Source: a virus. Taken from it: DNA of 64,000 nt. Below are positions 1-64,000 of the stretch, one piece after another. The position numbers and the translations under genes were made by a program. The stretch is from the IMG/VR virus record IMGVR_UViG_3300036795_000143, positions 15,279 through 79,278 of that record; one strand, given 5' to 3'. Within the stretch, counting starts at the first letter, position 1. The number at the start of each line of letters is the position of its first letter. The notes under the pieces were generated by a model. It had not been told where the DNA came from. It saw only the letters and a program-made list of their open reading frames with translations, and did not search any database.

Positions 1-401
1 AGTAGGTCAAGGCGTTCGGAGAGCCCTCTGTGTGCGGCGATCACCTCCGCTTTGGTGGCGATGTCTTGCAACCGCGTCGCGACCTCTTGGACGCGTTCGG
101 TGTTCCGCCTGATGGAAGCTTCCGCCTCCATGCGGGTAATAAAATTCGCGGCCTGATCCGACAGGGCGGCACGGAACTCGTTTACCGAGTCGAATCGTTT
201 CGATGCGGCTTCCTCCGCTTTGTTCGTGGCTTTATCCGCTGCGACTAGCGCCGCTTCGACGGCGGTGCGCTGCGCGGTCAGAGCAGCTTCGATCGCTTTG
301 GTTTGCGCGTCGAACCGTTGCTGGTGCCGCAAATCCATTTCGACGAGCCGGCCAGTGAAATGCTCGAATAAGGTTTGGATCCGCCAGGGGCACCGGCTCA
401 T
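1..401 (-). CDS. Coiled-coil phage protein, probably lysis-region; 3' end runs off the window
   Basis: ATG at 401 overlaps the stop of the upstream gene (ATGA). The frame is open to the window edge: MSRCPWRIQTLFEHF...AADKATNKAEEAASKRFDSVNEFRAALSDQ. Not in the ORF track because it is partial. Confidence 0.6.
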   Translation of the reverse strand, partial: MSRCPWRIQTLFEHFTGRLVEMDLRHQQRFDAQTKAIEAALTAQRTAVEAALVAADKATNKAEEAASKRFDSVNEFRAALSDQAANFITRMEAEASIRRNTERVQEVATRLQDIATKAEVIAAHRGLSERLDL

Positions 402-937
402 CGTTGCGCGATCCGGTCGTACAGGTCAGCGGGACTAACGAGGTTAATATCGACACCGGGGTCGATGACGATTCCGGCTTGGGCGTAGCAATCAGCGACC
501 AGCGCGGAACACACCCGCCACTGATCCTGCTTGAAAGTGGCGTCGAGTTGCGCACCCGAACGGATCTTGAGGATTTCCAGGGCGAACCCAACATAAGCGG
601 GCCAGTCGTAATGCGTCCCGACCAGAGCGTGAGCGCGGGCGATAATAGTCAACCGCTGGTCGGTGGTGAGTGTCTCCCGGGAGTTCCACACCGCGTCGGG
701 GTGGCTATCCGCCTGGGAAACACGCGCTATCGGTGGTGCCGCTTCCACAATGAGACCGTTGCCGATGTAAACGAAAGCGTGCCCAGCCCATGATGCGGTG
801 GCGTGGCGGATCAGTTCACCAGCCAGGCCGCTGCCGTGACTGACGCCGTAGCTACCGGCGTAAATGATGTCACCGTTGCGGGCTTTATACGGGGTCAATT
901 CCGGTAATGAAACTGCTTCGGGCACGGCGGTAGTCAC
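398..937 (-). CDS. Permuted papain-like NlpC/P60 amidase (YiiX/YebB-like)
   Basis: N-terminal His motif (AGHAFVYIGNGLIVEA), YDW, then C-terminal Cys motif (VCSALVADCY) and VSPADL: the circularly permuted NlpC/P60 order. Confidence 0.8.
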   Translation of the reverse strand: MTTAVPEAVSLPELTPYKARNGDIIYAGSYGVSHGSGLAGELIRHATASWAGHAFVYIGNGLIVEAAPPIARVSQADSHPDAVWNSRETLTTDQRLTIIARAHALVGTHYDWPAYVGFALEILKIRSGAQLDATFKQDQWRVCSALVADCYAQAGIVIDPGVDINLVSPADLYDRIAQR

Positions 938-951
938 TGGGAACCTTTCGA

Positions 952-2871
952 TTACGTGATGTCGACGGTCGTTTTCGCGTCGCCGGTGAGTGACGCCGAT
1001 CCGATCGTGTTGCGGGTTAGCGACGCCGATCCCGTGGCCCCAACGGTGACCAGCGCCTGGCCTTGGGTGGCGACGGTGACTGTCACCACCGCTTCGGCTA
1101 CACCGGTGATCACGACGAACCCGGCTTCGGGGAGCCAGCTCAGGACGTCGGCGTGGGTACCGGCCAGCGCCAGCACGCAGAGGCCGCCGGTACCTGTTCG
1201 CTTACTCGGTGAGGCCGCGCCGACGATCAGGGCGACGTAGCCACTGCCGGTTAGTCGGGCGAGCCGGTGGCCGGTGCCGGTGCTGGACAGCCCGAGGGTG
1301 CACACGGCGCTGGCCGCCGCGTGTTTGCGCATCAGGCCGCTGGAGACCAGACCCACACACGCCGTACCGATGCCGCCCGCGAGCTTCGTGACGCTGCCCG
1401 CGCCGCTCAGTCCGAGGTAGATAGCAGCGGCGGGGAGTGCTCTCTTTATTGCGGTTCCGGTGGCGGCCATGCCGAGGGCCTGGCGCCCGGTGGTGATGGC
1501 GAGCCGAATATCAACGCCGGTACCGGTGAGCCCAACCGCGCAGCTGCCCGTGGTCCCGGTGACCTTGCGGCCGGTGCCGGTGGTGGTGAGCCCTGCCGGG
1601 CAGCTGCCCGCCGATCCGATCACCTTGCGTGCGACCGCGCCCGACGTGAGCCCGACGTTGGCCGTGGCGTGCTGCCCGGTGATCACCTTCCCGGCGGTAC
1701 TGGTCGCGGTGAAGCCAAGCTGGGCACTAGCGAGCTGGCCCGTGATGACTTTGCGCCCGGTGCTGGTCGCCGACAAACCCAGCGAGCAGGACCCCGTTAC
1801 AACGGCGATCTTCGAGCTGCTCGCCGTGGCGGTGAGACCGATGAACGCGGCCGGTGCGGGAGTGGGTTCTTTTTCGACGGCGGCCAGGCCCAGCGCGGCG
1901 ACACCGCCAGCGGGCGCGACTTTGCTCCCCGTGCCGGCGGTCGCCAACCCCAGCGCGGTGGTGCCGTCCTGGGGGGCGGCTTTGCTGCCGGTGCTGGTGC
2001 CGGCGAGTCCCGCCGTGCTCGTGCCTGCTTCGACTGCGACCTTGCGCGCGGTCGAAGTGCCGGCGATACCAACGGTCCCGACACCTGTGTGTGGTGCGGC
2101 CTTCCGTCCGGTGCCGGTGGCAGTGAGCCCGAGTGCGGTCCGGCCGGTGTCGGGTGCGGTTTTGCCTTGGGTGCCCGAGCTGGCCAGCCCGAGCGTCGTC
2201 GAGCCGCCCTGTGCGGCGGTGCGGTGTTGCGCACCGGTCGACGTGAGACCGATCGCGCTGGTGCCCTTATGCGCTGCGGTCCGGTGCTCGATACCGGTAC
2301 CGGTGAGCCCAGCTGAACCGGTGCCGCGCTGCGGTGCTGCCTTGCGGCCCACGCCCGTGCTGGTGGCGCCCACGGCGCTCGTACCGGCCTGCGGGGTCAG
2401 CTTGTGCCCGATGCCTGTGCTACTGAGGCCGGTGGCGCTGGTGCCCGCCTGGGCGGCCGTACGGTGCTGTACGCCCGTGCTGGTGGAACCGATCGCGCTG
2501 GTGCCGCGCTGTGCTGCGGTGCGGTGCTCAACGGACGTCGCGGTGACGCCCAGCGCGCTAGTACCGCCCTGCGGTGCCGTCTTCGGCCTGGTGCCGGTGC
2601 CCGCCAGCCCGAGTGCTCCGGTACCGGCTTCCGAAGCGGACTTCTTATCGACGCCTACCGCCGCGAGTCCTGTTGCGCTGGCGCCCTGTTGCGGCGCTGC
2701 CTTGCGGGCAGTACCGGTGCTGGCAAGCCCCAGTGCGGTACTGCCCCCCTGGGCTGCGACCTTGCGTCCGGTACCAGTGGCCGTCAGGCCCACCGCACTG
2801 GTGCCACCTTCAGGGACGGCGGCTACAGCCGTGGGGGTGTAGAGAACGAAATGCCGAATAGTCAGCGACAC
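952..2871 (-). CDS. Tail fibre/appendage-like protein with about 20-aa G/T/A-rich tandem repeats
   Basis: Repeating unit like GxxALGLxxTGxxRKxAPxx over most of the length; located at the distal end of the tail operon. Confidence 0.65.
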   Translation of the reverse strand: MSLTIRHFVLYTPTAVAAVPEGGTSAVGLTATGTGRKVAAQGGSTALGLASTGTARKAAPQQGASATGLAAVGVDKKSASEAGTGALGLAGTGTRPKTAPQGGTSALGVTATSVEHRTAAQRGTSAIGSTSTGVQHRTAAQAGTSATGLSSTGIGHKLTPQAGTSAVGATSTGVGRKAAPQRGTGSAGLTGTGIEHRTAAHKGTSAIGLTSTGAQHRTAAQGGSTTLGLASSGTQGKTAPDTGRTALGLTATGTGRKAAPHTGVGTVGIAGTSTARKVAVEAGTSTAGLAGTSTGSKAAPQDGTTALGLATAGTGSKVAPAGGVAALGLAAVEKEPTPAPAAFIGLTATASSSKIAVVTGSCSLGLSATSTGRKVITGQLASAQLGFTATSTAGKVITGQHATANVGLTSGAVARKVIGSAGSCPAGLTTTGTGRKVTGTTGSCAVGLTGTGVDIRLAITTGRQALGMAATGTAIKRALPAAAIYLGLSGAGSVTKLAGGIGTACVGLVSSGLMRKHAAASAVCTLGLSSTGTGHRLARLTGSGYVALIVGAASPSKRTGTGGLCVLALAGTHADVLSWLPEAGFVVITGVAEAVVTVTVATQGQALVTVGATGSASLTRNTIGSASLTGDAKTTVDIT

Positions 2872-2875
2872 GGCA

Positions 2876-3217
2876 TTACGCCCCTGACGATAGAATCACC
2901 CAAGGAAACGCGCGACCAGTACCAGCGGTTTGTTTCAACGTCGCTTTGAAATCACCCGTCGCCATGATCGGCACCGAGTCCACCAGTTTCTGATCGGGTG
3001 GGATGGGCCCGAACTCAGCGGGCCCGTGGATCAAGCGTTCCGTGTCGGTGGCATTGCGGGCTTTCGTGTAGACCCGCAGCTCCAGCAGGTCACTGACCGC
3101 GAGGTTCGCGATGTCCACCCGGAGCACATAAATCCCTGCGGTGACGACCGTGGCCAGTGTGTGCTCTGTCCCGATGACCGCTGTTTGGGAACCGCTCGTG
3201 TTTTCGGTGACGGCCAC
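2876..3217 (-). CDS. Minor virion protein (hypothetical)
   Basis: Good SD (AGGAGG), beta-rich, tightly packed in the tail operon. Confidence 0.6.
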   Translation of the reverse strand: MAVTENTSGSQTAVIGTEHTLATVVTAGIYVLRVDIANLAVSDLLELRVYTKARNATDTERLIHGPAEFGPIPPDQKLVDSVPIMATGDFKATLKQTAGTGRAFPWVILSSGA

Positions 3218-3226
3218 GGCAACCTC

Positions 3227-4039
3227 CTAAGTGATGCCGTAGAGGACAAAATCAAACAACCTGGCTGGTGACGTAGCGATGCTGCATTGCGCACGAACAG
3301 CCAGCCGTGACCCACTCGGAATGCTGACCGGGAACACCGGTGAGTAGCCGGGAGCTAAAGTGTTACCCGTTGATTGGACCAAGCGATAGTTCGGGATTAG
3401 TACAACCTCGGATCCGGAGGCTCCCACCCCAACGTCGACCACCCAGCTCGCGACGGTCGCTGAGGTGTTTCCCTGATTACCGCAGCAGAGAAGCAAGCCC
3501 CGGGTGACTGCCGTCGTAGACGCGGTGAGCTGCGCCCAAGCGCCTTTCGTGTTGGCGGTCGCGCCGGGGTCGATAGGCGTTCCCCTGGAGTTCGTAGTCA
3601 CCGCGCCGTAAGCAGTAACCAATGATCTAGCTGCCGGTAAATCAAACGCGCCGCCAATGATGTACGCGGTGCAGGTGCCCGCAACGGACGCCGAGCTAGC
3701 CTGAATACGAACGGATAACCGAGACGCCGCTGGAATGCTTATCGGAACGTAGATCGCCACAGGGAGATTCGTCACCGACGCTGGCGGGACGGCGTGCAAA
3801 TTAGGTACCAGCACGACTTCGGAACCCGACGCGCCGATACCAACATCCATCAGGCTGGGCACCGATGCCGGATTGTAGATAACCAACAACGCGCTCGCGG
3901 TGAAGGATGTGGATGCGATCAACTGAGCCCAGGCGCCTTTAACGTTAACCGTTGCCGAGGAGGTAACCGCCGTCCCGCTAGACCCGCTCACACCTGCGTC
4001 AACAACCCGGCAACTACCTTCGGGAGGCCAATCAGCCAT
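3227..4039 (-). CDS. Minor tail protein with an internally duplicated domain
   Basis: Start MADWPPEG overlaps the upstream stop (TAATG). Two copies of KGAWAQLxAST...DVG(I/V)GASGSEVVL(V/I)PN...P(I/V)SIPxxSRLxVRxQ. Confidence 0.7.
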   Translation of the reverse strand: MADWPPEGSCRVVDAGVSGSSGTAVTSSATVNVKGAWAQLIASTSFTASALLVIYNPASVPSLMDVGIGASGSEVVLVPNLHAVPPASVTNLPVAIYVPISIPAASRLSVRIQASSASVAGTCTAYIIGGAFDLPAARSLVTAYGAVTTNSRGTPIDPGATANTKGAWAQLTASTTAVTRGLLLCCGNQGNTSATVASWVVDVGVGASGSEVVLIPNYRLVQSTGNTLAPGYSPVFPVSIPSGSRLAVRAQCSIATSPARLFDFVLYGIT

Positions 4040-4713
4040 TACATGGTGGTGGCGTCGAGGATCAGCGCACCAGCAGCGACGGTGATCTGACCTTGGGAGG
4101 CGAATACTTCCGGCACAACGCGTTGCCAAAAGAACCCACCGGAAGCCAAAACGGTTAAGGTGATCGCTGCGCCACCGGAAGTCGCGGACAGCTGGAATGT
4201 GTTCGTGGCACTACCGACAATGAAGTAAATAGTGCCCTCGGTGATACCAGTCGACAGAGTCGTATTGAACTCGTTGTAAAGGATGACGCGGTCACCGTTG
4301 GACAGGCCGTGGGCGACGGAGAAGAAGTCCGCGTTGGCTAGGGTCGTGTCGACCGAGGCGAAACCCTTGAGTGGAGTGGTCCCACCGAAAGGAATGTAGC
4401 CAAGATACTGGGTGCCGCTGTTACCGGTGAGAGCGTTCCACAAACCGAAATACGCGTAGGTGCCAGCGGCGACATCGAACGTGAAAGTGCTTGTATTGGT
4501 TTTCTGGCCAGAGGCAGCGGCGCTCCAAACAGCAGCTTTCCGAGCGTAGGCCGGTGAACCACCGGTCGCCTCGGTACCACCAGCGGTCAGGGTAGTGCCG
4601 GGGTCACCGCTGGACTGGTGGATACCGACGAACCCGATCCCACTGGACGGCGCGGCGGGGGTCTCATCGAGAGCATCCAGTGCTTGGTTCCATGCTGTGG
4701 CGTTAAAGGGCAT
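4039..4713 (-). CDS. Minor tail protein
   Basis: EATGGSPAYARKA..W...FDV.AGT..YFGLW motif of the kind seen in actinophage tail proteins, plus an AHGLSNGDRV insert. Confidence 0.7.
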   Translation of the reverse strand: MPFNATAWNQALDALDETPAAPSSGIGFVGIHQSSGDPGTTLTAGGTEATGGSPAYARKAAVWSAAASGQKTNTSTFTFDVAAGTYAYFGLWNALTGNSGTQYLGYIPFGGTTPLKGFASVDTTLANADFFSVAHGLSNGDRVILYNEFNTTLSTGITEGTIYFIVGSATNTFQLSATSGGAAITLTVLASGGFFWQRVVPEVFASQGQITVAAGALILDATTM

Positions 4714-4721
4714 TAGTGCTC

Positions 4722-6263
4722 CTAAATGAGATTCACGGTCGCTATGGTGTTATTAGTAAGTTCGGTGTCCGCGAGGTCGCTATGGGTGAGGACCACTGAA
4801 AGGGCCCTCGGTGGCCACGGCCGGGCGGGTGGGAAGAACTTGACTTCGGTCCCGGTGCCAGTAATGGCCAGCGCGACCAGCGCGCTAGTAGCGACGGTTT
4901 TACGTGCAGTGCCGGCGTTCGACAGTCCGAGGGTGCACACCGCGCTGGTTATCGCGACCTTGCGGACGGGACCAGCGAGGCCGACCAAACCGAAATAGCT
5001 AGTGGATTTGTTTTCCTGACCAGCGTGCGTGGCGGATAAGCCGATAGCGCACAAACCGGCGACAACAGCGGCTTTGCGGTCGACTGCGGTAGCGGCAGCG
5101 CCGAACGCGGCGGCGCCACGCTGCGGTGCGGTCTTGCGTTCCGTCGCGGTGGTGGCCAACCCGAGTGCGGCGGCACCAGCAGTGGCCGCAAGCTTTCGGT
5201 CGATGGCCGAGCTGGTGAGACCGAGGGCCGCGCGGCCGGTTTCCGCAGTGGTTTTCGCTGCGGTGCCCGAGCTGGCCAACCCGAGCGCGGCGCGGCCGGT
5301 GATCGGGGCTGTCTTGTGCGGTGTCCCGGTGCCCGCCAGGCCCAGCGAGCTGGCGCCGGCCTGCGCGGCGGTGCGGTGCTCAACACTGGTCGACGTCGCA
5401 CCCAGGGCGCCCGTACCGGCTTGCACCGCTCGTTTGGTGTCGACAGCACTGGTCGCGAGCCCCACCGCGCCACGACCAACTTGCGGGGCGGCTTTGCGGT
5501 CGATACCGGTACCGGCGAGGCCGAGTGCGCAACTGCCGCCGGTGGGAGCAACTTTCGCCCCGATGCCGGTCGCCGCTAAACCGATCGGGGTTTGACCGCT
5601 TTCGGCGACCGCTGTCTGCGGAAGGATTTCCAGCGCTGCGCTAACGGACGTCGTTGAGGACCCGAACGTGCCACCGAATGTGGTAGCACCGGGAGTGCCC
5701 GTCGCTGACGTCGATTTCCAGCTGACCGCATAAGCGTTGTTCGTGGTATCAGTGAACGCCGGGGTGATCAGCGTTGTGGCCGCGTTCGGGGTGAGCGCAC
5801 TGCTGTTGTTCCAGTTATCCGCGATGCCGTAAACAACCGAGCCGGTTTGGGTGGTTGTTACCGAAAATGTGCCAACAGTCGATGACGACCCGGTGTTACG
5901 GCTCCCGCTGCCCGCGCCGGATTGCGAGGTCGCCGCACCGGTGAGGACCCGGACCGCAATGTATTCGTCACCAGCGTTATTGGTGAACGCGGCGGTGACC
6001 GTGATAGAACCGGGTGCGGTGGTCAACTGGCACAGGTAAATACCGACCGTGCCGTGACCAACAACCGGTGTGATCCCAGCGGTCCAGGTATGGCTACCGG
6101 AGTCGGAGACGCTGATGGTTTCGTTGCTGCCCGAACTGAAACCACCGGAGACGATAGCGACCAGCAGTGAGTTAGCCGGCGGGCTAAATGAGGCTGTAAC
6201 GACCGAGCCGACAGCAGTCTTAGAGACTACTGCCGGTGTGGAACCGTCCTCTGTGATAGCCAT
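4722..6263 (-). CDS. Tail fibre/adhesin-like protein: S/T-rich N-terminal domain plus 20-aa repeats
   Basis: C-terminal half has the same repeat as 952..2871. Confidence 0.65.
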   Translation of the reverse strand: MAITEDGSTPAVVSKTAVGSVVTASFSPPANSLLVAIVSGGFSSGSNETISVSDSGSHTWTAGITPVVGHGTVGIYLCQLTTAPGSITVTAAFTNNAGDEYIAVRVLTGAATSQSGAGSGSRNTGSSSTVGTFSVTTTQTGSVVYGIADNWNNSSALTPNAATTLITPAFTDTTNNAYAVSWKSTSATGTPGATTFGGTFGSSTTSVSAALEILPQTAVAESGQTPIGLAATGIGAKVAPTGGSCALGLAGTGIDRKAAPQVGRGAVGLATSAVDTKRAVQAGTGALGATSTSVEHRTAAQAGASSLGLAGTGTPHKTAPITGRAALGLASSGTAAKTTAETGRAALGLTSSAIDRKLAATAGAAALGLATTATERKTAPQRGAAAFGAAATAVDRKAAVVAGLCAIGLSATHAGQENKSTSYFGLVGLAGPVRKVAITSAVCTLGLSNAGTARKTVATSALVALAITGTGTEVKFFPPARPWPPRALSVVLTHSDLADTELTNNTIATVNLI

Positions 6264-6278
6264 CAGCCACCCCCAGAG

Positions 6279-6704
6279 TTAGTGGTCAATAGCCTCGAAA
6301 GAAACCTCATAAACCTCATCGATAATGCGTTCCACATAGCCGGTGATCGGGTCGGTTAGCTCCGCTTGGATGACAACCAGGGGGCAACGCCAGTTCAGGG
6401 TTTGTGTGGGTGTGACGTGCAGCTGGACCTGGTCGGGCACAGCGCCGCCGGCTACCGCTGTGCCTTGGGTACCGGTGGGAGTGGTGTCCCACTCCGCGAC
6501 GATCGGGTTGTACATGCGGAACCGGTAAGGCACTGATTGCCTACCGAGGACAACGCGTTCGTAACGGGCCCTGGCCACGGCGTGCACACTGCATCCGGTG
6601 ACGTCCATGGAAAGACCGGTACGAACATTGATAATGCTGTTTGCTTCGATCCAACAATCGACACCTTGGCGAATAACACCACCAGCGCCGGTGTGCGGGG
6701 CCAT
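6279..6704 (-). CDS. Tail-associated protein (hypothetical, possibly BppU-like)
   Basis: Packed ORF in the tail operon. Confidence 0.5.
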   Translation of the reverse strand: MAPHTGAGGVIRQGVDCWIEANSIINVRTGLSMDVTGCSVHAVARARYERVVLGRQSVPYRFRMYNPIVAEWDTTPTGTQGTAVAGGAVPDQVQLHVTPTQTLNWRCPLVVIQAELTDPITGYVERIIDEVYEVSFEAIDH

Positions 6705-7213
6705 TAGAAGTCACCGATAATGGTCGACGGACCGAGGTTGGTAACAGTGATCGCGGTGGCGACAGCCGCGTTAATGTTTCCCGTGCCAGCCTGGCGAACC
6801 ATGGTGCCGGCGAAATAATCCAATTCGGCGGTAGTGGTCTTGTAAAGAACCGACAAATGCCCGTGGTTGATGCCCGGCGACACGTACACACCGAACGCGA
6901 TGTCCTCGGCGACGATGGTGCCGGACACACTGGTCAACCGGATTTTCATATCAACATCTGTCGCCGCCACGCTCACCGTAAAACACGCGAAAAAGTCAAT
7001 AAGGAAAACGCTGTTCGCGGCCATCGACAGGGTTTGTGTATCGACCACGATCGTTTCGATGGTGACGATGTTGGAGCTGGGTCCGGTGCGCCGTTTGCCA
7101 CCGAGAATGCCCAGGCCGTCGATCGCCTGGGCGAGGTTGCCGACCGCCAACGGGCCGCTCGGGAGATCCGCCAACGCGGGGTACGGCAAGCCGAGTTTAG
7201 ACGTGTTCGGCAT
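6704..7213 (-). CDS. Minor tail protein
   Basis: N-terminus MPNTSKLGLPYPALAD..LAQAID, typical of actinophage tail proteins. Confidence 0.65.
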   Translation of the reverse strand: MPNTSKLGLPYPALADLPSGPLAVGNLAQAIDGLGILGGKRRTGPSSNIVTIETIVVDTQTLSMAANSVFLIDFFACFTVSVAATDVDMKIRLTSVSGTIVAEDIAFGVYVSPGINHGHLSVLYKTTTAELDYFAGTMVRQAGTGNINAAVATAITVTNLGPSTIIGDF

Positions 7214-7221
7214 GCGCTACC

Positions 7222-8463
7222 TCATATCGAATAGGTGACTTGAATGTAAGGCCGGGTTGCAGCGCCGAAACCGAACCCTCGGAAACCGGTAGCCGAGTCC
7301 GAGAAGTTGTACGAGCCACCGAGCACGCTGTTCGCGTTATTCGACAAGATGTTGACCATTTGCGAGGAAATGTCGAAGCCCGCCCAGCCGGGAATGTTCC
7401 ACAGGTTCTTAATGTCCTGGCCGCCGAACCCGTTGTTGGGGAACGTCGCGGCGATGCTCGACGTGGTGCTCCATTGGTAAGTCAGGTCCGCTGGACTAGA
7501 CGATGCGGCGAACGCATTCAGGAACATTTCGGCGGAAAGGATCGTCGCGCCAGCAAGATCGGATCGCATTGTCGAAGCGGGGAAAGTCCACATATGCGCT
7601 TCGTTACCGAATGAACGGCCCGACAGTGACCAGGTGTACATATTGTTGTCCTGGTCGGTGCCACCGATAGGGTTCCCGTTGTGGTCGTAGGAACGGGAAC
7701 CGGTAGCCGTGTAGATCTTAATAAAGGTGTTAGCGCCACCGAAGGTGCCCAGCTCGGAAATGCGCAGCCACGATCCTTGTCCGAGGGTGGCTGCGGTAGA
7801 TCCACTGTCGAGCCCGACGCGGAGTTGCAAGAGGCCGGGGGTGTCCGTGGTCGCGAACCATCCCCACATACCACCCACCTGGAGGCCGCTGGTGCCGCCA
7901 TACGACAGAGTCGCGGTGTCCCCGTAGGCGTTGAGAGCGACGACGTTGACACCATTGACAACGGTGCCGGTGGTGAGGCCGTACATTCCCCACTTCGCGG
8001 CCATATTCGCCGGACCGTTGAAAGCGAACTTGATGTCTGACGATGAGTTTGCGGTGACGAAGATGGCGCCGTCGATACTGTATTGCGTGTTCTCGTTGAC
8101 GAGGAAGTTGAGGATCCCGGCGTCGATCAGCGTGGTGGTGGGGACGGCGAGGTCACCGACCAGCGATCGGTAACGAATGGGGTCAATGAGGGTGACCGCC
8201 GAGGCGCTACCCAGCATTCCCATCACAATGTAACCGGCTGGACCTTTGGCCAATAAAACGGTGCCCACGGTCAGGCCATTAGGTGAGACGACGGGCAGAT
8301 TCCGGTAGGTGACCGGCCCTACGATGACGGTGTTGGAAAAGGAAACGGCGTCCCATTGGGTCATCACGCCACCGACCCAGTTCTGTGCCAACGTTGGATC
8401 CGGCGGCACAGAAGATGGGGTGATGAATAGGCGCGTCAGGCTAAACGCATCAGGCACGGTCAC
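7222..8463 (-). CDS. Minor tail protein
   Basis: 413 aa, in the tail operon; C-terminal 'LAGATILSAEMFL...RPYIQVTY' domain. Confidence 0.65.
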   Translation of the reverse strand: MTVPDAFSLTRLFITPSSVPPDPTLAQNWVGGVMTQWDAVSFSNTVIVGPVTYRNLPVVSPNGLTVGTVLLAKGPAGYIVMGMLGSASAVTLIDPIRYRSLVGDLAVPTTTLIDAGILNFLVNENTQYSIDGAIFVTANSSSDIKFAFNGPANMAAKWGMYGLTTGTVVNGVNVVALNAYGDTATLSYGGTSGLQVGGMWGWFATTDTPGLLQLRVGLDSGSTAATLGQGSWLRISELGTFGGANTFIKIYTATGSRSYDHNGNPIGGTDQDNNMYTWSLSGRSFGNEAHMWTFPASTMRSDLAGATILSAEMFLNAFAASSSPADLTYQWSTTSSIAATFPNNGFGGQDIKNLWNIPGWAGFDISSQMVNILSNNANSVLGGSYNFSDSATGFRGFGFGAATRPYIQVTYSI

Positions 8464-8477
8464 GTCGTGAGCCTCAT

Positions 8478-8849
8478 TCAGCTGGCCGCTAGGACTAGTA
8501 CCGCGACGCGGTAGGTAATGGTGGGGCTCCCGGTCCCGGTGACCGTCGAGGTGACACGCATATCACCACCGGCGTTGAGTGCAGCGTTAACAGCTGCACT
8601 TCCAGGGCCGGACAACACCGTCGTTTCGGTCCCGGGAACGGTAGTCCAGCTTGTACCGCCATCAGTCGAGATCTCAAAAGAACATACTAACGACGGCGAG
8701 CCGCTGGATTCGCTTGCGTATACGAGCAGTTCGGTTGCCTCGAAATTGAGGTCGGTATTGTTGATTAAATCGGATGTGTAGATGCCAGGGCCACGGGCGC
8801 CGGACGCGATGGCGAGAGCACCGGTCATACCTCTATAGGTAACAGTCAT
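8478..8849 (-). CDS. Small virion beta-sandwich protein, paralogue-like to 16683..17039
   Basis: Shares the SGxSPxLxxxxExSxDxxTxW and RVxSTVxG..TxTYxVA pattern with 16683..17039. Confidence 0.55.
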   Translation of the reverse strand: MTVTYRGMTGALAIASGARGPGIYTSDLINNTDLNFEATELLVYASESSGSPSLVCSFEISTDGGTSWTTVPGTETTVLSGPGSAAVNAALNAGGDMRVTSTVTGTGSPTITYRVAVLVLAAS

Positions 8850-8861
8850 AATTGTTCCTCT

Positions 8862-10061
8862 TCACAAGATCCCGAGGCCCAGCGAAAGGCCCTCAGTGGC
8901 GGTCGGGATTCGGGTGGTGATCGTCCCCGGCACGTTCGCTTTGAGTGGGATCACAATGGTGTCGAGCATGCAGCGGAACGGTTTGAAATCCGGCCGCAGG
9001 ATGACGTCTAGGGGGTCGTTGCATTCCAGCGCGGGGTTGGGCACCACCTGCATTGTGAACGTCAGGGGCAGGGCGATGTACCGACGTAGGAGCACCTCAC
9101 CGGCGAGTTCCACATCTCCATCGGTTTGGAGCAGCGGGGATGAGTAGTACGTCGGACTGGGGCCGAATTGCGGGTACGTGATTTTGTTCCACGCTAACGG
9201 CGAGTTGCTGTCAGCGTTGAAAGTCGCTATGAAGTCGGTGATGCTAGACGGATCCGATCCGTAAGCAGTCACGATATTGTGGACGTCGGTTCTTTTCACT
9301 GATCGCTTCGTGCTGATAATCGCGCCATCAGCACCACCGTGTAATGTCGCGACAGCGTGGGAAAAATCGAACTTGAGACTGTAGACAAGCATTTCGCCGT
9401 TCGTGGTGAAACGGATCCCCGCGTAATAGAATTTGATCAGCTGGGCGAGGTAGGCGTAAGCGTCGTCCTCCACGATCTGGTCCCCGATGATCAGAGTCGC
9501 ATCAGGGTCATAACCGGTCCAGCTGATCGGCATCCGCGCGTAGAGGTACATCCCGTAACCATCGGGGCTCAATCCCGGATAAGTGGCCTGCTGCGGGATG
9601 GCAATACCATTGACGAGCCTTTGGAAAACGTTGCGGTGGGAGTCCCCGTTATTCAACGGCAGCGGGAAGACTAACTTATTTTGTTGTAGCTGGGCGGTGC
9701 GGTCCAAGCAAGTCAGGGTGATCGGGCCAAATGGCGCGGAGTCCTGGGATGCCTGTTCGATGCGGTGGTATCCGAGGCCCACATACTCGACGTCACCGGG
9801 ACCGAATTCGATGCCCCGTTCGATGAAAATTTCCTGGCCGAACGGTTGCACGTCATCCCAGAATTCAGCGGGCACGGTAATCGTTAACGTGCTCTTAATA
9901 TCTGACAGGGATTGGATCGTTACATTGCCGTCAACGACCGGTAGGTCGGTTCCCGTCGGGCTCAAACCGAACTGCGGCACCGGGTTGCACAACGTCGCCC
10001 GGACAGCCATCTTGTGCGGTCCCTGCAACGCCGCCAGGAACCGACCCGAAACCGAGTGCAT
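8862..10061 (-). CDS. Tail hub/Tal-like protein (DUF5047-like)
   Basis: Start MHSVSGRFL (TGATG overlap). Motifs PFGQEIFIERGI, YYSSPLL, PNPALECND. Confidence 0.7.
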   Translation of the reverse strand: MHSVSGRFLAALQGPHKMAVRATLCNPVPQFGLSPTGTDLPVVDGNVTIQSLSDIKSTLTITVPAEFWDDVQPFGQEIFIERGIEFGPGDVEYVGLGYHRIEQASQDSAPFGPITLTCLDRTAQLQQNKLVFPLPLNNGDSHRNVFQRLVNGIAIPQQATYPGLSPDGYGMYLYARMPISWTGYDPDATLIIGDQIVEDDAYAYLAQLIKFYYAGIRFTTNGEMLVYSLKFDFSHAVATLHGGADGAIISTKRSVKRTDVHNIVTAYGSDPSSITDFIATFNADSNSPLAWNKITYPQFGPSPTYYSSPLLQTDGDVELAGEVLLRRYIALPLTFTMQVVPNPALECNDPLDVILRPDFKPFRCMLDTIVIPLKANVPGTITTRIPTATEGLSLGLGIL

Positions 10062-10324
10062 CAGGGGGCCTTCGTACGCGTCTTGACTCCGTTGCCGTCG
10101 AGCCATTCGATTCGCGTGCCGTACTCGGGATGGCCGTGCACCTCATAGAAGTCTTCCCAGTTACGCCACACCGAATGGGACCGGTATTTCCCAGTCCAAC
10201 GGCACACGACGGTGCCGTCAGTGAAAACGATCCCCTCGTAGTCGGGCGCCTCGCCTGATTGGGTGAGGTCCTTCGCTACGTACTCAGCTGGGGGTGTCGC
10301 CCGGAAACCCTGAAAACGCCACAT
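10061..10324 (-). CDS. Small hypothetical protein inserted in the tail operon
   Basis: MWRFQGFRATPP...EGIVFTDGTVVCRW...HGHPEYGTRIEWLD. Confidence 0.6.
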   Translation of the reverse strand: MWRFQGFRATPPAEYVAKDLTQSGEAPDYEGIVFTDGTVVCRWTGKYRSHSVWRNWEDFYEVHGHPEYGTRIEWLDGNGVKTRTKAP

Positions 10325-10352
10325 GACGAACCCCTCTAGTGTGCGAAAGGAA

Positions 10353-11762
10353 TCAGATACCGACCAGCGCATCAGCCGGCGTGCCACTTAGGGCCAGCAC
10401 CGAAGTCCACGTGGCGTTAGCGTTAATGACGTCTTGCCAAGTGCTGTAGTCGGTGATTAGCGTGGCCCACGTGACGGTGTTACCGACGACTGTCAAGCTG
10501 GGTTGACTCACTTCGGTCAATGGAATGGTGAACGTTGCCCGGTGGCTAATGTGCGAGGGCCGCACATACTGGTAGGTCCCGATACCCGCATACATGGTTT
10601 TCAAGGCGACATTCGGTGGGATATGGAGCAACAAAACCATGCCCAGTGACAACACCAGGTCCACGGCGGCCAGCTCGTTGTCGTCTTGGACGAACAACTC
10701 AATGGTCACAGTCCGGGGCACGTGCGTGTCGGTCGCAGCGATAGCAGTGTGCTTCGCGGTGACGGTGTAGAAGCCCACGCGGGTGGTGCGTTCGAACTCA
10801 TGCCAGTCAATCAATAACACTGACCGATTCAGGTACGGGGCCGAAACGAACTTCAACCACACCTGCGACATGTTCGGGATGATCGTGTTCACGGTGCGGG
10901 TGACATACGGTGCCGGGCGTAACGCCACGGCGGCGCCGTAGCTGATAGCCGCTGCACCACCGGTCACGACGAACGCACCGGAGCTGACCCCGACCGGGGT
11001 CGCCATCAGCTGGTAATCCCACACCTCACCCGCGTCGTTGCCTGCGGTCGCAGCGGGCTCGCCGATCTCAACCGGCCCCCCGGTGATGGTCGCCACCGAG
11101 GTCCAGTCGTCCTGTTTCCACCCGAGGATCAGCGCGGCGACCCAGTTGGATTCGATCGCGCTCAACGCGGGGTAGGTGATGTTCTGTGCGCTCGGGTTCA
11201 GTTGCCACGCCGTAGCGGCCGGGACAATGTCAAGGTTGCGGAAACATGCCATCTGCGCGATCACGTCGGCATTGGCGACACCGCCAGTGATGGTCACTAC
11301 GGGGGCGGATTCCGAGCTGGTGGCCCGTCGACCGAGCAACGCGATGTTGTCGGTTTGGAACATCGCGGTCCACCCGGCGGGGACCACGATCGAACCGGCA
11401 CCGGAGTTGCGGATACTTGCCCAGATGGTGAGCAGGTCACCCTCAGCCCAGCCCGCCGGCAATGTCGGTGTTACCGATGTGTTGACTCCGGTCACAGCCG
11501 TCGAGCTGGCCACGAAGGTGGGTGCGCCGGTGTCGACTGCGCTGATCCGGTAGAAGTTGGTCACGCCGGGTGCGAATTCGTAGTCGTACACGCTGGCGCT
11601 GTTACTGGCGATGGTGACGGCACTGCCACCACGGACGGTCGTCCAATGGATTTGGTCGGTGGACACTTCGAATAGCGCAACGTCCGCTGTTGCCGGCAGC
11701 GAGGTTGCGGTGCACAACACTCGGCTGAGAATGTCGTCATAGGTGAGGGTGAGTGCAGCCAT
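10353..11762 (-). CDS. Distal tail (Dit)-like/minor tail protein with an inserted domain
   Basis: Immediately follows the tape measure gene; DYEF..G..NFYR motif; C-terminal TW repeats. Confidence 0.65.
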   Translation of the reverse strand: MAALTLTYDDILSRVLCTATSLPATADVALFEVSTDQIHWTTVRGGSAVTIASNSASVYDYEFAPGVTNFYRISAVDTGAPTFVASSTAVTGVNTSVTPTLPAGWAEGDLLTIWASIRNSGAGSIVVPAGWTAMFQTDNIALLGRRATSSESAPVVTITGGVANADVIAQMACFRNLDIVPAATAWQLNPSAQNITYPALSAIESNWVAALILGWKQDDWTSVATITGGPVEIGEPAATAGNDAGEVWDYQLMATPVGVSSGAFVVTGGAAAISYGAAVALRPAPYVTRTVNTIIPNMSQVWLKFVSAPYLNRSVLLIDWHEFERTTRVGFYTVTAKHTAIAATDTHVPRTVTIELFVQDDNELAAVDLVLSLGMVLLLHIPPNVALKTMYAGIGTYQYVRPSHISHRATFTIPLTEVSQPSLTVVGNTVTWATLITDYSTWQDVINANATWTSVLALSGTPADALVGI

Positions 11763-12995
11763 TTAGACGATCGACCCCCGGCCCATCCGCGCGGCGACGG
11801 CGATGCCTTGGCTCATGGCGCCGAGTTCGCTACTGACGATTTGCCGCAACTCGGTTTCCCCGATTTTGACGTTGACGTATGTGTGGCCACTGCCGCCGCT
11901 CATCGCCGAGTTGGGTTGGACGAATCCGTTACCACCCATGTGGAGGATCTCCGGTCCGCGTTCCCCCACTAGATAGGATTTGCCGCCCAGCACTGAACCG
12001 CCGCTGGCTTTCCCACCACCGAATAGGCTGGAAAAGAACCCGCCGATACCGCTGATGATCCCGGAGAAGAACCCACCGATACCACCACCTGACGAGGTTC
12101 CACCGCTGCTGGAGCCACCAGATCCGGCGACGCCTCCGATCGCACCGGCACCGCTGGTAATCGACCCGAGGCCCGCGAGGATCGGGGCGATGAAGTTCAT
12201 GATGTTGGCGAGCCAACCAGCGAGTACCGATACCAGGGGAAGCAGTTCGATGAGGATGTTCGCGAACGCCGTGAACATCGTCAACATCGTGGGCATCATG
12301 TTTTCGATGATCGGCAGGATCTTGTCGCCCATACCAGCAAATGCACTCATCCAGTTCTGGATCGCCGCGATAACCTGCGGCTGCAACAGGAACTGAACTA
12401 GCTTTTCCCGCAGGTCCCCCAGTGATGTGGCGATACCACCGAGGCCCGTTCCGAGGATCGGAAAATACACCTGCGCGAGTTGGGTGACGTCACCGGAGAA
12501 CCCAGCCCAAAAGCCTTGCTGAATAATTCCATAAAGGTTTTTCAGTTGCGGCTCTAGGAGCCGGATTGACATGACCGCGTCTTTCATCGCGGGCGCCATA
12601 TTTCGGGTAGCCGCAACAAAATCAGCGGGACTAGCCGCGCTGATGGCGGCCGAGAAATTCGCCATCGCCATATGCGCGACGTTCATCGGATTGACCAGCG
12701 CTAACAGGAACCCGGGCATGAGAAGAAAGAGGCTGGCCAGCTTGCCGAACGCGGTGAAAATACCGTTCACTAACGGTTTGACGTTGCCCGTGAGAAGCGA
12801 GGTGAACATCTTGCCGATGCTCGCGACGCCCTGCCCGAGCTTACCGATCCCGACCGCAGCGGATTTCGTGGAACTCAGCAGGTTCGATACTGAGCCCTTG
12901 AAATTGATCATAATGTTGCGTTGGGTGGGCATGCCGCCGCTGGACGACGATCCGGACCCGCCGTAATTAGACAGCCCAGGTGAAGACATGACCAC
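11763..12995 (-). CDS. Tape measure protein (unusually short)
   Basis: Amphipathic helical repeats; C-terminal GKASGGSV..GKSYLVGERGPE and VKIGETEL motifs; position in the operon. Confidence 0.8.
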   Translation of the reverse strand: MVMSSPGLSNYGGSGSSSSGGMPTQRNIMINFKGSVSNLLSSTKSAAVGIGKLGQGVASIGKMFTSLLTGNVKPLVNGIFTAFGKLASLFLLMPGFLLALVNPMNVAHMAMANFSAAISAASPADFVAATRNMAPAMKDAVMSIRLLEPQLKNLYGIIQQGFWAGFSGDVTQLAQVYFPILGTGLGGIATSLGDLREKLVQFLLQPQVIAAIQNWMSAFAGMGDKILPIIENMMPTMLTMFTAFANILIELLPLVSVLAGWLANIMNFIAPILAGLGSITSGAGAIGGVAGSGGSSSGGTSSGGGIGGFFSGIISGIGGFFSSLFGGGKASGGSVLGGKSYLVGERGPEILHMGGNGFVQPNSAMSGGSGHTYVNVKIGETELRQIVSSELGAMSQGIAVAARMGRGSIV

Positions 12996-13028
12996 CTCCC
13001 CGCTATTGAGTTATGCGCTTTACCGCTT

Positions 13029-14228
13029 TTACCCCGAGTAGAACTTGGCCATGAGTGATGGGTGGTCGCTGTACAGGTCGCCGTCCTGGATCAGATTCGA
13101 CCCGACCACTGGGTCATAACCCCGGGATTCGAAACCCGTCTTTGGCATATACGCGGTGTTGCCCGCCCAACTGCCACCCTCGGAACCGCCCAGCGAGTTG
13201 AAACCAGGGCCCGGTGTATTCGCACCGCTAGCGTCGTCTTGGGCGACGGTGGTAATCCCGCCGAGGTTGCTCCAAGCGCCATCGGTGTTACCTGCGGCTT
13301 CGTCCTGGCCCACAGTGCTGACCCCGTCAATACCGGACCACACGGAATCATTGAAACCGTTGCCGTAGTTCGCTTCAGCTTGGGTTGGGAAATCGGAAGT
13401 GGAAGTAAGGGCATCTCCGGTGTCGCTGCCACCACCACCACCGGCGCCCCATCCGGACAGGGATTTATTCATGGCCTGGCTGACGGCCTGTTGACCGGCC
13501 GCGCCAGCTGGATCGTTCGGATCCCACGGAGGCGCTCCGCTCATCGACATCGACGTGGTTTGTGTCCACGGGTTGATAGGCGCCCCGAACAGTGACCACC
13601 TGGCTGGGCCTGAGGCGTTACCAGTGGCGTCGTAGGAACCATAGGAACCACCGCTGGAGGAACCACCGTCGGAGGAAGAACCACCACCACCACCACCACC
13701 GCCGCCACCACCACCACCGAAAAAACCACCGCCGCCACCGTAAAAACCGAAAAGACCACCGCCGGAACTACCGGAACCGTTGCCGTAGGAGCCACCTTTG
13801 TAGGCGCCATCACCGTAGGTGGCACCGCTGTAGGAACCGCCGCCGTAGCCGGCACCGGAGAACCAGCTGGGTGGCTGCGCAGCCACCGGCGGGAGCGGCT
13901 CGGGGCCTTGCGTGGCCGTACTCTGGCTGGCGGATCCGATAGCGGTACGGGCATTGGTGAGGAGCCCTGGACCCAACGCGTCGTTGGACTTGGTTAATTG
14001 GGACAGGTTGCTTGGGTCCATTTCGGTGGTGAACGCGTCACCGTTGAGGACCGCACCGGGAACCGGGTCATCGAAAGGCTTAACGGTGGTACCGGCTACA
14101 CCCTGGTTGAGGGTGACACCAGCAGGGAGGGCCGGCGAGTCGAACGTGTAAGCCTGGTTCGCTGCCGCGAGACCCGAGTCACCTTCCCACGCGTCCGCTT
14201 CGTACTGATCACTAAACGGACTGCTCAC
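13029..14228 (-). CDS. Gly/Ser/Asp-rich low-complexity protein of unknown function
   Basis: 399-aa ORF with poly-Gly and GGSYG/FFGG repeats between the tail chaperone and the tape measure gene. Confidence 0.6.
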   Translation of the reverse strand: MSSPFSDQYEADAWEGDSGLAAANQAYTFDSPALPAGVTLNQGVAGTTVKPFDDPVPGAVLNGDAFTTEMDPSNLSQLTKSNDALGPGLLTNARTAIGSASQSTATQGPEPLPPVAAQPPSWFSGAGYGGGSYSGATYGDGAYKGGSYGNGSGSSGGGLFGFYGGGGGFFGGGGGGGGGGGGGSSSDGGSSSGGSYGSYDATGNASGPARWSLFGAPINPWTQTTSMSMSGAPPWDPNDPAGAAGQQAVSQAMNKSLSGWGAGGGGGSDTGDALTSTSDFPTQAEANYGNGFNDSVWSGIDGVSTVGQDEAAGNTDGAWSNLGGITTVAQDDASGANTPGPGFNSLGGSEGGSWAGNTAYMPKTGFESRGYDPVVGSNLIQDGDLYSDHPSLMAKFYSG

Positions 14229-14231
14229 AAC

Positions 14232-14653
14232 TCACCCCGACATCTGACGGTCATCTTTATCGGTCTTTTTGCTCAGCAATTCCGATGCGGTGACGATGGT
14301 GCGCCAGTCCTGATCAGCCCACACATCAGGTGCGATACCGGTGGCCACTGCCAACGCAATGGTCAGCCGAGTCAAAGACCCGGCTGGGTAGGGTCCGCTG
14401 GCTCTGCCACCGGCTGAGTCGTCGGCTCTTCGAGGTCGACGCTGGTTTCCCATTCGGCTAGCGTCCCCGAGAAGAACCCTTGGCGTTTCGCTGCGACGTG
14501 CGTCACCGAATAAATGTCAGTGATCCGGGGCTCATGTTCCAGCCTCGTAACAGTGTGGGTCCTATCGATTTTCTCCCAGAACACAATGTCGCGGCTTTTC
14601 ACCGTGAGATCATACGGTTCACCACTGTCTGGGGTTACCCGGAACGTGAACAT
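14232..14653 (-). CDS. Tail assembly chaperone pair (G/GT type) with a probable programmed -1 frameshift
   Basis: ORF 14372..14653 ends ...ADPTQPGL*. The overlapping -1 frame continues GPYPAGSLTRLTIALAVATGIAP to 14232. Overlap sequence GGACCCTACC at 14387-14396. Confidence 0.7.
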
Positions 14654-15183
14654 CAGGTCGACGTGCCGATCACGACAACGGAATACCCCACCGACGTGCC
14701 CGAGCTGGAGTTAGCGACCTGGAGGAGATCTCCGGTGCCGGCGGTCACGGTGTAACCGATGGCGTCAGCGGTGCCCGCGAGCCACACCAGCGTCGCCCCC
14801 GGTCGCACAATCCCAGTGTGGGTGGTGGCACCGAATAGACCGGCGACGGCATTGGATGCCGCGCCACCAACAACAACGTTGTTCGTGTTCGTAGAGTCCG
14901 CTGAAATGAGCAGCAGCTTGAGCCGGGCCATGGTGATGGTCCCACCGAAGGGGTCCAGCAGCGACCCAGCGAGGTCGAGGGTTTCCGACGTCGAAGCGGC
15001 CAAGGTCCGGTGATCCCACCACGACTTATCGGCTTGACCGGCGGCTGTGCCGCTCGCGAGGGCCACACCGTAATTGCTGGAAAGGTTCGCCGCTGACGCA
15101 CCAGCATTAAGTGTGTTAGCGAGGTTGACCGCGACGGATAGCTGCACCACGGTACTCAGCGCGATTGCTGTGCTAGTAGCCAT
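14653..15183 (-). CDS. Virion structural protein
   Basis: TLDLAGSLLDPFGGTIT...TAGTGDLLQVAN; lies between the major tail gene and the chaperone. Confidence 0.6.
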   Translation of the reverse strand: MATSTAIALSTVVQLSVAVNLANTLNAGASAANLSSNYGVALASGTAAGQADKSWWDHRTLAASTSETLDLAGSLLDPFGGTITMARLKLLLISADSTNTNNVVVGGAASNAVAGLFGATTHTGIVRPGATLVWLAGTADAIGYTVTAGTGDLLQVANSSSGTSVGYSVVVIGTST

Positions 15184-15189
15184 GGCGGG

Positions 15190-15654
15190 TCACCCGACCC
15201 GGGTGAACAGGGGAAGGCCGAGGACGAGCAGGGTCACGCTGGTCTCCTCTAGGGTTCTGATGTCGCCACCGACGGTGGGTGCTTTCAGTACGCACGTACC
15301 GTTCCAGCGAATGTGCTCACCGACGATGTCGGGCATGTGGTCCAATTGGAACGTGGCGACCGCCCGACTGTTGTTCCACAACAGGTCGGAAATGCCACCG
15401 AAACGCCAGTCGGCGTAGAACTTCAACTGAAGCGCATAGTCATTATCTGTTTCAGTCCGGAACTCCGACGGGTTACCACAATATGTATATGTCTTTACTC
15501 CATCAACCGTGTTGTTCATCATGTTCCAGTTGTTTAGCTGGCACGAGTAATCGACACTGTTTAGGGTAAAAGTTACAATTTTCAGACGCCGCGTGTGGAC
15601 GCCCAAACCCGTCGGCGAAAAGGGAGAGCCCCCCGTGTTCACTGGTGCGGTCAT
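15190..15654 (-). CDS. Major tail (tube) protein
   Basis: Size, position, and 'DYSCQL...L.ADW...P.VGGD' pattern. Confidence 0.7.
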   Translation of the reverse strand: MTAPVNTGGSPFSPTGLGVHTRRLKIVTFTLNSVDYSCQLNNWNMMNNTVDGVKTYTYCGNPSEFRTETDNDYALQLKFYADWRFGGISDLLWNNSRAVATFQLDHMPDIVGEHIRWNGTCVLKAPTVGGDIRTLEETSVTLLVLGLPLFTRVG

Positions 15655-16043
15655 ACCATTCCCACCTCCATTTGGACCAGAATCGTGTAGGCCGGGAGTG
15701 GCCCGCTTGGACTTGGATAAACACCGGGACCGGACCCCATGACCACGCCCGGCGTTAACCGTTCAATCGCCAACGTGATCGAGCCGATCGTTGACAGCAT
15801 CGCGTCGACCGCGTATTGATTCATGCCGACGACGAAATAAACGCTCCATTGCGCGGTGACGGGGCCACCGCTGAAATTGTTTTGGTTGTATCCCAGCCAC
15901 ATCAGCCGTGGCGGCCCCACCACCACCGCTGGCGGTGAGATGGGGGCTGCCACGGCTAGGAGGACCCGCAGATCCGGCACCGTCGCGATGGCGTCCGCGA
16001 GGGTTTGATGCGCCTTCGCGACTGGGGTTAACGGGGCGGTCAC
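15651..16043 (-). CDS. Tail terminator/completion protein
   Basis: 'PPAVVVGPP..W' and 'LPAY' motifs; position. Confidence 0.65.
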   Translation of the reverse strand: MTAPLTPVAKAHQTLADAIATVPDLRVLLAVAAPISPPAVVVGPPRLMWLGYNQNNFSGGPVTAQWSVYFVVGMNQYAVDAMLSTIGSITLAIERLTPGVVMGSGPGVYPSPSGPLPAYTILVQMEVGMV

Positions 16044-16372
16044 GCGAGGCCACCGAGGATCCCGAGCTGCATCCAAATATCGGGATCGGTTCGCATGACC
16101 ATTCCGCTGCTCATGTCACCGAGCTGGACCATGCCGTTGGGGCTGACCCGACGGACGAACCATCGCGCGGCCAACCGGATGGTGCCCAACCTGACTTCGG
16201 CGGGCACCGTCCAGTTGCCGTGGTAATCGAGGTCCGGCCGGTGGTCCATCACCCAGGACATTGCGGCGTCGAGGGTTCGCTGGAGGGCCTCGTCGTCGCG
16301 GGCGGTGAGCTGGCCGTCAAGCGTTTGGTCGTTTTTCAGCTCTTCCAAAAGGACCCACGACGGATTAGCCAT
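16040..16372 (-). CDS. Head-tail connector (gp6-like)
   Basis: 'DDEALQRTLDAA...RLAARWFVRRVSPNG...DPDI'. Confidence 0.75.
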   Translation of the reverse strand: MANPSWVLLEELKNDQTLDGQLTARDDEALQRTLDAAMSWVMDHRPDLDYHGNWTVPAEVRLGTIRLAARWFVRRVSPNGMVQLGDMSSGMVMRTDPDIWMQLGILGGLA

Positions 16373-16686
16373 CAGGTCGCCGTGACGCCTTTAGGCGGCG
16401 TGGTGTTATCCACCACGGGCGCGGTGACATCGGGTTTACCGGAGCTGCGTCCGACCGGTGTCTTGCCGGCAGGATCAACCACCGAAGTGGTGGGCCCCTT
16501 GTACCCCAATCCCTTTAGTTCCCGGTAGATGCCTTGGACCCGGTCAGTTTTGCCGTAGGCGATCACATTCGGGAGTTCCGCGAGTAGCCGGCGCACGCTA
16601 CCGGCAACCCGGTGATCCACACCGAGGACGGTGTCAATCGCCGGGTTATTCGTCAGATCCAATACTTCGTCACCGCTGGTGGTCAT
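16372..16686 (-). CDS. Hypothetical head-region protein
   Basis: Overlapping start and stop with its neighbours. Confidence 0.55.
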   Translation of the reverse strand: MTTSGDEVLDLTNNPAIDTVLGVDHRVAGSVRRLLAELPNVIAYGKTDRVQGIYRELKGLGYKGPTTSVVDPAGKTPVGRSSGKPDVTAPVVDNTTPPKGVTAT

Positions 16687-17039
16687 TCCGGGATCACCAC
16701 CGCTGCGACGGCGTAGGTGACGGTCGTGGAGCTACCGCCCACGGTCGAAGACACCCGCACGTACTCACTGTTGACAAAAGCGGAAACGCGGGCGTTCCCG
16801 GCCGCAGTGAGCTGTGTGGCGGTCGCGCCGGTAATCGCGGTCCAGGTGGTGTTGTCCGGTGAGGATTCCAGCTTGACGTCGAGCGTCGGGCTGCCGCCGG
16901 TCACAGCGGAAACGTGCACCGAGGCGTCAACCCACATGGCATAGCCGGGGTTAGCGATCGGTCCGCTTACAAACGTTCCCGGGGCCTGGGTGGCCGACGC
17001 GAGCGCCATTTCCGCCAATACTGTTCTTAGTGCTGCCAT
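16683..17039 (-). CDS. Possible capsid decoration protein
   Basis: Small beta-rich protein downstream of the capsid gene. Confidence 0.5.
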   Translation of the reverse strand: MAALRTVLAEMALASATQAPGTFVSGPIANPGYAMWVDASVHVSAVTGGSPTLDVKLESSPDNTTWTAITGATATQLTAAGNARVSAFVNSEYVRVSSTVGGSSTTVTYAVAAVVIPE

Positions 17040-17054
17040 AAGCTTTCCCCTTAT

Positions 17055-17258
17055 TTATAGGGCGGTTGGGGTGATCAGAGCGTCTACACCGGCCACCGCT
17101 GCTGCGAGGTCGACCCCGTAGCTCTTGGAAAAGAACTCCTCACCGTCGTAGTAGAACCTGGCGGTGCCATCCGATTGTGGGGTGATCCGGTACACGGAGT
17201 TCATGTTGAAATACGAACTGGCGTCCGGAACCTTGATGAACTGCACCGCCAGGGCCAT
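17055..17258 (-). CDS. Hypothetical protein
   Basis: SD AGGAG upstream; 67 aa. Confidence 0.55.
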   Translation of the reverse strand: MALAVQFIKVPDASSYFNMNSVYRITPQSDGTARFYYDGEEFFSKSYGVDLAAAVAGVDALITPTAL

Positions 17259-17362
17259 CGGGAGATCTCCTGTTCAGACGAAGTAGCCGTAACGCTTCCA
17301 AGATCCACAACAATCACCAGAATAAGCGCAACCATGCGATTACTTTGAGTGATACCCGCAGG

Positions 17363-18787
17363 TCAGAAGACCGGCGCGACGAATCCGGTGCCCCCGATAG
17401 ACGAGTTAGCGTTGGGGTAGCGACGGAAGGAGTAAGCGAAGTATCCATACAGGACTAGGAGCACACCGAGGGCTGCGGCAGCGGGCTGCTCGCAGCGTAG
17501 GTATACGGGCGCTGCGGGATCTTCCCATAGGTGGCATTCCTGTGTGGCGACCACAAACATTTGATCCTGATTGGTACCACCACCGAGGTTCGTTGCAATG
17601 TTGTTATCGGCGATAGCGACCATTCCGTTAGGCAGCACACCGCGTGCACCATGGCCATAAACGGCCGCGATGTTCTCACCAGCTGCGGTGCCACCAATGC
17701 CCGGCTGGCCGAACATCGGCCACTGCGACGTGAGCTGAGCACTCAACCAGTACCAGCGCCGGCTGTGCATGATCACAGCGTTCGGCTGAGCGAAGCCCAA
17801 CAGGGCCGACTCCGATGCCGAAGCACCTTGCAGCAATTTCGGCCACATCGCTTCACCCGAAGGACTGGAATCGGTGTAAACGATGGGGTTAGCAATTGCG
17901 GAAAGACCAGTAGTGGCCTGGTTGATAAGGGTAAAATCGATGTCCGTCGCGTAACGCCGGAACAAGTCGTCCATCACAACTTCTTCGATTCCGGTACCAC
18001 GCTCAATCGCCTGGCGGGAAACGGTTTGCTGACCAGCTGCGACCTGCACGTTTTCGGTCAACAGGGTATCGGCCATGTCCTGCCCGGTCACCGCTGTGTT
18101 CTCAGCTGACTGCAAACCAACAGCAGCGGGAGTGGTGATCCGAGAAATGTTGATGGTCATACCGTCGGACGGCAGATCGTGGTGATTACAAGCGTCAGCG
18201 AAAGGACGCATAGCGGCCACAGCCGGTGCGTACATGTCGGTCAAATACTGCGGAACCGTCAAACCTGTGAATTGCGGAGTACCGACACCGACGTTAGTCC
18301 GGGTCAAATACTGGCCGCGCTCAACTACTTCCTCGGACATGTGCCGAGCAAGCCGGTCTCTGGCGTCCGGGTCACCCAGGTACTGCTTCACCGCGTCGCG
18401 CATGAACTGGGCGCCCTTGCGGTCATTACCGGGGTGGTACTGGCGTTCTTCAGCGCCCACTCGGGTGACCTCGTCGTAAGCGGGCTTACGGACACCGGTG
18501 GACTTCACCTCACGGCTCAGCCGCTGGCTTTCGACCTCTTCGGCCTTCACCCGCTGGGCATCGCCGAGCCGGGCCTCAATGGACTTCATTTTTGCCCGAG
18601 CATCCTTGCGGATACCAACCAGAGTGCGAACGTGCTTGTCCTCGTCAGCGGTGAGATTGACCCGACCGGCAATCTCAGCCATTTCCGTGATCGCCTCGAT
18701 CCCGGCCGTGGCGTCGTCCCGGCTCTTACGTTGGATAGAGAGATCAGCCTCGATCCCGTTGATCATTTCGTCGATAGTCGCCGGCAT
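17363..18787 (-). CDS. Major capsid protein (HK97 fold with N-terminal coiled-coil delta domain)
   Basis: Start MPATIDEM after GAAAGGAAG. Motifs LTVPQYLTD, RPFAD, VSRQAIER, VIMHSRRW, YGYFA. Confidence 0.85.
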   Translation of the reverse strand: MPATIDEMINGIEADLSIQRKSRDDATAGIEAITEMAEIAGRVNLTADEDKHVRTLVGIRKDARAKMKSIEARLGDAQRVKAEEVESQRLSREVKSTGVRKPAYDEVTRVGAEERQYHPGNDRKGAQFMRDAVKQYLGDPDARDRLARHMSEEVVERGQYLTRTNVGVGTPQFTGLTVPQYLTDMYAPAVAAMRPFADACNHHDLPSDGMTINISRITTPAAVGLQSAENTAVTGQDMADTLLTENVQVAAGQQTVSRQAIERGTGIEEVVMDDLFRRYATDIDFTLINQATTGLSAIANPIVYTDSSPSGEAMWPKLLQGASASESALLGFAQPNAVIMHSRRWYWLSAQLTSQWPMFGQPGIGGTAAGENIAAVYGHGARGVLPNGMVAIADNNIATNLGGGTNQDQMFVVATQECHLWEDPAAPVYLRCEQPAAAALGVLLVLYGYFAYSFRRYPNANSSIGGTGFVAPVF

Positions 18788-18915
18788 GGCGGACTTCCTT
18801 TCATTTTCCTGTGAAGTGACCGCCGTGCGACCGAGGCAATCCGGTCCGCATTGAGGGCCTTTAGATGTGGGTTGACCGTCCCTTTGCGAAAGCAAAGAGC
18901 GAAAGGTAAAATTTT

Positions 18916-19770
18916 TTACTCGTCGTCGGCGAGGACGATGGTCCGCACCAGATTGATAGAGCGACCCATGGGAATTGCAACGGGAGGCGTTTCCTCAACC
19001 ACGGGCGCTTGAGCTGCCCGCTGTTGCGTGTTCCCACCGTTGCCACCGCTGGAATCGAGCCGAACCTGCAAATGACGCATCGCGGCACGGGCCGCACCGA
19101 TCGGCAACCGGTCTACTTCATCCATCACCCGACGAGCCCTCGCGGAAATGCTGGTAGTCGGGTTCGCGCCATAGTTCACGGCCGACACGTCACCGCACTG
19201 CAAATCCAGCTGGAGCATCGTGAACTGGGTGAAGTCCTCGTTCCACTCGCCTTCTTCCAACATCGCAGCGAACGACATTTGATCAACGCTGCGGTCGTTG
19301 ATGGCGATGGCGAGGTCACTGACGTCAGTGCGTGCCGGGTTAAGCCACGCGTCAGTGACAAGACCCTCCGGGCCCGCCGATAGGGTCAGAGTCCCATTCG
19401 TGGTCCGGGCCATTGTCAGGCCAGTGTGATTGACCAAGAATGCCACGTCCGGTTGCCGGGCCAGCGAATTATTAAACGCCGTCGCGGAGACCTTCTCCGT
19501 ATACGGACCAAACATATCCCACATTTCATAAGGTGTTTCCGTGGTCGATGCGACCCCGGAAAGGTGATGCCATTCCTTGGCGTCGTCCGGGCTACCTGCG
19601 CGCTTTTCCATGGTGGCGCGGAGCACCGCTGGGAACGTCATGCGGCGGACCAGCCCGACGTCTAAGGGCGGTGCGCAGCGTGACCGGCGAATGCCCTCGG
19701 GACTGGTGTCCTCGACCGCTTCGCGGCGCGCCCGCGACGCCTGCTCCCGAGCCACTTCAATGTCGATCAT
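18916..19770 (-). CDS. HK97-family prohead protease
   Basis: GVAS..E.PYEM, LVNH.G...ART.NGTL.L, MSFA, DVSAVNYGANP.T. Confidence 0.9.
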   Translation of the reverse strand: MIDIEVAREQASRARREAVEDTSPEGIRRSRCAPPLDVGLVRRMTFPAVLRATMEKRAGSPDDAKEWHHLSGVASTTETPYEMWDMFGPYTEKVSATAFNNSLARQPDVAFLVNHTGLTMARTTNGTLTLSAGPEGLVTDAWLNPARTDVSDLAIAINDRSVDQMSFAAMLEEGEWNEDFTQFTMLQLDLQCGDVSAVNYGANPTTSISARARRVMDEVDRLPIGAARAAMRHLQVRLDSSGGNGGNTQQRAAQAPVVEETPPVAIPMGRSINLVRTIVLADDE

Positions 19771-19799
19771 TCATACGCTCCTAAAGCGGTTATCGGGAC

Positions 19800-20195
19800 T
19801 CAGAACCCACTCGGGGTCTTCGGCGCACCGGTGCTGTTATTAGCCGGGGTAGTTGCGTCGGCGTTGGCATCGAAACCGTTTTCGTTGCCGCCCATCGGCT
19901 TGAAATCGCCACCGTCACCAGCGGCCTTCTCAACCTCAATCTCGTTCTTGGCCTTTTCTTCCTTCTCGAAGAACGACTCTTCGTCCTTGGCCTTGGTGAC
20001 GTCCTTCGGGTCCTTGTCGTCCGGGTTCTTGGTCTTACTGGCGGCGTCGGGCAGGTTGTCGGCGCGCTTCAGCGGCCGGAACGACCCGGAAAGCGCCTGC
20101 GCCCGAGTAGCGGTCACCACCGGGGCTGCGCCACGGGCCTCGCCGCCTTGCGCAGCAGTACGGAAAGCGGCGGTCCGTCGTGCGTTGTCACTCAT
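19800..20195 (-). CDS. Hypothetical acidic, probably disordered protein
   Basis: SD AAGGAG; lies between portal and protease. Confidence 0.55.
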   Translation of the reverse strand: MSDNARRTAAFRTAAQGGEARGAAPVVTATRAQALSGSFRPLKRADNLPDAASKTKNPDDKDPKDVTKAKDEESFFEKEEKAKNEIEVEKAAGDGGDFKPMGGNENGFDANADATTPANNSTGAPKTPSGF

Positions 20196-20302
20196 ATTTA
20201 TTTGCTCCTTTGGGCAATAGGTCGCCCCAGGAAGGGACTACCTGATTGAAGTGCTGCTAAGCTGCGTAGCGTGTGCTTCCGACAGCAATCCCGGTGAGTA
20301 AT

Positions 20303-20373
20303 TCCACCGTGGGGTAATGGCAGCCCACCGGCCTCTGATGCCGGTTATCCAAGTTCGAATCTTGGCGGTGGAG
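20303..20373 (+). tRNA. tRNA-Gln (anticodon CTG), no encoded CCA
   Basis: Acceptor TCCACCG/CGGTGGA; D arm GGG-TAATGGCAG-CCC; anticodon arm CCGGC-CTCTGAT-GCCGG; T arm CCAAG-TTCGAAT-CTTGG. Confidence 0.9.
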
Positions 20374-20378
20374 CGCGG

Positions 20379-21593
20379 CTACACGCCCGGAGTAAGGGGC
20401 TGCGCTGTAGGTGACCTCGACGGCGGTTTCGGAGGCCAGAACCGGTCGAATTCGTCTTTCTGCGCGTCGGTAAGCGGCGGCAGATCATCAATCAACCGGG
20501 CTTCGGACAACCCGAGGACACGGCCAGCTACCCGAAGGTTGATGGCCTCGGCGCGGGTCATGGGGTCCATCCGCAGCAGCGCGTCAGGGTTCAATTTCAC
20601 GAACTGCTGCGCCGGCAACAGTTTGTTAAGGGAGTTTTCGCGCCGGATCATCGCCGGGCCCAGCGACATGGTCAAAAATTGCAGGTTTCTTTGCGTGACG
20701 TTTGCGTAGGTCACTGCTGATCCGGATATCGCTGAGTCGATGAGGTCTGCGGGGCAGTCGAGGAATCGTGAAATGTCCGTGGGCCCGAGCTTGCGGGCCT
20801 CGATCCATTCCATTCCAGTTTGCTCGGCCTGGATCATCGAATAGTCCCAGTCCTTACCGGTGACTAATGCGTCACCGCTGTGGACGGACTCTTTGAGCCG
20901 GGACTTGATCGCCTGGGCTTGCGTGTCAGAGATCGTGGCTTGCATATTGTTCTGAAGGTGACTGCGCGGGATTCCACCGCTGGTGAACCACGAAATCGCA
21001 AAATCTTGAATGCTCAAGTGCTCGCTAACGCACCACGCCGCGTACATAATCGGCGACAAACCCAAGTGGAAACCGGCGACTGTGTACTGTTTTTCGTGCC
21101 AGATCTGCGACGGCGGGTACGGCTTACCACGGATGTAGTATTCGATCAGCTTGTTGTCGATGATGTTGACACTGACCCACGCCAGGGGCACCAACTCGAT
21201 GCACGCAGGCAATCCCCACCCGTTGATCGCGGTGATAATCCCAATGGAATTACCAGCACGATCCAGGTCAAATTGGGTGCTGTACATCCATTCCATGTAA
21301 TCGCATTCGGTACCGCCGGGCGAGACAATGATCGGTGGCTTCGCGATCTCAATATGCGGCATGCCGTACTGTGGTTTGCGGAACACGTCGATAGGGAACG
21401 TGGAGATCAGGTTCGCCCGCAGCCGTAAACACGCCCACACCGCTGAGTGGCGCAACGCCGACTCATTGTTAATCATGTGACCGGGCTGCAATTGCATATT
21501 CATTCGGTGCGGGATCACGTCAGCCGCGAGACCACCGGGGAATTCGCCCCAGTACGGTCCCATGATATTAGCTGTACGGAATAGGAGGCTCAC
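20379..21593 (-). CDS. HK97-family portal protein
   Basis: ALRHSAVWACLRL, GLSPI, F..GG.P, TYANVTQR.L.FL, LLRMD...R. Confidence 0.92.
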   Translation of the reverse strand: MSLLFRTANIMGPYWGEFPGGLAADVIPHRMNMQLQPGHMINNESALRHSAVWACLRLRANLISTFPIDVFRKPQYGMPHIEIAKPPIIVSPGGTECDYMEWMYSTQFDLDRAGNSIGIITAINGWGLPACIELVPLAWVSVNIIDNKLIEYYIRGKPYPPSQIWHEKQYTVAGFHLGLSPIMYAAWCVSEHLSIQDFAISWFTSGGIPRSHLQNNMQATISDTQAQAIKSRLKESVHSGDALVTGKDWDYSMIQAEQTGMEWIEARKLGPTDISRFLDCPADLIDSAISGSAVTYANVTQRNLQFLTMSLGPAMIRRENSLNKLLPAQQFVKLNPDALLRMDPMTRAEAINLRVAGRVLGLSEARLIDDLPPLTDAQKDEFDRFWPPKPPSRSPTAQPLTPGV

Positions 21594-21608
21594 TGCTTAA
21601 CCTCCAGG

Positions 21609-21809
21609 TCAGGGTTGTTTGGGTGGTGTGCTCATGGCCCGCTGGCGGGCAGCTGCGAGGGTCGCGAAACCCAGGACGCACACACCCGAAATTGTTGTTA
21701 GCCCGGCCATGCCGAACCACCATGCCGCGACTAACCCGAGACCGAACGAGACGAGCAGCATCCCCAAGGTTTCCAGCGCCACGATTAGAAGCTCCTGCAT
21801 GAACCTCAA
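21609..21809 (-). CDS. Small two-TM membrane protein
   Basis: Hydrophobic ORF between terL and portal, a common arrangement. Confidence 0.6.
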   Translation of the reverse strand: MRFMQELLIVALETLGMLLVSFGLGLVAAWWFGMAGLTTISGVCVLGFATLAAARQRAMSTPPKQP

Positions 21810-21824
21810 CTGATTGCCATCGCT

Positions 21825-22028
21825 TTACTCCTCATCGGGGCGATAAACGACCACCTGGGCGAGCTGGTCTAAGACGATCACAACGACACCAGGTAATAGC
21901 TCCGCGAATCGCTCTCGGACGCGTTGCGCTTCAGCGATGTTGAGGTGGCCGGTGAAACCCAGGATCAGCGTGTCGCCGGGCCGGACCGGACCAGTCCACG
22001 CCTGCACAACAACGTTCTTGTCGTTCAC
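21825..22028 (-). CDS. Hypothetical protein
   Basis: Overlaps the terL stop. Confidence 0.55.
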   Translation of the reverse strand: MNDKNVVVQAWTGPVRPGDTLILGFTGHLNIAEAQRVRERFAELLPGVVVIVLDQLAQVVVYRPDEE

Positions 22029-23497
22029 CTAATCGAATCCAGCACGTTGTAGTCTTCTCCTCCGTAAACCGCGAGGCCGTGCAACGCGAGCGTCCCGGCC
22101 ATCATCGGTGAAATATCAAGCTCGGACATGCGCCGACCGAAAGCCCACGCACCATCCCCGACGTCCCTTTTTTTCGCTGCCCGGACCGCTTCGTCGAGGT
22201 TGATTTGCCCGACGTGCCGTAACCCGTCACGGTCCGGTGCTTGCGCTGCTTTCAACATCGACCCGCACGCCTGGCACAATTCCCGCGCTTGAATTAATTT
22301 CAGTTTCGGTTCGAAACCGGCCTCGATGAGGTCGGTGAGTAGCGCACCAGCGGGACCTGACGCGTCGATGATCCACGCGATCGGTCCCCACTGCGCTTCC
22401 AACTCGATGATGCGGGGAAGCATCCAATCGACGCCGGGCCGGTGGTCGAGGACGTCATCACGGCTGGTGATTTCGATGTGGGGGATTCGGTCTTCGCGGT
22501 AGCCGGCGACGGCAATGGCACCCGATTCCAAACCGGGGCTGACGTCGAGGGCGAACACCATCGGCGAGCCTTGGATTTGGGAGTTCGGGTCGAGTAGGTG
22601 TCCCCAGGTGGTGGGGTCAATCAGTGGCGCGCCACGGGGGTCATCCCAGATCCCCAATACTTCTCTGGCGTATTCGACTTCATCCATGGAGCGTTGCGCC
22701 AGGATCAGGGTGTCCCGGGAGATGCGGATACCCAACGCGGGCATCGCCTGGGCGAGCACGTGAGGATCGGTGGCGGCGACGTCGGGGTTGGCCCGGTAGT
22801 GCTCCTCATCCGCTGACCACTCGTAATAGGCCAGTCCGGGGTCACGTTCCATACCGCGTTGCCGGACCCGACGTAACGCGTGGGAACCGGGCTTGCCGGC
22901 AGAGCTGAGGTACCACAACTGCCAATTCGGTCTAGCGAAAAGGATCGGCATCAGGGCGCCCACGTGGTCCGTGGCCAACGCAAACGCTTCATCGAAAAAC
23001 ACCATGTCACCGGACCAGCCACGGGCGCTGGAACCAGTCCGGGCCACGAAGTCAATACGGGCCCGTGACTTCAGCTCGATCGACTGTTCCTCGTTGCTGA
23101 TCCGGACTTGTTTCACTTCTCGGTCAAGGTCAGGGTGGGATTCGATGAGCATTTGGATCCGCTCGCGCATTTTCCTGCTCGTGGCCATGAGGTGCGCGGT
23201 GTAAACGGTTTGCAAACCGAAAAGGTAAATGCCGGACAGCGCGGCGACTTCAGCGATGACGCTTTTCCCGCATTGTCTGGGTACAACCAAGCCCACTTCG
23301 GGTGCGGACCATCGCCCGCTGGCGCGTTGCCCGAGGGCACCGCTCAGGACCCGGCATTGCCAAGGGTCCAGCGGCATGCCGACCATGGCGGCCAGCTCGA
23401 TCGCGGCGTCACCCTTGCTGATTGACCACGGCGGGACCGATTCGATCCGTGGGACTTGGGATCCGAGAACTTCCGGTTCGGCGCGCTCTGAGGTCAT
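22025..23497 (-). CDS. terL: Terminase large subunit
   Basis: LDPWQ, Walker A VPRQCGKS, Walker B FFDEA, coupling motif YLSSAG, nuclease ALDVSP...DISP. Confidence 0.95.
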   Translation of the reverse strand: MTSERAEPEVLGSQVPRIESVPPWSISKGDAAIELAAMVGMPLDPWQCRVLSGALGQRASGRWSAPEVGLVVPRQCGKSVIAEVAALSGIYLFGLQTVYTAHLMATSRKMRERIQMLIESHPDLDREVKQVRISNEEQSIELKSRARIDFVARTGSSARGWSGDMVFFDEAFALATDHVGALMPILFARPNWQLWYLSSAGKPGSHALRRVRQRGMERDPGLAYYEWSADEEHYRANPDVAATDPHVLAQAMPALGIRISRDTLILAQRSMDEVEYAREVLGIWDDPRGAPLIDPTTWGHLLDPNSQIQGSPMVFALDVSPGLESGAIAVAGYREDRIPHIEITSRDDVLDHRPGVDWMLPRIIELEAQWGPIAWIIDASGPAGALLTDLIEAGFEPKLKLIQARELCQACGSMLKAAQAPDRDGLRHVGQINLDEAVRAAKKRDVGDGAWAFGRRMSELDISPMMAGTLALHGLAVYGGEDYNVLDSIR

Positions 23498-23744
23498 CCA
23501 GCTCGCTCCTCACCGGGGTTACCGGCGGGGCCGGGGTTGCTTTTGCTTGGCGGACCGCGAGGCGGCGTAGCTCGGCGAGGACTCGTTGGACACCACCACC
23601 GGACGCGGAGTGGCCGCCGTCAAAGGCCCTGGCGTGCATGCGGCCGACCTCGATCAGGCCGCACTCGCGTTCCTGGAGGTCGGTCGGTAACTGTCTGATT
23701 TGTTTGTTGAAAGCCAGCAGCGCGGCACGGGCCACGGCGACCAC
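23409..23744 (-). CDS. Terminase small subunit (probable)
   Basis: Directly upstream of terL; helical, with the 'ELDDLRARR' tail typical of actinophage TerS. Confidence 0.65.
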   Translation of the reverse strand: MVAVARAALLAFNKQIRQLPTDLQERECGLIEVGRMHARAFDGGHSASGGGVQRVLAELRRLAVRQAKATPAPPVTPVRSELDDLRARRTGSSRIPSPTDRIGPAVVNQQG

Positions 23745-23825
23745 CCTTCCGTGGTTTGACGACGTCGTTTATTCGGTCGTAGGGTGTGCGGCATCGCCCT
23801 ACGCGCCTAGGGAGGCACACCCGCG

Positions 23826-24482
23826 ATGAGCCGTATCAAGATCCAAACCGATGATGGCCTGGGCTGGTTCGATTCCACCCGCGCCGAGATCTACTCCGAA
23901 GTAACCAGCTGGGATGGCGACAACCAGGTCAGCGTTGCCACCGGCAACTACGCCGAACACGAAGCCCTCTACCACACCGCCGGTGGACGCTGGGTCCTCC
24001 ACCACTGGTCGGCATGGCACGGCAAACCTGAAACCTATGAATTCATCGACGACGACCGTGCCCGCGAGTGGCTGATCCTCAACGAACACGACGACGCGGT
24101 TGCAAAGCATTTCGGTGAAATCGAAGAGGAACGCGGGCCAGGGCGACCCATGATCGGCGGGAAGGTGACAATCCGCCTCGGCGACCTGCTAGCCGACGTG
24201 GAGATGTACCAAGCCGGTCACGGGCTCACCCAAGCCGCAGCGCTCCGACAGATCGTGGAACTCGGTCTCCTCCGTGCGGGTTTGATCACCCCACCCGACG
24301 GTGTTGATGTCGATGAGCTGTACCAGCTCGGGGAGCACCTTCCGGGTAGTCGCGAGCTAGCCCAGCAAATCAACCGGCGAGACGCCCTAGCCCGAGAAGC
24401 GGCCGGGCTCGACGACCCCGCCGTAGGCGTACACCGCAAGGCAGCAGCGGCGACGCTGGCACGGCAGGCTGGTAATGAGTAG
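23826..24482 (+). CDS. Hypothetical protein with a ribbon-helix-helix-like segment
   Basis: SD GGGAGG; GPGRPMIGGKVTIRL...AAALRQIVELGL. Confidence 0.6.
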   Translation: MSRIKIQTDDGLGWFDSTRAEIYSEVTSWDGDNQVSVATGNYAEHEALYHTAGGRWVLHHWSAWHGKPETYEFIDDDRAREWLILNEHDDAVAKHFGEIEEERGPGRPMIGGKVTIRLGDLLADVEMYQAGHGLTQAAALRQIVELGLLRAGLITPPDGVDVDELYQLGEHLPGSRELAQQINRRDALAREAAGLDDPAVGVHRKAAAATLARQAGNE

Positions 24483-25119
24483 GCCCGGGTACTTGATCAC
24501 TGTGGTGGCCACCGACGTGGCCCCAGCCCAGCCGCAAGAAGAGCACCGGTTCACCGATTTCAAAGAAGCCCGGGAATGGCTCCTCGACCGACTCGACGAC
24601 CACGGCATCATCGGGGCAATCCACAACGCCCAGATGCGCCAGGAAGCGGAGAACGGCCAGCGGTTAATGGACCTGTGGCACGGTGAACCACTGAAGCTGT
24701 GCGGGCACGTGACCCGGTACGACATCGATCCCGTGGGCATCGCCCACCTGGCGAGTGCACGTTGGGTCGACCTACGTGCAACCGAAGCTCGGCACAAAGC
24801 AGCGCACTACGCCGAACAGCAGCTCGCCAAGCACGTGCCGGCGCTACCCAACGGGGGCCCCGGCTCGACCTACGACCACGCCGCGCGATGGATCACCGAC
24901 GACGGGTACCAACACTGGCTGGATAGCGAGCGGGCGATCATGCTCGGTCGCTGCTGGGACCTGGCCGCCGAACTCATCGACCGGGGGCTACTCCCCACCG
25001 CGTACACGCGCGAATCGTGGGCGCTTATCACCGCGCAACGCGCCATCGCTAATCACGAGCAGTTCGACACGGTCCGCGCCGAGCTGCTCACCGAGATCCA
25101 GCAGCGGAGGCCGCAATGA
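24475..25119 (+). CDS. Hypothetical protein
   Basis: Overlapping start, good codon bias. Confidence 0.6.
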   Translation: MSRPGYLITVVATDVAPAQPQEEHRFTDFKEAREWLLDRLDDHGIIGAIHNAQMRQEAENGQRLMDLWHGEPLKLCGHVTRYDIDPVGIAHLASARWVDLRATEARHKAAHYAEQQLAKHVPALPNGGPGSTYDHAARWITDDGYQHWLDSERAIMLGRCWDLAAELIDRGLLPTAYTRESWALITAQRAIANHEQFDTVRAELLTEIQQRRPQ

Positions 25120-25291
25120 CCCACAGGCTGGTATTCCCCGAGAAAATGTTCCTTTCAGCCTTCGATCCCAGCGCGACGCGGCCCACGGTGATATTGGTCG
25201 ACTGCTGCGAGATCTGCTGCTCGATAGTCCCTAAAGAATTGTCACTGGAGCACAAACGGTGGCACTTGCGCCAGGAAGAGGGGTCTGCGCG

Positions 25292-25597
25292 ATGAACCGC
25301 AACCAGGGACGCATCACCAACGAGGAATGGAATTACGTCCTTAACGAACTGGGTGTGCTAGGCGACGACGGTGAACCTCAGCGACGGCTCACCCACGATG
25401 ACTGCGTGCCCGCGATGCTGATCTCGGCCCGGTACCGGGGACTCGACGTCATTGTCACCGCCGTGCCGCCGCTGGTACACGGCCCGTTCACGTTGCCATC
25501 AATGACGTGCCCCCATGGTGTCCAACACTGGACCGAACCCACCGGGGAGCAAATCGCCAAATGGGCTCACGTCAGCCGCGAGGGCGGTGCCGGGTGA
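25292..25597 (+). CDS. Hypothetical protein
   Basis: SD-like GAAGAGG; CPHG motif. Confidence 0.5.
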   Translation: MNRNQGRITNEEWNYVLNELGVLGDDGEPQRRLTHDDCVPAMLISARYRGLDVIVTAVPPLVHGPFTLPSMTCPHGVQHWTEPTGEQIAKWAHVSREGGAG

Positions 25598-25917
25598 CCG
25601 ACAGCGGCGACGTGATGGAGTTAACGTGCCCGCACCCGCAGTGCGGTGCGACCCATTGCTACCTCCGTCAGCGGCAGCCCGAGCTGCGGTCGGTGGCGAT
25701 CTGCTTCACGTGTGAAGAACCATCGATTCTCGATATCGACAGCGGGTGCCTTCGCCTGCCCACACCAGCCGAACACGCCATGATCGAAACCTCGACGTCC
25801 ACCATCAGGTCCCGGGAGCGGACGCAGGAGATAAAGCAGCGGATTGAGATGGCTGACTGGATGCTCGAAACGGAAGAGCGAGTGCTTAAAGGCGAGGACG
25901 TAGGAGGCCCAGCGTGA
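25594..25917 (+). CDS. Zn-ribbon protein
   Basis: CPHPQC...ICFTC; GTGA overlap with the upstream gene. Confidence 0.55.
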   Translation: MTDSGDVMELTCPHPQCGATHCYLRQRQPELRSVAICFTCEEPSILDIDSGCLRLPTPAEHAMIETSTSTIRSRERTQEIKQRIEMADWMLETEERVLKGEDVGGPA

Positions 25918-26116
25918 TGCCCTACAGCTGGGCGCTCGCCCTGGGAACAACCCCACGAGTGCACAACGCCGTGGTCGCCCACCAGCAATTGCAGCAAGCC
26001 AAGCAGCTCGTGAAACAACACAAAGGGGTGCTCAACACCCAACTCGCGGCACTCACCGAAGCGGAACGCGCCGAATTTGACAAGTGGGTCCAACGATGAA
26101 GAAAAGCGAACCTCAC

Positions 26117-26503
26117 ATGACCAACGAACCGAAGCAAATCGAACCCGTCTACAGAGACCCGGCAGCATTCATCGGTGGCTACCTCTGGCGCGCACTCTAT
26201 GAAGCTGGCCTGAAAGTCGTGCCCATTGAGACCAACACGCTGGTCGTCAGTTGGTGGAACGGCGACGACTACCAGCTCACCGTCCAACGAGCCGGGGAGA
26301 CCGAATCCGATGACGCTCGCGCACGGCCCTTGCTGGCCGCCGCCGTGTCGGAGGTCACGCGGACGGACACGGTCAACATGCGGTCGCGTCTCTGGCGCGC
26401 ACTTCAAGAGGCCCACCTCAAGGTCGTGCCCATCGGGGCTAACAAGTGGATCATCAGTTTTTGGGAAGTCGACTACAAGCTCACTATCAAGCAAGTGGAC
26501 TGA
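26117..26503 (+). CDS. Hypothetical protein with a duplicated domain of about 40 aa
   Basis: LWRALxEAxLKVVPI..N....W...DYxLT occurs twice. Confidence 0.6.
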   Translation: MTNEPKQIEPVYRDPAAFIGGYLWRALYEAGLKVVPIETNTLVVSWWNGDDYQLTVQRAGETESDDARARPLLAAAVSEVTRTDTVNMRSRLWRALQEAHLKVVPIGANKWIISFWEVDYKLTIKQVD

Positions 26504-26659
26504 ATCACCAGTAGTGCCGGCGGCCGGCGACGGGACGCCCGAGCGCGCCGAGGACCTCCAGGAAAGCACCGATAATGATGAGCACGATCCCCAGCTGCGT
26601 CACCAGGGCCGTAGTGGGAATCAACCAGCCGATGACCAACAAAATAAGTCCTAACACGA

Positions 26660-26866
26660 TCACGGCATCAGCTCCCTAACCCGGTTCAAAAAAACTGTCT
26701 CACCCGACTCACCACCGAACGAAAACGTCTCCGAACCATCCCCAATCAGCAAAAATTGCTGGTTACCTTCCTCAAAACCGAGGGCATAACCACGCGGATG
26801 AAACACCACCCGATTGATTAACCACAAAAGACCATCGGTCCGCAAATCAACCTCACGCACGCGCAT
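26660..26866 (-). CDS. Small phage protein
   Basis: MRVREVDLRTDGLLWLINRVVFHPRGYAL. Confidence 0.55.
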   Translation of the reverse strand: MRVREVDLRTDGLLWLINRVVFHPRGYALGFEEGNQQFLLIGDGSETFSFGGESGETVFLNRVRELMP

Positions 26867-27060
26867 GTCCCCCCCGATAGCCGTGTCGGGCCCCTTAGAG
26901 GAGCAGCAGGGTAGCGGCAACAAAAACGACCAGCGACGCTGCTTCGGCATGAACACATCGTGCCGCACGAATCTCGCCGCTCGCTCGCACCGTGCTAGCA
27001 GCCAACTTCCAGCCCACCGCTACGCTGCGGGAGTTAAATCCCGCGCCGGATTGGAGACCC

Positions 27061-27303
27061 ATGACTAACAACTACCTGCGCCAGCTCGACGACGAGCTGC
27101 ACCGCTCCGAACGTGCCTTCGTGACCGGTGTCGTGTGGCAAGTCCTTCGCAGCGCCGGACTCGACGCCTCGGAACCCAACGCTCCGGGGTGCACCTTCAC
27201 CGTGGCCATGTTCGGCACCAGACACCAGGTAACTATCACCGAACCCGAGGAGGCCCACGAGGACAGCGCCCCGCAGGGCCCGCAGCAAGCCGGGGACCTC
27301 TGA
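27061..27303 (+). CDS. Hypothetical protein
   Basis: SD GGAG; MTNNYL... Confidence 0.55.
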   Translation: MTNNYLRQLDDELHRSERAFVTGVVWQVLRSAGLDASEPNAPGCTFTVAMFGTRHQVTITEPEEAHEDSAPQGPQQAGDL

Positions 27304-27627
27304 TGACGAACCCTCGGAGCAAGTCCGTGATCAAGTCCGCACTAACAGCCCTCGCGCTTATCCACTACGCCATCAAAACGACCCTGGCTGACAAGATCGG
27401 TTGGATGGTGCTCATCGCGATGGCCGTCGCAGCAATCGCGTTCGCCATCGTGGACATCAGTGGTTGGGACTGGTTCGCCGCCAGTCAAATTATCCTGCTT
27501 GGGGCGTTCAGCATCGCCGGGACCAGTCTTGTCTACATTGCTGGTGGTGGGCGACACGAGAAGGCCCACGAGGACGGCCCACCGCAGGGCCCCCAGCAGC
27601 ACGCCGGGGACCTCTGATGACGAACCC
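27251..27627 (+). repeat. Imperfect direct repeat of about 65 bp (27251-27313 and 27562-27627) flanking a membrane-protein gene
   Basis: aggcccacgaggac...ccgcagggccc.cagca...gccggggacctctgatgacgaaccc present twice. Confidence 0.85.
27303..27617 (+). CDS. Small membrane protein
   Basis: Two to three hydrophobic segments; TGATG coupling at both ends. Confidence 0.6.
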   Translation: MTNPRSKSVIKSALTALALIHYAIKTTLADKIGWMVLIAMAVAAIAFAIVDISGWDWFAASQIILLGAFSIAGTSLVYIAGGGRHEKAHEDGPPQGPQQHAGDL

Positions 27628-27907
27628 CAGTGCTACTGACTCCCAGAACCTGCGTGCTGCTGACTTCATGATGCGGCAGAACCTGCTCACGGTCCTCGCT
27701 CACTGCGGGTTCGAACCAGAAGCCGTGGACGACAACACCATCATCGCGACCTTGTACGAAGGCGCCACCTACGAACTGACCTTCAAACGCCGCACTGCCA
27801 CCTCGGGTGACGTCGAGCTGACCGACGAGGTCATGGACGGCCTGGCCGAGGAAGCCGAGGAAGGTTACGACGTCAAGCGACTCCGTCCCCGCGAGCGCAG
27901 CAGCTGA
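27617..27907 (+). CDS. Hypothetical protein
   Basis: TGATG coupled; ends LAEEAEEGYDVKRLRPR. Confidence 0.55.
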   Translation: MTNPSATDSQNLRAADFMMRQNLLTVLAHCGFEPEAVDDNTIIATLYEGATYELTFKRRTATSGDVELTDEVMDGLAEEAEEGYDVKRLRPRERSS

Positions 27908-28233
27908 TGGCTGGTCGACGACCGCAGGTCATGTCCCGCCGGTGCGATACCTGCATCTTTCATCCCGACAACCGAATGAACCTCGACCCCGGGCAGCTCG
28001 CCGTGATCGTCGCCGCCAACCTCGAACGCGGAACGGCCCTGATCTGCCACACCACGCTGCGCTACGGAGACCATCCTGAGCTGGGCCCAACAGTGTGCCG
28101 TGGCTACTACGACAGCTACGGACCCCAGGTCCGGGTCATTCAAATCGCTGAACAGCTCGGCGGGTTCGAAGAGATCGACCCACCCATGAACCACTCCGAC
28201 GCTCAGCGACGCTCATCGAAGAGGACCAGGTGA
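27907..28233 (+). CDS. Cys/His-rich phage protein
   Basis: CDTCIF...LICH.T....VCRGY. Confidence 0.65.
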   Translation: MAGRRPQVMSRRCDTCIFHPDNRMNLDPGQLAVIVAANLERGTALICHTTLRYGDHPELGPTVCRGYYDSYGPQVRVIQIAEQLGGFEEIDPPMNHSDAQRRSSKRTR

Positions 28234-28796
28234 GCACGCCACGCACCAACAGCTCGTTAATCTGCGTCGCCACCTGCTCGATACTGCTAGCGGTATCCAC
28301 GGACCTGTTCGTAAGCGTTGTTGCTATTTGTTGGTTGGTGTTGGGCATCGCCTTTTACCGTCTGGGCCGGTGACTAGTCCTCAGTGGTGGGTGACCTTAG
28401 AGTCAAAGGTGCACCTACTGAAAACCGCTGAGGGTTCCCGGACGCACTGCGGGCTCCTCACGCTGGGAACCATGATGTTCGATCAGCCACCCGCCGGTGG
28501 CGAACTATGCGAGCTGTGCCGTAACAGCTTCGCCGTGGACTGCGCCGAACACTCGGTGAGGATCCAGCGCCAGGGCCTCAACTGACGTCAGCTAGCTAGC
28601 CGGCTCTCGCGGGTCACGGTCACCGTCACCACGGCGGCGGCCAGGCCCGCGAGCGCACCGGCCGCGAGCAACCAGTGCCGGCGTCTCAGCTTCGGTGCGA
28701 CGGGCATGATGCCCAACCCCACCAACAGCCGCTGTAGCTCCCCGCGCAAGGCCCGGTCAGCGGCGTCGTCGGTCACGTTCCCCACGGTTACCTCTT

Positions 28797-29234
28797 TCAG
28801 CTCGCCCTGGACGATCCTGCGGCGTCGGCCAGCTCGCGCAACAGCGCACCATGCTCGTCGTATATCAACCTAATCAGATTCAAAGTCTCGTCGTTCACCG
28901 CGTAATCGTGCTCCGCAGCGACCCGGTCATGCTCAGCTGTCCTGTTCTGCGACAACAAAATCAACGGCGCCGCGTACGCCGCCTGCGTCGAAAACGCCAA
29001 ATTCAACAAAATAAACGGGTACGGATCCCACTCCCGGACGTAAGCGATCACATTCAGTGCAATCCAGATAGTTACGAACACTGTCTGCACGATGATGAAC
29101 GACCACGAACCAAACCCAGCCGTCACCCTGTCAGCGGCCCGCTGCCCGAAATCCCGCCGATCATGCCGGACGATGTTCGCCGGATGCCGATGCCTCACGA
29201 CGACTTCGGCTCGGGCTTCGCCTTCGCCGCCCAC
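28797..29234 (-). CDS. DUF1003-family membrane protein
   Basis: GQRAAD.....GSWSFI...WDPYPFILLNLAFSTQAAYAAPLILLSQNR. Confidence 0.85.
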   Translation of the reverse strand: MGGEGEARAEVVVRHRHPANIVRHDRRDFGQRAADRVTAGFGSWSFIIVQTVFVTIWIALNVIAYVREWDPYPFILLNLAFSTQAAYAAPLILLSQNRTAEHDRVAAEHDYAVNDETLNLIRLIYDEHGALLRELADAAGSSRAS

Positions 29235-29449
29235 GACTTGCTCAAACCAGCCAGGGCCTCGCTCAGCGCCGTCAACGCTTCGAACCAGTCCTTAGTCACG
29301 GCTGCGGCACTGTGGCACCAGCACACACACCTCGCCTCACAAAACTTGCACCGCGCTGGCTGCTTCTCACCAGACCGCCCCGTCGTCGACTGGCAATACT
29401 TGTGATCACCGTGGTAACACCCCGTCGACAAATACCTATGCAAAGTCAT
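29195..29449 (-). CDS. Cys/His-rich small protein
   Basis: HRYLSTGCYHGDHKYC...CKFCEARCVCWCH. Confidence 0.6.
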   Translation of the reverse strand: MTLHRYLSTGCYHGDHKYCQSTTGRSGEKQPARCKFCEARCVCWCHSAAAVTKDWFEALTALSEALAGLSKSWAAKAKPEPKSS

Positions 29450-29484
29450 TCCCCCCGAATTCAAGCGCTACGCTCACCAGCGAG

Positions 29485-29557
29485 ATCCCCATCATCTAGC
29501 GGCCTAGGATCCCGCTCTTTCACAGCGGCAGCGCGGGTTCGAATCCCGCTGGGGATA
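29485..29557 (+). tRNA. tRNA-Glu (anticodon TTC), no encoded CCA
   Basis: Acceptor ATCCCCA/TGGGGAT; D loop TCTAGCGGCCTAGGA; anticodon arm CCGCT-CTTTCAC-AGCGG; T arm GCGGG-TTCGAAT-CCCGC. Confidence 0.92.
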
Positions 29558-29942
29558 CGTGGATGCCAAGTTGCTCCTCGCCCATCCCCCCGCGCTATGC
29601 CGTCGATGCGGGCTCACCGCCTACACCGACTGCGTTACCTGCCGGAAACCTATCTGCCACCGAGGGTGCATCGACGACCACCACTGCGGTACCCGGAGCG
29701 AAACCCGGGCCCGTAACGAAATCGGGGGGCCGCAAGCGGAGACGCCGGATCTTTTCCACTGACTCGTCGTCCACCCCCTGCGGGGAACCCTCACAGCAAT
29801 TCGCCTTCTGCCTACAAACCGGACACAACCAGCGAGTTGAGATCGGGTCGAACACCTCACCGCAATAGTCACAATCCACCGAGTTGCCTCCTAGCCCGAG
29901 TTGCCCACCGTGGACAACTCGCCGGATTAGGCAACTAGCGGG

Positions 29943-30170
29943 TCAATCCTGCCGCGTGCCGACGTAGACGTAAGCGAACGCGTCGCCAGCCTGGCCCCGA
30001 CAACGCTCATACACAGCCACCAGCGGCGGTTCCATCGGATCAACGTCGCGGTGATCCAGCGACAGCGCTACAGCCACCGGGAACCGCAACACCAGCGGCG
30101 GTGGCGAATCAGGCCAACGAAGGAACTCCCCCCGCTTCGGGCCACTAAAGAACTCCAGGTCACAAGTCAC
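29943..30170 (-). CDS. Hypothetical protein
   Basis: F.SGP..G...Y pattern; coupled to its neighbours. Confidence 0.45.
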   Translation of the reverse strand: MTCDLEFFSGPKRGEFLRWPDSPPPLVLRFPVAVALSLDHRDVDPMEPPLVAVYERCRGQAGDAFAYVYVGTRQD

Positions 30171-30173
30171 TGC

Positions 30174-30377
30174 TCAACCCAACCGCCGAGGCCGGCGGGA
30201 CGCAGACGACGCCGGGGCAGCTGGAGCAGCACCACCATCATCAGCATCGCCATCAGGCCCGTCATCGTCGTTGTCGACCAAGCCAGTGCCGTTGCACGTC
30301 TGGCACACCCCGAACCCCAAGCGACCCGAGCCCTTACACGTCGGGCACTTCTTCTTCCGGCGCAACCGCATACCCAC
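30174..30377 (-). CDS. DnaJ-type zinc-finger mini-protein
   Basis: CPTCKGSG...CQTCNGTG (CxxCxGxG twice). Confidence 0.55.
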   Translation of the reverse strand: MGMRLRRKKKCPTCKGSGRLGFGVCQTCNGTGLVDNDDDGPDGDADDGGAAPAAPASSASRRPRRLG

Positions 30378-30532
30378 CAGCCCTTCCAGGTCGAAGCCGC
30401 ACCACCACCATAAAAAACAATCACAAAGCTAACCAAACTCCATCAATAACCATCACAACCCAGCATTGCTAACCGCTAACCACCAAAAACAACACACGTT
30501 CATACAGCAAGTCGAACGCGTTAGTTTCCGGC

Positions 30533-31489
30533 GTGGCCAGACGCCCCGACGAATCATGGACCCCGTGTTCCATCTGCGGGAAGCTCCTCGAACCGTATCC
30601 CGACAGTCCCGCCGTACGAACCTGCCAACCATGCCGCTCAGCACGCTCAAAACTCGTACCACGAGGACGCCTCAAAACACTCATACCACCACGACCATGC
30701 GAAGAATGCGGCACCGAATACCAGCCGCAACGCGCAAACCAGCGATGCTGCGACGACACCTGCACCAAAGCCGGGATCGCGCGCCGGGCCGCAACCACCA
30801 CGACACGCCCCCCGAAAACCTGCGAATACTGCGGCACGGCCTACAGCCCACACATGCGAACCCAACGCTTCTGCAGCAACCAATGCTCGGCAACTAGCCG
30901 GCTCGCGGGAACACCTAAACATCACCGAATCTGTGTGGTGTGCGACGCACCATTCATCGGACGAGCTGCCCCCCTACCCGTCACATGCAGCCGCGCCTGC
31001 GGATACAAATACCAATCCCGGTATCAAAAAGTCTGCGATCTATGCGGAACCGAGTACACCGGCTCAAGCAAACAAAAATACTGCTCAAGGGGCTGCACCG
31101 CCCTAGCGAGCCGCTCACCCGAGAGAAGCAACACGGCCAGCTACAAACGCCGCGCTTCGCTAGCGCAAGTCGCAACAGAGTTCATCGACTTCGAATACGT
31201 ATGCCGTCGCGACAAATGGATATGCCAACTCTGCAACACACCCGTCGAACAAGGACTGAACCGCCGTGACCCCTACGGCGCCAGCCTGGACCACATCCTC
31301 CCAATCGTCAGAGGAGGCCCGCACATTTACGCCAACGTCCAGCTAGCGCATTTACGCTGCAACATGAAAAAGAACGACAGCGTCATCAACGACTCGTTCG
31401 CTGATACCTTCCTCGACGCCCTCGCAGCCGCCCACACACGCCAACAACCCGAACAAACACCAACCCAACTCACCAGCGCAAACGCCTAA
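30533..31489 (+). CDS. HNH endonuclease with multiple N-terminal zinc-ribbon repeats
   Basis: Four to five CxxC...(F/Y)CS..C units, then RDKWICQLC...SLDHILP...GG.H...NVQLAHLRCN.KK. Confidence 0.85.
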   Translation: MARRPDESWTPCSICGKLLEPYPDSPAVRTCQPCRSARSKLVPRGRLKTLIPPRPCEECGTEYQPQRANQRCCDDTCTKAGIARRAATTTTRPPKTCEYCGTAYSPHMRTQRFCSNQCSATSRLAGTPKHHRICVVCDAPFIGRAAPLPVTCSRACGYKYQSRYQKVCDLCGTEYTGSSKQKYCSRGCTALASRSPERSNTASYKRRASLAQVATEFIDFEYVCRRDKWICQLCNTPVEQGLNRRDPYGASLDHILPIVRGGPHIYANVQLAHLRCNMKKNDSVINDSFADTFLDALAAAHTRQQPEQTPTQLTSANA

Positions 31490-31499
31490 CCCGGCTGCT

Positions 31500-31900
31500 C
31501 GCTTTTTTTCTCAGAGAGGGAAATGCACCGGCGAGAAGCTCGCCGATGTTTTTTTTGTGCTAAAAATCACGAATGTCTTTTGTGTCCGTTGTGACTGTGT
31601 GTGTTGATCAAATGACTGTGTGTGTTGTTGCTGTGTGTGTTGTTGATGTTACTTTGGGTTGGTAATTTAGCGTGACTGATCCACTACTGACAATTACCAC
31701 CATTTGGCCTAATCATTTGCGTGAGTGTGTGTGGCTGTGTGTGATTGTTGATGTTCGTTTGCTGTGGCTGTGTGTGTGCGTGTGATTACTGTGTGTTGGT
31801 AATTGTCTGTGACTATTCCATTACTGCATGTGTTGTTACTGTGCGTGTGGTGGGCAATTAGATCATCTTATGTTCACTCGTATGCGAGCGTATTGCCAGG
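31500..31900. other. Non-coding TG-rich low-complexity tract at a strand-skew switch; candidate packaging/genome-end region
   Basis: Repeated ctgtgtgtg units, inverted repeat GACAATTACCA (31689) / TGGTAATTGTC (31797), hairpin GGCGAG-AAG-CTCGCC plus T-run, no ORF. Confidence 0.5.
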
Positions 31901-31979
31901 TCACAAGCCTGTATGCGTGGAATGTTTGGGGTACTGTGGGTACTAGTTATCCGATCAACTAGCCCACACGGAGATCATC

Positions 31980-32150
31980 ATGGCCACCAAGACCCGTACC
32001 CGCGTTACCTACCAGCGTATGCCGAGTGGTGCTTACCTACGCGAGGTTGCTCACCTTATCTGGCTGGGCGTGATTGTTGGCTTCTGTGCCTTCCCCACTC
32101 TGTGTGGCGTGGTCTTCCTGCTGTGGAGCTACCTCACCACTGCGCACTGA
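31980..32150 (+). CDS. Small membrane protein (56 aa), first gene of the plus-strand block
   Basis: SD GGAG; MATKTRTRVTYQRMPSGAYLREVAHLIWLGVIVGFCAFPTLCGVVFLLWSYLTTAH. Confidence 0.6.
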   Translation: MATKTRTRVTYQRMPSGAYLREVAHLIWLGVIVGFCAFPTLCGVVFLLWSYLTTAH

Positions 32151-32155
32151 ACCTA

Positions 32156-32201
32156 GGTCCCGTACCGCGCGACGCCGTTGGATCAAATCCAGCCGGGACT
32201 A
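32156..32201 (+). ncRNA. tRNA-like mini-element (acceptor stem plus T arm only)
   Basis: GGTCCCG/CGGGACT 7-bp stem, TA at positions 8-9, GTTGG-ATCAAAT-CCAGC T-arm mimic; no D or anticodon arm. Confidence 0.45.
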
Positions 32202-32235
32202 CTTCACTCGATCTCGATCTAGCTAAGGAAAGGTC

Positions 32236-32553
32236 ATGTCCGACTATCCGATTGGTTACATCTATTGCGCGGACAAATACTGTCCGTCGTGCATCGTCGA
32301 GGTGGCGAACCTGTACGCGTCCGTAGGTGGCCTCGATCCAGCCGATACGGAAACGCGGCTGGATTTCTGTGCGTCGCAGCTCGGTCTTGACCGCAGCGGG
32401 CCGTTTGATTCTGGCGACTTCCCTGCCCCGTTCGTTGGCACGCCGCATGACGGGTGCAGCCTGGCTAACGGGTATGAGCCGGGGCAGTGTGGCGACCAGT
32501 GCGCAACGTGTCATATCCACCTCGGTCACCCGTGCCCGAACGCGTGGCCGTAG
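32236..32553 (+). CDS. Cys-rich hypothetical protein
   Basis: SD AAGGAAAGG; GYIYCADKYCPSC...DSGDFP...C..C. Confidence 0.65.
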   Translation: MSDYPIGYIYCADKYCPSCIVEVANLYASVGGLDPADTETRLDFCASQLGLDRSGPFDSGDFPAPFVGTPHDGCSLANGYEPGQCGDQCATCHIHLGHPCPNAWP

Positions 32554-32942
32554 ATGTTGACTTCGAAGCGTTGGGTAAGGCTATCCAGGCGTTGGACTTC
32601 GACACGGTTTTCACGATCCAGGGTAGCGACGTCGTCCGCGTAGATCACATCTACGCACCGTCCGTGACGCACGATCCGGATGCGGATATTTGGATCGATG
32701 GCGCGGAGTGGGAGTGCTTGACGGGGATGACTGGCCAGTACGGCTATCACGGCGCGGTTATGCACGCGTCGGAAGTCATCGGCAGCGGTATCGCGGAGCT
32801 GCTTACCGAGTACGACCCTGGCACCTTATTTGCAATTGTAATCGTGGATGTGCTGTCTGATGATTGCGAGGATCACGAAGATCACGGTGATGGCAATTGT
32901 GAGCCCGCCGGATGGGCGATTGCGTACCGCGACTCTGTTTGA
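32544..32942 (+). CDS. Hypothetical acidic protein
   Basis: GMTGQYGYHGAVMHASE.IG...EPAGWAIA. Confidence 0.65.
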   Translation: MAVDVDFEALGKAIQALDFDTVFTIQGSDVVRVDHIYAPSVTHDPDADIWIDGAEWECLTGMTGQYGYHGAVMHASEVIGSGIAELLTEYDPGTLFAIVIVDVLSDDCEDHEDHGDGNCEPAGWAIAYRDSV

Positions 32943-33002
32943 TCTTGCGCCGAACGGTCATGTGTGTTTGTGAAAAATTATCAGCGTGGGAAGGGGGTTG
33001 TG

Positions 33003-33944
33003 ATGGGCGACTACAGTCCGGCAGGGTGGATCGATTTTGTGGGTCAGCCCGACGCGGTCGGGATGATCCGACGATTGCTCAAAGCTGCCGCTCGACGCGG
33101 CGATCAGGCTGGTCACGTGTTGATTAAGGGTCCGGGTGGTCTCGGGAAATCGGAGCTACTCCACCTGATCGCTAAGTCGATTGGTGGCACGTTGCACGAT
33201 CACGATGCAACAGCGTTCGAGACGGTAGGTGATCTGATCGATGCTCTGGACGTGTTGCAGTCAGGCGACGTGTTCGGCATTGATGAGGTTCACGGGCTGA
33301 AAGGTAAGAAGCTGCTTTGCCTGTACCGGGCACTGGCTAAGGGTGAGATTAGCGCGGGTAGTCAGGTGATCAAATTGCCACCGTTTACGTGTGTCGCTGC
33401 GACCACCAACCCTGAGCTACTGACTCCGTCGTTTCGTACGCGTTTCGCGATAGAACCTAGCGTGACGTTCTACTCGGTCCCAGAGCTAGCGGACGTGGTG
33501 ACCCGCGCTGGGAAGCTTTCGATGCTCCTGGACGTCGAGCCCGACGCCGCACGGATCATCGCTGAACGGTCCCGTGGCATCCCGCGTACGGCACTGCGAC
33601 TGTTAGACCGTGTCCGCGATGCTGTGCCCGTAGGTGAGCAGGTAGCCACCACGGTGCACGTGTTGGACGCGATGAACACGGAAGGCATCGATGATCTAGG
33701 GCTAACGCGGTTGGATCGTCAGGTACTTACTGCGGTCGCAGTGAAATGGGCTCACCGTCCGGTAGGGCTAGCTCCGATCCTGCGATACATCCCGGATCCG
33801 GACGCGCGTACCTCCGTGGCGTTCCTAGAGCGGTATGACCTGATCGAGGCCACGGACGTAGGCCGTGAGGTGACCCTGGCTGGCTTACAGCACTTGTACG
33901 GGCCGGATGCGCGGCTACCGTTGACACGGCGCAGGAGGAGGTGA
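33003..33944 (+). CDS. ruvB: RuvB-like Holliday junction branch-migration ATPase (divergent)
   Basis: DFVGQ, HVLIKGPGGLGKS, IDEVH, LPPFT.VAATT, RTRF, SRGIPR.A.RLL.RVRD, IDDLGL...D, PVGL. Confidence 0.85.
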   Translation: MGDYSPAGWIDFVGQPDAVGMIRRLLKAAARRGDQAGHVLIKGPGGLGKSELLHLIAKSIGGTLHDHDATAFETVGDLIDALDVLQSGDVFGIDEVHGLKGKKLLCLYRALAKGEISAGSQVIKLPPFTCVAATTNPELLTPSFRTRFAIEPSVTFYSVPELADVVTRAGKLSMLLDVEPDAARIIAERSRGIPRTALRLLDRVRDAVPVGEQVATTVHVLDAMNTEGIDDLGLTRLDRQVLTAVAVKWAHRPVGLAPILRYIPDPDARTSVAFLERYDLIEATDVGREVTLAGLQHLYGPDARLPLTRRRRR

Positions 33945-33948
33945 CCGG

Positions 33949-34116
33949 GTGGCCACGGTGCGACGGTGCGAGGTTTGCGGGAAGCCGTTACCGGTGAGGT
34001 CGCGGGCGGATGCCCGGTACTGTCCGCCGGTACCGGGTAGTAAGTCGAGGATTTCTCCGTGTCGTGATCGTGCTGCGTATCTGCGAAAGCTAGGCAAGTC
34101 ATCCCGCGAGGTCTAA
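33949..34116 (+). CDS. Small CGNR-like zinc-finger protein
   Basis: SD AGGAGG; MATVRRCEVCGKPLPVRSRADARYC...CRDRAAYLRK. Below the ORF-track length cut-off. Confidence 0.6.
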   Translation: MATVRRCEVCGKPLPVRSRADARYCPPVPGSKSRISPCRDRAAYLRKLGKSSREV

Positions 34117-34137
34117 TCGAATAACTTTGTGCGACTA

Positions 34138-34168
34138 GCCGTCACCGTTTGTTGGTGGCGGTTTTTTG
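34138..34168 (+). terminator. Rho-independent terminator
   Basis: GCCGTCACC-gtttgtt-GGTGGCGGT followed by a T-run. Confidence 0.75.
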
Positions 34169-34246
34169 TTGTGTCCGTTTCACCCCTTATGGCTAGGCCA
34201 AACGGGTCGATCTGTGACATCTACCTGGATAAACAGCTAGAACGGC

Positions 34247-34274
34247 TTGCATCCGTGACATCTGCGAGTAGTGT
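34247..34274 (+). promoter_or_regulatory. Putative housekeeping-sigma promoter with flanking GTGACATCT direct repeats
   Basis: TTGCAT-16 nt-TAGTGT; GTGACATCT at about 34214 and 34255. Confidence 0.45.
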
Positions 34275-34284
34275 TTGTCTTGCA

Positions 34285-34850
34285 GGCGAAAAACAAAAAA
34301 ACAATCGGAGAACCTGATCTTGACGGTGAGGGATCTTCTGATTCTGATCTTACTCAACTACATAAGCCACCTAGGCGGTACGAAGCCTAGGGACGTCCAG
34401 GCAGCTAACCCGCGAGGGAACCACCTAGGACGCCGCCCTGATGATCGCAACTGGGCAAAACCGATTCTTCCGGATCGGGTGTCTCGAACTTGACCCCGTT
34501 CTAGGTGGCCCTGGCAGTAGATCATTTACTGAGGTGCGGGGTTACGGAGGTGATCCGTTTGTCGGACCCTTCCCAGCTAATGGAGGCGACCGCGTGAGCG
34601 GCCTAATTGCCCTCTATGCCACCAGACACCCTATCCGGGTATTTCCTTAGGTAAACCGAGTGCGGTAAGCCGCGCCGTGGCTGCGATGTTTGGATGATCT
34701 TACCCACATTGCCCCGGTGCGCGGCCTCGGTTCACCACATCGCAGATGTTGCCAGACCGACTAGGTCCGCTGGTGAGCCGTAATGGCGCCGCAGGTGGCA
34801 ATCCCGGGCTATGCCCGTGCGAGCGGTTCGATTCCGTCGTTTGCGGCCAC
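34285..34850 (+). ncRNA. Candidate large structured non-coding RNA of about 570 nt
   Basis: No credible CDS. 14/15-bp long-range helix 34470-34484 with 34624-34638; 9-bp helices 34366/34501, 34491/34536 and 34681/34737; GNRA-capped hairpins; T-loop-like 3' end. Confidence 0.6.
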
Positions 34851-34881
34851 TCGAAACAAACAAATCCAGGAGGTTCGACCC

Positions 34882-35118
34882 ATGCCTAATACTGTTATTG
34901 CTGAACATATAGTGCCGGGAACTGACGTAACGATTACCGTTTCGCGTAAGCAAAGTGCAATAGACGGTAAGGTTTATTACCTGACAACGCGGGTTCCTGG
35001 CACTAGTGATTTTGTCAACTACTTGCAGTGTGGTCGGCATACTGAAAGCGTCGCACGTGAGCAAGCCAATTTTCTGTGGGATGACACGGTTAAGCGCCGT
35101 GATGCTGCCCGGTTCTAA
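34882..35118 (+). CDS. Hypothetical protein
   Basis: SD AGGAGG. Confidence 0.65.
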   Translation: MPNTVIAEHIVPGTDVTITVSRKQSAIDGKVYYLTTRVPGTSDFVNYLQCGRHTESVAREQANFLWDDTVKRRDAARF

Positions 35119-35138
35119 CAACCGTTTAGGAGCCCACC

Positions 35139-35324
35139 GTGTGCGAGATCAAACGGAATGCCGCTGTCACCGGTACGTATTGCCTAGCGTGCGACATTGT
35201 GCACGTGGCATATGGCGCGACGTTAGCGGAATGGTCGGCAGTGTGTAGGGACGCGGAACGCATTAAGCGCGTCGCGGTACTCGATCTAGTTCTCGCTGCC
35301 GCTGCCGCTGCGTTAACGCGCTAG
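35139..35324 (+). CDS. Hypothetical protein
   Basis: SD AGGAG; stop TAG is the start of hairpin repeat 1. Confidence 0.55.
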   Translation: MCEIKRNAAVTGTYCLACDIVHVAYGATLAEWSAVCRDAERIKRVAVLDLVLAAAAAALTR

Positions 35325-35409
35325 CGCGTTTCCTGACTGTCCAGCTCGCACGGCTGGACAGTTTGGGATGCCCGCTAGGGCAGAGTCACGAATCTGAGGA
35401 TGGCGCGTC

Positions 35410-35613
35410 ATGCGTTCGACTATCACTCTCGAATCCCCTACTACTGTCACCCTGACTCATTCGGCCAGCTGTGCGGCTGCGCTTATCGCGTCCGATGCGC
35501 TGCGGTTGGCATTGCGGACCGAAACGAACCACACGGTTATACGGCAGATGAATACCACGCTGGCCGCCGTGTCCGCTCTGCGCAACGTGACCCATAAGCA
35601 CTGCCAGCACTAG
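35410..35613 (+). CDS. Hypothetical protein
   Basis: SD GAGG after repeat 1; the alternative frame 35400..35597 cannot be excluded. Confidence 0.4.
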   Translation: MRSTITLESPTTVTLTHSASCAAALIASDALRLALRTETNHTVIRQMNTTLAAVSALRNVTHKHCQH

Positions 35614-35793
35614 CCCACGTTTCGCCCACCGCAACGCGCCGCACGATTAAGGGTTAACCATGTTCACAGTGTTTCGGATCTTTGTTTACGCGGTGAGGAC
35701 GTACCCGGAAGTGCGCGCGCTGGTACTCGTTATCGGTTCGTGCCTTCTGGTTTGCTGCCTTATCTCCTGGTATCGCATGGTGGTGCCACTCCG

Positions 35794-36045
35794 ATGATTG
35801 ATACCGCAATCGATCGTGAGGCCAGTCCGGCGCAGAATACCCGCTGGCTTCGACGGATGACTACTGCCCCGGCTATCAAGGGTCACAAGCTACAGCGCGG
35901 AACCGCTACCGCGTGGTGTGAGTGTGGATATTACTGCGGCACGACTACGTCACACGTAGTGCAGCACGGTGGCGCAGATCATATCGAGCCACCTGACGAC
36001 GTTAATACGCGCCACGATTTGCACCGCGTCATTATCGGCCGCTAG
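35794..36045 (+). CDS. Cys/His-containing hypothetical protein
   Basis: ATGA-coupled to a 45-aa membrane ORF (35660..35797); stop TAG begins repeat 2. Confidence 0.55.
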   Translation: MIDTAIDREASPAQNTRWLRRMTTAPAIKGHKLQRGTATAWCECGYYCGTTTSHVVQHGGADHIEPPDDVNTRHDLHRVIIGR

Positions 36046-36137
36046 CGCGTTTCCTGGCCGTCCAGTCGCTGGACGGTTTGGGATGCCCGCTAGGGCATCA
36101 ATCGCCCACCGCATTACCGAATATAGGAGAATTTGTC

Positions 36138-37190
36138 ATGTCGAAGCAGACTATCGAATGGTTGAACACAAACGTGCTGGTCGGAATGACCGACGCACGC
36201 GGCAACGCGTGGCACTACCGGCAGAGCGCACAAGGTACGGAGTCGAATCACTACGCGGGTGCTATTCCGATCGAAGACGTCCGGCGTCGGTTGTTCTCCT
36301 GGGATGCGGTACCAGCGCGCGTGGCCGTCGAGGTCGCCGCGACAATGGAGAATGCAACCCACCTATCCGATGACGGGGTGCCGCTGCGGTGGGCAGTCCA
36401 GGAGGATCGCAAGGCAATCACCGCGTCCGACGACGGCACCGTGTTTGAAATGTTCAAATCCGGCTACACATCGCACCAATACAGCGAATGGCTACTGTCG
36501 AACGTGGGAACCATCCTCGATGGTGATCTCGGCATTAGTTCGGCTGGATTGCTCAGCAATCGTGGCGTGGCGTGGGTCGAGGTGGGAGTGCCGGAAACGA
36601 TTAAGGGTCCGGCCGGTGTCGATTTCCGCCCCAATTTGGTGGCGTGCACGTCGCACGATGGCACGCTATCGACGACGTACAAACGAACCGTTACCGCGAC
36701 AGTGTGCGATAACACGCTAGCCGCTGCCCTAGGTGAGAAAGGGCAGACGGTGAAAGTCAAGCATTCGAAGTATTCCGGGCTGCGGATCACCGATGCGCGG
36801 GTAGCGCTGGCCATGGTCACCGAAACAGCGGACGCGTTCGCCGATCAGGTCCGACGTTTGACTGATTGGAAAGTCGGACCGTTACAGCTGAAGACGGTCA
36901 TTAACGCGTTGGTGCCCGTGCCTGATGAGACGGGTAGGGCTAAGACAATCGCAGAGAAGAAGCAAGGCGAGATTCTGGCGCTTCTGGCTAATGATCTGCG
37001 TGTCCAGCCGTGGGCTGGTACCGCGTTCGGTGTTGTCCAGGCGTTCAACACTTGGACCCATCACATTAAGGGCACCCGTGGCAACGATGGCGGAGGCCGG
37101 GCAGAGCGAAACATGCTTTCCGCTCTGGACGGCAGCACCGATAAGTCAGACGCCATGGTCCTTAGCGTGCTGGCCGCCACGAACGTCTAG
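36138..37190 (+). CDS. DUF932-family phage/plasmid protein
   Basis: NAWHY, SAGLL..G..AW, TSHDGT, TVCDNTL, KH(S/T), GTAFG..QAFNT..HH. Confidence 0.85.
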   Translation: MSKQTIEWLNTNVLVGMTDARGNAWHYRQSAQGTESNHYAGAIPIEDVRRRLFSWDAVPARVAVEVAATMENATHLSDDGVPLRWAVQEDRKAITASDDGTVFEMFKSGYTSHQYSEWLLSNVGTILDGDLGISSAGLLSNRGVAWVEVGVPETIKGPAGVDFRPNLVACTSHDGTLSTTYKRTVTATVCDNTLAAALGEKGQTVKVKHSKYSGLRITDARVALAMVTETADAFADQVRRLTDWKVGPLQLKTVINALVPVPDETGRAKTIAEKKQGEILALLANDLRVQPWAGTAFGVVQAFNTWTHHIKGTRGNDGGGRAERNMLSALDGSTDKSDAMVLSVLAATNV

Positions 37191-37296
37191 GCCGTGTCGC
37201 ATCACCTAGCGCGTTTCCTGCCGTCCAGCTCACCGCTGGGCGGCTGGGATGCCCGCTAGGGCACAGACCACCAAATCCAGCGGGAAGGACAGAATC

Positions 37297-37812
37297 ATGC
37301 CAGAAACCACCGTTAACGTAGACACCGAGATCACCCGTGACGATATCCGCGCCATGCGTATGGCCGATTCCGTCCACTTCCATACTTATCAAGGGCGTTC
37401 GTGGATCGTTGCCGAACTGCGGAATTACGGCCTAGGCCGTATCTACACTGCGACCGAGCAACGGTTATTCTCCGAGGTCCGTAAGTACGGCGCCGATCGT
37501 TGCCGTGAGATCGCGGTAGCTACTCAACGGCTAGAGGACTACTCCGGCCGTACTGGCGAGTATCAAGCGTTTGCCTCATTCTGCCCTAAGGAAGTGTGGC
37601 TGACTATCGTGGCAGCATTACGGCCGGGCGATATTCTCGGTTTCCATTGGGTCAGGTCGAACAATTCCGAGAGTATGCGGACGATTGGTTACCATCACGA
37701 TCAGCTACGGCTGATTGCCAGCACTCCAGAGCACAAGAATAACCGTCACTGGATTGTCCAAGACCAGTTTGGTCCGGATAATTCCGCGCGGATGGTGCTA
37801 CGGAATGTTTAG
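37297..37812 (+). CDS. Hypothetical protein
   Basis: SD GAAGGA; C-terminal GPDNSARMV. Confidence 0.7.
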   Translation: MPETTVNVDTEITRDDIRAMRMADSVHFHTYQGRSWIVAELRNYGLGRIYTATEQRLFSEVRKYGADRCREIAVATQRLEDYSGRTGEYQAFASFCPKEVWLTIVAALRPGDILGFHWVRSNNSESMRTIGYHHDQLRLIASTPEHKNNRHWIVQDQFGPDNSARMVLRNV

Positions 37813-37899
37813 CTCGCCTGGATATGTTCCGCGCTGCTCACTTCGGGGGTGAGCGGTCGCGGTGGATAGTCCAGTCTCCAGCCGAAAGGATCCACTGCA

Positions 37900-38511
37900 A
37901 TGAGTAGCGACGTTGTCGAAGTCGACATGAACACCCTCACCATTCCGCGTGTGACCGTGCTTACCGGTCACACTTCCCCCGATACCGCGTACCTAGTAGA
38001 AGATTACCCCTATGGGCGCCGTTTGCGTTGCAAGATCCGCTATTGGATTGAGACAGCGGCTAAGGGCACGGCGAGGGGTCAACAGCGTTTCATGGCGCAG
38101 ACCACTAACCCTAGGTCGCCTGAGCCGCACGACGTGTGGAATAGGCCGAAGGCCAGCACGTATTCGCAGATTATGGTTATGTACTTGGACGATATCGACC
38201 ACGTGCATGCCTGGCACATTCCGTTGTGGATTGAGGGTACGTTCGACGCTCGCACTCGCGCGATGGGTATTTATGCCGGTTTGTCAAGTTACCAGCGGCA
38301 GCTATATGACGATATGCTCGCATTCTCTCACAAGCATAACTCGATTAGGTGGGAGGATTACCACGATCGGGTGTCGACGCTAGCCGAATGGATCGCCACT
38401 ATTGGAATGGCGCCGACGCTGCGGAACAACGTCTGGTCAAACGGCAATCGCCAGTTCTACCTCAGCGATCCCGCTGCGTACGTAACCGCAGCACGCGCGG
38501 CAATCGCCTAA
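37900..38511 (+). CDS. Hypothetical phage protein
   Basis: HTSPDTAYLVEDYPYG..LRCKIRYWIET...QTTNP...WN.PKASTY. Confidence 0.75.
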   Translation: MSSDVVEVDMNTLTIPRVTVLTGHTSPDTAYLVEDYPYGRRLRCKIRYWIETAAKGTARGQQRFMAQTTNPRSPEPHDVWNRPKASTYSQIMVMYLDDIDHVHAWHIPLWIEGTFDARTRAMGIYAGLSSYQRQLYDDMLAFSHKHNSIRWEDYHDRVSTLAEWIATIGMAPTLRNNVWSNGNRQFYLSDPAAYVTAARAAIA

Positions 38512-38578
38512 GGCGAATGGTGCGGGATGCCCGCTAGGGCAACATCCGGAAATTCCGACGTGATGGAAGTGAGTAGCC

Positions 38579-38917
38579 GTGGACGGTTATTTGATGATCA
38601 CTTTGGTGGTCAAAGCAGGCGATGATCCTGCCCGTGCGAGGTCGAACGCAATCGGACGGCTTAACGAGTGGGTGACTGATCGGACGCTAGGCGGTTTCAA
38701 TGGTGAGCCAAATCGTCCGGGTGCGCTTCTGCATTACTCAGTGCACGATGACACGGAAACGGCAGACGTCGCGGCGCAAGCGGCTGTAGTGGTTTCCGAT
38801 GGTATGCACGCGGCAGCGTGTAAAGCGTTCGATGACACGCTCGCATGGCTAGGGCCACAGTGTGACCGGTCCGCACTCCGTGCGGCTGTTAAGGCAGCTC
38901 TCAATTACAGCGCCTAG
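38579..38917 (+). CDS. Hypothetical protein
   Basis: Stop TAG begins repeat 5. Confidence 0.6.
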   Translation: MDGYLMITLVVKAGDDPARARSNAIGRLNEWVTDRTLGGFNGEPNRPGALLHYSVHDDTETADVAAQAAVVVSDGMHAAACKAFDDTLAWLGPQCDRSALRAAVKAALNYSA

Positions 38918-39001
38918 CGCGTTTCCTGCCGTCCAGCTGCCACGGCTGGATAGCGGGATGCCCGCTAGGGCAATCTATCTAGCCCTAAGGATGGCCACAT
39001 C

Positions 39002-39844
39002 ATGAGCGATTACAGCGCCGAAACGAGCGCACCAATCAGGAATAAAGCGGGTACGTTCCGTGTCCGTGTCGAATACGATCAGGATGGTACTGGTAACCCG
39101 CGTGACAATGATTGCAACACGGGCACCATGGTCCTATCTCACCGTGGCTATAACTTGCCGAGTGAAGGGGACGTCTCGTTCATCGATCAAATCGATAGGG
39201 CTATGGAGCGTGGCGGGCCGCTCCTAGCGGCACGGTATTTGCGGTATTTGACTTTGACCACAGCGGCTAACGCGGTAGTCCTCACCGTCTACGGGTACGA
39301 CCACGGGCAACTGAGGCTTAAGGCAGGCGAGCGTACAGGCAGCTTTGCCGATAAGTGGGATTCTGGTATCGCGGGTGTGATCTACGCGCTACGCGACGAT
39401 ATCGCTAAGGCTCACGAGGGCTATCCGATGCCTAGCGATGACGATATCGCCACCTGGCTTAAGAGTGAGGTCCAGGAGTACGACACGTGGGCTAACGGTG
39501 AAATGACCGGCTTTATCGTCGAGGTGCAGTGCGGTAAGTGCCAGGCATGGCGACACGTCGATTCATGTTGGGGCTTCTATAGCGTGAGCGACGCAATGGA
39601 GCAAGGCACCGACCAAATACCGGCTGATCTTAATGGTGTCGAACGCTGCGAGTGTGAGTGGAAGCTGCCGCACCCGTTGAGCGATGCGGCTAGGGCAGTC
39701 ATCGCGGCAATGTTTGGGGACGTTAATAGGTCCGGCGTTTCCGCACCGGATGCCGTATGGACCGAGATTCAGCAGGCTTTCCCGTTCGAGCTATTCGAGA
39801 ATAGGCCGGACGCAGTGACTTACGATCCAGAAGCGGGATGGTAA
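39002..39844 (+). CDS. Hypothetical phage/plasmid protein
   Basis: NPRD..N.GTM...HR.Y, YDHG, WDSG..G.IY, EV.EYD.W..GE..GF, DSCWGFY. Confidence 0.75.
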   Translation: MSDYSAETSAPIRNKAGTFRVRVEYDQDGTGNPRDNDCNTGTMVLSHRGYNLPSEGDVSFIDQIDRAMERGGPLLAARYLRYLTLTTAANAVVLTVYGYDHGQLRLKAGERTGSFADKWDSGIAGVIYALRDDIAKAHEGYPMPSDDDIATWLKSEVQEYDTWANGEMTGFIVEVQCGKCQAWRHVDSCWGFYSVSDAMEQGTDQIPADLNGVERCECEWKLPHPLSDAARAVIAAMFGDVNRSGVSAPDAVWTEIQQAFPFELFENRPDAVTYDPEAGW

Positions 39845-39848
39845 ACCA

Positions 39849-40250
39849 ATGATCACGATGGCGATAGACCTTAGTATGGGCGGTCCGGACGTCGATACCG
39901 TGCCGAGTGAGCTAGCTACGATCCTCCGTGAACTGGCTACGCGCGTGGAGCGTGGCGAGGCCAGCGGACCTATCCGCGACGTTAACCGGAAACGGATAGG
40001 AGCGTTTAGCGTTACCGCGCCGTTAGTGCCGTGCGTCTACTGCGGTAAGCCGGTCGACTATGACCCGCTTGATCCGACGGACGGAGACGTGACCGATAAG
40101 GATGGTTTACCGGATTGTTGGGATGCGCCTAGGCGCGAGTGCCAGGAATGCGGTAGCAATGGCGAGGATGACCCCGGATGCGGTGAGTGTAGCGATACCG
40201 GAAACTCATGGATGGGTCTTCACGCGGTAAGAGCACAAGATGAGTCGTAA
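39849..40250 (+). CDS. Hypothetical protein with C-terminal Cys motifs
   Basis: ELATILRELA......G.IRDVN...IG; stop TAA begins repeat 6. Confidence 0.65.
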   Translation: MITMAIDLSMGGPDVDTVPSELATILRELATRVERGEASGPIRDVNRKRIGAFSVTAPLVPCVYCGKPVDYDPLDPTDGDVTDKDGLPDCWDAPRRECQECGSNGEDDPGCGECSDTGNSWMGLHAVRAQDES

Positions 40251-40359
40251 GTGCGTTGTCCAGGCGCCCGACCACCCGACTAGGGGGGGCCGGGCGTTTG
40301 GCCTGCCCGCTTAGGGCAACTACCGCAGCACCGAACCCTAGCTAGGAAGGCTGGACACA

Positions 40360-40614
40360 ATGACCGGAAACGATGGCAATACCGAACGGGTGGAAGCTGC
40401 GCACGTCGCGCTTAGGGCGTTCGCTGGACACTGCGGGCCGGATGAATACGGCACCAATCTAGGCGACCCTGATGAGTTTCTCACCATTGCGGGTGACCTG
40501 ATCGCTAACCTCTTGCACGCTGCGGACGCGGTAGACGTTGACGCGGACACATTGCTAGGCCGCGCAATCTTGCACTACTCAGCGGAAAGCACCACGCCGT
40601 ACGACTTGCCCTAA
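40360..40614 (+). CDS. Hypothetical protein
   Basis: SD AGGAAGG; DLIANLLH.AD...A..HY.AE. Confidence 0.65.
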   Translation: MTGNDGNTERVEAAHVALRAFAGHCGPDEYGTNLGDPDEFLTIAGDLIANLLHAADAVDVDADTLLGRAILHYSAESTTPYDLP

Positions 40615-40804
40615 CCGCACCACCCGAACCACGGGAAATCTCGCGAGCGTTGATATGGACCAATTGCTAAGCCGCGCCATCCTTCACTATTCAGCGGAAA
40701 GCAACGACGTTCCCTAGGCGTTTCCTGACTGTCCAGCCGTGAGCTGGACAGTGCGGGATGCCCGCTAGGGCAGCGACTACCAACAGCCCTAGGGAGGGCA
40801 CACC

Positions 40805-41305
40805 ATGGCAAGGCAGGCCACGCGCCGTAGGCGCCGTGATAAGGGTGCGACCGCTGATGATATCCAGGTGGGCGACCTGATCGAACCGAACAACAACGGG
40901 TACCGCGCCACGGTTTATTGGCGTGGCACGTCAAAGAATTGCACCGAGCCTCACGTAGTGCTGCGTTGGACGTATCCGGATGATTTCAGCGTGAACGCGG
41001 CGCACCGGGGGCAGTCCAGCGGCCGAATTTGTCGGCCGGGTGATCCGGTCACGCGTTGGCTGGCACCAAACGAAACAACTAGCAAGGACGGCACGGTGAG
41101 CGGTCCGGCGGCTACCCGTGAGCAGGTACGTGAGCTGGCCGGGGCTATCGCGGCGCAGGCGCAGGCCATCGCGGACGGGACGCACACGGCCTCCGTGTTC
41201 GCCGCTGTCTGCCGCGTGTGGTCCAACGCTGAACTGTTGAAAGCTTGGACGCGTGACGATAGGCAGGATGGGCCTGCCGATCGGCGCGGCTTGCATGCGG
41301 TATAG
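40805..41305 (+). CDS. Hypothetical protein (possibly two fused small domains)
   Basis: SD GGGAGG after repeat 7. Confidence 0.55.
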   Translation: MARQATRRRRRDKGATADDIQVGDLIEPNNNGYRATVYWRGTSKNCTEPHVVLRWTYPDDFSVNAAHRGQSSGRICRPGDPVTRWLAPNETTSKDGTVSGPAATREQVRELAGAIAAQAQAIADGTHTASVFAAVCRVWSNAELLKAWTRDDRQDGPADRRGLHAV

Positions 41306-41699
41306 GCCGCTTGAGCTGCCCGGTGAGGCGACCGTGCCCGAGTTATCCCCGCAGCGCGCGCCGTGCCGCCGGTGCTGCGGGATTTGCCGCTATCGTGGGC
41401 CGTGCCTCCGTTCAGAACCGCCCCGTACTGCCCCGCCACGCGTGGGCAGCGCGGGGCGTTTTTGTCGTTTGTGGGTACCGCCGAACGGGTCGCGCCAGGC
41501 GGGTGGGCTGGGTTTGGGTACCGCCGAACGGGTGGTGCCTGTCCGTGCCTGCCTGGTCGCGGTGGGTCATGTCCGTTTCCGGAGGTTCGTCCGTTTGCAT
41601 GTGCGAATCGGACATCGGGGACGGACAGCGCAGAGGGGACGGAACGGCCAGCAGGGACGTAAGCGGCATACCGGTCAAACGGGACGAAGGGGGCAAAAG

Positions 41700-42056
41700 G
41701 TGCAAAAAGGATTCGATCTTGTTCGCGTCGGTGATCAAATCGGTTTGCCGGCAGAGCCGATGATCGGCACCGTACTAGTCGTTCGCGGTGGTCCGCACAA
41801 CGGGACCGCTGTGCGCCGCTGGGACGAACAGGGCTGGACTGTCGAGGACGGCACTGGGCGGCTGGTGTGGTTCGAAGTGTTCCGGCTGGCGTTGACCGCG
41901 CCGGACGTGGTGCTGGAGGTCACGCGAGTGCGGAAGCAGTGCGGGTGGCCGCTGTGCAGGAAGGGTGGCTGGCTGCCGGTTGACCCACCACCGGATCAGG
42001 TTTACTGCTCGGACGCGTGCAGGCAGGCCGCGTCTAGGGACCACCGGAAAAGCTAA
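41700..42056 (+). CDS. Protein with C-terminal CGNR-like zinc finger
   Basis: CGWPLC...YCSDACRQAASR; start position uncertain. Confidence 0.55.
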   Translation: MQKGFDLVRVGDQIGLPAEPMIGTVLVVRGGPHNGTAVRRWDEQGWTVEDGTGRLVWFEVFRLALTAPDVVLEVTRVRKQCGWPLCRKGGWLPVDPPPDQVYCSDACRQAASRDHRKS

Positions 42057-42180
42057 AGCATGCTTATTTGTTCTGGCAACAAAGCATGCTTATTTGTTTA
42101 GGCAGAAAAGCATGCTTGTGAGCCAGACCAAAGCATGCTTTTATTGTTTGCCCACCGCACAGGAAAGACTGGAGTCTGAT

Positions 42181-42372
42181 ATGCCTAACAGGAAAGTAGT
42201 AGTCGAATGGTCTGTGACGGACGTCACGGACTACCGGAGCACCGTTGAGATCGTCGGTGACGCGGCGCCCGAGGTCGCGGTGATCCCCCTGGTGCCCGAC
42301 CTCGAAACGGAGGACAACGAGGTCACGGTCACCTGCACAAACCGCGTGATCACAGCGGTCACGGTGGCGTAG
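42181..42372 (+). CDS. Small acidic beta-rich protein
   Basis: SD GGAG; MPNRKVVVEWSVTDV...; bracketed by the palindrome sites. Confidence 0.6.
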   Translation: MPNRKVVVEWSVTDVTDYRSTVEIVGDAAPEVAVIPLVPDLETEDNEVTVTCTNRVITAVTVA

Positions 42373-42678
42373 ACCAAAGCATGCTTTCCACTGGTACGGC
42401 GATGGTGCGCCAGTAAGCCAAACGCTTACGTAGGATCGGCGCGCACATAGTGATCTTGCCGTGCTCGACGACGAACCCAGCGCACAGGTAGCGGGTTGTC
42501 ACCCGGTACAGGCCGTCGGCTAGGGTTCCGCCGGTGGTGGTCACCTCACGCTGATCGGGGCGCGGGGGGCAGCGCATCCGGGTTGTTGAGGTATCGGGTG
42601 CGGGCAGAAGATGTCTCCATGGTCCAGGCTTCGATGTACAGTCCACCGGCTGTCCTCCCGGCCACCACCACGACGAAG

Positions 42679-42751
42679 TGCGGCGTAGCTCAGTGCAGAG
42701 CGCCGGTCAGCGGACCGGAGGACGCAGGTTCAACTCCTGCCGCCGCAGCCA
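42679..42751 (+). ncRNA. tRNA-like RNA with aberrant 6-nt anticodon loop and encoded CCA
   Basis: TGCGGCG/CGCCGCA acceptor; GCTC-AGTGCA-GAGC D arm (no GG); CCGGT-CAGCGG-ACCGG; GCAGG-TTCAACT-CCTGC; G-CCA. Confidence 0.8.
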
Positions 42752-42752
42752 C

Positions 42753-43088
42753 CTACCAGCGCCGTGAGGCCACCAGCGGTCGTGCCGCTGGGCCAGCGAT
42801 GAGACCCAGAGCGATTAGCGCGCGGATCCGGTTGGATTCCCTGGTGTTGCAGCCCCGGTGCGCCGGCACCAGGTTGGCGGGGTCATAGGGGTCGCCGCCT
42901 TGGGCCAGGCCGTGAATGTGGTGTGCGGTGCCAGCGAGCCGGTGGTTGTGCCGGGCTTGGGTGAACGCGTAGTCAATTGGTTTACCGCACAGGTAGCAGG
43001 GGGTGCGGTTGTATGCGCCGTCTGCCATGCACTGGGCTTGGGCTCGCCGCCAGCGTGATCCTTGTCGTCCTGGGCCTTTGCTGACCAC
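42753..43088 (-). CDS. HNH endonuclease (terminase-associated type)
   Basis: RW......CYLCGKPIDY...TAHH....GGDPYDPANLVPAHRGCN. Confidence 0.85.
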   Translation of the reverse strand: MVSKGPGRQGSRWRRAQAQCMADGAYNRTPCYLCGKPIDYAFTQARHNHRLAGTAHHIHGLAQGGDPYDPANLVPAHRGCNTRESNRIRALIALGLIAGPAARPLVASRRW

Positions 43089-43244
43089 GGCCTACCGCCT
43101 CGTCAAAGCATGCTTTATGTTCGCGGTGGTTTGTGTTGGCAATCGCACCACGTGTAACCCCGGCAGAGGTCGTGGGTGTCGGATTCACACGCGTCGCAGA
43201 CGAAGTTCAGGAAAAGCATGCTTTGTTTACTCTCCTGTAATAGG

Positions 43245-43281
43245 CGGCAGTGCCGTAGGCCAGTGGCTTACGGCACTGCCG
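43245..43281 (-). terminator. Strong hairpin, probable terminator
   Basis: CGGCAGTGCCGTAGGCC/GGCTTACGGCACTGCCG 17-bp stem. Confidence 0.55.
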
Positions 43282-43293
43282 AAAGCATGCTTA

Positions 43294-43497
43294 TTAGAAG
43301 ATGGGGCCGAGGGTGCCGAGGTGTCCGAGCTGGAGCACGGTGGCGCAGTTAGCGACGTTCACCGAGTGAGGCTGCGAACATGACCCGTAGTTGGGGTCGT
43401 TGTTGTGGTCGTCATCGGCCAGTGCGATACCGCCACCAGCGAGGGCCAATCCGGCAGTGACGGCCAGGACAGCGAGTGAAGCTGCAAGCTTACTCAT
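43294..43497 (-). CDS. Small secreted protein
   Basis: Signal peptide MSKLAASLAVLAVTAGLALAGGGIALA. Confidence 0.6.
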   Translation of the reverse strand: MSKLAASLAVLAVTAGLALAGGGIALADDDHNNDPNYGSCSQPHSVNVANCATVLQLGHLGTLGPIF

Positions 43498-44139
43498 GCG
43501 GTTAGGTCTCTCAATCGTGTCGGTAGTAGGACGAACGTCGCCGTAACGAGATGGTGCCTGGGTCAATCGGCGACGGCGGTACTAGGAGGTCGTCTTGACC
43601 GTCCTGCGCGGGCCACAGCCCGAGTACGTCGAGCAGGTAACGCAGGTCGTCAGCGTCTTGCGCGTAACGACTTATAGTGCGTCGGGCCCGGACTCGGTGT
43701 TGTTCTGTTAGCGGCGCGGCACGACTCCCCTTCTTCAGTGGAACAGCAGGAACGCGAGTCCCGCGAGGAATCCGGTGAGGATGGTGAGTACCAGGACGGC
43801 CACTAGGGCGACCCCGAACACCAGGGCAATCATCCGAGTCACGCATTCGTAGGGACTCACTGAACGGTGAACGACTGGCCCTCGACTGCGGTGTGTGGGG
43901 CGTCGTGGGGCTGGTCGAGTTCGTGGTTGCTGGACAGTTTTTGTCAGCTTGCAGGAAGGTAGCGTTCGGTTTTTCGTGGCGCAACTCGTTGTAGTCAAAG
44001 CATGCTTTCGCTAGTCGTGGTGATTGTTGCGTGGTGGTGGCTGGTTGACAGTGATTGACGGCGGCCGGTGAGTGGTGATGAATCAATCACTGGTTTTGTG
44101 CTTGACGGGGGCTGAGAATTAACTTCACAACCGGGCGGT

Positions 44140-44907
44140 TCAGGACGCTTTCCGGTGCCGGTAGCGGTCTTCGAGCGCGGTCAGAACGTCGCGGATGCGG
44201 TACAGCGGGGGATGTTGGTCGGGTGCTGGAGTCAGCCGACCTCGGATTGCGTATCCACGGATCATGCTAGAGGTACAGCGGACGCCGACGATTCGCAAGA
44301 ATCCGCTGATCTCGACGGCGGTTCCGAGGTGGTCACGGGCGACGTCGTTCATCCACGCTTGGCGCGCGGCGATGTCATGGCGGGCACCGCAGGCCGGGCA
44401 GATCGCGTATCGGTTCCACGGCAGGCCGTAGACCTCTTCGACGCAAACGCCGGTGGCGCACTGGCCGAGGAAGCACCGGCGGTCGTCGGGTCGATCGATC
44501 GCTCTACGGGCTTGGTGGATCGCGCTGGTGACCTCGTCGACGAGCTGGCCGGCGTCGGGGTGCATCCGGGCTGCCGCGATGTTGCGGACCAGCCAGCGGG
44601 CCAGCTGGGCGGTCGTGGGGGGCTTGTTGGCGTGGTCGGCCGAACCGCTCAGGGTGGTTGCCCACGCGTTGAGGGTGTGGTGCAGCACCCACGCGGTTTC
44701 CGCGATGTGGGTTTTGAACGGCAGCGGGCTTTCGTCACCGCTGGGGCCGTTCCCGTAGGGGCTGGTGAGCTGATCTTGCCGGGAGCGGGTGACGTCTAAG
44801 TCGTCTAGGAGGCTGGGGACGTCAGTGAGTTCGATGCGCAGCGCGACCGCGCAGGTACCGCAGAGCATCACGTCGGTGGCCGCGCCGCATTTGCAGCACG
44901 GGGTCAT
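44140..44907 (-). CDS. Zn-finger plus C-terminal HTH protein (putative late regulator)
   Basis: C..C...LC..C, FLGQC, CPACG, IRGYA.RGRL...PLYRIRDVL. Confidence 0.7.
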   Translation of the reverse strand: MTPCCKCGAATDVMLCGTCAVALRIELTDVPSLLDDLDVTRSRQDQLTSPYGNGPSGDESPLPFKTHIAETAWVLHHTLNAWATTLSGSADHANKPPTTAQLARWLVRNIAAARMHPDAGQLVDEVTSAIHQARRAIDRPDDRRCFLGQCATGVCVEEVYGLPWNRYAICPACGARHDIAARQAWMNDVARDHLGTAVEISGFLRIVGVRCTSSMIRGYAIRGRLTPAPDQHPPLYRIRDVLTALEDRYRHRKAS

Positions 44908-45182
44908 GTTCGCCGCCACTGCGGGCTCAGCGGCGGCGCCGGTAGGCGCGGGCTCCGCGAGATGGGCAGCGTTTCGAGATCAGCGCCAGCGGAGTACCAA
45001 CGCAGAATGGCCCATGCTGATTCGGCTGCGCGTTTCGCGTCAGGGTGCTGGTCTTGGGTGTCTTGCCAACACAGGACAACCCCACCGGGCGCTATGCAAT
45101 CTGTTGGGGGGTCGTCGATAACGCACCAGTCGGTGTCGGCGGTCGGTCCGCTGGCTACACGGTATTGGGGGCTGATGCTCAC
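44904..45182 (-). CDS. Hypothetical protein
   Basis: Coupled to the downstream gene. Confidence 0.5.
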   Translation of the reverse strand: MSISPQYRVASGPTADTDWCVIDDPPTDCIAPGGVVLCWQDTQDQHPDAKRAAESAWAILRWYSAGADLETLPISRSPRLPAPPLSPQWRRT

Positions 45183-45227
45183 TCTGGTGTGCGCATACCG
45201 CCAGAGTAGGGCCTAGGTCGTGAATAA

Positions 45228-45272
45228 CCTTCGACCCGCACCCCAGAATTAACGCGGGATGCGGGTCGAAGG
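45228..45272 (-). terminator. Hairpin downstream of lsr2
   Basis: CCTTCGACCCGCA/TGCGGGTCGAAGG stem. Confidence 0.6.
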
Positions 45273-45324
45273 GTGTTGCGGGTGCCTTCGCAGGCGGGGT
45301 GGTGACCAAGCAGCTTAATCCAAC

Positions 45325-45789
45325 TCAGCCACTGAACGCCGGCACGGGTACAGCAGCTTCCCAATCCGATTCGACGATTTCGGCTTCGACAACCACGTCC
45401 GGTGCCGGCGACGCGGCATCTTCGACCGCCGTCATGGCCTTGTCGTATGCCTTTTCCACGGCGTCTGGGATGCGGCCACGGCCACTGACCTCAATGTCGG
45501 GCTGGTTTTTGGCCCAGTCCCTGATCGCTTGGATACGTTCCTTCCGGGCGAGGGCCTTGGCCTTGTCGTCCTTGGTGTTGCTGCCCGAGCTGTTCGCGCT
45601 GGAGGTGGCGGCCTTCTTACGGGCTACCCTGATGAACCCGGCCAGCGAGTCACGGAGCTTGTCGGCGTTGTGGCCGGACAAGTCGATTTCGTAGTCGACA
45701 CCGTCGACCGAGAACTCGATAGGTTCCACGTCTTCGCTGTGATTTCCGGTCAGGTCATCGATCCGGTGGATGATTACCTTCTCTGCCAT
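45325..45789 (-). CDS. lsr2: Lsr2-like nucleoid-associated protein
   Basis: MAEKV....DDL.G, FSVDGVDYEIDLS..NA.KLR, IR.WA.....VS.RGRIP. Confidence 0.92.
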   Translation of the reverse strand: MAEKVIIHRIDDLTGNHSEDVEPIEFSVDGVDYEIDLSGHNADKLRDSLAGFIRVARKKAATSSANSSGSNTKDDKAKALARKERIQAIRDWAKNQPDIEVSGRGRIPDAVEKAYDKAMTAVEDAASPAPDVVVEAEIVESDWEAAVPVPAFSG

Positions 45790-45935
45790 GCTGCGCCCCC
45801 CTCTGGGGAAAGTTTTTGGAATACGTAGTAAAGCGGGTGCTGTATCCCGCTAGTTGGTCCCCCCCTAGCGAAACAGGGCGATGACGCCGAGCATGAACAC
45901 GGCGATGATCAAATCGTCGACAACGCTTGGCCAAC

Positions 45936-46715
45936 TCACGACGCTGCGGGATTCGGGGTGGGGTCGGTCATCGTGGTCCAGTGCTGGGGAACAACACGTC
46001 GCCGTTCGACCCACGCACCGGGTATGTGTTGCGCTAAAGCCAGCGCCTCAGGGAAGACCTTCACGTCGTTGACCAGGCAGGTAGGGCCGTCGTCGGGGTC
46101 GGTGGTGGTGAACACCGCGTATTCGAACCATTCGTCGGCGCCCATCGTGACGTCGACTGTGCACGCCGGGCCGGCGTCACACAGGTCCGTGTTCGTGTTC
46201 GTTTCGTTCGTTGTTTCGGTGGTCTCGGTCCAGGGTTCGTTGTGGGTTCCACGGAGCACGGTGATGTCGTCGTATCTGGCTAGTTCCTTTACCGCTTCCT
46301 CAGCGAGGTCGCAGGCGGCTTCGGTGGTCATCCACAGGGGGCACTGATTAGCGATGATGTCGGCGAGGAGGTCACCGTCGATGCGGTGTGCGCGTTCCGC
46401 CGCGTCGAGGCGCTCACCGAGGCCGTCACGGTGTCGGCGGGCGGTCAGGGTGGCGTCGCGCCAGTAGTTCCGTTCGCTGCGGAGTTCGTCAACCTCGCGG
46501 CGTAGCTGTTCGAGCTGCTCGTCTAGCGCTCGCCTGGCTTCGATCCGGGCTGGCCACCCACCCGAGATTTTGAACAGTTCCTGGGTCAGTCGGTCGCGTT
46601 CGTCGCGCAGCTGGTTGCGTTCCTTTCGGTAACGCCTCGCGGTTTTCGCCAGCGCCTTGGCCTGGCCCCGCCAGTGGTCCAGCTCGTCTGAGGTGTCGGT
46701 GTCCCAGCCGCTCAT
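45936..46715 (-). CDS. Coiled-coil hypothetical protein
   Basis: 259 aa with heptad pattern. Confidence 0.6.
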   Translation of the reverse strand: MSGWDTDTSDELDHWRGQAKALAKTARRYRKERNQLRDERDRLTQELFKISGGWPARIEARRALDEQLEQLRREVDELRSERNYWRDATLTARRHRDGLGERLDAAERAHRIDGDLLADIIANQCPLWMTTEAACDLAEEAVKELARYDDITVLRGTHNEPWTETTETTNETNTNTDLCDAGPACTVDVTMGADEWFEYAVFTTTDPDDGPTCLVNDVKVFPEALALAQHIPGAWVERRRVVPQHWTTMTDPTPNPAAS

Positions 46716-46959
46716 TTTGTGTCCCGTTCACGTGCGTGCAGGCTGACCAGGGTGACGATCAGCGCGATGAGCCAACCAACGGGCCACGCCAGAAGCGCCC
46801 ACTGACGGTGATCGCCGTCGGGTGCGATCATCGCGAGGATCCACGCGATCAGGGGCGCGCCGGGCAGCAGGAAGACCACCAACCAGCTTTCCGGTGGTGA
46901 CTTACTCGGTTTCGGTTTGGCCGGTAGGTCATCGGGTGGCCATTCGCGACCGTTGACTC

Positions 46960-47190
46960 TCACTTTTTGCCCTCCGCGTGGATCACGGCGAGCATCACAG
47001 CGCGGTTCTTCGCATCCCACAGCAGGTTCAGTGCGGTAGTCAGCAGCTGGTCATCGGGCAGCATCCCCACCAAGATTTCGGCCTGTGCGGCGAACAGCGA
47101 GGACACTGCCTGTAGGTGCTCGGGCAGGTGGTCGTAGCGGAACAAACGCATCGCGGCGATGGTGGCGGGGTGGCGTCCTGTCAGGTCCAT
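46960..47190 (-). CDS. Small phage protein
   Basis: F.YDHLPEHLQAVS..F...L..LWDAKN.AV. Confidence 0.65.
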   Translation of the reverse strand: MDLTGRHPATIAAMRLFRYDHLPEHLQAVSSLFAAQAEILVGMLPDDQLLTTALNLLWDAKNRAVMLAVIHAEGKK

Positions 47191-47215
47191 TTCGCTCCTT
47201 GATTGCAAAGCATGC

Positions 47216-47707
47216 TTATTGTGGGTTTCGGCCGATGAGTGCCCGGCGGTCTTCGACGGTGCGGTTAAGGATCGCTAGGATTGTGTTCGGTTTCCACCCG
47301 AGGGCTTTTTCGAGCCGGGCCAGTGTGCGTGGTTCGTACGTGCAGCGTTGGCAGCCCTCGATTCGTCGCATGGTCTGCTCGGCTGGCCCACCGGCTTTCA
47401 TCACGTCGAATTGGCTCATGCCGAGCCAATTGCGGCGCCCGAGGACGCAATCGGCTACGCCTTGCCAGTCGAGGGTTTCCCCACGGGTCCTGGGCAAATC
47501 CAGCGGCTCTTCGTCGTCGGTGGTGTCGGTGGTGTCGGGTGCGTAGCTGGCGAGGACAACCCGCAGTGTCCCCTCGGCGACTCCCATCGCGGCGATGGTG
47601 TGCCCACGGTGGTGTTGTTGTTTCGTTTCGGCGTTGATCGCGTCGTGTAGCAGCTGGGCGGCGTAGTTGACCGCGCTTTTCATTTCGTCATTACTGATGC
47701 GGTTCAT
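47216..47707 (-). CDS. XRE-like HTH protein
   Basis: RR..LGMSQ.DV..AGGP...T.R.IEG...TLARLEKALGW. Confidence 0.7.
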   Translation of the reverse strand: MNRISNDEMKSAVNYAAQLLHDAINAETKQQHHRGHTIAAMGVAEGTLRVVLASYAPDTTDTTDDEEPLDLPRTRGETLDWQGVADCVLGRRNWLGMSQFDVMKAGGPAEQTMRRIEGCQRCTYEPRTLARLEKALGWKPNTILAILNRTVEDRRALIGRNPQ

Positions 47708-47716
47708 GGGCGCGGG

Positions 47717-48112
47717 TCAATTAACGGAGCAGTTGTCGTCGGGGTGCCGGATCATCCGGATACCGGGGTGCTGGATCACTGGGTGGGGATTGCGTTCCAC
47801 CCGCTGTTTCGTTTTCACCATTCGCGGTGGCCGGCACGAGATCAACGCGGCCTCAGTCAACGAGAACCCGATCGGTGAGACCTTCTCGCCCGCGTCCCAC
47901 CGTCTGATGAAACCAACTGCGGTCGGTGGGGTGCGGAATTTGAATCGCAGCTGACGGTTCACGTCGAGGTAGGAGATGGTGTCTTTGGTGACTTTGATGT
48001 ATCGCGCGTCGGGGACTTGCCGCATGATCGCTGCGGCGATAGCACACCGGGTGGTGATGCCGCGCTGCGCTATGGAGATCTCCTCGTCGGCGACTACTAT
48101 GTCTTTCCTCAT
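47717..48112 (-). CDS. Hypothetical protein
   Basis: SD GGAGG; CAIAAAI...WDAG. Confidence 0.6.
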   Translation of the reverse strand: MRKDIVVADEEISIAQRGITTRCAIAAAIMRQVPDARYIKVTKDTISYLDVNRQLRFKFRTPPTAVGFIRRWDAGEKVSPIGFSLTEAALISCRPPRMVKTKQRVERNPHPVIQHPGIRMIRHPDDNCSVN

Positions 48113-48122
48113 GATTCCTCCG

Positions 48123-48494
48123 TTATAGGTCAGTTGCGCGCACTGACATAGGCCAGTTGCGCGCACTGACCCGTAGCTGATTGTTTGCGTCGGCATGTAC
48201 TCCAGCGTCGAATTGCGCTTGGAATATCGCTTCCATGTCGTTCGCGGGGACCTCGGTGGGGTGGTCGGAGCGGTGCAGGATCCGCTGGTGGCGCAGTCCC
48301 CACCGCGCCACCAGCTGGATCCCGACCTCGGCCTTGCCCCCGCCTATGTCCTCGATGTAGGACTCCCAGCGGGCTTCCCGAACTGCGCGCGCTTCGCGCC
48401 AGCCCTGGACCAGTGCGGTGAAAGCCCACACACCGGTCCCTAGTGGTATGAGCGCGAAGAGCGCGAGCATCGGGTAAAGCAAGACCCGTCCCAT
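48123..48494 (-). CDS. Membrane protein
   Basis: N-terminal TM helix. Confidence 0.6.
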   Translation of the reverse strand: MGRVLLYPMLALFALIPLGTGVWAFTALVQGWREARAVREARWESYIEDIGGGKAEVGIQLVARWGLRHQRILHRSDHPTEVPANDMEAIFQAQFDAGVHADANNQLRVSARNWPMSVRATDL

Positions 48495-48496
48495 GG

Positions 48497-49426
48497 TCAG
48501 CTACCCGAAACAATCACGGGTGAGCCCTGCGGGATGGGAATGACTCGAACCTTGCCGTCCTTGATGGCCTGGTTCACGGCCAGCTTCTGCTGGTAATCCA
48601 GGTAGCCCTGGATTCCACCGGGGAACCGCTCAGCGGCAGTGCGGTCGGTGTCAGCGGTGGCGCTACGCAAACCAGCGGCCTGGTTGTTCTCGATCTCACC
48701 GTTCAGCACGTCCGGCAGGGTCGGTTGCAGGAGCTGCACGTTGTCGATGATGAAGTGGTCAGCGCCGGCCTGCTGAATGACCCGGCTCGGAAGCTCCGCT
48801 ATGACGGCCTGTTGCCATTCAGCGTTTTTCGCGGGGTCGTTATAGAGCTGCTGCCACGTGTAATGCAAACCTGCGTCGTTCGCTGCTTTGTTGATGGGGT
48901 CGCCCACATAGCGACGCACAACCTCGTCCCAACCGTCGGGTTGCGGATCGCCACCGCTTGTGGCGAAAGCGTTGTTATGTCTCCCAATCGTGTCGTGAAA
49001 TCGCTGGAACAGGCCACCGGGCCAGTCGCGGTCGAACACCTGCCTATCACCGGTCGGGGTTTTCACCGTCCGGTATTCCTTGTAGTCGGTGCAGTCGGTG
49101 TTCAGGCGGAACGTGACGGTGCCCCGAACGGTGAGTTTGATTTGGTTGTTCGTGGACACCAGCAGCGGTGGTGCGTCAGATCCAGCGGCGTCGGAGAACG
49201 TGAACGTTCGCTGGCCCTGCGGGTAGTAGAAGTGCTGCATCCCAGGGCTTGTAACGTCACGGACACCAGGGCCGATGCACCGGTCGAACGCTTGCGATGA
49301 GAACCAGCCACCGGAGTACCGCAATACGGCTTGGCTGGTGTCAGGGTCGGCTACCGCGCACCCACCGGCCAGCGTGGCGCAACCCACCAACGCAGCCAGG
49401 GTGAGCAGGACCCTACGGGTATTCAT
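48497..49426 (-). CDS. SPFH/band-7-like lipoprotein
   Basis: Lipobox-like LAGGC; SPFH-like core; C-terminal AIKDGKV...P.GS. Confidence 0.6.
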   Translation of the reverse strand: MNTRRVLLTLAALVGCATLAGGCAVADPDTSQAVLRYSGGWFSSQAFDRCIGPGVRDVTSPGMQHFYYPQGQRTFTFSDAAGSDAPPLLVSTNNQIKLTVRGTVTFRLNTDCTDYKEYRTVKTPTGDRQVFDRDWPGGLFQRFHDTIGRHNNAFATSGGDPQPDGWDEVVRRYVGDPINKAANDAGLHYTWQQLYNDPAKNAEWQQAVIAELPSRVIQQAGADHFIIDNVQLLQPTLPDVLNGEIENNQAAGLRSATADTDRTAAERFPGGIQGYLDYQQKLAVNQAIKDGKVRVIPIPQGSPVIVSGS

Positions 49427-49444
49427 TCTTTTCTCTTCTTTCGT

Positions 49445-49933
49445 TTAGACGGTGGCTAGGGCCGCGTCGGCGGTGAGCGTGAGCGCTTCGGCGGCGGCGA
49501 TTACGTCATTGACGGCGGCGTCGATGCTGGTTTCGGTGGCGTATCGCTGCGCGGCGGCGAGCGCTTCACCCCATGTACCCCTTTTCTTAGCTGCGCAGGT
49601 GCAGCACTCGCATATGCACGCGCCTTTGTCTTGGACCGCTTGCGCTGCGGTAAAAACTTTGATGGCGCCGGGGGTGAAGTCGTAGCCGTGGGAGTGGGCC
49701 AGGAAGGTCGCGAGCGAGGGAAACGAGTTCCTATTGCAAAACGATTCGTAGATCAGGCGCATGGGCACACCCATGCTCACCAGGGCGTACCCGACCATGC
49801 AGCTGGGTTCGAGGTCGCCGTTAACGTCGGTGACATAAACGCACGTGCCCTGGGGGTAGATGTAGCTCGCGCCCCGGCCGCTGACGGCTTGCCGCAGTCC
49901 GTTCAGAGCATCCTGTTCGGTGAATGTGATCAC
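49445..49933 (-). CDS. Hypothetical protein, paralogue of 51718..52320
   Basis: Shared DAL..LR..V...G...Y...CVY.....P.C.VG.AL...G.P and AQ.VQD....WG.AL. Confidence 0.7.
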   Translation of the reverse strand: MITFTEQDALNGLRQAVSGRGASYIYPQGTCVYVTDVNGDLEPSCMVGYALVSMGVPMRLIYESFCNRNSFPSLATFLAHSHGYDFTPGAIKVFTAAQAVQDKGACICECCTCAAKKRGTWGEALAAAQRYATETSIDAAVNDVIAAAEALTLTADAALATV

Positions 49934-49981
49934 CGTGTTCCTCCCTTTTCTGCTGTCTGCTGCTTCGGTGAATTCTGGTAT

Positions 49982-51451
49982 TTATCGCACCCCATTGCGT
50001 GCCAGCTCAGCCGGTGGCACGAGTTTCATATCCGGCAGCCCTGGACCGAGGATGCGCATACCAGCCGCGCCACCGGTAACAAGGTTTTTGACAACCGTGT
50101 CGAGGGTGGGCAAAGGTGCTGGGTCAGCGGCGTCCTGGTGGAGCTTCAGCTGCGAGTGCAAACTGCGGGCAGCACCAACCAGATCCTGCGTGGTCAACAC
50201 ATAATCGGTGCTGCCGTTCATGCGGTGAATGGCGAACGAACGGGCCCGGTCGGCCGTAGCGCGGATGAAGGCCGGGAGGAATCCGTCCATTTCGGCGTAC
50301 ACCGCGTCAAAATCGACATCATCGGCGAGTTTGCCGGGTGCGACCACGACTCGGATGAGCTGCTCAGTGGCCGGACGGTCGAGGCCGGCGATCTCCAGAA
50401 CGTAGTCGAGGCGGCCGGGACGGAGCATTCCCGGCGGCACTTTCCCGATGTGGTTGGTCGACATCGCGACGATGATCTCACCGCTTTTCGTGGTGATTCC
50501 GTCGAAGGCGTCGAGCATTTTCGACACGGCTTTGGGGTTGGTGCTGCCGGTGTCGGTGTCGACGTCCTCAATCCAGACCACGGATGGGGCGTACAACCTC
50601 GCGGTGGTGAGAACGTCCTCCACGCGGTCACGACCAGGTCGGGCCATCACGAACGTCCAGCCAGCGGCGACGGCCTCTTTCGCGGTCATCATTCCGACGC
50701 TGGTTTTACCGGTCCCGTACGGGCCGTAAAGGAGCACCGCGCGCTTCAGGGGAATGCCTTCGCTGCGGTAGGACTGCGGGTGACGCAGCGGTGAGAACAA
50801 CGCCGCGTCCAGGGACGCTTGGACACCGGACGCGAACACGATCTGCGTCGGGTCGAACCGGTCGAGGTCCTCAATGAACGTCAACTCATCAGCACCAGCG
50901 ACGGCCTTGCCCCGGTAGATGGATGCGCTTTTGAGTTGCTCGGCGACGTCGGCGAAGAACTCTTCGATTTCCTTGTTGAACATCCGCTTCGCCCGGATCA
51001 TGATCTCGAAGATCTCGCCGTAGTCGCGGTGTTCGGTGGCGCCGAGATAAACGTCGCCGCCGTCGATCATGGGGATCTGGATCCGACCCCACGGGGCTTG
51101 CACGGTCTTTCCGCCGGGACCGATTGGGATCTCCAGCACCTCCGGGGGATGGTCCCCGAACATGGTTTGGATCGCTTTGCCCATGACCAGTCCGTAGCGT
51201 GCTTTCAGCACGATCGCGGTCGCTACTGCCCCATCAGCGGGCCGGTAGTTGAATTCGCGGCGGAAATCGGAAACGGTTTCCTGTTCCCGCTTCTTCGCCT
51301 CCAGGATCGTCATGAGCCGGGAGTAGGTGGTGCCTCTGGGCAGCGTGATGAGTTGCCGGTCGTCGCGACGGAACTCGATCTCATCACCGGTGATCAAGTC
51401 AGGGTCGATACCGAATCTAGTTGATGCCGTTGTCATTGATGCCGTTGTCAT
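49982..51451 (-). CDS. AAA+ ATPase
   Basis: VLLYGPYGTGKT, VWIEDVD, STNH, MLRPGRLD. Confidence 0.9.
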   Translation of the reverse strand: MTTASMTTASTRFGIDPDLITGDEIEFRRDDRQLITLPRGTTYSRLMTILEAKKREQETVSDFRREFNYRPADGAVATAIVLKARYGLVMGKAIQTMFGDHPPEVLEIPIGPGGKTVQAPWGRIQIPMIDGGDVYLGATEHRDYGEIFEIMIRAKRMFNKEIEEFFADVAEQLKSASIYRGKAVAGADELTFIEDLDRFDPTQIVFASGVQASLDAALFSPLRHPQSYRSEGIPLKRAVLLYGPYGTGKTSVGMMTAKEAVAAGWTFVMARPGRDRVEDVLTTARLYAPSVVWIEDVDTDTGSTNPKAVSKMLDAFDGITTKSGEIIVAMSTNHIGKVPPGMLRPGRLDYVLEIAGLDRPATEQLIRVVVAPGKLADDVDFDAVYAEMDGFLPAFIRATADRARSFAIHRMNGSTDYVLTTQDLVGAARSLHSQLKLHQDAADPAPLPTLDTVVKNLVTGGAAGMRILGPGLPDMKLVPPAELARNGVR

Positions 51452-51717
51452 GGGAATGTCTCATTTCCTTAGTGAAGCGGGCGCGGTACTTCTCGGATGC
51501 GGGCCAAAGCGGGTCAGTCGGACCGAATCGGGGCCAGGTCCCCCAGCAGAACGGGCAGCCGTAGAAAAGCGGGCCGTCGTAAACGCCACGGATCTCGACG
51601 GCGAGCGCACGCCGATACCGCGTCCCGTGACCGGGGTGCTGGAATCGTTCGGGGATTGGTTCGCCGAGGAGGTCGGCACCGCAATGCGGGCAGGTGTCGA
51701 CCTCCTCGGCGGGTAGG

Positions 51718-52320
51718 TCAGGCACCGGCTCCTTCAGCGGGGGCGTCAGCCGCAGCAATGGGGGCGTCGATCGCAGCAGCAACGGCGTCATCGGTAGGGC
51801 CAGCGGCAGCAGGGCCAGCGGCAGCAGGGGCCGGGGCGGTGGCGTCGGCGGCCTTCCGGGCGGCGTTATCCGAAGCCCACGCCTCAGCGCGGCGCAGCGC
51901 CGCACCCCAGGTCGCGTCCCGCTTCTCCTGGCACGACTCGCACCCGCAGTCGGCATCGGCTTTGCCGATCATCGCGGCGTCCTGAACGATCTGCGCGGAC
52001 CGGAAAAGCAGCTGTGCCTCCTCCTCGATGATGTAGCCGTGCTGAGCGAGCCGACCGGCGAGGGCGTGGACGTTGATGCTGTTGAATTCGGCGTCAGCCA
52101 TCAGCCCCAGCGGGATGCCGAGGCGGGCCAAAGCGCAGCCGACGATGCACAGCGGCTGGAGTTCATCGTCGATTTTCCAGACGTACACACACGTGCCCTT
52201 GGGGCCGTCAGCTGGGGGTTGGTAACTGAAGTCCTCACCCTTTTCGGCGACGACAGCGCGCAGTGCCTCCAGGGCGTCATCGCAGGTGATGGTCAGGACT
52301 GTTGCGGTGGGCGTAGACAT
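51718..52320 (-). CDS. Hypothetical protein, paralogue of 49445..49933
   Basis: See paralogue. Confidence 0.7.
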   Translation of the reverse strand: MSTPTATVLTITCDDALEALRAVVAEKGEDFSYQPPADGPKGTCVYVWKIDDELQPLCIVGCALARLGIPLGLMADAEFNSINVHALAGRLAQHGYIIEEEAQLLFRSAQIVQDAAMIGKADADCGCESCQEKRDATWGAALRRAEAWASDNAARKAADATAPAPAAAGPAAAGPTDDAVAAAIDAPIAAADAPAEGAGA

Positions 52321-52742
52321 TCGTGATACCTCTCTTGATGATGAGAATCGGTCGTATTTGTTGCGTGCTTGGCGACCAGGGACAAATCGCAGGGGGAGCG
52401 CCCAACCGGTCTAGCGCCCTATCTCTGGTACTTAGTGGGTGACCGTCCCCGCCAAGCCTTTTCCCTCACTCGGTGATCAGGTAGTAGCCGAGTGAGTTGT
52501 CTCGTTTCGAGCAGCCGGCTCGGTAATGACCCCAACCGACTCTCGCGGCCATGTGATGTTCGTGTTCGGCGCCGCAGTGGGGGCAGTCCACTACTGCCAC
52601 CACCCAATGCAAAGCAACTTTCGGGGGGTGTAAACGTTCAGCGATTCCCCCGGTCGCGGGATTAACCCAGCAGTGGGGATCTATCCAACACGGCACAATT
52701 GGATAGTCATCGCCCATATATAGGCGCAGTGGTTCCATGTAT

Positions 52743-53339
52743 TCACGGCCATTTCACGACAGCTAATGGCACCCCGTGGTGTTTGCGTACCGGTACCGGC
52801 CACCCCAAATGTTGCGCGCACATGTGAGCCATCCCGAGCGCTTCACATTCGTGGTGCCGCAGGTCGCTTCTCGTGCACGGCAAACCAGGCCACATTTGGT
52901 GCATCGCGGCAACAATGTGGCGCTTCTCAACGGGGTGTTTCGCTGACCCAGCTGAGCCGGTAACCCACTTCTTCAGGGTCAGCGGGCTAACTGTGGCGAG
53001 GGGAATGTCGAGGTGCAGGAGGATGTCAACGATGTGGTAATAGACGGCGGCCCGTTCCAACGCATTGCCACCGAACGCCTCATAGGCGGGCGCTTCGATA
53101 AGCGCTAACTGGCCACCATCGGGGGGAACTGTCGACTTGACACCAGCGGCGACCGCTTTAATTCGACGGTTCTGCCCAGCAACCGAATCATCGGTCAGGG
53201 CGGTCGAGATAACCAAAGTCCGAGCGCGGACACTATCGCCAACTCGTTCAATTATCCCCACACCAGTTCTGGCGAGAGCCGAATCCACCCCAATCACATA
53301 GGGCCGACCCCGATCCACATCCAACAAATCGGCGATCAC
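52743..53339 (-). CDS. RuvC-like Holliday junction resolvase (phage type)
   Basis: IGVDSALARTGVG, LIEAP, PLTLKKWVTG.....K, HHECEAL.MA (last acidic site atypical). Confidence 0.75.
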   Translation of the reverse strand: MIADLLDVDRGRPYVIGVDSALARTGVGIIERVGDSVRARTLVISTALTDDSVAGQNRRIKAVAAGVKSTVPPDGGQLALIEAPAYEAFGGNALERAAVYYHIVDILLHLDIPLATVSPLTLKKWVTGSAGSAKHPVEKRHIVAAMHQMWPGLPCTRSDLRHHECEALGMAHMCAQHLGWPVPVRKHHGVPLAVVKWP

Positions 53340-54634
53340 GATACAACACCGCCCAACAAATCCAGCAGTGAGCCTTGCGCGGGATCCACGACTGGAATCC
53401 GTGCCACCGCACCGGGGTCTAGTCCGGCTGCACGGGCGCGCTCCTTCGGGTCGTTGACGCGCCACCTAGCGATCAAGTCGCCGTAATCCCAACTGGCATC
53501 TACACTGATGCCGAGTCTGCCCGCCATCGACGCGACTAACGCTGTAGCGCCCGTACCTCCGAACGGATCGACCACAACACCTGGCGTGACCGGGGCAGCG
53601 GTGTCCGAACACAAGCAGGCGCTAGCCGTGATCTCCCGTTCGGTATGTTCAATGTGGTGCCTGGCAGTGGCTGTAGCGAACTTCCCGACCTCGTAAAGTG
53701 CTCCGCTGACAGGCTCCGCACCGCGTAGTCGTTGCGTCCGGACAACCGGCCGGCGTCCCTCGCCGCAAGCGGTGCACACCTCACGAGGTGACCAACCCTG
53801 GATGATCGGGCGCACTAACGCGAATGGGAAAGCTGCGTAATGATCGAGGCCGTCCTCGCAGCCTTTCCCCTTACGACCGTTGCAGCATCGGGCGTGGCTG
53901 ATGTGATCTGGCACGTTTAGCGGTTGTGATGCGATCGACCACACCGACCCTGGAAGCGCGCCGGACAAGTTGGGTGAACTGGTGGCGAGGTTTGAGTCTT
54001 TTCCCCCGGGCGATTTCATTGCCTGGTAGGTATGGCCGCCCGCGCGTCCCGGTTTCCAATCTTTTACGTGGGTGGTGCGGATCTCGTCCACCGCGCTGTA
54101 GTAGCGAGGATGTTTTACCATATGGAACAGGTATTCGTGACTGCGCCGTGTTCGGTCGGTCACCGACTCCGGCAGCCCGTTGGCTTTTTCCCATACCTGG
54201 TCTTGACGGACAATCAGCCCGAGATCGTCGACGCAACTAATCGCGTACCGGTGTGGCAGTAACATGAGCGATTTCTGTCGCGCTAGGTCACGACCAACGA
54301 ACCCTGCGGGACCGGTTGGCGCATACTTGGCCCTACGGCGTTTGACGTCAACACCACTGCCACGGTTGTCGGCGACGTATTTATCGCCGAGGTTGACCCA
54401 AATGGACCCGGATGACTTTAATACGCGCATCATTTCGCGGGTGCATTCGACCAGGTTGCCAAGATATTGCTGCCACGTCGGCTCAGACCCAATCTGTCCC
54501 TCGTAATGCTCGCCGCCATCAGAATACGACCGGAGCGACCAATACGGCGGCGACGTTACGATCAAATCGACAGACGCGTTAGCGAACGGCAATTGCAGCG
54601 CGTCACCTTGGATCAACAATGGAGTTGTTGTCAT
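53336..54634 (-). CDS. Orphan DNA methyltransferase (N4-C/N6-A, beta class)
   Basis: TSPPY, WVNLGD, WEKANGLPES.TDR..RSHEY, H.AAFP, VVDPFGGTG.T. Confidence 0.9.
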   Translation of the reverse strand: MTTTPLLIQGDALQLPFANASVDLIVTSPPYWSLRSYSDGGEHYEGQIGSEPTWQQYLGNLVECTREMMRVLKSSGSIWVNLGDKYVADNRGSGVDVKRRRAKYAPTGPAGFVGRDLARQKSLMLLPHRYAISCVDDLGLIVRQDQVWEKANGLPESVTDRTRRSHEYLFHMVKHPRYYSAVDEIRTTHVKDWKPGRAGGHTYQAMKSPGGKDSNLATSSPNLSGALPGSVWSIASQPLNVPDHISHARCCNGRKGKGCEDGLDHYAAFPFALVRPIIQGWSPREVCTACGEGRRPVVRTQRLRGAEPVSGALYEVGKFATATARHHIEHTEREITASACLCSDTAAPVTPGVVVDPFGGTGATALVASMAGRLGISVDASWDYGDLIARWRVNDPKERARAAGLDPGAVARIPVVDPAQGSLLDLLGGVVS

Positions 54635-55167
54635 TGTTCCGGCACCCATCGCTGCACTGCTGATCGCAATCCCGGTCCCCGCATTTCGGCGAGACCGCGA
54701 AGGCAACAAACCAATGCGTACGACAAATCGACATCACTGGCGCTAGCCGGAAGGGTAGCAGTCGCCATTCGGCACGTTCCATCGGCCTCCAGCAGCTCGA
54801 CCCGAACCTCGATCTCGGGAATTTCCTCTTCGTCGTCAATGGTCGGTAAACCGGGCGGAACAATGCTGGTGCTAATCCCGTTCATTGAGCACCTCCCGCC
54901 ATGCTGCAGTGACGGCGGCGTCCACCGAATCACTATTGTCCGCGATTGCTCGACGGGCAATAATCACGGCTGGCACGGCGTCGATTAGAGCGCTCTGTTC
55001 AGCGGTGGGAAGGCGGCTGATAGCCGAACCGCAACACGGGCACCTTTCGAAGATTGAGGCGCCGGCGCAAGTGAAGCAAATCGACACATCGACGCCGTCC
55101 TCGGACTGATCAGGAGCGCACGATTCCTGGCCTGAGCATTCCCCGCAATGGGCGCAAGTAACGGCGA

Positions 55168-55356
55168 TCATGGCTTCACCTCCTGGCTGGTGTGAAAGGT
55201 GTTTTTGAGTCGTGCCCAATGAGCCGGGGCGTGTTCGAGAACTTCACCGGATTTCGAGTTGACGCACAGCTCACCGGTGAGGGCATGGCAGTAACCGCAC
55301 GGCTTGGGTTGGGCCAGCGCTATGGCTCGTAGTTCGGCGAAGAGGAGATCCTTCAC
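55168..55356 (-). CDS. Small zinc-finger protein
   Basis: CGYCHA..GELC......H.AR; SD GGAAAGG. Confidence 0.6.
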   Translation of the reverse strand: MKDLLFAELRAIALAQPKPCGYCHALTGELCVNSKSGEVLEHAPAHWARLKNTFHTSQEVKP

Positions 55357-55557
55357 GCTGACCTTTCCTTTTTTGCGCGCGCGCGTTCAGTAGTTACAGA
55401 TCAACTTGAGTTCCGAAAAAACCACGGACGAAATGGACGCAGCTTTGTTCGTAGGCAACCCCGCGTCAGCGGGGGCGGCAGCCGGTTTTGACTTTGGGTT
55501 GATCTTGAGCAGTCACCGAGCGCAGCGAGGTGCTGTTGGTTGTTGGTACGGGGGGAC

Positions 55558-55624
55558 CGTGACTCACGCCGTGACATACGCGTGACTCACGCGTGACTGA
55601 CGCGTTAGTCACGCCGTGACCGTG
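55558..55624. repeat. Cluster of CGTGAC/TCACG repeats; candidate replication origin iterons
   Basis: cgtgactcacgccgtgacatacgcgtgactcacgcgtgactgacgcgttagtcacgccgtgaccgtg. Confidence 0.6.
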
Positions 55625-55970
55625 CCGCTTGACGTGCACGGCGCTGGCGTTCTGCAGTCGCTTTTCGTTGATCAACCACGCGAGCACTAGTTGGGTTGTA
55701 GAAGGTGTAATCATGCATGGCCCACCCGCCGTCCTCGGGCACCCAGAGCCCCGCGACCTCCAGCCGGGACGTCTGAGTTTCCGTTCCATAAAGCTCCACG
55801 ATGTCTTTCGAAACATGCCCATCGGTGAGGTGCTCGGCGCAGTAGGAACCGCACCTCACCCACAGTCCAACAGCCGCGTTGCCCGCTTTTAAGATTTTGG
55901 GATGCGAGTGGAATGAGTCGTCGACTTTGAACCAGGTCACCCCTGCGAGCCCCCCCGTTAGCCAGTCCAT
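55605..55970 (-). CDS. Phage replication initiator-like protein, N-terminal domain only
   Basis: WFKVDDSFHSHPK......AVGLW...GSY....TDG...GLW...HDY..YNP....RQRR.R. Confidence 0.7.
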   Translation of the reverse strand: MDWLTGGLAGVTWFKVDDSFHSHPKILKAGNAAVGLWVRCGSYCAEHLTDGHVSKDIVELYGTETQTSRLEVAGLWVPEDGGWAMHDYTFYNPTSARVVDQRKATAERQRRARQAARSRRD

Positions 55971-56218
55971 GCGAGCAGTTCGCTAGGTGTGGCGTTGTCA
56001 TCGACCATCCCAGCTAGCACCAGAATGAGGGCGGTCCGCCAATACGGGTGGTCATCAGCAGCGGTGCGCGCACTGGCGATGGCTTCGGTGATTTCAGTTA
56101 CGTTGCCGTCTCGGACCGCGCCGACTAAACGCAGCGCGGCGGGGACGACGGCATCACCGACGGGGTGTCCCGTCAATGTCGTCGGCGGGCTACGTCCGGA
56201 ATTCGGGGTGGTCATTGT

Positions 56219-56509
56219 TCAGTCGTCGTCGTCGTTGACGCTGAACAAGTCGGGAGCACCAGTCGGTTTGGTGGGGCCTTCCTTCACTTCCATTTCCAGT
56301 ACGGACATGGTTGCTTCCCGACGCAGCTCTCCGTCTTTCATTCGCTTCACGCCGCGACCGGTGCAGACCACTCGCACCAGGAGGGTCATCACATCGTCGA
56401 TGTTCGGGGGTTCGGCAATTTCGTCGATGCCGACGCCGACAACTTTCAGTCGGGCGGTGGCGAATCCGTCGAGCGGTTCCTGTTGTTCGGAAATCGCTAC
56501 TGCATTCAC
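56219..56509 (-). CDS. Hypothetical protein
   Basis: SD AAGGAG. Confidence 0.6.
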   Translation of the reverse strand: MNAVAISEQQEPLDGFATARLKVVGVGIDEIAEPPNIDDVMTLLVRVVCTGRGVKRMKDGELRREATMSVLEMEVKEGPTKPTGAPDLFSVNDDDD

Positions 56510-56768
56510 GGGGATTTGTTCTCCTTGATTAGAGCGGAAGCGTCGTCGGGGGCTTTAGTCTTCGCTGCGATGAGCGTCTGTTCGAATACCTTCCGGAGGT
56601 CGTCGAGGATGGTCAGGCTGAGGGACATGGTGATGAGACAGATGAATGCTTCGGTGTCGTCTTCAGCGCGCAACGCGGCGGCCAGTTTCGCGGCGTCTTT
56701 CGCTACCAACTCAAGGTGGACGGCGAAGCGCACCCGTTCCCGGATGTGGAGGTCGGTGTTAAGGATGC

Positions 56769-57410
56769 TCATTTCGCAGCGTCCTCTCGCTGCTCATCGG
56801 TGAATGCAGCTGATTGACCGGACGCGGCGGCGACGACATAGGAGTTCATTGAGCCGACCGCTGAGCGGGTGCCGTGATCAGTCGCTGCGTAGGTCATTGT
56901 GTTACCGGCTTGGATTCCCATTCGGGCTCCGACCTCAATGGCGTCCTGGTTAGCGCCGAGGTAAACAACGTTCCAACCGTACTCACGTTCCTGGTGTTCG
57001 ACCATTGCTTTGATGGTGAGCCAGGTGAATTCTCTGGACGAGTTTTCCAGGCCATCGGTCATAATGGCGAGGATCACAACGCCGGGACGTTCGTCTTCGG
57101 GTAGCGCCAAGAGTTCGAGCCCGAACTCTTCGATGGATCTGCCCATAGCGTCGAGTAGTGGTGTGCCACCGCAGGGGTCCAACTCGAAAGGCTCAATCAG
57201 GGAGGGGTCAGTGGAGGGGCACACCGTTTCGTACCGGGTGCGCGAGCGGTGGTAGTCGAACTGGGCGATGCGGATGGTGCGTTTGCCGGGGCTCTGTGTC
57301 TGGTCGTGGATGAATTCGTTGATCGCGTCTTCAGCGGACGTGCGAATAGAATCCATTGACCCGCTGCGGTCGACGACGAGCATCACCGCGCAGTAATCAG
57401 AGTTGGTCAC
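56769..57410 (-). CDS. VWA-domain protein
   Basis: MIDAS DRSGSM, GGTPLLDA, IMTDGLENSS, YLGANQDA. Confidence 0.9.
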   Translation of the reverse strand: MTNSDYCAVMLVVDRSGSMDSIRTSAEDAINEFIHDQTQSPGKRTIRIAQFDYHRSRTRYETVCPSTDPSLIEPFELDPCGGTPLLDAMGRSIEEFGLELLALPEDERPGVVILAIMTDGLENSSREFTWLTIKAMVEHQEREYGWNVVYLGANQDAIEVGARMGIQAGNTMTYAATDHGTRSAVGSMNSYVVAAASGQSAAFTDEQREDAAK

Positions 57411-57555
57411 TTATCTTTCCTGTCCCGGTAGTTAGCGCGGTTGTCCCACACTTTGTTCATGTCGTGGCGGGCGCGGCTGGATTCAGCGGACGATCGGCCG
57501 ACTTGGAATCCACCCGCCGCACCGATAGCGAGCACAATAAGGATCGCCTCTATGG

Positions 57556-57759
57556 TCACGGGGTCCAAGCCTCCTTTGCTGTGGTCCCTTCGCTTTCGCT
57601 TAGCCAGGTTTCAACAACGCTGCGGCGATAGCGGACGCTGCCGCCGAGTCGGAAACTCCTTGGCCCGACTTGGCGGTGGCGCCATTGCCTAAGCGTGGTT
57701 AGCGGTATGCGAAGGATCTCTGCGACTTCAGGTGGGGTAAGTAATTCGTCGTCGGTCAT
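57556..57759 (-). CDS. Excisionase-like HTH protein
   Basis: LLTPPEVAEILRIP..TLRQWR....GP....G..VRYRR. Confidence 0.85.
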   Translation of the reverse strand: MTDDELLTPPEVAEILRIPLTTLRQWRHRQVGPRSFRLGGSVRYRRSVVETWLSESEGTTAKEAWTP

Positions 57760-57770
57760 GACGCGACGTT

Positions 57771-58940
57771 TCAGTCATGGGGCGGTTCCTCAGCCGCTTC
57801 GGGGTGCGTGACGCCGAGTTCAGCGAGGGTGTGAATGAGGTCGCCGTCGTCTTTGTGGCGCTGGAGGAAATCGTTAATGGTGGTGACTTCGCTGGCGGTG
57901 AGCTGGTCGAAACTGGTGACCGGTGTCGCGGGGGGCATGTTGAGGATCCGACTGACAATGCGCAGCCGCATCGCGCGGTCAGATCCGTTGACCCCACCGT
58001 CGCGCAGCAACGCGAACAGGCGGTTGCGCTGGGTTTTCTCGGCGGGGCCGCTGTCGCCGCCCACGGACTCGTCGACCACGCACACGTTCACCGCTGGTTC
58101 AGCTGCTTTTGCCGGCGGCTCGGCCAGTAGTGCTGTGACCCGTTCGCCGGCCGCCGCGATGCGCTCCAGCAGCTTGGTGTCGTTGGCTCGCAGTCCGCGA
58201 GCGAGCTTCCACACCTCGGTGAGCGCGGCCTTGTCCTGGCGGGCCTCGGCGTTTTTGATCATCAGGTCCCAGTCCGGCTCTTGGTCCTCCTGTCGCTGCG
58301 GTGAGTCGATGACCATCGGGCGTTCCGGGTTTTCGAGGTGCGCCATCTCGTCGTCGGTGTAGACGTTGGACAAGTCCTGCGGGAACAGCCGGCGTCGGGC
58401 TAACGCTTCAGCGCATTTCGCGAGCTGACCGGCGGCTTTCGTCCGCCACATCTGGTTCGGCTCGCCGTCGAATTTGGTTTGGACGTACTCGCGGTAATGC
58501 GCAACACCCCGGACGGGGTTGTCTTGGTCTACCCGTCGGACAGTGAACCGGGCGGCGACGGGTGGGTTGTCGTCGTCAGCCCACATCTCTTTCCACACAC
58601 CATCGGGTCCGCACCATTCAGCGGCGGGGTCACCTTCACCGGCGTAACGATTGTCCCGTTCACAAAACAAACGGAAACCATCAATGCCGGTTTGAATGGT
58701 CCACTTTTTGCCAGTGGGCGAGTCTCGGTCGCGGCGGCCGATGAGGTAAATCTGTCGAGCGAATGGGTCCAAACCGGTGCGCTGACAGACGTGCAAGAAC
58801 ACTTGCTGATCACCGATGGGAGCTTCGGTGATACCGATCTGGTCGAGTGCAGCGCGCTGTACTGGTGTCCAGTCGATCTGGTCACCACGGAGTGCGAGGG
58901 TGCCTTGGCCACCTTGGGTGGTGGCCACTTCGGTGCTCAC
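57771..58940 (-). CDS. Single-strand annealing recombinase (Bet/RecT family)
   Basis: GLDPFARQIY, IQTGIDGFR, QLAKCAEALA.RR.FP, YT.DEM. Confidence 0.9.
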   Translation of the reverse strand: MSTEVATTQGGQGTLALRGDQIDWTPVQRAALDQIGITEAPIGDQQVFLHVCQRTGLDPFARQIYLIGRRDRDSPTGKKWTIQTGIDGFRLFCERDNRYAGEGDPAAEWCGPDGVWKEMWADDDNPPVAARFTVRRVDQDNPVRGVAHYREYVQTKFDGEPNQMWRTKAAGQLAKCAEALARRRLFPQDLSNVYTDDEMAHLENPERPMVIDSPQRQEDQEPDWDLMIKNAEARQDKAALTEVWKLARGLRANDTKLLERIAAAGERVTALLAEPPAKAAEPAVNVCVVDESVGGDSGPAEKTQRNRLFALLRDGGVNGSDRAMRLRIVSRILNMPPATPVTSFDQLTASEVTTINDFLQRHKDDGDLIHTLAELGVTHPEAAEEPPHD

Positions 58941-59941
58941 GCGTTCTCCCAGCCTTTCACAATACGCAGGTGGCGGTGTGTACCGCGTTTGATGTAGTCA
59001 GCCCAGATCTCTGGGTGGTCGAATTCCAGCGCGGGTAACACAGTCGTCACGCTGTTTTTCTGCGTTTTCAGCGTCATCACCGGTCGGTCGCCGACGAGCA
59101 AGGATTCGGCGTCCCCGATCATCACCTTCAAGGCTTGGTCGATTTCCTTCTTCCGCTTGGCGGCTTCGGTTTCGAATTTGAGTACCTCAGCGCGTTCGGC
59201 CAGCATCGCCCGTAGGTATGCGGGCCATTCCGCTGCCTTGGTGGCGCCTGGTTCCTCCGTGGGCCAGCGCAACGCGATCTCTTCGTCGGTGATCGTGTCG
59301 AGGTCCACGGGTGGTGGTTCGTCACCGATAACGTGCGTGTCCCACCAGTTCGACACTCGTTTCCGCATCCGGTCAATCAGCGCGTCGTCTCGTTCGATGG
59401 GTCCACGGATCATGGGTTCCTGGTCGATGGCGTACGCACAAAGCCATAGGTGCGTGCGGCCGGTGATGAGCAGCTGCCATTGACCTTGGACATAGGCGTG
59501 ACGTGACATCCCACCGTCGCGCCATTCTGCGTTAACGTGAGCCCACGTGCCGATGGTTTTGACTTCTAAGCAACCGCCGTCGTCGGTGAGCCGGTCGGGG
59601 GTGGCCCGCAGGATCGGGGACTCCCGGTGCGCAACAAGCCCGCACCGTCGAACAGCGAGCTTCGTTTCGTCAGCGAAATAGCCGACAACGTGTGGTTCCA
59701 ACCAATTGCCGCGACGCATCGCCTCGGTTTGTGCTTTGTGTTCAGCGCGCCCCGTTTTGTCCAACCACAGCTCGTACTCGGTGCCGTAGGCCGATACCCC
59801 CATGAGCAGGGGAATATCAGATCCGCCGATGCCACGGCGCCGTTCTTCGAGCCACTGATCACGGGGTGCGTCAGCGGGTAGGACCAGTTGGCCATCTGGC
59901 ATGGCCCACGGGTTGACGGGCTTGACCTTGGGTGCGCTCAT
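58937..59941 (-). CDS. YqaJ/lambda-exonuclease-like recombination nuclease
   Basis: WLEERRRGIGGSD, LWLDKTG, G..LEP, ATPDR, LEVKT, Q.QWQL. Confidence 0.92.
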   Translation of the reverse strand: MSAPKVKPVNPWAMPDGQLVLPADAPRDQWLEERRRGIGGSDIPLLMGVSAYGTEYELWLDKTGRAEHKAQTEAMRRGNWLEPHVVGYFADETKLAVRRCGLVAHRESPILRATPDRLTDDGGCLEVKTIGTWAHVNAEWRDGGMSRHAYVQGQWQLLITGRTHLWLCAYAIDQEPMIRGPIERDDALIDRMRKRVSNWWDTHVIGDEPPPVDLDTITDEEIALRWPTEEPGATKAAEWPAYLRAMLAERAEVLKFETEAAKRKKEIDQALKVMIGDAESLLVGDRPVMTLKTQKNSVTTVLPALEFDHPEIWADYIKRGTHRHLRIVKGWENA

Positions 59942-60381
59942 GACGGCGGCTCGCCCATGATCACGTTGAGGCTGACCGCGACGATCTCCAGGACCGCGCA
60001 GACGTTTTCGGTGAACTCCTCGTCGGTAGCAATGGAATTGAATAGCGCCGCGCAGGCGTCTTCGTCGTTGGCTGCCCTCGCGGCGATGAAGCGTCCCGCC
60101 CACCGGATCGGTGGTGGCACGTCATCAGCGAGAGAGGTAGTGCCGGTGGCGGTGTCGACCCACATCGGGAGGACCACTGCGTCGGGCTGTGGTGGTGTAC
60201 CGCCTTGGTGGCGCAGCAGGGTGTCGGACAGGGCAAGGAGCAGTAGTTGGATGCCTTCACCTGGGTAGGAGTCGTGCAGCTCCTGGACGGCGTCGCTGGC
60301 TTGGGGCCAGTCGTCGACTCGGGCGCAGACCAGTGCTTTCGCGGCGACTTCCAGCGCAGCCGTGCGTTGCTCGACGTTCAT
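59938..60381 (-). CDS. Hypothetical protein
   Basis: Coupled to the exonuclease gene. Confidence 0.6.
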   Translation of the reverse strand: MNVEQRTAALEVAAKALVCARVDDWPQASDAVQELHDSYPGEGIQLLLLALSDTLLRHQGGTPPQPDAVVLPMWVDTATGTTSLADDVPPPIRWAGRFIAARAANDEDACAALFNSIATDEEFTENVCAVLEIVAVSLNVIMGEPPS

Positions 60382-60609
60382 GCCGCACCGCCACCGTGAA
60401 TCATCCGGAGAACACCTGGGCTGCGGCCACTGCCGCTGCCCTTAGGTCCGTCCAGATCCGGTGGACAAAGCCGGGGCCACGGTGGTGCCGACCTCGACTG
60501 CGGGCGCCGGCCCGGAGGGCTTTGCGGCCTTCCCGGACGAGGAGTTCGTTGACGGCCATCAGGCCACGTTTCGGTACGCGCCGTTTGATGACGATAGGTG
60601 ATTTGACTT

Positions 60610-61449
60610 TCACGCTGCATTACCCCATTCAGGCAAGCGGTTAGTCTGGCGCCGCTTGTTATGCAAATTCACAAGGATCTCGGCCATCGCGTCGGGAATG
60701 AGCCCACCGCGAATGTCTCGTAACTGCTTTGCTTTGCCGATCAGCCCGAGTGGACCGCCTTCCAGCTTTGCTAGTTCGGTGACCAGCTTCGGGGTGTCCA
60801 GTTGCGGGTATTTACGCAACAGCGCACCCAAACCGGAGACGATCTCAGCGCGGAGACCATCCGATTCGTGACCCCACGCGTGCGTCGCGACCCGCAGTAA
60901 AGCATCACAAGTGTCGACATCAGCACCGGGGGGCTTGTTGTAAACCTTCTCCAGCGCACTGACCGCGAAGAATGAACCTTGCGCCTTGGCTTTCCGGATG
61001 GTCCAACCGTGAGATTCGAGCAGTTCGTTCAGCTTGCAGGCCACCATATCGCCCTCAACAATACGAACCCGGAACCGGTCCAAAACTTGGACTTGCCTCG
61101 TATTGTTAAGTCGACGGAACATTGCTGCTTCCTCAGCTCTGGTCAAACCTTTCCAGAGTACGCAATTCACCGGTGTTTTGTCTCTACCGATGACTCGCAT
61201 AGCCGCTATGCGATGTTGTCCGTCAATGATGTGGTGTGTTCCATCGGCGCGTTCGCTGACGGTGATCACACCCAATGATTCGGGTTCGAAATCGGCCGCG
61301 ATTTGCGCTACCCGGACACCGTCAAGAGGTCGTTGCACTGTCTGGTCGACCGTCAGCAGCACCGGTTCGATTTCCATCACGACAAACGTTGCCGCTGGAT
61401 TTTTCGACAGTAGTCTCGGCGGTGGCTTTGTCGCCGTCATCGTAGTCAT
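60610..61449 (-). CDS. ParB/Srx-fold protein (DUF6551-like)
   Basis: VD..VQRPL, LGVITVS.R, IIDGQHR, EEA..F...N. Confidence 0.8.
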   Translation of the reverse strand: MTTMTATKPPPRLLSKNPAATFVVMEIEPVLLTVDQTVQRPLDGVRVAQIAADFEPESLGVITVSERADGTHHIIDGQHRIAAMRVIGRDKTPVNCVLWKGLTRAEEAAMFRRLNNTRQVQVLDRFRVRIVEGDMVACKLNELLESHGWTIRKAKAQGSFFAVSALEKVYNKPPGADVDTCDALLRVATHAWGHESDGLRAEIVSGLGALLRKYPQLDTPKLVTELAKLEGGPLGLIGKAKQLRDIRGGLIPDAMAEILVNLHNKRRQTNRLPEWGNAA

Positions 61450-62315
61450 CCGCTACGCTCCTTGAGCATGACTTGAAGTTGTCTGATTGTTTTTGCGCGT
61501 CGAGACAGGTCGCTCCTCCACTGGGCGGCCTGTTTCGGTGTCAGGGTCGGATCAAGACCCTCTGCGCCGGTGAGGACCATCGCTAAGCCGTCGAGCGAGT
61601 CGATAAGGACCCGCAGCGTGGCCTCTTGCACGTAGCGGTAGCGCGCTTCGCGTCTAGTAATAGACGGGGCACTACTGGCTGCCGCTTCGCCGAATACGCC
61701 AGCCGGGCTACCCAACGCGCGTGCGTCGGCGCCCTCTTTAACGCGAGCGACGAAAGCGTCCTGCTCTTCCGGTGGCAGTAATGCAATGCGCCCGGCGGTG
61801 GTGAGTTGCACACCTTCGGTCGCAGTGAGTTCTTTCAACCCTGGGGTACCGCACCGGACCACTCGCTTAGCGCGGTCCAGGGAACCGATGCTCACCCCGA
61901 GGAGTCGTTCGGCTTGTTTGCGGGTGGGCGGTAAATGCACCCGATCCGATGCTGAATTTGAGGTGCGGCCTTTGGGTCGGTCCGCGAGTTCAGCGGCGAT
62001 CATCGCCCGCTGGGAGTGGGTGAGCTTCCGGCGTGGCAGGTTCGCCCCGATGGCGAATACCCACGGGTCACCCCGGTGCACGACGAACCGTGGCTCTACC
62101 CCGGCTTCCTCGCAGGCCCGTAGTCGGTTGCGACCGTCAAGCAGTGACCCTGCGGGGGTCCGCACGATCGGTTGCCGTAGCCCGTTTTTGCGGATGTCGG
62201 CGACCAGCGCGGCGTACTCGTCGGGGTCCATCAGGGGGAACAGCTCGGCCGCTGGGTGCACCCCAAGCACCCCGAGGCCGCCAGCCGACGGCGGCGCCGT
62301 CATCGTCGTTGTCAT
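61446..62315 (-). CDS. ParB N-terminal-domain protein with HTH
   Basis: HPAAELFPLM, DIRKNGLRQPI, LLDGRNRLRAC, NL.RR.LT.SQRA, A..LGVS. Confidence 0.85.
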   Translation of the reverse strand: MTTTMTAPPSAGGLGVLGVHPAAELFPLMDPDEYAALVADIRKNGLRQPIVRTPAGSLLDGRNRLRACEEAGVEPRFVVHRGDPWVFAIGANLPRRKLTHSQRAMIAAELADRPKGRTSNSASDRVHLPPTRKQAERLLGVSIGSLDRAKRVVRCGTPGLKELTATEGVQLTTAGRIALLPPEEQDAFVARVKEGADARALGSPAGVFGEAAASSAPSITRREARYRYVQEATLRVLIDSLDGLAMVLTGAEGLDPTLTPKQAAQWRSDLSRRAKTIRQLQVMLKERSG

Positions 62316-62602
62316 CAGACGGCCCGCCAGATGAGGTAGGCCAGAGCACCGACCGCGAGCGTCGCGCCCACGCCGATAAGCAGGCACGCGAGGAGCACCG
62401 TGACGGCGTCGAGCACCAGGGCCAACGCGAAACCCAGCGCGATACCCAGGCCGATGGTCGCGGCGATCAGCGCCAAGCCAGCCGCGACCGGTGGCCCTAC
62501 CCGGATGTCAGGTAGTTCCAGCTCCAGCATCGGACCGACGTCACGTACCCACTGGTCGAAACGGGGATCGTCGTCGGGCGGGATTTGAGCCCGAGTTGGC
62601 AT
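62315..62602 (-). CDS. Membrane protein
   Basis: Two TM helices. Confidence 0.6.
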   Translation of the reverse strand: MPTRAQIPPDDDPRFDQWVRDVGPMLELELPDIRVGPPVAAGLALIAATIGLGIALGFALALVLDAVTVLLACLLIGVGATLAVGALAYLIWRAV

Positions 62603-63018
62603 CAGGCACCACCTGTTGCGGCGACCGCCCGGAGGTGCGCAGCGGTGGTGGTCCAGATGACTGCTTCGTCGAGGGGCCGGGCGTTGATGGCCCGCAGGAA
62701 CGCGCGCCGGGCACCGTTTAAGACGGTGGCGGTGACGGTGACCGCCAAGTCGTTGGTCGTTCCGGACACCGTGAGGCGGGTGGCGATCCCGTTGTCTAGG
62801 TCGGTTACTTCGATGCTCGGTTCGGTCAGTGCGTCAGCGACGTCCGCTGCGGTGATCAGTGCGGTAAAGCCATCGGTTGCGCATGAGGTCATATCGACCT
62901 CGGATTCGTCGGCGAACTCGATGTAGTCGATGGGGATGTGGGGGTGGTCGACGAGCCAGGTCCGGAGGTCCTCAACGGCCTTGCGGAAGCTGGTCGCGGT
63001 CGCGGTCGCGGTGGGCAT
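62602..63018 (-). CDS. Hypothetical protein
   Basis: Coupled ORF. Confidence 0.6.
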   Translation of the reverse strand: MPTATATATSFRKAVEDLRTWLVDHPHIPIDYIEFADESEVDMTSCATDGFTALITAADVADALTEPSIEVTDLDNGIATRLTVSGTTNDLAVTVTATVLNGARRAFLRAINARPLDEAVIWTTTAAHLRAVAATGGA

Positions 63019-63023
63019 CGCGG

Positions 63024-63314
63024 TTACCCGGCCAACGCTTTGACGACGCGAGGGCGGTCAGCACCGCCGCTTCGAGAAGTTTTCGCGGTTTTCGCGCGAA
63101 TCTCGCGGCGTCTGGCTGCTTCTACGCGCTGCCGGGCGAGGTAGTCATCGATCTCTTCGGGTTCGATCCAGGACTTCCCGCCGTGCCTGATCGCCGCGAG
63201 TCGGCCATCTACGATCATGCGGTAGATCGAGTTCTCTGAGAGCTTCAGAGCAATCGCAGCAGCTGGGACGGTCATCAGCCCTGCAAGCGGGTCGTATGTG
63301 GGGGCGTCGTTCAT
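63024..63314 (-). CDS. Excisionase/Cro-like HTH protein
   Basis: MTVPAAA..LKLS..SIYRMI..G.L.A...G...I....IDDYL. Confidence 0.8.
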   Translation of the reverse strand: MNDAPTYDPLAGLMTVPAAAIALKLSENSIYRMIVDGRLAAIRHGGKSWIEPEEIDDYLARQRVEAARRREIRAKTAKTSRSGGADRPRVVKALAG

Positions 63315-63590
63315 GACGCGGTGGTCCTCCCTCTGTCTAGGCGCTGCCAGGCACCGGTAGGCGAGGGGAACTGCACCCGGGGGGGTCCGCTGCGCGTGCG
63401 CTTGCGGGTGTTGGCGGTCACTCCCGGTGGACTTCTGTAACGCTCCGTGTCTGGCAGCGATGGAGAGATCGTCGCGGAACGGCGCGTCGTTCGTCAAGTT
63501 TTCTCGAAAACTGTGTTATACGCGAGATTTTCGCGCAGTCAGTGGTGGTGTGTGAGAATCTCTGACACCTAGCGAGAAGTGAGGGGTGCC

Positions 63591-63968
63591 ATGGCAGCCG
63601 ATGCCGTGCGAAAGCTCATCAACAAGCACGCCCCCAGGCGCAGCCTGAGGGAGGTAGCCGCGAAGTCCGGTGGTCTGGTGACAGAAGCTCAGCTGCGGCT
63701 CTGGACCAACCCGTGCGGGGAGCCGAAGTCCCTGCCTAAAATCGACGTGGTTTGCGGGCTCGCCACCGCGCTGGGATGCCCGCAGGATGAAAGCCTCCGG
63801 GCGTTCGTCCTTGTAGTGGACGAAGGAGCCCTGTTCGACACCACGCTGCTCGCGCCTGAGCTAAACGACGACGAACGCCGGCTGCTCCAGCTCTACTGGC
63901 GCATCGACAACCCGCGCGACAAGGCTCGCGCCATCGCAGCCGTGGAGATCTTCAGTACTGCACCCTGA
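63591..63968 (+). CDS. Immunity repressor-like XRE HTH protein
   Basis: SLREVAAKSG......L..W....LP......LA.ALG; divergent from the xis/cro-like gene. Confidence 0.65.
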   Translation: MAADAVRKLINKHAPRRSLREVAAKSGGLVTEAQLRLWTNPCGEPKSLPKIDVVCGLATALGCPQDESLRAFVLVVDEGALFDTTLLAPELNDDERRLLQLYWRIDNPRDKARAIAAVEIFSTAP

Positions 63969-64000
63969 TGCGGTGACCACACCTGGTCACCCGGCGGCTG

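Follow-up and report, generated by a model that had tools for sequence, protein, structure and literature searches.

The roughly 570-nt stretch that precedes a row of small genes in this soil actinophage can be read as a long leader, not itself translated, that belongs to an operon of accessory genes and whose tRNA-like 3′ end would act as a cutting signal for host tRNA-processing enzymes; we put the probability of this reading, which is drawn from the DNA sequence, at about 40%. The best-supported description of the leader is a modular one, in which conserved ends appear to flank an exchangeable middle, with a minimal tRNA mimic on the 3′ side. Of the observation as a whole, it is this tRNA-like module that is solid and of greater interest. 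A first-pass annotation had proposed a large, pseudoknotted noncoding RNA here, and what holds of that proposal is a promoter-proximal, gene-poor stretch with a better-than-shuffled fold and a tRNA-like end, whereas a single ornate, conserved, pseudoknotted RNA or ribozyme is not supported, in view of crossing helices at chance level, an unstable fold, and the replacement of the middle in a relative. Coordinates refer to the window, the 64,000 nt that were analyzed (bases 15279 to 79278 of a 79-kb IMG/VR virus record of soil origin).

In the mechanism that we propose, a low-GC, CTAG-rich island of small accessory genes at 34.9 to 41 kb would form a separate transcription unit, with transcription starting at about 34281, just past the upstream terminator. 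The leader would fold into several local domains, its first 130 nt and last ~140 nt being conserved and its middle 300 nt a swappable insert, and would end in a 60-nt tRNA shape lacking both the anticodon arm and the D arm, with the acceptor stem stacked on the T arm and a terminal G-CCA. Host RNase P could then cut on the 5′ side of this module, between 34789 and 34790, and host 3′ tRNA-trimming enzymes could cut or trim at the CCA. The leader would thus be detached, and the operon mRNA would keep a short A-rich 5′ UTR of ~32 nt before the ATG at 34882. What the analysis shows is the anatomy, the conservation pattern, the non-decoding tRNA shape, and the absence of a family match; that the stretch is transcribed and cleaved, and that the leader body might have a part in regulation, is what we infer. 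The need for 500 nt of leader is a point against the reading that it does not account for.

Genomic setting and transcription signals

The phage is a siphovirus-type actinophage, with a large terminase at most 38% identical to those of Rhodococcus phages such as Jflix2, Shagrat, and REQ1. Its capsid, tape-measure, and tail genes are carried on the minus strand, and the ~570-nt stretch sits within a plus-strand block. Upstream of the stretch, on the same strand, are a gene for a RuvB/clamp-loader-like AAA+ protein (32964 to 33944), a 55-aa ORF, and then a terminator. Among 5.8 billion protein clusters, the RuvB-like protein has only two close relatives, at 90% (P0002) and 50% (P0003) identity, both from short soil contigs, the next matches being cellular RuvB proteins at no more than 38%. 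The contig of the 90% relative ends at 34260, short of the stretch. On the downstream side, the sequence and its ORF list give an AGGAGG (34868 to 34873) and the first operon gene, the orphan g78 (ATG at 34882, 78 aa; together 34868 to 35118, plus strand), for which Pfam and PHROG searches returned no family match. It is followed by a row of small genes, including one for a DUF932 protein, which are separated by copies of a conserved hairpin repeat. In the Rhodococcus phage Shagrat, where a DUF932 homologue is present, no comparable gap was found, and a search of the phage's own genome yielded no paralogue of the stretch.

The plus-strand island at 33 to 41 kb combines a lower GC content with an abundance of CTAG. 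This word is depleted genome-wide (131 observed versus 227 expected), yet it occurs 4 to 9 times per kb at 33000 to 41000, which suggests that the island is a module with a different history. The intergenic repeat family lies at gene junctions between 35319 and 40790 (plus strand) in five to six copies, each consisting of CGCTAGCGCGTTTCCTG, a GTCCAGC...GCTGGAC hairpin, and GGGATGCCCGCTAGGGCA; a pattern scan of IMG/VR for it gave chance matches only. A soil relative of the stretch, introduced below, has a copy (GGATGCCTACTAGGGCAA) directly before 35116, where the window has none, and the repeats may therefore mark points of module exchange. Since these downstream hairpins are not terminator-like, the earlier idea of an antiterminating leader gains no particular support from them.

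The intrinsic terminator of the RuvB-like unit, previously reported at 34138, is confirmed at 34137 to 34173 (plus strand) as an 11-bp stem followed by a T run. Beyond it lies a candidate promoter, TTGCAT and TAGTGT separated by a 16-nt spacer (34247 to 34274, plus strand), from which a transcript is predicted to start at about 34281 to 34283. Public soil DNA runs contain relatives of this flanking DNA, in which the RuvB end and the terminator region are ~90 to 96% identical to the window. Three of these soil relatives share the −35 box of the window exactly, differ from it at 5 of the 16 spacer bases, and have TAATGT rather than TAGTGT as the −10 box. The promoter thus draws plausibility from its position and from the pattern of its boxes in the relatives; however, it was missed by a consensus promoter scan, and a loose promoter pattern showed no enrichment within the 64-kb window. 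A terminator scan found none between the leader and g78, and the similarity of the leader start to the 5′ UTR of g78 is not above the genome background.

A minimal tRNA-like element at the 3′ end

Reading of the sequence and a descriptor scan both point to a minimal tRNA-like element at 34790 to 34849 on the plus strand. Its acceptor stem consists of 7 bp, CGCAGGU (34790 to 34796) with GUUUGCG (34839 to 34845), three of them G-U, and two further pairs could lengthen it to 34788/34847. A mini hairpin of 5 bp with a 3-nt loop follows at 34805 to 34817, and then a T arm, AGCGG-UUCGAUU-CCGUC (34822 to 34838), with a canonical loop and the G53-C61 pair; the 3′ end is G34846 followed by an encoded CCA (34847 to 34849). 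The T-loop-like GCGG-TTCGATT-CCGT noticed earlier is accordingly genuine, as a part of this acceptor/T-arm module. The element does not have the makings of a decoding tRNA: only 25 nt separate the acceptor stem from the T arm, there is no D arm and no 7-nt anticodon loop, and ARAGORN did not call it as a tRNA. The T stem has two weaknesses, an A-C mismatch at 49-65 and a G-U pair at 50-64. The features of a minihelix-type RNase P substrate, with its 12-bp acceptor/T helix, are present, namely, a 7-bp acceptor on a 5-position T stem, a U54 U55 C56 R57 A58 loop, the G53-C61 pair, and an RCCA end. The G-U pairs of the acceptor stem and the T stem, like those of a helix in the leader body (34491/34536), form on the plus strand only and so favor that strand as the putative RNA strand.

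The T-loop word GGTTCRANTCC matches four times in the 64 kb, against 0.32 expected, the matches being two tRNAs, one coding region, and the tRNA-like element; about 0.003 canonical T-loop words would be expected by chance within 570 nt. The match in a coding region (GGTTCGATTCC, 23866 to 23876, plus strand) lies in a 218-aa ORF, where it encodes GWFDS, and, as a chance occurrence, it can serve as a control when tRNA-like elements are called by motif. When the genome was searched with the descriptor, the scan recovered the four real tRNAs, the element at 34790 to 34849, a weaker candidate at 32156 to 32201, and two probable chance matches, with ~0.65 matches expected in shuffled genomes. The weaker candidate (plus strand) is a second reduced module, with the acceptor GGUCCCG/CGGGACU, a small hairpin, and a 5-bp arm; its loop, AUCAAAU, has an A at position 54, it carries no CCA, and with this noncanonical loop it could be a chance match.

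By ARAGORN, three tRNA genes lie in the window and four in the genome, scattered singly on the same strand as the stretch. One of them, at 42679 to 42751 (plus strand), has a 6-nt anticodon loop with the anticodon given as "gc" (Ala or Arg) and an acceptor stem UGCGGCG/CGCCGCA followed by an encoded G-CCA. An encoded CCA is thus found in this tRNA and in the tRNA-like element and is absent from the other three phage tRNAs (Met, Gln, and Glu). The scattered tRNA genes would suit an account of the element as the remnant of a tRNA gene that has lost its D and anticodon arms, decaying at a recombination junction amid swapped DNA. What is unexpected for a decaying fragment is an acceptor pairing intact over 7 to 9 bp, inclusive of the three G-U pairs, together with a canonical T loop, and the CCA that three of the four real tRNA genes lack is also hard to square with it. 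Another option that we considered and set aside is an attP site carrying a tRNA 3′ end, which is unlikely since no integrase or serine recombinase is found in the 79-kb record. Two scans of prokaryote genomes, the first with the T-arm/acceptor 3′ end and the second with the 15-bp inverted repeat of the leader body, gave no match, so that neither a tRNA end copied from a host nor a MITE finds support in them.

Several parallels for a cut at such an element are offered by known RNase P substrates. The bacterial enzyme recognizes the stack of acceptor and T arm along with the RCCA end (PMC4919922), and among the RNAs other than tRNAs that RNase P is known to cut are operon mRNAs, regulatory RNAs of phages, and MALAT1 at its tRNA-like end (PMC4919922, PMC8457004). 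In MALAT1, RNase P cuts on the 5′ side of a 58-nt tRNA mimic and thereby makes the 3′ end of the long RNA (PMC8457004, PMC4919922). This mode of recognition and the MALAT1 precedent lead us to propose that the transcript is cleaved at 34789/34790 and trimmed at the CCA. The soil relative retains CAGGUGGCAA, which includes the 5′ strand of the acceptor, and GCGGUUC, the start of the T arm, with a different and shorter middle in place of the mini hairpin; this fits a signal that is read through the acceptor/T stack alone. As in MALAT1 and MEN-beta, a long noncoding transcript would end in a ~60-nt tRNA shape made of an acceptor, a reduced middle, and a T arm; unlike these eukaryotic nuclear RNAs, the phage element has a genome-encoded CCA, an mRNA follows it, and its cleavage is only predicted. 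The mascRNA-menRNA model (RF01684) aligns end to end with 34788 to 34847 at 13.7 bits (E = 1.3 in an 86-nt search) against a gathering threshold of 42.5, so the likeness is one of shape and not of membership; the tRNA-Sec model gives a nonsignificant 13.9 bits. The precursor of the C4 antisense RNA of phages P1 and P7 is a further RNase P substrate (PMC4919922 and references 201, 202, and 206 therein). It and the operon mRNAs resemble the proposed case in that a host tRNA-processing enzyme cuts a transcript at a tRNA-like fold; they differ in having no canonical T loop or encoded CCA and no sequence kinship with the phage element, whose own role we infer. Plant mitochondrial t-elements, likewise tRNA shapes without an anticodon, offer another comparison; the phage element is set apart by its place at the end of a 500-nt leader and by the absence of a D arm too. 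Were the cutting signal real, the MALAT1/mascRNA arrangement would have a counterpart in a virus of bacteria, and the element would be an instance of an actinophage using a non-decoding tRNA shape to organize its transcripts, and would offer a compact 60-nt module for defining RNA ends in actinobacteria.

Thermodynamic prediction complicates this picture. The tRNA-like module alone folds no better than shuffled sequences (z = −0.26). In the full-transcript ensemble, neither the T stem nor the internal acceptor stem reaches a probability of 0.05, and the acceptor 3′ strand is paired with the 5′ end of the transcript instead. This second candidate partner of the acceptor 3′ strand is UGCAGGC at 34281 to 34287, and for a transcript starting at 34281 its tmRNA-like 5′/3′ closure with 34839 to 34845 has a pairing probability of 0.94. 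Such a closure raises the alternative of a stand-alone structured RNA of ~570 nt, a new phage RNA class with tmRNA-like topology and a large body. Besides the closure probability, this alternative can invoke the substitution C34287U in the relative, which preserves the closure pair, the tendency of substitutions in the first 130 nt to avoid positions predicted to be paired (P ~0.015), a whole-region fold at z = −3.2, and the want of any family match. Against it are a poorly kept body (a relative otherwise ~90% identical has 122 nt in place of 300), the lack of a terminator ahead of the next gene, crossing helices at chance level, and a fold z-score equaled by ~4% of genome windows.

The comparison with tmRNA bears on the same alternative. 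tmRNAs are ~350 to 400 nt long, and some actinophages encode one. The likeness to tmRNA (RF00023 and the permuted forms) lies in the 3′ T arm and acceptor strand with CCA, the possible closure with the far 5′ end, the long body, and the candidate pseudoknots; the differences are the 570-nt length and the lack of a P2 helix, a tag frame, and the G3-U70 pair. Neither ARAGORN, including at its 95% threshold, nor Rfam gave a tmRNA match, and ARAGORN at 60 to 80% made noise calls on both strands. The pair at 3-70 is C-G in both closures, with G-U at 5-68 and 6-67. The three plus-strand translations contain no tag frame with a resume codon and stop, typically with an Ala-Ala end, and beyond the acceptor there is no P2-like pairing, as the A-rich run on the 5′ side has no U-rich partner. 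On balance we regard a stand-alone RNA as quite unlikely. More improbable still is a broader synthesis in which a promoter-driven RNA of ~500 to 570 nt constitutes a new phage RNA class that undergoes either MALAT1-like RNase P maturation at the minimal tRNA mimic or tmRNA-like 5′/3′ closure, the rival acceptor strands at 34281 to 34287 and 34790 to 34796 acting as a switch. If this were true, the class would be one in which two acceptor 5′ strands decide the release of the downstream accessory-gene mRNA.

Conservation and folding of the putative leader body

The relative of the stretch is a single 547-nt soil metagenome contig (run X3, record 8), known as a list of its differences from the window. 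Under the leader reading, it divides the plus-strand stretch into three parts ahead of the tRNA-like element. The 5′ leader domain (34281 to 34412), with an A-rich start, a GGAG at 34307 to 34310, and hairpins, is conserved at ~90% identity. The central segment (34413 to 34712) is variable, its 300 nt being swapped for 122 other letters. The 3′ segment (34713 to 34768) is conserved at 52 of 56 positions and is predicted to fold into the hairpins ACAUC-GCA-GAUGU and GACC-GACUA-GGUC. The relative then lacks 34769 to 34789, a 21-nt deletion, going on as TACAGGTGGCAACCCTAACCCGGGCGGTTC, and the first gene of its operon differs from g78. The eight substitutions listed within 34281 to 34412 fall at positions of low pairing probability (mean 0.23 versus 0.52; P ~0.015): C34287U keeps a predicted pair (C-G to U-G), U34337C breaks one, and the other six are at unpaired positions. 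Some kind of RNA-level constraint on the first 130 nt is weakly supported by these predicted pairings.

The clean block swap, together with the 21-nt deletion and the different first gene, is also what would be expected if the stretch were mosaic filler, a recombination junction with swapped DNA around the decayed tRNA gene discussed above, whose only function is that of a 5′ UTR. Such an account would further agree with a thermodynamic signal that lies within the upper range of the genome and with most helices being at chance level, and it would make the stretch an ordinary one. The promoter and the first 130 nt are nonetheless conserved, and phage genomes seldom retain 600 nt of idle DNA. 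We consider this account unlikely, if less so than any of the other alternatives.

The first-pass annotation listed helices, tetraloop hairpins, repeats, and a T-loop-like element, all of which are indeed present where it placed them. However, of the five long-range helices that it proposed, four lose one strand and the fifth both strands in the relative through the replacement of 34413 to 34712. The helix 34470 to 34484/34624 to 34638 is lost entirely, although the relative is otherwise ~90% identical, and the helices 34366/34501, 34654/34726, and 34681/34737 are among those that lose one strand. One large conserved pseudoknotted RNA is therefore not borne out, because the nearest relative swaps the whole middle.

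Tests against shuffled sequences give a mixed result. The 566-nt region as a whole folds better than its shuffles, with z = −3.18 on the plus strand and −2.21 on the minus strand; the proposed 9-bp pseudoknot helices, in contrast, are at chance. Two perfect stems of at least 9 bp are observed against 0.59 expected (P = 0.12), and these are the very "pseudoknot" helices 34366/34501 and 34681/34737. Helices with 11 of 12 positions paired occur at least once in 23% of shuffles. The only helix to stand out is the 14-of-15-bp pairing of 34470 to 34484 with 34624 to 34638 (P ~0.007), formed by CCGGATCGGGTGTCT and AGACACCCTATCCGG, which would close a plus-strand domain at 34470 to 34638; the fold of this central domain (34466 to 34642) has z = −3.19. 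In the phage's own background, 11 of 272 sampled 180-nt windows (~4%) reach the z-score of the central domain, and parts of the RuvB coding region fold at z down to −2.8. The predicted global fold is unstable and shifts with the chosen 5′ end: a start at 34285 yields a minimum-energy structure that contains the helix 34470/34638, and with a start at 34281, the ensemble gives 0.94 to a competing helix, 34421/34508, and 0.06 to 34470/34638. The background scan also yielded 180-nt windows whose z-scores of −5 to −7 greatly exceed in strength any value in the stretch, at ~−10777 and ~−1477 (window coordinates, upstream) and at 16073.

The stretch matches no known RNA family. Rfam searches at the gathering threshold and with E up to 10 returned no GOLLD, ROOL, RNase P RNA, riboswitch, T-box, or intron. 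GOLLD and ROOL, to which it had been likened, are similarly large, phage borne, and near tRNA genes, but the stretch matches neither at any Rfam threshold and its core is not conserved in the nearest relative. A resemblance to group II intron domain V likewise falls away: GAGCCG and CGGTTC are 42 nt apart, a compact domain V being a 34-nt hairpin, no intron model matches with E up to 10, and the relative lacks the GAGCCG half. Three copies of a boxA-like word, TGATCTTAC, are at chance level for 570 nt.

Searches for additional relatives covered several collections. When the stretch and its conserved 5′ part were compared with GenBank phages by blastn, the outcome was nothing or noise; in IMG/VR, neither the RuvB-like and DUF932 proteins nor an alignment of RuvB recovered relatives; and IMG/VR pattern scans for the tRNA-like pattern or the helix arms found none. 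Of two metagenome scans, the first was empty, and the second gave three chance matches inside unrelated genes. Pieces of runs X2 and X5 match at 34445 to 34481 and 34585 to 34622, continue into unlike GC-rich sequence, and were taken to come from unrelated organisms. The public runs in which the sequence was located were all DNA runs.

The repeated words CCACCTAGG and CTGATCTT and the A-rich tract raise the question of whether the stretch could act as DNA, for example as an origin of replication or a cluster of operators. The short repeats are each present in two copies, three CCTAGG sites fall within 60 nt, and the stretch adjoins the gene for the RuvB/clamp-loader-like AAA+ protein. Two-copy repeats of 8 to 12 nt are, however, at chance level, and the CTAG enrichment spans the whole 33- to 41-kb island rather than being specific to the stretch. 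Further, one CCACCTAGG copy lies in the block missing from the relative, and the other copy is mutated in that relative (A34369T). We therefore hold this to be very improbable.

Coding potential of the stretch

The earlier statement that the stretch holds no credible coding sequence is right insofar as no ORF exceeds 72 aa and a six-frame search of Pfam and PHROG found no match even at E = 1; against it, the source record has a 69-aa ORF annotated there. Two candidates come into consideration, both on the plus strand. ORF A (34320 to 34493) is a doubtful 57-aa frame with a TTG start and a GGAG 9 nt upstream of it; no homologue or called gene corresponds to it in the protein library. ORF B (34441 to 34650), an orphan of 69 aa with an ATG start, is identical to an exact singleton in that library (P0026), which implies that the source gene caller called it; apart from this entry, it matches only long repetitive proteins, and these weakly.

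If these small proteins were translated, either or both, the RNA structure would be incidental. In favor of such a view, the GGAG ahead of the TTG of ORF A follows an A-rich leader, the GC content of ORF A by codon position (0.62/0.45/0.57) resembles that of coding sequence, and three of the six substitutions in its frame in the relative are synonymous; ORF B, for its part, is a called gene and fits within the swapped block. On the other side, the two ORFs have neither homologues nor family matches, they overlap by 53 nt, and the C terminus of ORF A would differ in the relative. Their codon scores (−0.05 for ORF A and −0.015 for ORF B) fall in the off-frame range, although genes of the island generally score low; this test is weak here because g78, with its strong ribosome-binding site, scores equally low. 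Translation of ORF A or ORF B strikes us as unlikely, and the explanation in which the RNA structure is incidental to such translation as slightly more so. ORF B has a GC3 of 0.50, against 0.61 to 0.68 in most neighboring genes, and a Gly/Pro-rich, low-complexity look; the called gene is probably spurious, and the 69-aa "gene" deserves suspicion in annotation.

Follow-up and report, generated by a model that had tools for sequence, protein, structure and literature searches.

The accessory-gene array of a 79-kb uncultured soil actinophage (93% complete; record of 79,278 bp) is punctuated by a hairpin of ~58 nt that belongs to a previously undescribed family and most likely acts on the mRNA, serving also as a joint for gene swapping. 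The same hairpin is present in at least 10 other phages or prophages of Kribbella- and Rhodococcus-type bacteria. In our preferred reading, which we hold at a probability of about one half, it is an RNase III-type element that processes, stabilises or insulates at the RNA level and, in addition, supplies homology for gene shuffling, as promoter-early stem-loops (PeSLs) do in T4-like phages. The window, meaning the whole 64,000-nt stretch of this phage that was analysed, contains six complete hairpins and a half copy, every one of them on the + strand between a stop codon and the following ribosome-binding site. A sequence-only reading had counted seven co-oriented copies; the orientation stood and the count did not, copy 4 being the half copy. 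These copies and the features around them are as follows.

34137-34172, + strand: canonical intrinsic terminator (11-bp stem and T-run) that closes the preceding unit
34247-34274, + strand: SigA-like promoter candidate (TTGCAT, 16 nt, TAGTGT), read from the sequence and not scored by the promoter scan; it heads a ~600-nt leader, with the array after it
35321-35382, + strand: hairpin copy 1, with the TAG of the upstream ORF (35139-35324) in its base; next ATG at 35410
36042-36097, + strand: hairpin copy 2, its base holding the TAG of the ORF that ends at 36045, then the DUF932 gene 36138-37190; supported by covariance models R1 and R2 and by its fold
37206-37263, + strand: hairpin copy 3, upstream stop 18 nt before it, next ATG at 37297; supported by R1, R2 and fold
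37818-37874, + strand: long bulged hairpin of ~24 bp and unrelated sequence, scoring just 14-15 bits with R1 and R2
38524-38541, + strand: half copy 4, consisting of the 3' arm and GGGCA tail only
38914-38972, + strand: hairpin copy 5, its base holding the TAG of ORF 38579-38917; next ATG at 39002; supported by R1, R2 and fold
40247-40318, + strand: hairpin copy 6, a divergent subtype, its base holding the TAA of ORF 39849-40250
40648-40717, + strand: partial duplicate of the 3' end of gene 40360-40614, 82% identical, running into the TAG of copy 7
40714-40772, + strand: hairpin copy 7, preceded by that remnant of a paralogue's 3' end; next ATG at 40805; supported by R1 and R2 scores
57771-60103, - strand: homologous-recombination pair encoded by the phage itself, a RecT-family annealase with a YqaJ-like exonuclease

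The 3' arm, GGGATGCCCGCTAGGGCA, has six exact matches (35365, 36080, 37246, 38524, 38955 and 40755) against a chance expectation of 0.08, all on the + strand, with no further occurrence in the full 79,278-bp record; four copies have an exact 5' arm, CTAGCGCGTTTCC. Covariance-model searches of other genomes, as the sequence-only reading had proposed, brought the family to at least 43 members in 10 viral, prophage or assembly records and the cultured Rhodococcus phage Braxoaddie, and the hairpin has no match in Rfam. Trained only on 28 copies from other records, model R2 recovered 6/6 full window copies at 40-67 bits, with nothing else exceeding 21 bits. Copy 1 scored 82.9 bits with R1 and 67.5 bits with the independent R2 (fold -42 kcal/mol, z -4.7), and the divergent copy 6 scored 60.9 and 40.3 bits. 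Fold energies of the hairpin RNAs are -37 to -44 kcal/mol, and in five copies z lies between -4.5 and -5.6. The locus of half copy 4 gave a weak match with both models (38461-38541, 15-16 bits), and a surrogate left arm may lie within the upstream gene at 38464-38474; a soil relative (run X2) carries a full hairpin at this position, its upper stem different yet paired.

Family members share a 6-bp base (CUAGCG/CGCUAG), a fixed waist, an upper stem of 13-20 bp and an invariant GGGCA tail. The 43 copies have a median of 58 nt and 22 bp, with loops of 3-7 nt; 22 bp is about two helical turns, the substrate size that RNase III requires. At the waist, where a fixed asymmetric bulge had first been read, we found instead a 2-bp G-C/U.G clamp flanked by two 1x1 mismatches, C/C and U/U, both symmetric. 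The upper stem is free in sequence, with pairing always kept. Paired cells make up 97.7% of the window copies alone (n = 6) and 95% of a 40-copy alignment (A6), percentages somewhat inflated because covariance-model alignments are fitted to the structure, compared with 35-47% in slid controls of A6. Seven pairs change on both sides among the window copies, a result equalled by 0/500 shuffles, which bears out the claim of a varying inner stem that stays paired; the compensated extra pair noted in copy 6 (TAAGTG/CGCTTA) is real. Across A6, 19/22 pairs change on both sides, giving 173 double-change cells versus 47 in shuffles (0/500 equal it). Orthologous hairpins in three relatives (G004, G005 and G011) keep the base and have different upper stems that still pair.

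The fold is also specific to one strand, as had been proposed from its G.T mismatches. The coding-strand fold is the better one in 39/43 copies, and family pairs include 120 G.U against 12 A/C mismatches. In the window, covariance-model scores run at 60-83 bits on the + strand and 13-31 bits on the - strand; G.U pairs are common, and in 6/6 full copies folding of the + strand is favoured by 2-8 kcal/mol. The family is read on the + (coding) strand, most likely as RNA. Placement is as strict: 43/43 copies have the upstream stop at -21 to +1 and the next start, preceded by a strong Shine-Dalgarno sequence (SD), at +14 to +55, and none lies on the non-coding strand or within a gene. Twenty-two copies use the TAG of CTAG as the stop, and half of the copies have their stop 3-21 nt ahead of the base. 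In the window, the upstream stop is the opening TAG or TAA of copies 1, 2, 5 and 6, and likewise for the gene remnant before copy 7, with the start 27-41 nt past the hairpin, both much as first described. No U-tract is present at the hairpins, whereas canonical terminators occur elsewhere in the same phage, and the promoter scan placed no SigA-like promoter on any copy.

In aggregate, a strand-specific, covarying fold of ~22 bp, always intercistronic, co-oriented with the genes and devoid of U-tract or promoter, best supports the mRNA-processing or stabilising role that the sequence-only reading had offered as one of two options. Small accessory genes from ~34.3 to 42 kb would be carried on one long transcript, whose intergenic RNA would fold into the ~22-bp helix with sequence-fixed base and waist and free-sequence upper stem. 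A double-strand-specific or structure-specific factor, for which host RNase III is the prime candidate, would recognise the helix, leading to cleavage or marking of the message at cistron junctions. Upstream of this point the message would retain a protective 3' hairpin; the downstream part would start a few nucleotides ahead of a strong ribosome-binding site, and its invariant UGCCC-GCUA-GGGCA may fold as a 5' cap. The outcome would be expression of each gene independent of its neighbours. As cited in PMC7509114, mRNA is stabilised by a strong SD near the 5' end and by 5' stem-loops (Hue 1995, Emory 1992), and in SP82 by a purine-rich ribosome-binding site downstream of an RNase III site (Hue 1995).

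The RNase III signals of T7 (R0.3, R0.5, R1, R1.1 and R1.3) and SP82/SPO1 are likewise repeated hairpins of ~60 nt between cistrons of a polycistronic early or accessory message, set straight after the upstream gene and shortly ahead of the next SD. They too form a helix of about two turns with a conserved internal distortion, and the waist mismatches recall the internal loop of T7 R1.1-type sites. Unlike those sites, the present hairpins, at which cleavage is putative, are nearly nucleotide-fixed in base, waist and tail across very different phages and free at the top, carry their paired 1x1 pyrimidine mismatches and clamp rather than an asymmetric internal loop, and share no sequence similarity with them. 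RNase III sites have, to our knowledge, no requirement for a fixed base, waist or tail, and a base sequence this specific counts against the RNase III-type reading. The base and GGGCA tail are near-invariant across phages that share almost no genes and have hosts of different actinobacterial orders, which points to a sequence-specific reader. Also against it, most gene junctions must function without the element, since one relative (G001) has a single copy.

Genes between the hairpins are ORFans almost throughout and differ among relatives. Close relatives from soil runs X2-X4 show gene replacements or deletions whose edges, 38910 and 40250, are hairpin starts (in X3 the gene upstream of copy 6 is replaced, with its edge at 40250), and in the syntenic relative G001 the DUF932 gene is the only one shared in the array block. 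The hairpin travels with the downstream gene and not the upstream one. Arms of copies within one genome are nearly identical, and because ~25 nt of identical sequence frames every gene, the hairpins amount to portable homology. By analogy with PeSLs (PMC2839356), the gene differences are most simply put down to homologous recombination between repeats; gain, loss and exchange of genes at the hairpins would then need only ordinary recombination, and the phage's RecT/YqaJ pair could act on the repeats. With no Rfam match, covariation supported and gene content between repeats varying, none of the observations that the sequence-only reading had named as telling against it was made.

PeSL cassettes of T4-type phages run from a stop codon through a stem-loop and a sigma-70 promoter to an SD (Arbiol et al. 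2010, PMC2839356; Comeau et al. 2014, PMC4122927). Our hairpins resemble them as a repeated composite motif leading from the upstream stop via a stem-loop to the SD and start of the next gene, and as elements concentrated in plastic, ORFan-rich regions where insertions, deletions and replacements with repeats at their borders distinguish close relatives, with homologous recombination between repeats the proposed cause in both. PeSLs have a sigma-70 consensus promoter and act as terminators, whereas here no promoter or U-tract is detectable, the helix is much longer with a bulged and sequence-specific base, and the hosts are Actinomycetota. The ESAS/SAS elements of cluster K mycobacteriophages (Pope et al. 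2011, PMC3203893; Adephagia, PMC11373665) are also co-oriented, actinophage-specific inverted repeats with a variable spacer, upstream of non-structural gene starts with unusually long intergenic gaps, subcluster-specific and of putative function (PMC12699233). However, ESAS has imperfect arms of 15-17 bp and an unpaired spacer of 4-14 nt, where the variable middle of our hairpin is a covarying helix, and it is coupled to a 13-bp SAS at the ribosome-binding site and has SigA-like -35/-10 hexamers, none of which is present here.

ESAS has been reinterpreted in Adephagia as an inverted repeat with a SigA-like promoter (PMC11373665), and a promoter accompanies the stem-loop in both of the closest analogues described so far (for PeSL, PMC2839356). 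By analogy this counts against RNA processing and favours a regulatory cassette of the same kind, in which the hairpin would terminate or attenuate transcription of the upstream gene in a factor-dependent or U-tract-independent way, and the invariant 3' arm and tail would coincide or overlap with a promoter or operator serving the downstream gene and read, perhaps, by a non-SigA sigma factor or a phage factor. The 3' strand and tail are indeed more invariant than the 5' strand, and the invariant 18-mer is exactly what half copy 4 retains, as would also be consistent with that segment acting at the DNA level or binding a protein. TAGGGC resembles the Streptomyces-type -10 hexamer TAGRRT save for its last base, but the conserved final T is missing, the spacing to any -35-like hexamer varies (13 to 15 nt) and the sole candidate -35 falls in the free-sequence stem. 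With the promoter scan empty at every copy, a hairpin-to-start distance of merely 17-25 nt in relative G006, and the U-tract that the phage's real terminators have and mycobacterial RNA polymerase reportedly requires missing, we consider such a cassette unlikely.

The invariant waist and tail (C67 in 40/40 copies; GG..CA in 39-40/40) would suit a sequence-specific RNA-binding factor that does not cut, through nut/boxB-type antiterminator loading, translational regulation or a two-state switch, to which we give only a small chance. In a switch, a ribosome terminating at the base stop codon would melt the base and clamp, and the 3' strand would refold into the UGCCC-GCUA-GGGCA hairpin. The fixed basal module of ~10 nt is roughly the stretch that a ribosome at a stop codon unwinds, judging from footprint geometry, but the stop lies upstream of the base in the half of copies noted above. 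The small hairpin can form in 96.5% of cells, is the minimum-free-energy choice for excised copies 6 and 7, and is altered compatibly on both sides in two single copies (L147:6949 and L149:8416); its covariation is nevertheless uninformative (1 double change, reached by 108/500 shuffles). No protein family is common to all hairpin-bearing genomes, and we know of no precedent for six to fifteen nut-like sites per operon.

A recombination or transposition site acting at the DNA level, at which the folded single-stranded + strand would be recognised as in attC/IntI, IS200/IS605 or REP/RAYT and an enzyme would move hairpin-plus-gene cassettes, is improbable. The element does resemble attC: both are imperfect hairpins of 55-70 nt in which the base is conserved, certain positions always stay unpaired and the top varies but remains paired. 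Both also occur once for each gene of a co-oriented array of small, unrelated genes (ORFans here), often with the stop codon inside the site. Single-stranded DNA is also compatible with G.T pairs and strand bias, and hairpin presence varies at orthologous junctions (G006 genes 15029 and 15524 have one; their homologues 32236 and 32487 in this phage, G000, do not). However, the RYYYAAC/GTTRRRY boxes are absent, as first read, as are IntI and attI; mismatches are symmetric, not extrahelical bases; the coding strand gives the favoured fold; the element is tied to the downstream gene, where attC belongs to the upstream one; and each gene has its own strong SD directly behind the site. There is no integrase near the array, and searches found no tyrosine integrase, serine recombinase or Y1 transposase in this phage and no tyrosine integrase in G006, while those integrases found in G007, G008 and G010 lie >35 kb from the arrays. 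In host chromosomes the element was not found outside prophages and is not repeated, and the strict stop-codon-to-SD placement is what an expression signal predicts. Of the new recombination site once proposed, the specific mechanism is unsupported, and the cassette prediction holds: the genes found between the same repeats differ from relative to relative, and several edges of rearrangements fall at the edge of a hairpin.

A selfish MITE-like miniature palindrome, targeting CTAG and spreading among co-infecting phages without a role in expression, would account for CTAG at the element's start and near its end, the very unequal copy number among relatives (1 to 15) and the near-identical arms within a genome, but is far-fetched, since the conserved GGGCA tail past the second CTAG means that CTAG is not a target-site duplication, genes and the non-coding strand hold no copies, no transposase was found, and orthologous copies persist across 30-40% protein divergence with base unchanged and stems compensated, which argues for purifying selection.

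Two smaller observations concern the array itself. Its only other long gap, 37812-37900, is filled by the unrelated hairpin at 37818-37874. Copy 6 and its downstream gene 40360-40614 form one module that is common to record G009, and in relative X4 an additional gene starts after 40630.

The repeat of this gene array consists of six full hairpins and one half copy, c4, where the sequence-only reading had counted seven copies; the six stand and the seventh is reduced to a half.

Hairpins of the window and the transcription signals called around them
31529-31545: second called terminator in the window
34137-34172: canonical terminator with a T-run, closing the stretch before the array
34247-34274: SigA-like promoter candidate, with a leader of ~600 nt downstream
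35321-35382, +: full hairpin c1
36042-36097, +: full hairpin c2
37206-37263, +: full hairpin c3
38524-38541, +: half copy c4
38914-38972, +: full hairpin c5
40247-40318, +: full hairpin c6
40714-40772, +: full hairpin c7

The 18-nt 3' arm has six perfect occurrences, all on the + strand, against a chance expectation of 0.08, and no further occurrence in the entire 79,278-bp record. A covariance model built from the six full copies returned only those six when run over the window; they score 61-83 bits on the + strand, and the complement gives 13-31 bits. Each copy folds into a 6-bp base, a C/C mismatch, a clamp of one G-C and one U.G pair, a U/U mismatch, 14-17 more pairs and a loop of 3-5 nt, the full copies reaching folding energies of -37 to -44 kcal/mol. 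Two boundary features of the first description held: the opening bases of c1, c2, c5 and c6 are the TAG/TAA stop of the upstream ORF, as is also the case for a gene remnant ahead of c7, and the next Shine-Dalgarno sequence (SD) and start codon lie 27-41 nt 3' of the hairpins. Apart from these sites the array has just one long gap (37812-37900), which is occupied by a similar-sized hairpin of unrelated sequence. We rejected a supposed relic hairpin at 35611-35660, which aligns unconvincingly and does not fold. Immediately 5' of c7, segment 40648-40703 repeats 40536-40591, from the 3' end of gene 40360-40614, at 82% identity and is probably what a deletion left of a tandem paralogue; a close relative in soil run X4 has a second gene start beyond 40630.

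The virus is an actinophage. Its record, from a soil metagenome and estimated to be 93% complete, encodes a large terminase (22025-23497, -) with 35-41% identity to the terminases of Rhodococcus, Arthrobacter and Mycobacterium phages, alongside a portal protein, an HNH endonuclease, a RuvB-like ATPase, a DNA methylase and a RecT/YqaJ recombination pair. Virion genes occupy the - strand to ~23.5 kb, followed by a + strand block from ~28.8 to 43.5 kb and then a further - strand block. The hairpin array looks like one operon, and we infer co-transcription of its genes from the layout of a single promoter and terminator. These genes are small and mostly of no known function, the exceptions being a DUF932 gene and members of two PHROG families that are themselves of unknown function. 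Between the promoter candidate and the first array gene, the leader (34285-34880) holds no convincing ORF and gave no Rfam match at E values up to 1; near its 3' end (~34788-34849) lie a T-arm-like and an acceptor-like segment with CCA.

Relatives were not reached by the most direct routes. Exact scans with the 18-mer over IMG/VR and metagenome contigs gave chance matches in unrelated DNA only, a first two-arm pattern gave 36 IMG/VR matches that were all chance, a second exact two-arm pattern found none on genome contigs, BLAST of one window copy against GenBank phages returned no match, and the RuvB-like neighbour found no relatives as a query. The DUF932 gene led to a syntenic relative, G001, with one diverged hairpin in the same layout, and further members emerged only after patterns were relaxed to the family core. 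BLAST with a copy from G006 then matched five cultured Rhodococcus equi phages, including Braxoaddie, where one copy between genes 91 and 92 (record positions 63301-63360) scored 62.7 bits with the covariance model; the same model rejected the Gordonia phage matches of that search.

Hairpin copies in other records
G006: 13-15 copies inside 6.7 kb
G010: 7 copies
G009: 4 copies
G007: 3 copies
G004: 3 copies
G008, a complete provirus: 2 copies
G005, a 17.8-kb contig of the Kribbella albertanoniae JCM 30547 assembly: 2 copies
G011, a prophage-like region on a 1.42-Mb contig of Kribbella sp. NPDC056861: 2 copies

The hairpin is thus a family and not a private repeat of the window phage. A second covariance model, trained on 28 copies from other records with the window copies excluded, recovered the six window copies at 40-67 bits; since those copies were absent from its training set, this is an independent test of membership. 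The search that the sequence-only reading had proposed has in this way yielded a family of at least 43 copies in phages and prophages without an Rfam match: at gathering score Rfam reported only tRNAs, and at E values up to 1 only a chance match to a miRNA model. In host chromosomes, Kribbella genomes show nothing beyond 2 prophage copies each, and a scan of limited sensitivity over 150 other genomes of the order found no copy.

Across the family the consensus reads CUAGCG, one variable base, GU, U, a free stem of 13-20 bp with a 3-7-nt loop, U, GC, C, CGCUAG and GGGCA, and the median copy has 58 nt and 22 pairs. In our 40-copy alignment, the base CTAGCG...CGCTAG is present in 34-38 copies, and the waist between base and upper stem (mismatch, G-C/U.G clamp, U/U mismatch) is invariant in 34-40; it is widened to 2x2 loops in G001, and the Braxoaddie clamp has A-U instead of G-C. 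Most invariant of all are the 3' strand and the GGGCA tail, with C67 kept in all 40 copies and GG..CA in 39-40 of them. The alignments were fitted to the model, which raises the paired percentages somewhat: 95% of cells are paired, against 35-47% in slid controls. Changes on both sides affect 19 of 22 pairs and 173 cells, compared with 47 in shuffles, a level reached by 0 of 500 shuffles, and the base stem covaries too (CTGGTG/CACCAG, CTAGTA/TACTAG, CGTGC/GCACG). An alternative small hairpin is possible, but covariation is uninformative about it.

The structure belongs to one strand and one place. The coding strand gives the better fold in 39 of 43 copies, and G.U pairs number 120 versus 12 A/C mismatches, their mirror image; this bias and excess indicate that the structure forms in the single-stranded + strand. 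Both the retention of pairing through sequence change and the strand-specific, single-stranded fold had been read from the window copies and are borne out by the family. All 43 copies sit on the coding strand in the gap between two genes: the preceding stop falls at -21 to +1 and the following start at +14 to +55. In the Kribbella-type prophages G004 (L132), G005 (L133) and G011 (L150), the 40-50 nt beyond each hairpin contain another, small hairpin, CCCGG(C)...(G)CCGGG, ahead of a purine-rich SD, and in G006 the sequence GAGAGGAGAGA lies immediately 3' of the hairpin.

Gene content around the hairpins is highly variable. Synteny between G001 and the window phage extends through the - strand block at 45-90% protein identity, and their hairpin blocks share the DUF932 gene only; across ten records nearly every gene next to a hairpin is unique. 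Two G006 genes that lie between hairpins have homologues in the window phage that abut directly, TAG then ATG. The hairpin travels with the downstream gene, not the upstream one: c6 and gene 40360-40614 recur together as a module in G009, where the protein is 51% identical and the hairpin is of the same subtype, and in soil run X3 the gene before c6 is an unrelated one, the break falling exactly at 40250 with TGA replacing TAA. We made the soil-run comparison on short Logan contigs from three other soil runs, whose relatives are 85-98% identical to the window phage. In one such relative the site of half copy c4 has a complete hairpin, its upper stem new in sequence but paired, and another joins 37796 to 38910, four bases 5' of c5, with two genes missing. 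The proposal that the genes behave as cassettes fits in part: relatives carry different genes between the repeats, and the edges at 38910 and 40250 match hairpin starts, but, still on these short contigs only, the joints at 35613/35800 and 40630 lie away from hairpins.

An RNA-level intercistronic element fits these observations best: the helix is of a length suited to RNase III, and its fixed waist resembles the internal loop seen in T7 sites. RNase III sites of the T7 early region are likewise intercistronic hairpins of ~20 bp or more (here a median of 22 bp, and 43 of 43 copies between stop and start) with a conserved internal distortion between lower and upper stem. The window phage has no RNase III gene of its own, so any such activity would be the host's. 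The family tail beside a strong SD also recalls mRNA 5' stabilisers (PMC7509114). Base, waist and tail are kept across phages with almost no shared genes, whose hosts are Kribbella and Rhodococcus, and this near-invariance across unrelated phages of two actinobacterial orders argues for a sequence-specific reader. A dedicated factor that recognises base, waist and GGGCA, be it an RNA-binding or RNA-cleaving factor or a hairpin-specific DNA enzyme, is a speculative proposal to which we give rather low odds. On the RNA side, phages could have hijacked a conserved actinobacterial factor that binds or cleaves RNA. Searching for a phage-encoded partner, we found no protein family common to more than 5 of the 10 hairpin-bearing records. 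The most widely shared protein is one of 213 amino acids (56769-57410, -), encoded next to RecT and without a Pfam match, which occurs in the window phage, G001, G006, G009 and G010.

On the DNA side, a hairpin-specific enzyme could make hairpin plus gene a true mobile cassette without an integron integrase. Family arrays do resemble integron cassette arrays, with co-oriented, unrelated small ORFs and one site per ORF. We nevertheless rejected an integron: the attC boxes RYYYAAC...GTTRRRY are absent from the hairpin base, with no GTTRRRY present, and the IntI-type recombinase family PF00589 is missing from G006 and from the 93% complete window phage; for the window, the sequence-only reading had already found neither the boxes nor an integrase. 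G007, G008 and G010 do have PF00589, at a distance of >35 kb from their arrays. An attC site also belongs to the 3' end of the upstream gene, whereas the family hairpin is linked to the downstream gene, as c6 is to 40360-40614. Searches of the window phage for an integrase, resolvase or Y1 transposase (PF01797) found none.

Two phage repeat classes come close. Promoter-early stem-loops (PeSLs) of T4-type phages also lie between upstream stop and downstream SD, are enriched in plastic ORFan regions and show gene shuffling that parallels the family's (PMC2839356, PMC4122927), but they contain a sigma-70/SigA consensus promoter that the family lacks. A promoter scan placed no SigA/sigma-70 promoter on any copy; read from the sequence, TAGGGC lacks the final T and stands at a variable 13-15 nt from any -35-like hexamer, and we rejected a SigA promoter identity for want of a promoter-like site. 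Among actinophages the nearest parallel is the ESAS of cluster K mycobacteriophages, which has been reinterpreted as an inverted repeat together with a promoter and whose function is still unproven (PMC3203893, PMC11373665, PMC12699233). ESAS/SAS elements combine the 13-bp SAS GGGATAGGAGCCC at the ribosome-binding site with 17-bp inverted repeats around an unpaired 4-13-nt spacer, whereas the family has no SAS, other arm sequences and a covarying helix in the middle.

The hairpin is not an intrinsic terminator, because it has no U-tract: GGGCA runs into a purine-rich SD, and 0 copies were called as terminators. Host mimicry was rejected because Kribbella genomes show no enrichment of the 14-mer, and a REP/RAYT or IS200/IS605-type element because the window phage has no PF01797 and the limited-sensitivity scan of host genomes showed no copies outside the Kribbella prophages. 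Likewise discarded were a stop-codon read-through signal, since in half of the cases the stop comes before the hairpin; an N4-type hairpin promoter, since the phage has no RNA polymerase gene; a ribozyme, for which the fold is too simple and Rfam gives no match; and a CRISPR-repeat mimic, given the wrong size and the free-sequence stem.

These hairpins constitute a new family of actinophage cis elements, conserved in sequence and structure with unusually clean covariation, and missing from Rfam and the searched literature. The element marks where these phages keep and swap ORFan accessory genes, and its order of hairpin, strong SD and gene behaves like a natural standard connector. It bears on the poorly known processing of phage early messages in Actinomycetota and on the paths that mosaic gene exchange takes; the strong copy present in the cultured Rhodococcus phage Braxoaddie, and in its four close relatives Maselop, Polyyuki, GuyFagieri and CoffeeBean, opens its function to bench tests.

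Some further features were noted. Three gene gaps of G001 (L047 1694-1732, 6644-6682 and 9793-9831) contain T-arm-like segments (GGCTNCCGGATCGAATCCGGCCGG), not called as tRNAs by ARAGORN, that may be another type of intercistronic signal. The perfect 12-bp palindrome AAAGCATGCTTT recurs in the window at 42055-42155, with spacings of 26, 26 and 23 bp, and at further sites to ~47217; the cluster lies where the + and - strand blocks meet and looks like operator or origin-type sites. The equivalent place in G001 (L047:7694-8053) has 5 copies of another repeat, CTAGGCC.. GGCCTAAGATCAAC. At the left end of the viral record, outside the window, locus L009 encodes an HTH + DUF5753 regulator and a SnoaL-like protein (3550-4401 and 4688-5530). 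Such regulators and SnoaL-like proteins are typical of actinomycete chromosomes, and these genes may be host-derived or morons. At 42679-42751, ARAGORN called a tRNA with an undetermined anticodon ('gc', abnormal loop) that scores 55.9 bits with the Rfam tRNA model and may be a tRNA-like element instead of a working tRNA.
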